This document shows, piece after piece, positions 1-7,794 of a stretch of 7,794 nt of DNA. The stretch is from Selaginella moellendorffii. Taxonomy: Eukaryota; Plantae; Lycopodiophyta. Position numbers and translations under genes: made by a program. The notes beneath the pieces were generated by a model, which saw only the letters and a list, made by a program, of their open reading frames with translations, searched no databases and was not told the origin of the DNA. Location of the stretch: positions 1 through 7,794 of the forward strand of contig NW_003314654.1 of the NCBI RefSeq assembly GCF_000143415.4, given 5' to 3'. Every line of letters starts with the position of its first letter. Within the stretch, counting starts at the first letter, position 1.

Positions 1-1933
1 ACTTTCCTCGCCCATCAGCGTCTAAGCATCAATCTTTTTTAAAAAAATTGGTAATATTATTGCAGAATGGCAGCCTTCTTTGAGAGAGTTGGCAGGGCCA
101 TACCTGTACGTTCTATAGGCAGACGACTCAAAGAACAGCCCACATCAATGCATGAGCTACTCCTCAAAGGACAGGAGGAAAGCCTCCTCTACCCTGGAAA
201 TCCCAAGCTTTTGGAGACCATCACACTCTAGAGTCTCTACTGCAATGAAAGGCCCATGACATACTGGAAACTCTCACTTAAGCATCTTGCACTGGAGATT
301 TCCCTTGTGGCCGGAGATGAATGCGGTGATGTTGTGATGTTGTGAGGTTTATTTATGATGCACTTGCACTGGACACACTTCTTCCAGTAAGATCTGAACC
401 ACATCACGTACTCTAGTCTAGATTCATATGCTTTTTGTTGAAAAATGAACAAGGTTATGAGTAAGTGATTTGCTAGTCATTATTGATCAAAGTGATTTTG
501 GAAAGATGCTTTGAATGTGGAGTAGTTAACTATGTTTGCCTCCAAAAGAGTGTTTTTTCCATGTTGTTTGGCCAATGAGTGATTGCAAAAAGTTGTAAAG
601 CTTGTGCCAATGCTATTTGATGGACAATATTGTTCAAAGTGAGTGATATATGTTTTGGCAAAGATGTCACCATTGCTAAAGAAGTGTGCCTTGCTATAGA
701 ATATGGATGTGCATGGGGAGAACCATCAATGGTAGACTCTTTCACTCAGTATCTATGGTAAACAATGCTTCTTTCTTGCTAGAAAGAGCATTTTGGTAAT
801 CTAGCTTGCATAGGTATCAAAACATCCCTATACCCTATGCATTATATGAAAGATTATTGGCTGCCATCTCTGCCTGAAATGAGTTTGAACTAGCATAATA
901 AAGTGTCTAATATGTAGCAAATGCCAAGTCATAGAAAGATGTTAAAGAATTTTAATTTGTGTCAGAATAAAATGTCCAAAATGGGATAGTTCCAAATAAA
1001 TAAGTATACTACTGTGGATTTCCCCTAACCAAGATTGTTGTCCTTTTGCAAATCCCAATTCCTCATAAAGAAAAGAGAAATTTAGCTATAAAATTGAAGA
1101 AAGATATGAAAGATATCATGAAAGAATATAGATATAGGATATCACCTAAAAACAGTGGAAAAAAAAAAAACAAAGAAAAAAAGCTATAACTTTTAAAATG
1201 TTTCAAAGTGAATATGAAATTTGATATAGACTCATTAAAAAAGCTTATACTTAAACAAAGAGAATGAGATTAAAACGATGGAGCTAAAACACCAAAATGC
1301 CTGTAGAAAACTGATTTAAACTTTAAATTTATAACTCATGTAATTATGAGATAAGATTTAGATATATTATTATTATGAATCTTTGGAACCTTGAGGATCC
1401 ATTTGGACAATTTCCTTGTTTTAACACACACATTTTGAGTTTTCAACTGTGGAGTGATAAATATGTTAAAGGCTATATTATCAAATAATTTCCCCTTTTT
1501 CAATTTGTTGGTGAAATTTTTTTTGCTACCTTGGAGTAGGAAAATATATGGTGCTTGCTTCACTTAGATTAGGATTAACTTGTTGTAGTTAGTGATGAAG
1601 CACAAGTGAAAACTCATGAGAGGGAAATAAGTGGGAGATTATTTTAAGCCTAGATAAAAAATTTGATGATTTACAAATGAAAAAAGTCTATATTAATGGG
1701 AACAATAGTATATAGTTGGTTAATTAGGATGTGATTATAGGATGAGATTTAGATAACTATCATTATAGATCCTTGAGATAAAATAGCTATTAAATTTATT
1801 TTTATTAAATAATTACCTTTTCTCCAGTTGACTTAAATAAAATATGTTACATTTGGTTAGGATGGGTTCAATTCCTAAGAAAGTGGCACATTCACAAAAT
1901 GAGGAAACCGAAGTGGCATAATATTTATATATA

Positions 1934-2138
1934 GGAGAAAAAATATTTAAAAAAACGAGGGGCACATCACAATTATAAGGAAGGGGTACAACATTCAGAA
2001 AGAAGAGAAACATAAAATGGAAAAAAAATATTAAAAAAAGAGAAAAGAAGATAAGAAAAAGTCACCAAAAAGAGAAAAAATATTAAAAAAAGGAGGAGGA
2101 AGACTTTTAAAGAGGATAAAAAATATTAAAAACGAAGG
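1934..2138. repeat. Purine-rich low-complexity region with four degenerate copies of AAAAAATATTAAAAA
   Basis: Copies at about 1934-1962, 2019-2040, 2072-2100 and 2114-2138, each flanked by GA-rich sequence. There is strong A/G strand skew across ~1930-2290. Confidence 0.65.
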
Positions 2139-2397
2139 AGAGAGGAAAAGGTCTATGGTAGAGGAGACAAGAAAACATAATAGAGTGGGGAAATATAATA
2201 TAGTTGAATGTTCAATAGGTGTTAGCTGTCATTAAATTTCATTATTTCTAATCTAATAGAGGAGAGGACAAAAGAGAAAAATTGTATAAATAGACTTCAT
2301 TTGCGAGGGTGGAAGAAAATTTTTACTAATCAAAATGCAGCAATTCAAACTTTAGGCTCCAGTCGCCTTTGATGCATTACTGCTGGTGCTAGCACTG

Positions 2398-3225
2398 TGT
2401 AAGGAACCGATTCCCTAAGATGTCGTAGGCTAAAGGATCCCCGAAAGCATGACTGAAATGACAAAGAGTTCATCGGATGGGACCGAGTCGAAGATTGAGT
2501 CCAAGACCGACTCTGAGACCGAGTCTAGATAGAGTCCGGGATCGAGTCCGAGACCGAATCGGAGACCGAGTTCGAGACCGAGGTTGAGACTGGGGCCGAG
2601 GGGCCTTGGGTGGGAGTGAGCATGGGCTTGAGTGGTGCCGGAGGGGCCACCTAGGGAAGTGCTCAAGAGCAGCTCCCACTCCCGAAAGGGAAATCGATTG
2701 CAGTGCTCCCGGCTCATGTGGAGTGGTGCCCCACTTGAGTACCTTGTGGCTCATTGGTCCTCGCCCTTCCTAGGGGCTTGGGCCTTCATTTCGGGATGGA
2801 AGTGGGGGGGTAGAGGTACCCATATTGGGCCGTTAGGCCACGGTGTTTCGCCCCAACGTCCCGAAGCAAGTGCTACACCCAAGGCTTGGGATTTAGAGGG
2901 TCCCATGATCAAGTTTTATGGTACCAAGGGGTGTTAGGAATCTGGAGGCTTGGTGTGCTTGGCTGCTTGTGCCTGTGGGGAGTGTAGCTGAACCTTAAGT
3001 CCAGTCTAACCCGGGGAGGGGGATTGGGAGAGATTTGGGAATCCGTAGATGGATGGCTAACACTTCGTTGCTCGTGCAGTGAGTAGCTGAGACCAAGTAT
3101 GACCAAGTAAGAGCTGGTACCATAGGCAAGAACCTTGGCGAGGGAACTTAGCACAAGCCAAGGCAGTGTTGGTCGGATAGACGAGGTAAGCTGGCAAATT
3201 GGAAAGGAAAAATTTGTGGCTTACA
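2398..3225 (+). repeat. 5' LTR (828 bp)
   Basis: Starts TGTAAG (2398-2403) and ends CTTACA (3220-3225), a perfect 6-bp terminal inverted repeat with TG...CA ends. The 3' end sits 3 nt (ATT) before the PBS. The 5' boundary coincides with the composition shift but cannot be confirmed without the 3' LTR. Predicted TSD is CACTG (2393-2397). Confidence 0.82.
2481..2599 (+). repeat. Degenerate 12-bp tandem repeat (~10 copies, consensus GACCGAGTCCGA) in the U3 part of the LTR
   Basis: Units: gaccgagtcgaa, gattgagtccaa, gaccgactctga, gaccgagtcta (11 nt), gatagagtccgg, gatcgagtccga, gaccgaatcgga, gaccgagttcga, gaccgaggttga, gactggggccga. Confidence 0.9.
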
Positions 3226-3251
3226 ATTTGGTATCGAAGCGTTTTCCTCAG
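3186..3251 (+). other. Candidate 5'-leader intron spanning the LTR 3' end and PBS (66 nt)
   Basis: Strong donor GAG|GTAAGC at 3186 and a pyrimidine-tract acceptor TTTTCCTCAG| ending at 3251 (alternative TTCTAG| at 3257), upstream of the gag ATG at 3285. There is no protein frame to validate it. Confidence 0.5.
3229..3240 (+). promoter_or_regulatory. Primer binding site, initiator Met-tRNA (plant type)
   Basis: TGGTATCGAAGC lies immediately after the LTR-terminal CA plus ATT. It matches the canonical plant tRNAiMet PBS TGGTATCAGAGC at 10/12 positions, and one difference is a G:U-compatible change. Confidence 0.88.
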
Positions 3252-3284
3252 TTCTAGCGAAGGATAGAGGCGGATTGCTGGGAG

Positions 3285-4370
3285 ATGGCAAAGGCAGGGC
3301 GAAAGCGAACCCAGGCGGAGATAGAACCTCCGCCAGAGCTGGAGCCTCCGGTCGAACAAGAGGCTATGGATGAGGAATCCTTGCATGAGGAGGACTCCAG
3401 TGAGGAAACATCCAAACAGGAGTCCGGTGGCGAGGTTCGGTCGTCCAAGGCTCGATTGGACGTTCTAGAAAGACAATTGGCACAGACCAATGCCCTGCTA
3501 GAGACTCTCGTACACAAGCTAAAGTGTGACGAGAAGCGGAAGAAAAAGTGAAAGACTGCGGATGCTGGCAGCGCAGAAGGTGTGGACCCTTCGGCAGGGA
3601 CTAAGGCAAAACCAGACAAGGTCGAACAGACCGAAGTGGAATCAATCCCTCAGGCAGTTCCCAAGTACAAAACAAAGCCCCCACCGGTCTTCAAGGGAGT
3701 GAACGACTATAAGGTGGTGGAGGATTGGTTTTATGATATGGAGGACTATTTCTGAGCGTTGCGATTACCGAGCTCGGAGAAGGTCCCATGTGCAAAACCA
3801 TACTTGGCAGATAATGCCAAGTCTTGGTGGAGAACGACAGAGGCCAACGAAGGACCGGTGGCCACTTGGGAAATGATGAAGGCGAGGATCCGCGCAACTT
3901 ACGTTCCTCCGAATGCTACTCTGCATCTAAGGGACGAGCTGAGTAGGCTGAAGCAGACCAAAACCATTCAGGAGTATGTGAATGGGTTTATGGCAAAGAG
4001 GATACTTGTCATGGACATGGGGGATATGGATGCGTTCCATGCCTTCATATCAGGTTTGCAAACCTGGGCTCGCGGTGAAGTGATGCGATGGAACCTGACC
4101 AACTACAAGGAAGCGTTGGATGCGGCCATCAAGGTGCATTTCAACGATAACCTGCGAAAGGGGAACACGACGAGGTCGGGATGCATGTTTAGCAAAGGGG
4201 CCAAACCAAGGGGAACGTTTAGCAGAGGGAAATTCAAGAAGAGTTTCTCTAAGAATGAGTCTTCGGGGTTCCGGAAAGGCAAATTTGGTGGCCAGCGAGC
4301 GAGTACGTGGGGGAGTCAAGCGAAAAGAGACAAACCCACAGATAAGAAGGTCAAGTCATATAGCAGCTAG
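3285..4370 (+). pseudogene. gag: gag (retrotransposon capsid), interrupted by two in-frame stops
   Basis: ORFs 3285-3551 and 3759-4370 are in the same frame and join through TGA at 3549-3551 and 3753-3755. Gag motifs: PPVFKGVNDYKVVEDWFYDMEDYF, YLADNAKSWW, TWEMMKARIRATY, LSRLKQTKTIQEYVNGF, AFISGLQ. The C-terminus is basic and no CCHC zinc knuckle is visible. Confidence 0.9.
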
Positions 4371-4575
4371 AAGATCTAGGGTGGAGGCCTAGGATCTAAA
4401 GGTAGGGCAAAGCAAGGCCAAAGAATCCTGCTTAAACTTGGTGTCCACGAGAGGACAACTCACTAAAGGAACTAAGGCAGCATTTTTGTGCTTACTCTCG
4501 GTGAAGAGTGACAAAAAGACAGGAACGGAAAAAGTACCTTTAGTGATCCAACGGGTGTTGGACCAATTCCAGGAT

Positions 4576-5520
4576 ACCATGCCGGAGGAGTTACCGGCGG
4601 GGTTGCCCCCCGCACGATCGATAGAACATAAGATTGAGCTGGTCGAGGGTGCTGAGGCGGTGGTTCGTCCCCCCTATCGTTTGAATGAGAAAGAACTTGA
4701 GGAGCTCAAGCGCCAACTAGAGGAGTTGGTGGACAGAGGGTATGTTAGGTTGAGCAAGTCGCTGTATGGGGCGTTGGTGTTATTTGTGAAAAAGAAAGAT
4801 GGATCTATGTGCATGTGCATAGACTACCGATTGCTCAACAAGTATACAAAGAAGAACAAGTACCCTTTGCCTATGATTGAGGACCTATTTGATAGGTTGG
4901 GAAAGGCAAAATACTTCTCGAGAATTGACCTGAGGTCAGGATACTACCAGATCAGGGTAGCAGAGGAAGATGTCGAGAAGACAACCTGTCGAACCAGGTA
5001 TGGGAGCTTTGAGTTTCTGGTCATGCCCTTTGGGCTGTGCAATGCGCCGGCAACGTTTTCAGCGTTGATGAACCATATCTTTGTACCCTATTTGGATCAC
5101 TTCGTGGTCGTCTATATTGACGACATCCTAATCTATAGCGAGATGCTAGAGGAGCATGCCGAACACTTGGCGAAGGTATTTGAGAAACTAAGGGAACACA
5201 AACTATATGCTAAAGAGAGCAAATGTGACTTTGCTCAACAAGAGGTAAAGTTTCTCGGGCATGTGGTGGGCCAGGACGGGCTCAAGGTGGACCCAGAGAA
5301 GGTCCAAGCGATCCAGGAATGGGAGCGACCATCAAATGTACATAAGTTGAGGGCGTTCTTGGGGCTATGCAACTACTATCGAAAGTTTATCAGACACTAT
5401 TCGAGAGTAGCCCTGCCCTTAACAGACCAAACAGGAAAAGGGAAGATGGTATGGACAGCGGAATGCAAGGCGGCATTCGTCCACCTCAAAGGGAAGTTGA
5501 GGAAGGCTCCAGTGTTGGCA
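4576..5520 (+). other. Reverse transcriptase domain (approximate bounds)
   Basis: Motifs: [36 protein letters not shown] (D at 4927), [12 protein letters not shown], catalytic YIDD (5113-5124), [16 protein letters not shown]. Confidence 0.97.
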
Positions 5521-5883
5521 TTACCAGATTTTGGTAAGGACTTTGAGGTAGACACGGATGCTTCGGACTTTGCGTTGGGCACAGTTTTGAAGCAAGACAA
5601 CTATCCAATAGCGTTCTTCTCGAAGAAGTTGGACAAGGCTCAACGGAAGTGGCCTGCCCACGAGAAGGAATTGTTTGTGGTGGTCAAGGCGCTCAAGGAT
5701 TGGCAACACTACCTTGGGAAACACTTCAAGGTTTACACGGACAATGTGGCAACGAAACACTTCTTGTCACAGCCCGACCTGAGAGGGAAACAAGGTTGGT
5801 AGGCCAATGCCTTGGCCGAGTTTGATTGCGAGATTCTGTACAAGCATGGGAAGAGCAACATCGTGGCGGATGCGCTAAGTCGA
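5521..5883 (+). other. RNase H domain
   Basis: [10 protein letters not shown] (D 5557), HEKEL (E 5668), VYTDN (D 5740), NIVADALSR (D 5869). A TAG at 5800 falls where the conserved W of the Q-x-R-W motif is expected. Confidence 0.95.
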
Positions 5884-6625
5884 AAAGCGAGCTTGAGGTT
5901 GGCGATATCCAACGCAACAGCAACCTTCTGGGACAATGTGCGGACAGCATATGAGAACGATGGTCTAGCACAAGAAGTGTTGCTGAGGAATCTAGAAGCA
6001 CGGGAAGCTCACCAGAGAGGTGAGCTGCCAACGGAAGAAAAAACGGGCTATGCGGAACGCAACGGACTCATCTATTACAAGCAAACGAGGGTGTATGTTC
6101 CAGAAGCGGAACTAAGGAAGGTAGCTTTAGAAGAGTGTCATGACGGACCTCTTGCGGGACACAGCGGAATGCCCAAGACGATGGGCTTACTCAAGAGGAA
6201 GTACCATTGGCCAGATATGGCTAAGGACGTCCAAGACTATGTAAAGATATGTCCAACATGTCAGCAGGTCAAAGCCGTGACTAAGGCTAGTGGGGGCTTG
6301 TTGCAAAGCATCCCAATTCCAGATCATCCGTGGAAATGTCTTATGATGGACTTCATCACGAGACTTCCCCCAAGCGAGGGGTTTGGTGCGATATTCGTGG
6401 TGGTGGACCGATTTTCGAAAATGGCACATTTCATACCCACCACAATGGAAGTGGATGCGGAAGGTGTGGCGAAGCTATTCTTCGAACAAGTGGTTCGAGT
6501 GCGGGGAAGGTCGGAAAAGATCATCTCAGACCAAGATAAGATCTTCACTAGTAGGTTCTAGAGGACTCTCCTAGAACAGTATCGCACCAAGTTGAAATTC
6601 AGCACAGCCTATCACCCACAGACAG

Positions 6626-6672
6626 GTATGGGGTATTAAGTCAAGTTGGTTGGCACTAACACTTCTTGATAG
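6626..6672 (+). other. Putative spliceosomal intron 1 in the integrase catalytic core (47 nt, phase 1)
   Basis: CAG|GTATGG ... CACTAAC (6654-6660) ACTTCTTGATAG|AC. Removal restores the codon GAC and the motif HPQTDGQTERVN, with exactly 35 residues between D(6529) and E(6684). Confidence 0.88.
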
Positions 6673-7090
6673 ACGGACAAACGGAAAGGGTGAATAGGCA
6701 GCTGGAGGATTATTTGCGATGCTATGTCTCAGGAGACCACACCGATTGGGTAAGTCATTTGGGACTTGCAGAAATATGTTATAACAACTCACCATATTCG
6801 AGTATCAGGGTGAGTCCATGGGAAGTCATCAATGGGCGAGCTATTGAAGGTCTTGTGGAGCTCGGTGTGGCCGAGTACCATGGAGAGTTACCCGCAGTGG
6901 AGGCATTCATGGCGGAAAGACTCAGCATTTAGAATCTAGTGAGGGATTCCTTGGAACGGGCTCAACAAAGGCAAACCAAATACGTGAACCAGAAGCGTCA
7001 GGATGTAGAGTTCCAAGCTGGGGAAAAGGTGTGGCTGAACACCAAGAACCTCAGGCTACCAAGTGGGATCAGCCGAAAGTTGACCCAAAG

Positions 7091-7142
7091 GTAAAAATGC
7101 ATGTATTCCTGTAAATGAATTGATCTTGAGTTCCTTAAGCAG
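7091..7142 (+). other. Putative spliceosomal intron 2 in the integrase C-terminal region (52 nt, phase 2)
   Basis: AAG|GTAAAA ... TTGAT (7120-7124) ... TTCCTTAAGCAG|GT, 17/52 GC. Removal restores the codon AGG and the motif SRKLTQRFAGPYEI, in frame with the chromodomain. Confidence 0.87.
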
Positions 7143-7317
7143 GTTCGCGGGGCCTTACGAGATCGAGACACGAATCGGTAAAGTGGCTTACCGACTCTGA
7201 CTTCCTCGAGAGATGGGGAAGATGCACCCAGTGTTCCGCGTGAACTTACTCAAGCCGTACTTTGAGGATCCGCTTCGCAAGGACCAAGTAAAACCTTTAC
7301 CTGAGGTTATCCAAGGG

Positions 7318-7485
7318 GAAGAGGAATACGAAGTTGAGGCCATCCTCAATGCGCGCAAGAGCAAGTGACAAGGACGCAAGGTGAAAGAGTTCCATGTGAA
7401 GTGGAAAGGATTTCCACACTGCGAAGCAACGTGGGAACCGGAGGAGAACCTAGAAAACGCACGAGATCTAATGGAGGAATTTCTG
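7318..7485 (+). other. Integrase C-terminal chromodomain
   Basis: EEEYEVEAILNARKSK*QGRKVKEFHVKWKGFPHCEATWEPEENLENARDLMEEFL. Aromatic-cage positions are Y 7327, W 7402 and F 7411; there is an internal TGA at 7366. Confidence 0.93.
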
Positions 7486-7585
7486 CAAGGCAGAACTCTA
7501 TGCATTTATGCAAAGTTCAATTAAAGTATCAATTTGTGGAGTTGAGCAATGGCATATGTTGGGACCCGAAAGCGCGCCGAAGGTA

Positions 7586-7783
7586 AGCTAATTAGCATGG
7601 GTTAGCTAGGTCGACCAGGCATAGGGCACTACGCCCGACTCCCCGTAGGGATGTCAAATCCATAGAAATATTCTACGGAGGTTGGGTTCAAGTCCCAACC
7701 CCCTAGTAAAGCAAGGCTGGGTTCAAGTCCCGACCCTATACTAGGGCGTGGTGAGGTGAGGAGTGTAGGGACACCTATACTCC
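7586..7783 (+). other. Structured 3' UTR: hairpin array including two tRNA T-arm-like stem-loops
   Basis: Hand-paired stems: 7586-93/7600-07, 7627-36/7744-53, 7637-43/7648-55, 7659-67/7671-79, 7680-86/7694-7700, 7701-08/7739-46, 7715-21/7729-35, 7760-69/7774-83. GGGTTCAAGTCCC occurs twice. Confidence 0.7.
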
Positions 7784-7794
7784 GTTGTCATGGC

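What the first reader, a model, noticed from the sequence alone, without database searches (positions are those of the whole stretch)
7091..7142. Second intron splitting the integrase GPY/F module and gating the chromodomain
Seen: a 52-nt AT-rich insert, AAG|GTAAAA...TTCCTTAAGCAG|GT, lies within the Arg codon of RKLTQ-R-FAGPYEI. Unspliced, TAA (7092-7094) follows immediately; spliced, the frame continues through GPY, HPVF and the chromodomain. The insert is unrelated in sequence to intron 1, so two independent inserts both have exact GT-AG, frame-restoring ends, which makes chance insertion unlikely. AGGT is present at both junctions (proto-splice site, or a duplication from the intron-gain event). 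Inference: splicing of intron 1 only would give an integrase lacking GPY/F and the chromodomain, so alternative splicing could switch integrase activity or targeting.
Basis: partly seen in the sequence, partly recalled or inferred. Interest (0 to 1): 0.85.

Follow-up and report, generated by a model that had tools for sequence, protein, structure and literature searches.

The report
Spliced intron inside a retrotransposon integrase
A 52-base insert in the integrase gene of a plant-type LTR retrotransposon is a real GT-AG intron that is missing from assembled transcripts, so this mobile element needs host splicing to make complete integrase, which is unusual because retrotransposons normally lose introns when they copy themselves.

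Summary
Positions 7091-7142 are a 52-nt, AT-rich GT...AG insert inside an Arg codon of a Ty3/gypsy chromovirus integrase, with TAA straight after the donor site. Removing it restores the frame through GPY, HPVF and an HP1-like chromodomain. It also restores the KL-5 residues-GP spacing seen in 90 homologues.

In one run of the same organism (library type guessed as RNA), a 2.5-kb contig about 5% diverged from the window skips exactly this 52 nt. The same contig skips the 47-nt intron 1 (6626-6672), and a second contig skips a 66-nt leader intron that holds the candidate primer-binding site.

The three nearest relatives I could fetch (RT identity 61% or less) are continuous at both integrase positions. 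The introns are therefore lineage-specific insertions.

Intron-containing words also occur in many small runs of one sample and in two probable RNA runs.

The intron sits at about position 24 of 63 inside the SH3-like fold, not at a module boundary.

This window copy is dead: seven in-frame stops and a protease-region deletion.

The scan has already noted the same 52-nt intron on many other pieces of this genome; I could not check those notes. Closest precedent: the Ogre intron. Verdict: new variant of a known kind.

The parts
7091..7142 (+). Intron 2. It is 52 nt, GTAAAA...AAGCAG, phase 2 inside an Arg codon, with an in-frame TAA at 7092-7094 and a YTRAY-like TTGAT about 17 nt before the acceptor.
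   Evidence: Sequence. Skipped exactly (GT..AG, 52 nt) by a 2500-nt contig of run X1. Homologue spacing is restored after removal.
6626..6672 (+). Intron 1. It is 47 nt, GTATGG...ACTAAC...GATAG, and splits AYHPQT|DGQTERVN just before the catalytic Glu of the D,D35E triad. An in-frame TAA lies at 6637-6639.
   Evidence: Sequence. Skipped by the same X1 contig and by one raw RNA-seq read of X15. 130 of 132 homologue alignments are gap-free across the junction.
3186..3251 (+). Leader intron. It is 66 nt, GTAAGC...TTTTCCTCAG, upstream of gag.
   Evidence: Skipped (66 nt, GT..AG) by a 1041-nt X1 contig. Sequence.
3229..3240 (+). Candidate primer-binding site TGGTATCGAAGC, three bases after a ...CA, lying inside the leader intron.
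   Evidence: Sequence. The resemblance to the plant tRNA-iMet type PBS (10 of 12) is recalled from memory, not tested. The LTR end is not verified because the 3' LTR is outside the window.
3285..4370 (+). gag, with internal TGA stops at 3549 and 3753.
   Evidence: PF03732 E=2.4e-14. Stops.
4367..4369 (+). Deletion point. The expressed relative has 377 extra letters here, where relatives encode the protease. This copy has no protease domain.
   Evidence: X1 contig record 2 shows 'skips 1, 377 letters between'. No protease hit in the window pieces, but relatives have one.
4438..6625 (+). pol exon before intron 1: RT, RNase H, integrase zinc finger and most of the catalytic core. In-frame TAG at 5800 and 6559.
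   Evidence: PF00078 4e-37, PF17919, PF17917, PF17921 1e-20, PF00665 2e-5. Stops.
6673..7090 (+). Exon between the two introns: DGQTERVN (catalytic Glu), the end of the core and the first third of the SH3-like (GPY/F) domain. In-frame TAG at 6930.
7143..7524 (+). Last exon: FAGPYEI, MHPVF (rest of the SH3-like domain) and an HP1-like chromodomain with Tyr/Trp/Phe at the aromatic-cage positions. In-frame TGA at 7198 and 7366; pol stop TAA at 7522-7524.
   Evidence: PF24626 weak and PF00385 6e-13. Alignment to L001 and L003. The cage assignment is by eye against HP1, from memory.

Best explanation
Positions 7091-7142 are a genuine U2-type spliceosomal intron. It was inserted into the integrase C-terminal SH3-like (GPY/F) domain of a multi-copy chromovirus family of a land plant, and the family has kept it.

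Shown:
- The insert has GT..AG ends.
- It interrupts a conserved frame and carries an immediate stop.
- It is absent, to the base, from an assembled transcript-type contig of a related copy. That contig also lacks intron 1.

Inferred mechanism: the family makes two kinds of RNA.
- Unspliced RNA keeps the primer-binding site and serves as the template for reverse transcription. It can encode Gag, protease, RT and RNase H, but only an integrase cut off before its catalytic Glu.
- Fully spliced RNA encodes complete integrase with GPY/F and chromodomain. It has lost the leader intron that holds the candidate primer-binding site, so it cannot be copied back into DNA.

This arrangement would explain why the introns survive retrotransposition. 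It would also make integrase supply depend on the extent of splicing, as in Ogre elements.

The copy in this window is itself inactive, with seven in-frame stops and the protease region deleted.
For: - Sequence and frame.
- Chance rate of GT..AG ends is 0.5% per segment.
- An X1 contig (2500 nt, depth 11.2, about 5% different from the window) lies on 4875-6623 | 6671-7088 | 7141-7470, skipping 47 and 52 nt, both GT..AG. A second contig skips the 66-nt leader intron. One raw read from a declared RNA-seq library (X15) skips intron 1. All.
- 90 homologue alignments span junction 2 with KL-5 residues-GP spacing, 72 of them gap-free within 6 residues. For junction 1 the figure is 130 of 132..
- Relatives L001, L002 and L003 have uninterrupted DNA at both positions, so the segments are insertions and not intronised coding sequence.
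- Words that contain the intron are held at 0.89 by at least 18 small runs of one sample and at 0.33 by two probable RNA runs.
- 27 of the 40 listed differences between the window and the expressed contig fall at codon position 3 (p=1e-5). The two lineages therefore diverged under coding constraint.
- The candidate PBS lies inside the leader intron.
Against: - The library type of X1 is only guessed as RNA, and contigs carry no read-level counts.
- The three declared RNA-seq runs gave 9, 3 and 0 reads, and none spans intron 2.
- I could not fetch a single other genomic copy of the family, so conservation of the splice sites across copies rests on k-mer shares and on unchecked scan notes.
- I could not search for intron-less genomic copies.
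- The PBS and LTR end are not verified because the 3' LTR is outside the window.
- Partly spliced RNAs that keep the leader but lose the integrase introns would yield intron-less copies. The division-of-labour model therefore needs coupled splicing or selection, and neither is shown.
Confidence: 0.8

Rival explanations
1. One reading: a regulated alternative-splicing switch. Intron 2 would be retained in a controlled way to make a functional integrase isoform without GPY/F and chromodomain, changing activity or targeting.
For: Retention gives an immediate stop. Intron-containing words occur in two probable RNA runs, while a spliced contig occurs in another. Both forms may therefore exist as RNA.
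Against: No record has intron 1 removed and intron 2 kept. The intron lies at about position 24 of 63 within the SH3_Tf2-1 fold, so the retained product ends mid-domain rather than at a module boundary. The intron-containing RNA could simply be the unspliced genomic RNA or carried-over DNA.
Confidence: 0.1
2. The inserts are never spliced. The intron-less contigs would come from intron-less genomic copies of the family, either transcribed or present as DNA in the library. The 52 nt would then be an insertion carried by only part of the family.
For: X1's library type is guessed. The tool warns that DNA can be present in such runs and that a joined form may exist as DNA. Retrotransposition of spliced RNA is the expected way to make such copies.
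Against: All three skipped segments have exact GT..AG ends (chance 0.5% each). The leader-less form lacks the candidate PBS and could hardly arise by retrotransposition. One read from a declared RNA-seq library crosses the intron 1 junction. The form that assembles in the small runs of sample S9 is the intron-containing one.
Confidence: 0.07
3. A chance indel in a decayed pseudogene copy that happens to look like an intron.
For: This copy is clearly decaying: seven in-frame stops, a 377-nt deletion, and an excess of G>A and C>T changes relative to the expressed copy.
Against: Exact GT..AG ends and frame restoration occur at two independent inserts. The insert is skipped exactly in a contig from a different copy. 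Intron-containing words are shared by many runs.
Confidence: 0.02

Closest known systems
[quoted passage not shown]
   Same: An LTR retrotransposon whose full polyprotein can be translated only after a spliceosomal intron is removed. The intron persists in genomic copies. The extent of splicing could set how much of the downstream enzymes is made.
   Different: Ogre is a non-chromovirus with one intron that lies between reading frames. Here there are two very short introns (47 and 52 nt) inside integrase domains, one at the catalytic core and one in the SH3-like fold. There is also a leader intron that contains the candidate PBS. Partial splicing is not demonstrated here.
Subgenomic gag RNA made by alternative splicing in Ty1/copia elements (EVADE in Arabidopsis; reviewed in PMC12786077)
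   Same: Host splicing of a retrotransposon transcript yields a second mRNA species with a different coding capacity.
   Different: In those elements splicing removes pol sequence to give a Gag-only mRNA, and the unspliced RNA encodes everything. Here the unspliced RNA cannot encode active integrase, and splicing is needed to complete Pol.
Retroviral and Cer1-type handling of unspliced genomic RNA (PMC10309623, abstract)
   Same: The element must export and use an RNA that still carries functional splice sites as the template or genome, alongside spliced mRNAs.
   Different: In retroviruses and Cer1 the unspliced RNA is the Gag-Pol mRNA. In those systems no intron interrupts an enzyme domain.
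Plant and fungal chromoviruses without introns: nearest fetched relatives L001 (ENA metagenome contig), L002, and L003 (GCA_000205645.1 contig)
   Same: The same domain order: gag, protease, RT, RNase H, H2C2 zinc finger, rve core, SH3_Tf2-1, chromodomain. RT identity is 56-61% and integrase identity 40-48%.
   Different: Their DNA is continuous at both intron positions.
Introner elements (transposons that create introns; PMC12130899)
   Same: A short insertion with splice sites, and AGGT at both junctions that could be read as a target duplication.
   Different: No second copy of the 52-mer in the window and no similarity among the three introns. A genome-wide copy number could not be obtained. 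The AG|G repeat is expected from the splice consensus alone.

Membership tests
Ty3/gypsy chromovirus (Metaviridae) | gag capsid domain | tested here: met
   PF03732 E=2.4e-14 on 3759-4367.
Ty3/gypsy chromovirus (Metaviridae) | Domain order RT, then RNase H, then integrase (zinc finger plus rve core) | tested here: met
   PF00078 4e-37, PF17919 and PF17917, PF17921 1e-20. The rve hit is E=2e-5, below the gathering score on the truncated piece. Full-length alignment to homologues.
Ty3/gypsy chromovirus (Metaviridae) | Chromodomain at the integrase C-terminus, after the GPY/F (SH3-like) module | tested here: met
   PF00385 6e-13 on 7369-7518. PF24626 is weak on the piece. Alignment to the SH3 and chromo domains of L001 and L003.
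Ty3/gypsy chromovirus (Metaviridae) | Aspartic protease between gag and RT | tested here: not met
   No protease hit in this copy. The expressed relative has 377 extra letters at 4367/4369 and relatives have the domain. This reads as a deletion in this copy, not a family trait.
Ty3/gypsy chromovirus (Metaviridae) | Two LTRs, a PBS and a PPT | tested here: inconclusive
   Candidate PBS at 3229-3240. No repeat was found between the 5' region and the last 290 nt. The 3' LTR appears to lie beyond the window.
U2-type spliceosomal intron | GT at the 5' end and AG at the 3' end | tested here: met
   GTAAAA...GCAG at 7091-7142.
U2-type spliceosomal intron | Present in DNA and precisely absent from RNA | tested here: met
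   An X1 contig skips exactly 52 nt. Caveat: the library type of X1 is guessed, and no raw read spans this junction.
U2-type spliceosomal intron | Removal restores a conserved reading frame | tested here: met
U2-type spliceosomal intron | Branch point and dependence on the spliceosome | not testable with these tools
   A YTRAY-like TTGAT lies about 17 nt upstream of the AG, seen by eye only. There are no lariat or inhibitor data.
Ogre-like splicing-gated polyprotein | Only a subset of transcripts is spliced | tested here: inconclusive
   A spliced contig in X1. Intron-containing words at 0.33 in the probable RNA runs X3 and X38. No read counts.
Introner (intron-generating transposon) | Many near-identical copies of the intron sequence in unrelated genes | not tested
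   Only the window could be searched, and it holds no second copy.

The most novel reading that the evidence does not exclude
A land-plant chromovirus family has kept three spliceosomal introns through many rounds of retrotransposition by dividing labour between two RNAs. Only unspliced RNA carries the primer-binding site and is reverse-transcribed. Only fully spliced RNA, which has lost that site with the leader intron, encodes catalytically complete, chromodomain-bearing integrase. Integrase is therefore always supplied in trans, and its dose is set by host splicing.
Probability: 0.4. Interest if true: 0.8.

Novelty: new variant of a known kind. Interest (0 to 1): 0.62.

Why it matters
Loss of an intron during transposition is the classic proof that an element moves through RNA (the Ty experiment recalled in PMC12786077). 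The same review states that plant LTR retrotransposons generally lack introns, with Ogre and EVADE as exceptions.

A family that keeps introns inside the integrase catalytic core and the SH3-like domain raises a clear question: how does the template RNA escape splicing while the mRNA is spliced? It also offers a candidate answer, a leader intron that removes the primer-binding site.

If that answer holds, integrase supply would be tied to the host spliceosome. It would be a natural case of trans-complementation between two RNAs of one element. It would also matter for annotation, because pipelines that expect uninterrupted pol frames will call such elements defective.

Tried and rejected
1. 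Fetching other copies of the family, which all failed to find one.
- An exhaustive phmmer search with the integrase piece gave a best identity of 52%.
- Word-indexed searches with the RT piece (best 61%) and the integrase piece (best 53%) found no family member.
- A JGI metagenome scan gave only hits at 37% and 28%.
- As a result, conservation of the splice sites across copies could not be tested directly.

2. LTR pairing. No repeat was found between the 5' region and the last 290 nt, either in plain or in purine/pyrimidine coding. The 3' LTR is probably outside the window.

3. The tRNA-like GGTTCAAGTCC motifs at 7683-7735 and 1863. ARAGORN found no tRNA and Rfam gave no hit at E<=0.1.

4. Intronisation of pre-existing coding sequence. 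Rejected, because homologues have no residues corresponding to the excised segments.

5. AGGT as a target-site duplication. Not rejected, but it carries little weight because AG|G is the splice consensus.

6. Literature. Six full-text searches and checks of two chromovirus surveys found no description of introns inside a chromovirus integrase (49, 50). The library lacks most subscription journals, so this is not proof of novelty. The Ogre splicing paper itself was not held.

7. Handling of the broken gene. Stops were read as X, and only inside local scripts.

Full report
**What is in the window**

The window holds one Ty3/gypsy chromovirus on the + strand.
- Pfam scans of the stop-free pieces give gag (PF03732), RT (PF00078), RNase H (PF17919 and PF17917), the integrase H2C2 zinc finger (PF17921), the rve core, a weak SH3_Tf2-1 match and a C-terminal chromodomain (PF00385, E=6e-13).
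- gag lies at 3285-4370 and pol starts near 4438.
- The upstream 2.3 kb is AT-rich and strongly CpG-depleted (CpG observed/expected 0.16-0.20, against 0.72 in pol).

**The observation**

At 7091-7142 there is a 52-nt segment, GTAAAA...AAGCAG, with 33% GC against 49-52% in the flanking exons. It lies inside the Arg codon AG|G of ...RKLTQ-R-FAGPYEI.
- Read straight through, the frame meets TAA at 7092-7094.
- With this segment and 6626-6672 removed, one frame runs from 4438 to the TAA at 7522-7524, through GPY, MHPVF and the chromodomain.
- Only 0.5% of all 40-70-nt segments of this pol have GT..AG ends. Two unrelated inserts that both have them, and both restore the frame, are not a chance result.
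- The 52-mer occurs nowhere else in the window and resembles neither intron 1 nor the leader intron.

**Is the excision point right?**

I translated the integrase region locally with both segments removed and every in-frame stop written as X. I compared it with the 150 best proteins from an exhaustive phmmer search.
- Ninety alignments span junction 2. They show the conserved KL, five residues, then GP(Y/F) spacing, and 72 are gap-free within six residues of the junction. The remaining gaps fall in the variable loop just upstream.
- At junction 1, 130 of 132 alignments are gap-free.
- The excised segments therefore have no counterpart in homologues. They are insertions, not coding sequence that became intronic.

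**Is it spliced?**

- In run X1 a 2500-nt contig (depth 11.2, about 5% different from the window) lies on 4875-6623, 6671-7088 and 7141-7470. It skips exactly 47 nt and 52 nt, both reported as GT..AG.
- A second X1 contig skips 66 nt in the leader, which after the stated two-base shift is 3186-3251, GTAAGC...CCTCAG.
- One raw read of the declared RNA-seq run X15 crosses the intron 1 junction with 44 letters on its shorter side.
- The raw runs otherwise held almost nothing (9, 3 and 0 reads). The element is nearly silent in those samples, and no raw read tests intron 2.

Two caveats apply. The library type of X1 is only guessed as RNA, and contigs give presence, not proportions.

**Could the contigs come from intron-less DNA copies?**

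I could not search DNA reads, so this is not excluded. It is unlikely for four reasons.
- All three missing segments end in GT..AG.
- The leader-less form lacks the candidate primer-binding site, so it could not easily have arisen by retrotransposition.
- A read from a declared RNA library shows one of the junctions.
- The form that assembles in at least 18 small runs of one sample is the intron-containing one. Of nine sampled 31-mers from 7061-7172, all of which overlap the intron, 0.89 are held.

Two probable RNA runs (X3, X38) hold 0.33 of those intron-containing words. Unspliced RNA therefore probably exists as well, although DNA carry-over would look the same.

**Relatives**

No member of the same family could be fetched. 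Best identities were 52%, 61% for RT, 53% for integrase and 37% in JGI metagenomes.

The three nearest elements whose DNA I obtained are L001 and L002 (metagenome contigs) and L003 (a GCA_000205645.1 contig). All are continuous across ...AYHP(E/Q)TDGQTE..., and L001 and L003 are also continuous across ...KL....GP(Y/F)... (L002 ends before that point). The introns are therefore a derived feature of this lineage.

Within the lineage, 27 of the 40 listed differences between the window and the expressed contig fall at third codon positions (binomial p=1e-5). The two copies therefore belong to sublineages that diverged while pol was under selection, not only by decay.

Scan notes report the same 52-letter and 47-letter introns on many other pieces of this genome. 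These are unchecked AI notes, and I treat them as leads only.

**Position in the protein**

- In L001 the SH3_Tf2-1 domain spans residues 251-313, and the residue aligned to the split Arg is about 274. Intron 2 therefore sits about a third of the way into the SH3-like fold, not between modules.
- Intron 1 sits at the end of the rve model, between HPQT and DGQTE. That is just before the third catalytic residue of the D,D35E triad, an assignment from established knowledge of retroviral-type integrases.
- Unspliced RNA would end Pol at ...AYHPQTGMGY, with TAA at 6637-6639.
- RNA lacking only intron 1 would end at ...KLTQR.

**Mechanism**

Shown: three short GT..AG introns, each absent from transcript-type contigs.

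Inferred: the leader intron contains TGGTATCGAAGC at 3229-3240, three bases after a CA. This resembles the tRNA-iMet type primer-binding site of plant LTR elements, a resemblance recalled from memory (10 of 12 positions) and not tested.

If that is the primer-binding site, fully spliced RNA cannot prime reverse transcription. Only unspliced RNA can be copied, and that RNA cannot encode active integrase. This would explain how introns persist in an element that replicates through RNA. It would also make integrase a trans-supplied product dosed by splicing.

I put about 0.8 on 'real, spliced intron' and about 0.4 on the full division-of-labour model.

It fits poorly with a break in the middle of a fold, and I give it about 0.1.

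**State of this copy**

This copy is inactive.
- It has in-frame stops at 3549 and 3753 in gag, and at 5800, 6559, 6930, 7198 and 7366 in pol.
- Relative to the expressed copy it lacks 377 letters at 4367/4369, where relatives encode the protease.
- Differences from the contig are skewed: the window has A or T where the contig has G or C 125 times, against 52 the other way. This fits deamination-type decay.

**Comparison with what is known**

- Plant LTR retrotransposons 'generally lack introns', with Ogre and EVADE as the noted exceptions (PMC12786077).
[quoted passage not shown] That is the closest precedent in logic.
- The present case differs in lineage (a chromovirus with an HP1-like chromodomain), in number and size of introns, in their location inside integrase domains, and in the PBS-bearing leader intron.
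- Copia and EVADE-type splicing does the opposite: it removes pol to give a Gag-only mRNA.
- Six full-text searches and two chromovirus surveys gave no description of integrase introns. The library is incomplete, so I class this as a new variant of a known kind, not as categorically new.

**Host**

Other scan notes mention PLS-type PPR gene arrays in this genome. The nearest RT relatives are plant chromoviruses. One probable DNA run assembles to only 118 Mb. Together with the 47-66-nt introns, this suggests a small-genome land plant. This is inference only.

Noticed in passing
window 3186-3251: A 66-nt GT..AG leader intron is skipped by an X1 contig. It contains the candidate primer-binding site TGGTATCGAAGC (3229-3240), so spliced RNA would lack the site needed for reverse transcription.
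   Followed up: partly
window 6626-6672: The 47-nt intron 1, with an ACTAAC branch-like motif, splits HPQT|DGQTE just before the catalytic Glu. It is skipped by the same contig as intron 2 and by one raw RNA-seq read.
   Followed up: yes
window 4367-4369: The expressed relative has 377 extra letters here. This copy has lost the protease-coding region between gag and RT.
   Followed up: partly
window 4875-7470: Differences from the expressed contig cluster at third codon positions (27 of the 40 listed, p=1e-5). They are also skewed towards A or T in the window (125 against 52). This indicates divergence under selection between sublineages, plus deamination-type decay of this copy.
   Followed up: partly
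window 2473-2595: An array of about ten imperfect 12-nt units (GAGTCCGAGACC-like) in the GC-rich region upstream of the leader, presumably inside the 5' LTR.
   Followed up: no
window 7679-7743 and 1859-1888: A repeated GGTTCAAGTCC motif, like a tRNA T-arm, occurs twice after the pol stop and once in the upstream AT-rich region. ARAGORN finds no tRNA and Rfam gives no hit.
   Followed up: partly
window 1-2300: The upstream flank is AT-rich (down to 24% GC) and very CpG-poor (observed/expected 0.16-0.20). It has A-rich repeats (AAAAAATATTAAAAA) at 1928-2150. It looks like old, methylation-decayed sequence.
   Followed up: no
window 7301-7518: The chromodomain keeps an HP1-like KWKGF...TWEPEENL core with Tyr/Trp/Phe at the aromatic-cage positions (the canonical group-I type), although the nearest RT relatives are plant chromoviruses.
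   Followed up: no
runs X24-X37, sample S9: At least 18 very small runs (3-4 Mb of contigs each) of one sample all hold 8 of 9 intron-2 words, but only about 0.25 of the words of 5900-7520. The intron 2 stretch of this copy therefore seems closer to the abundant form than the rest of the copy is.
   Followed up: no
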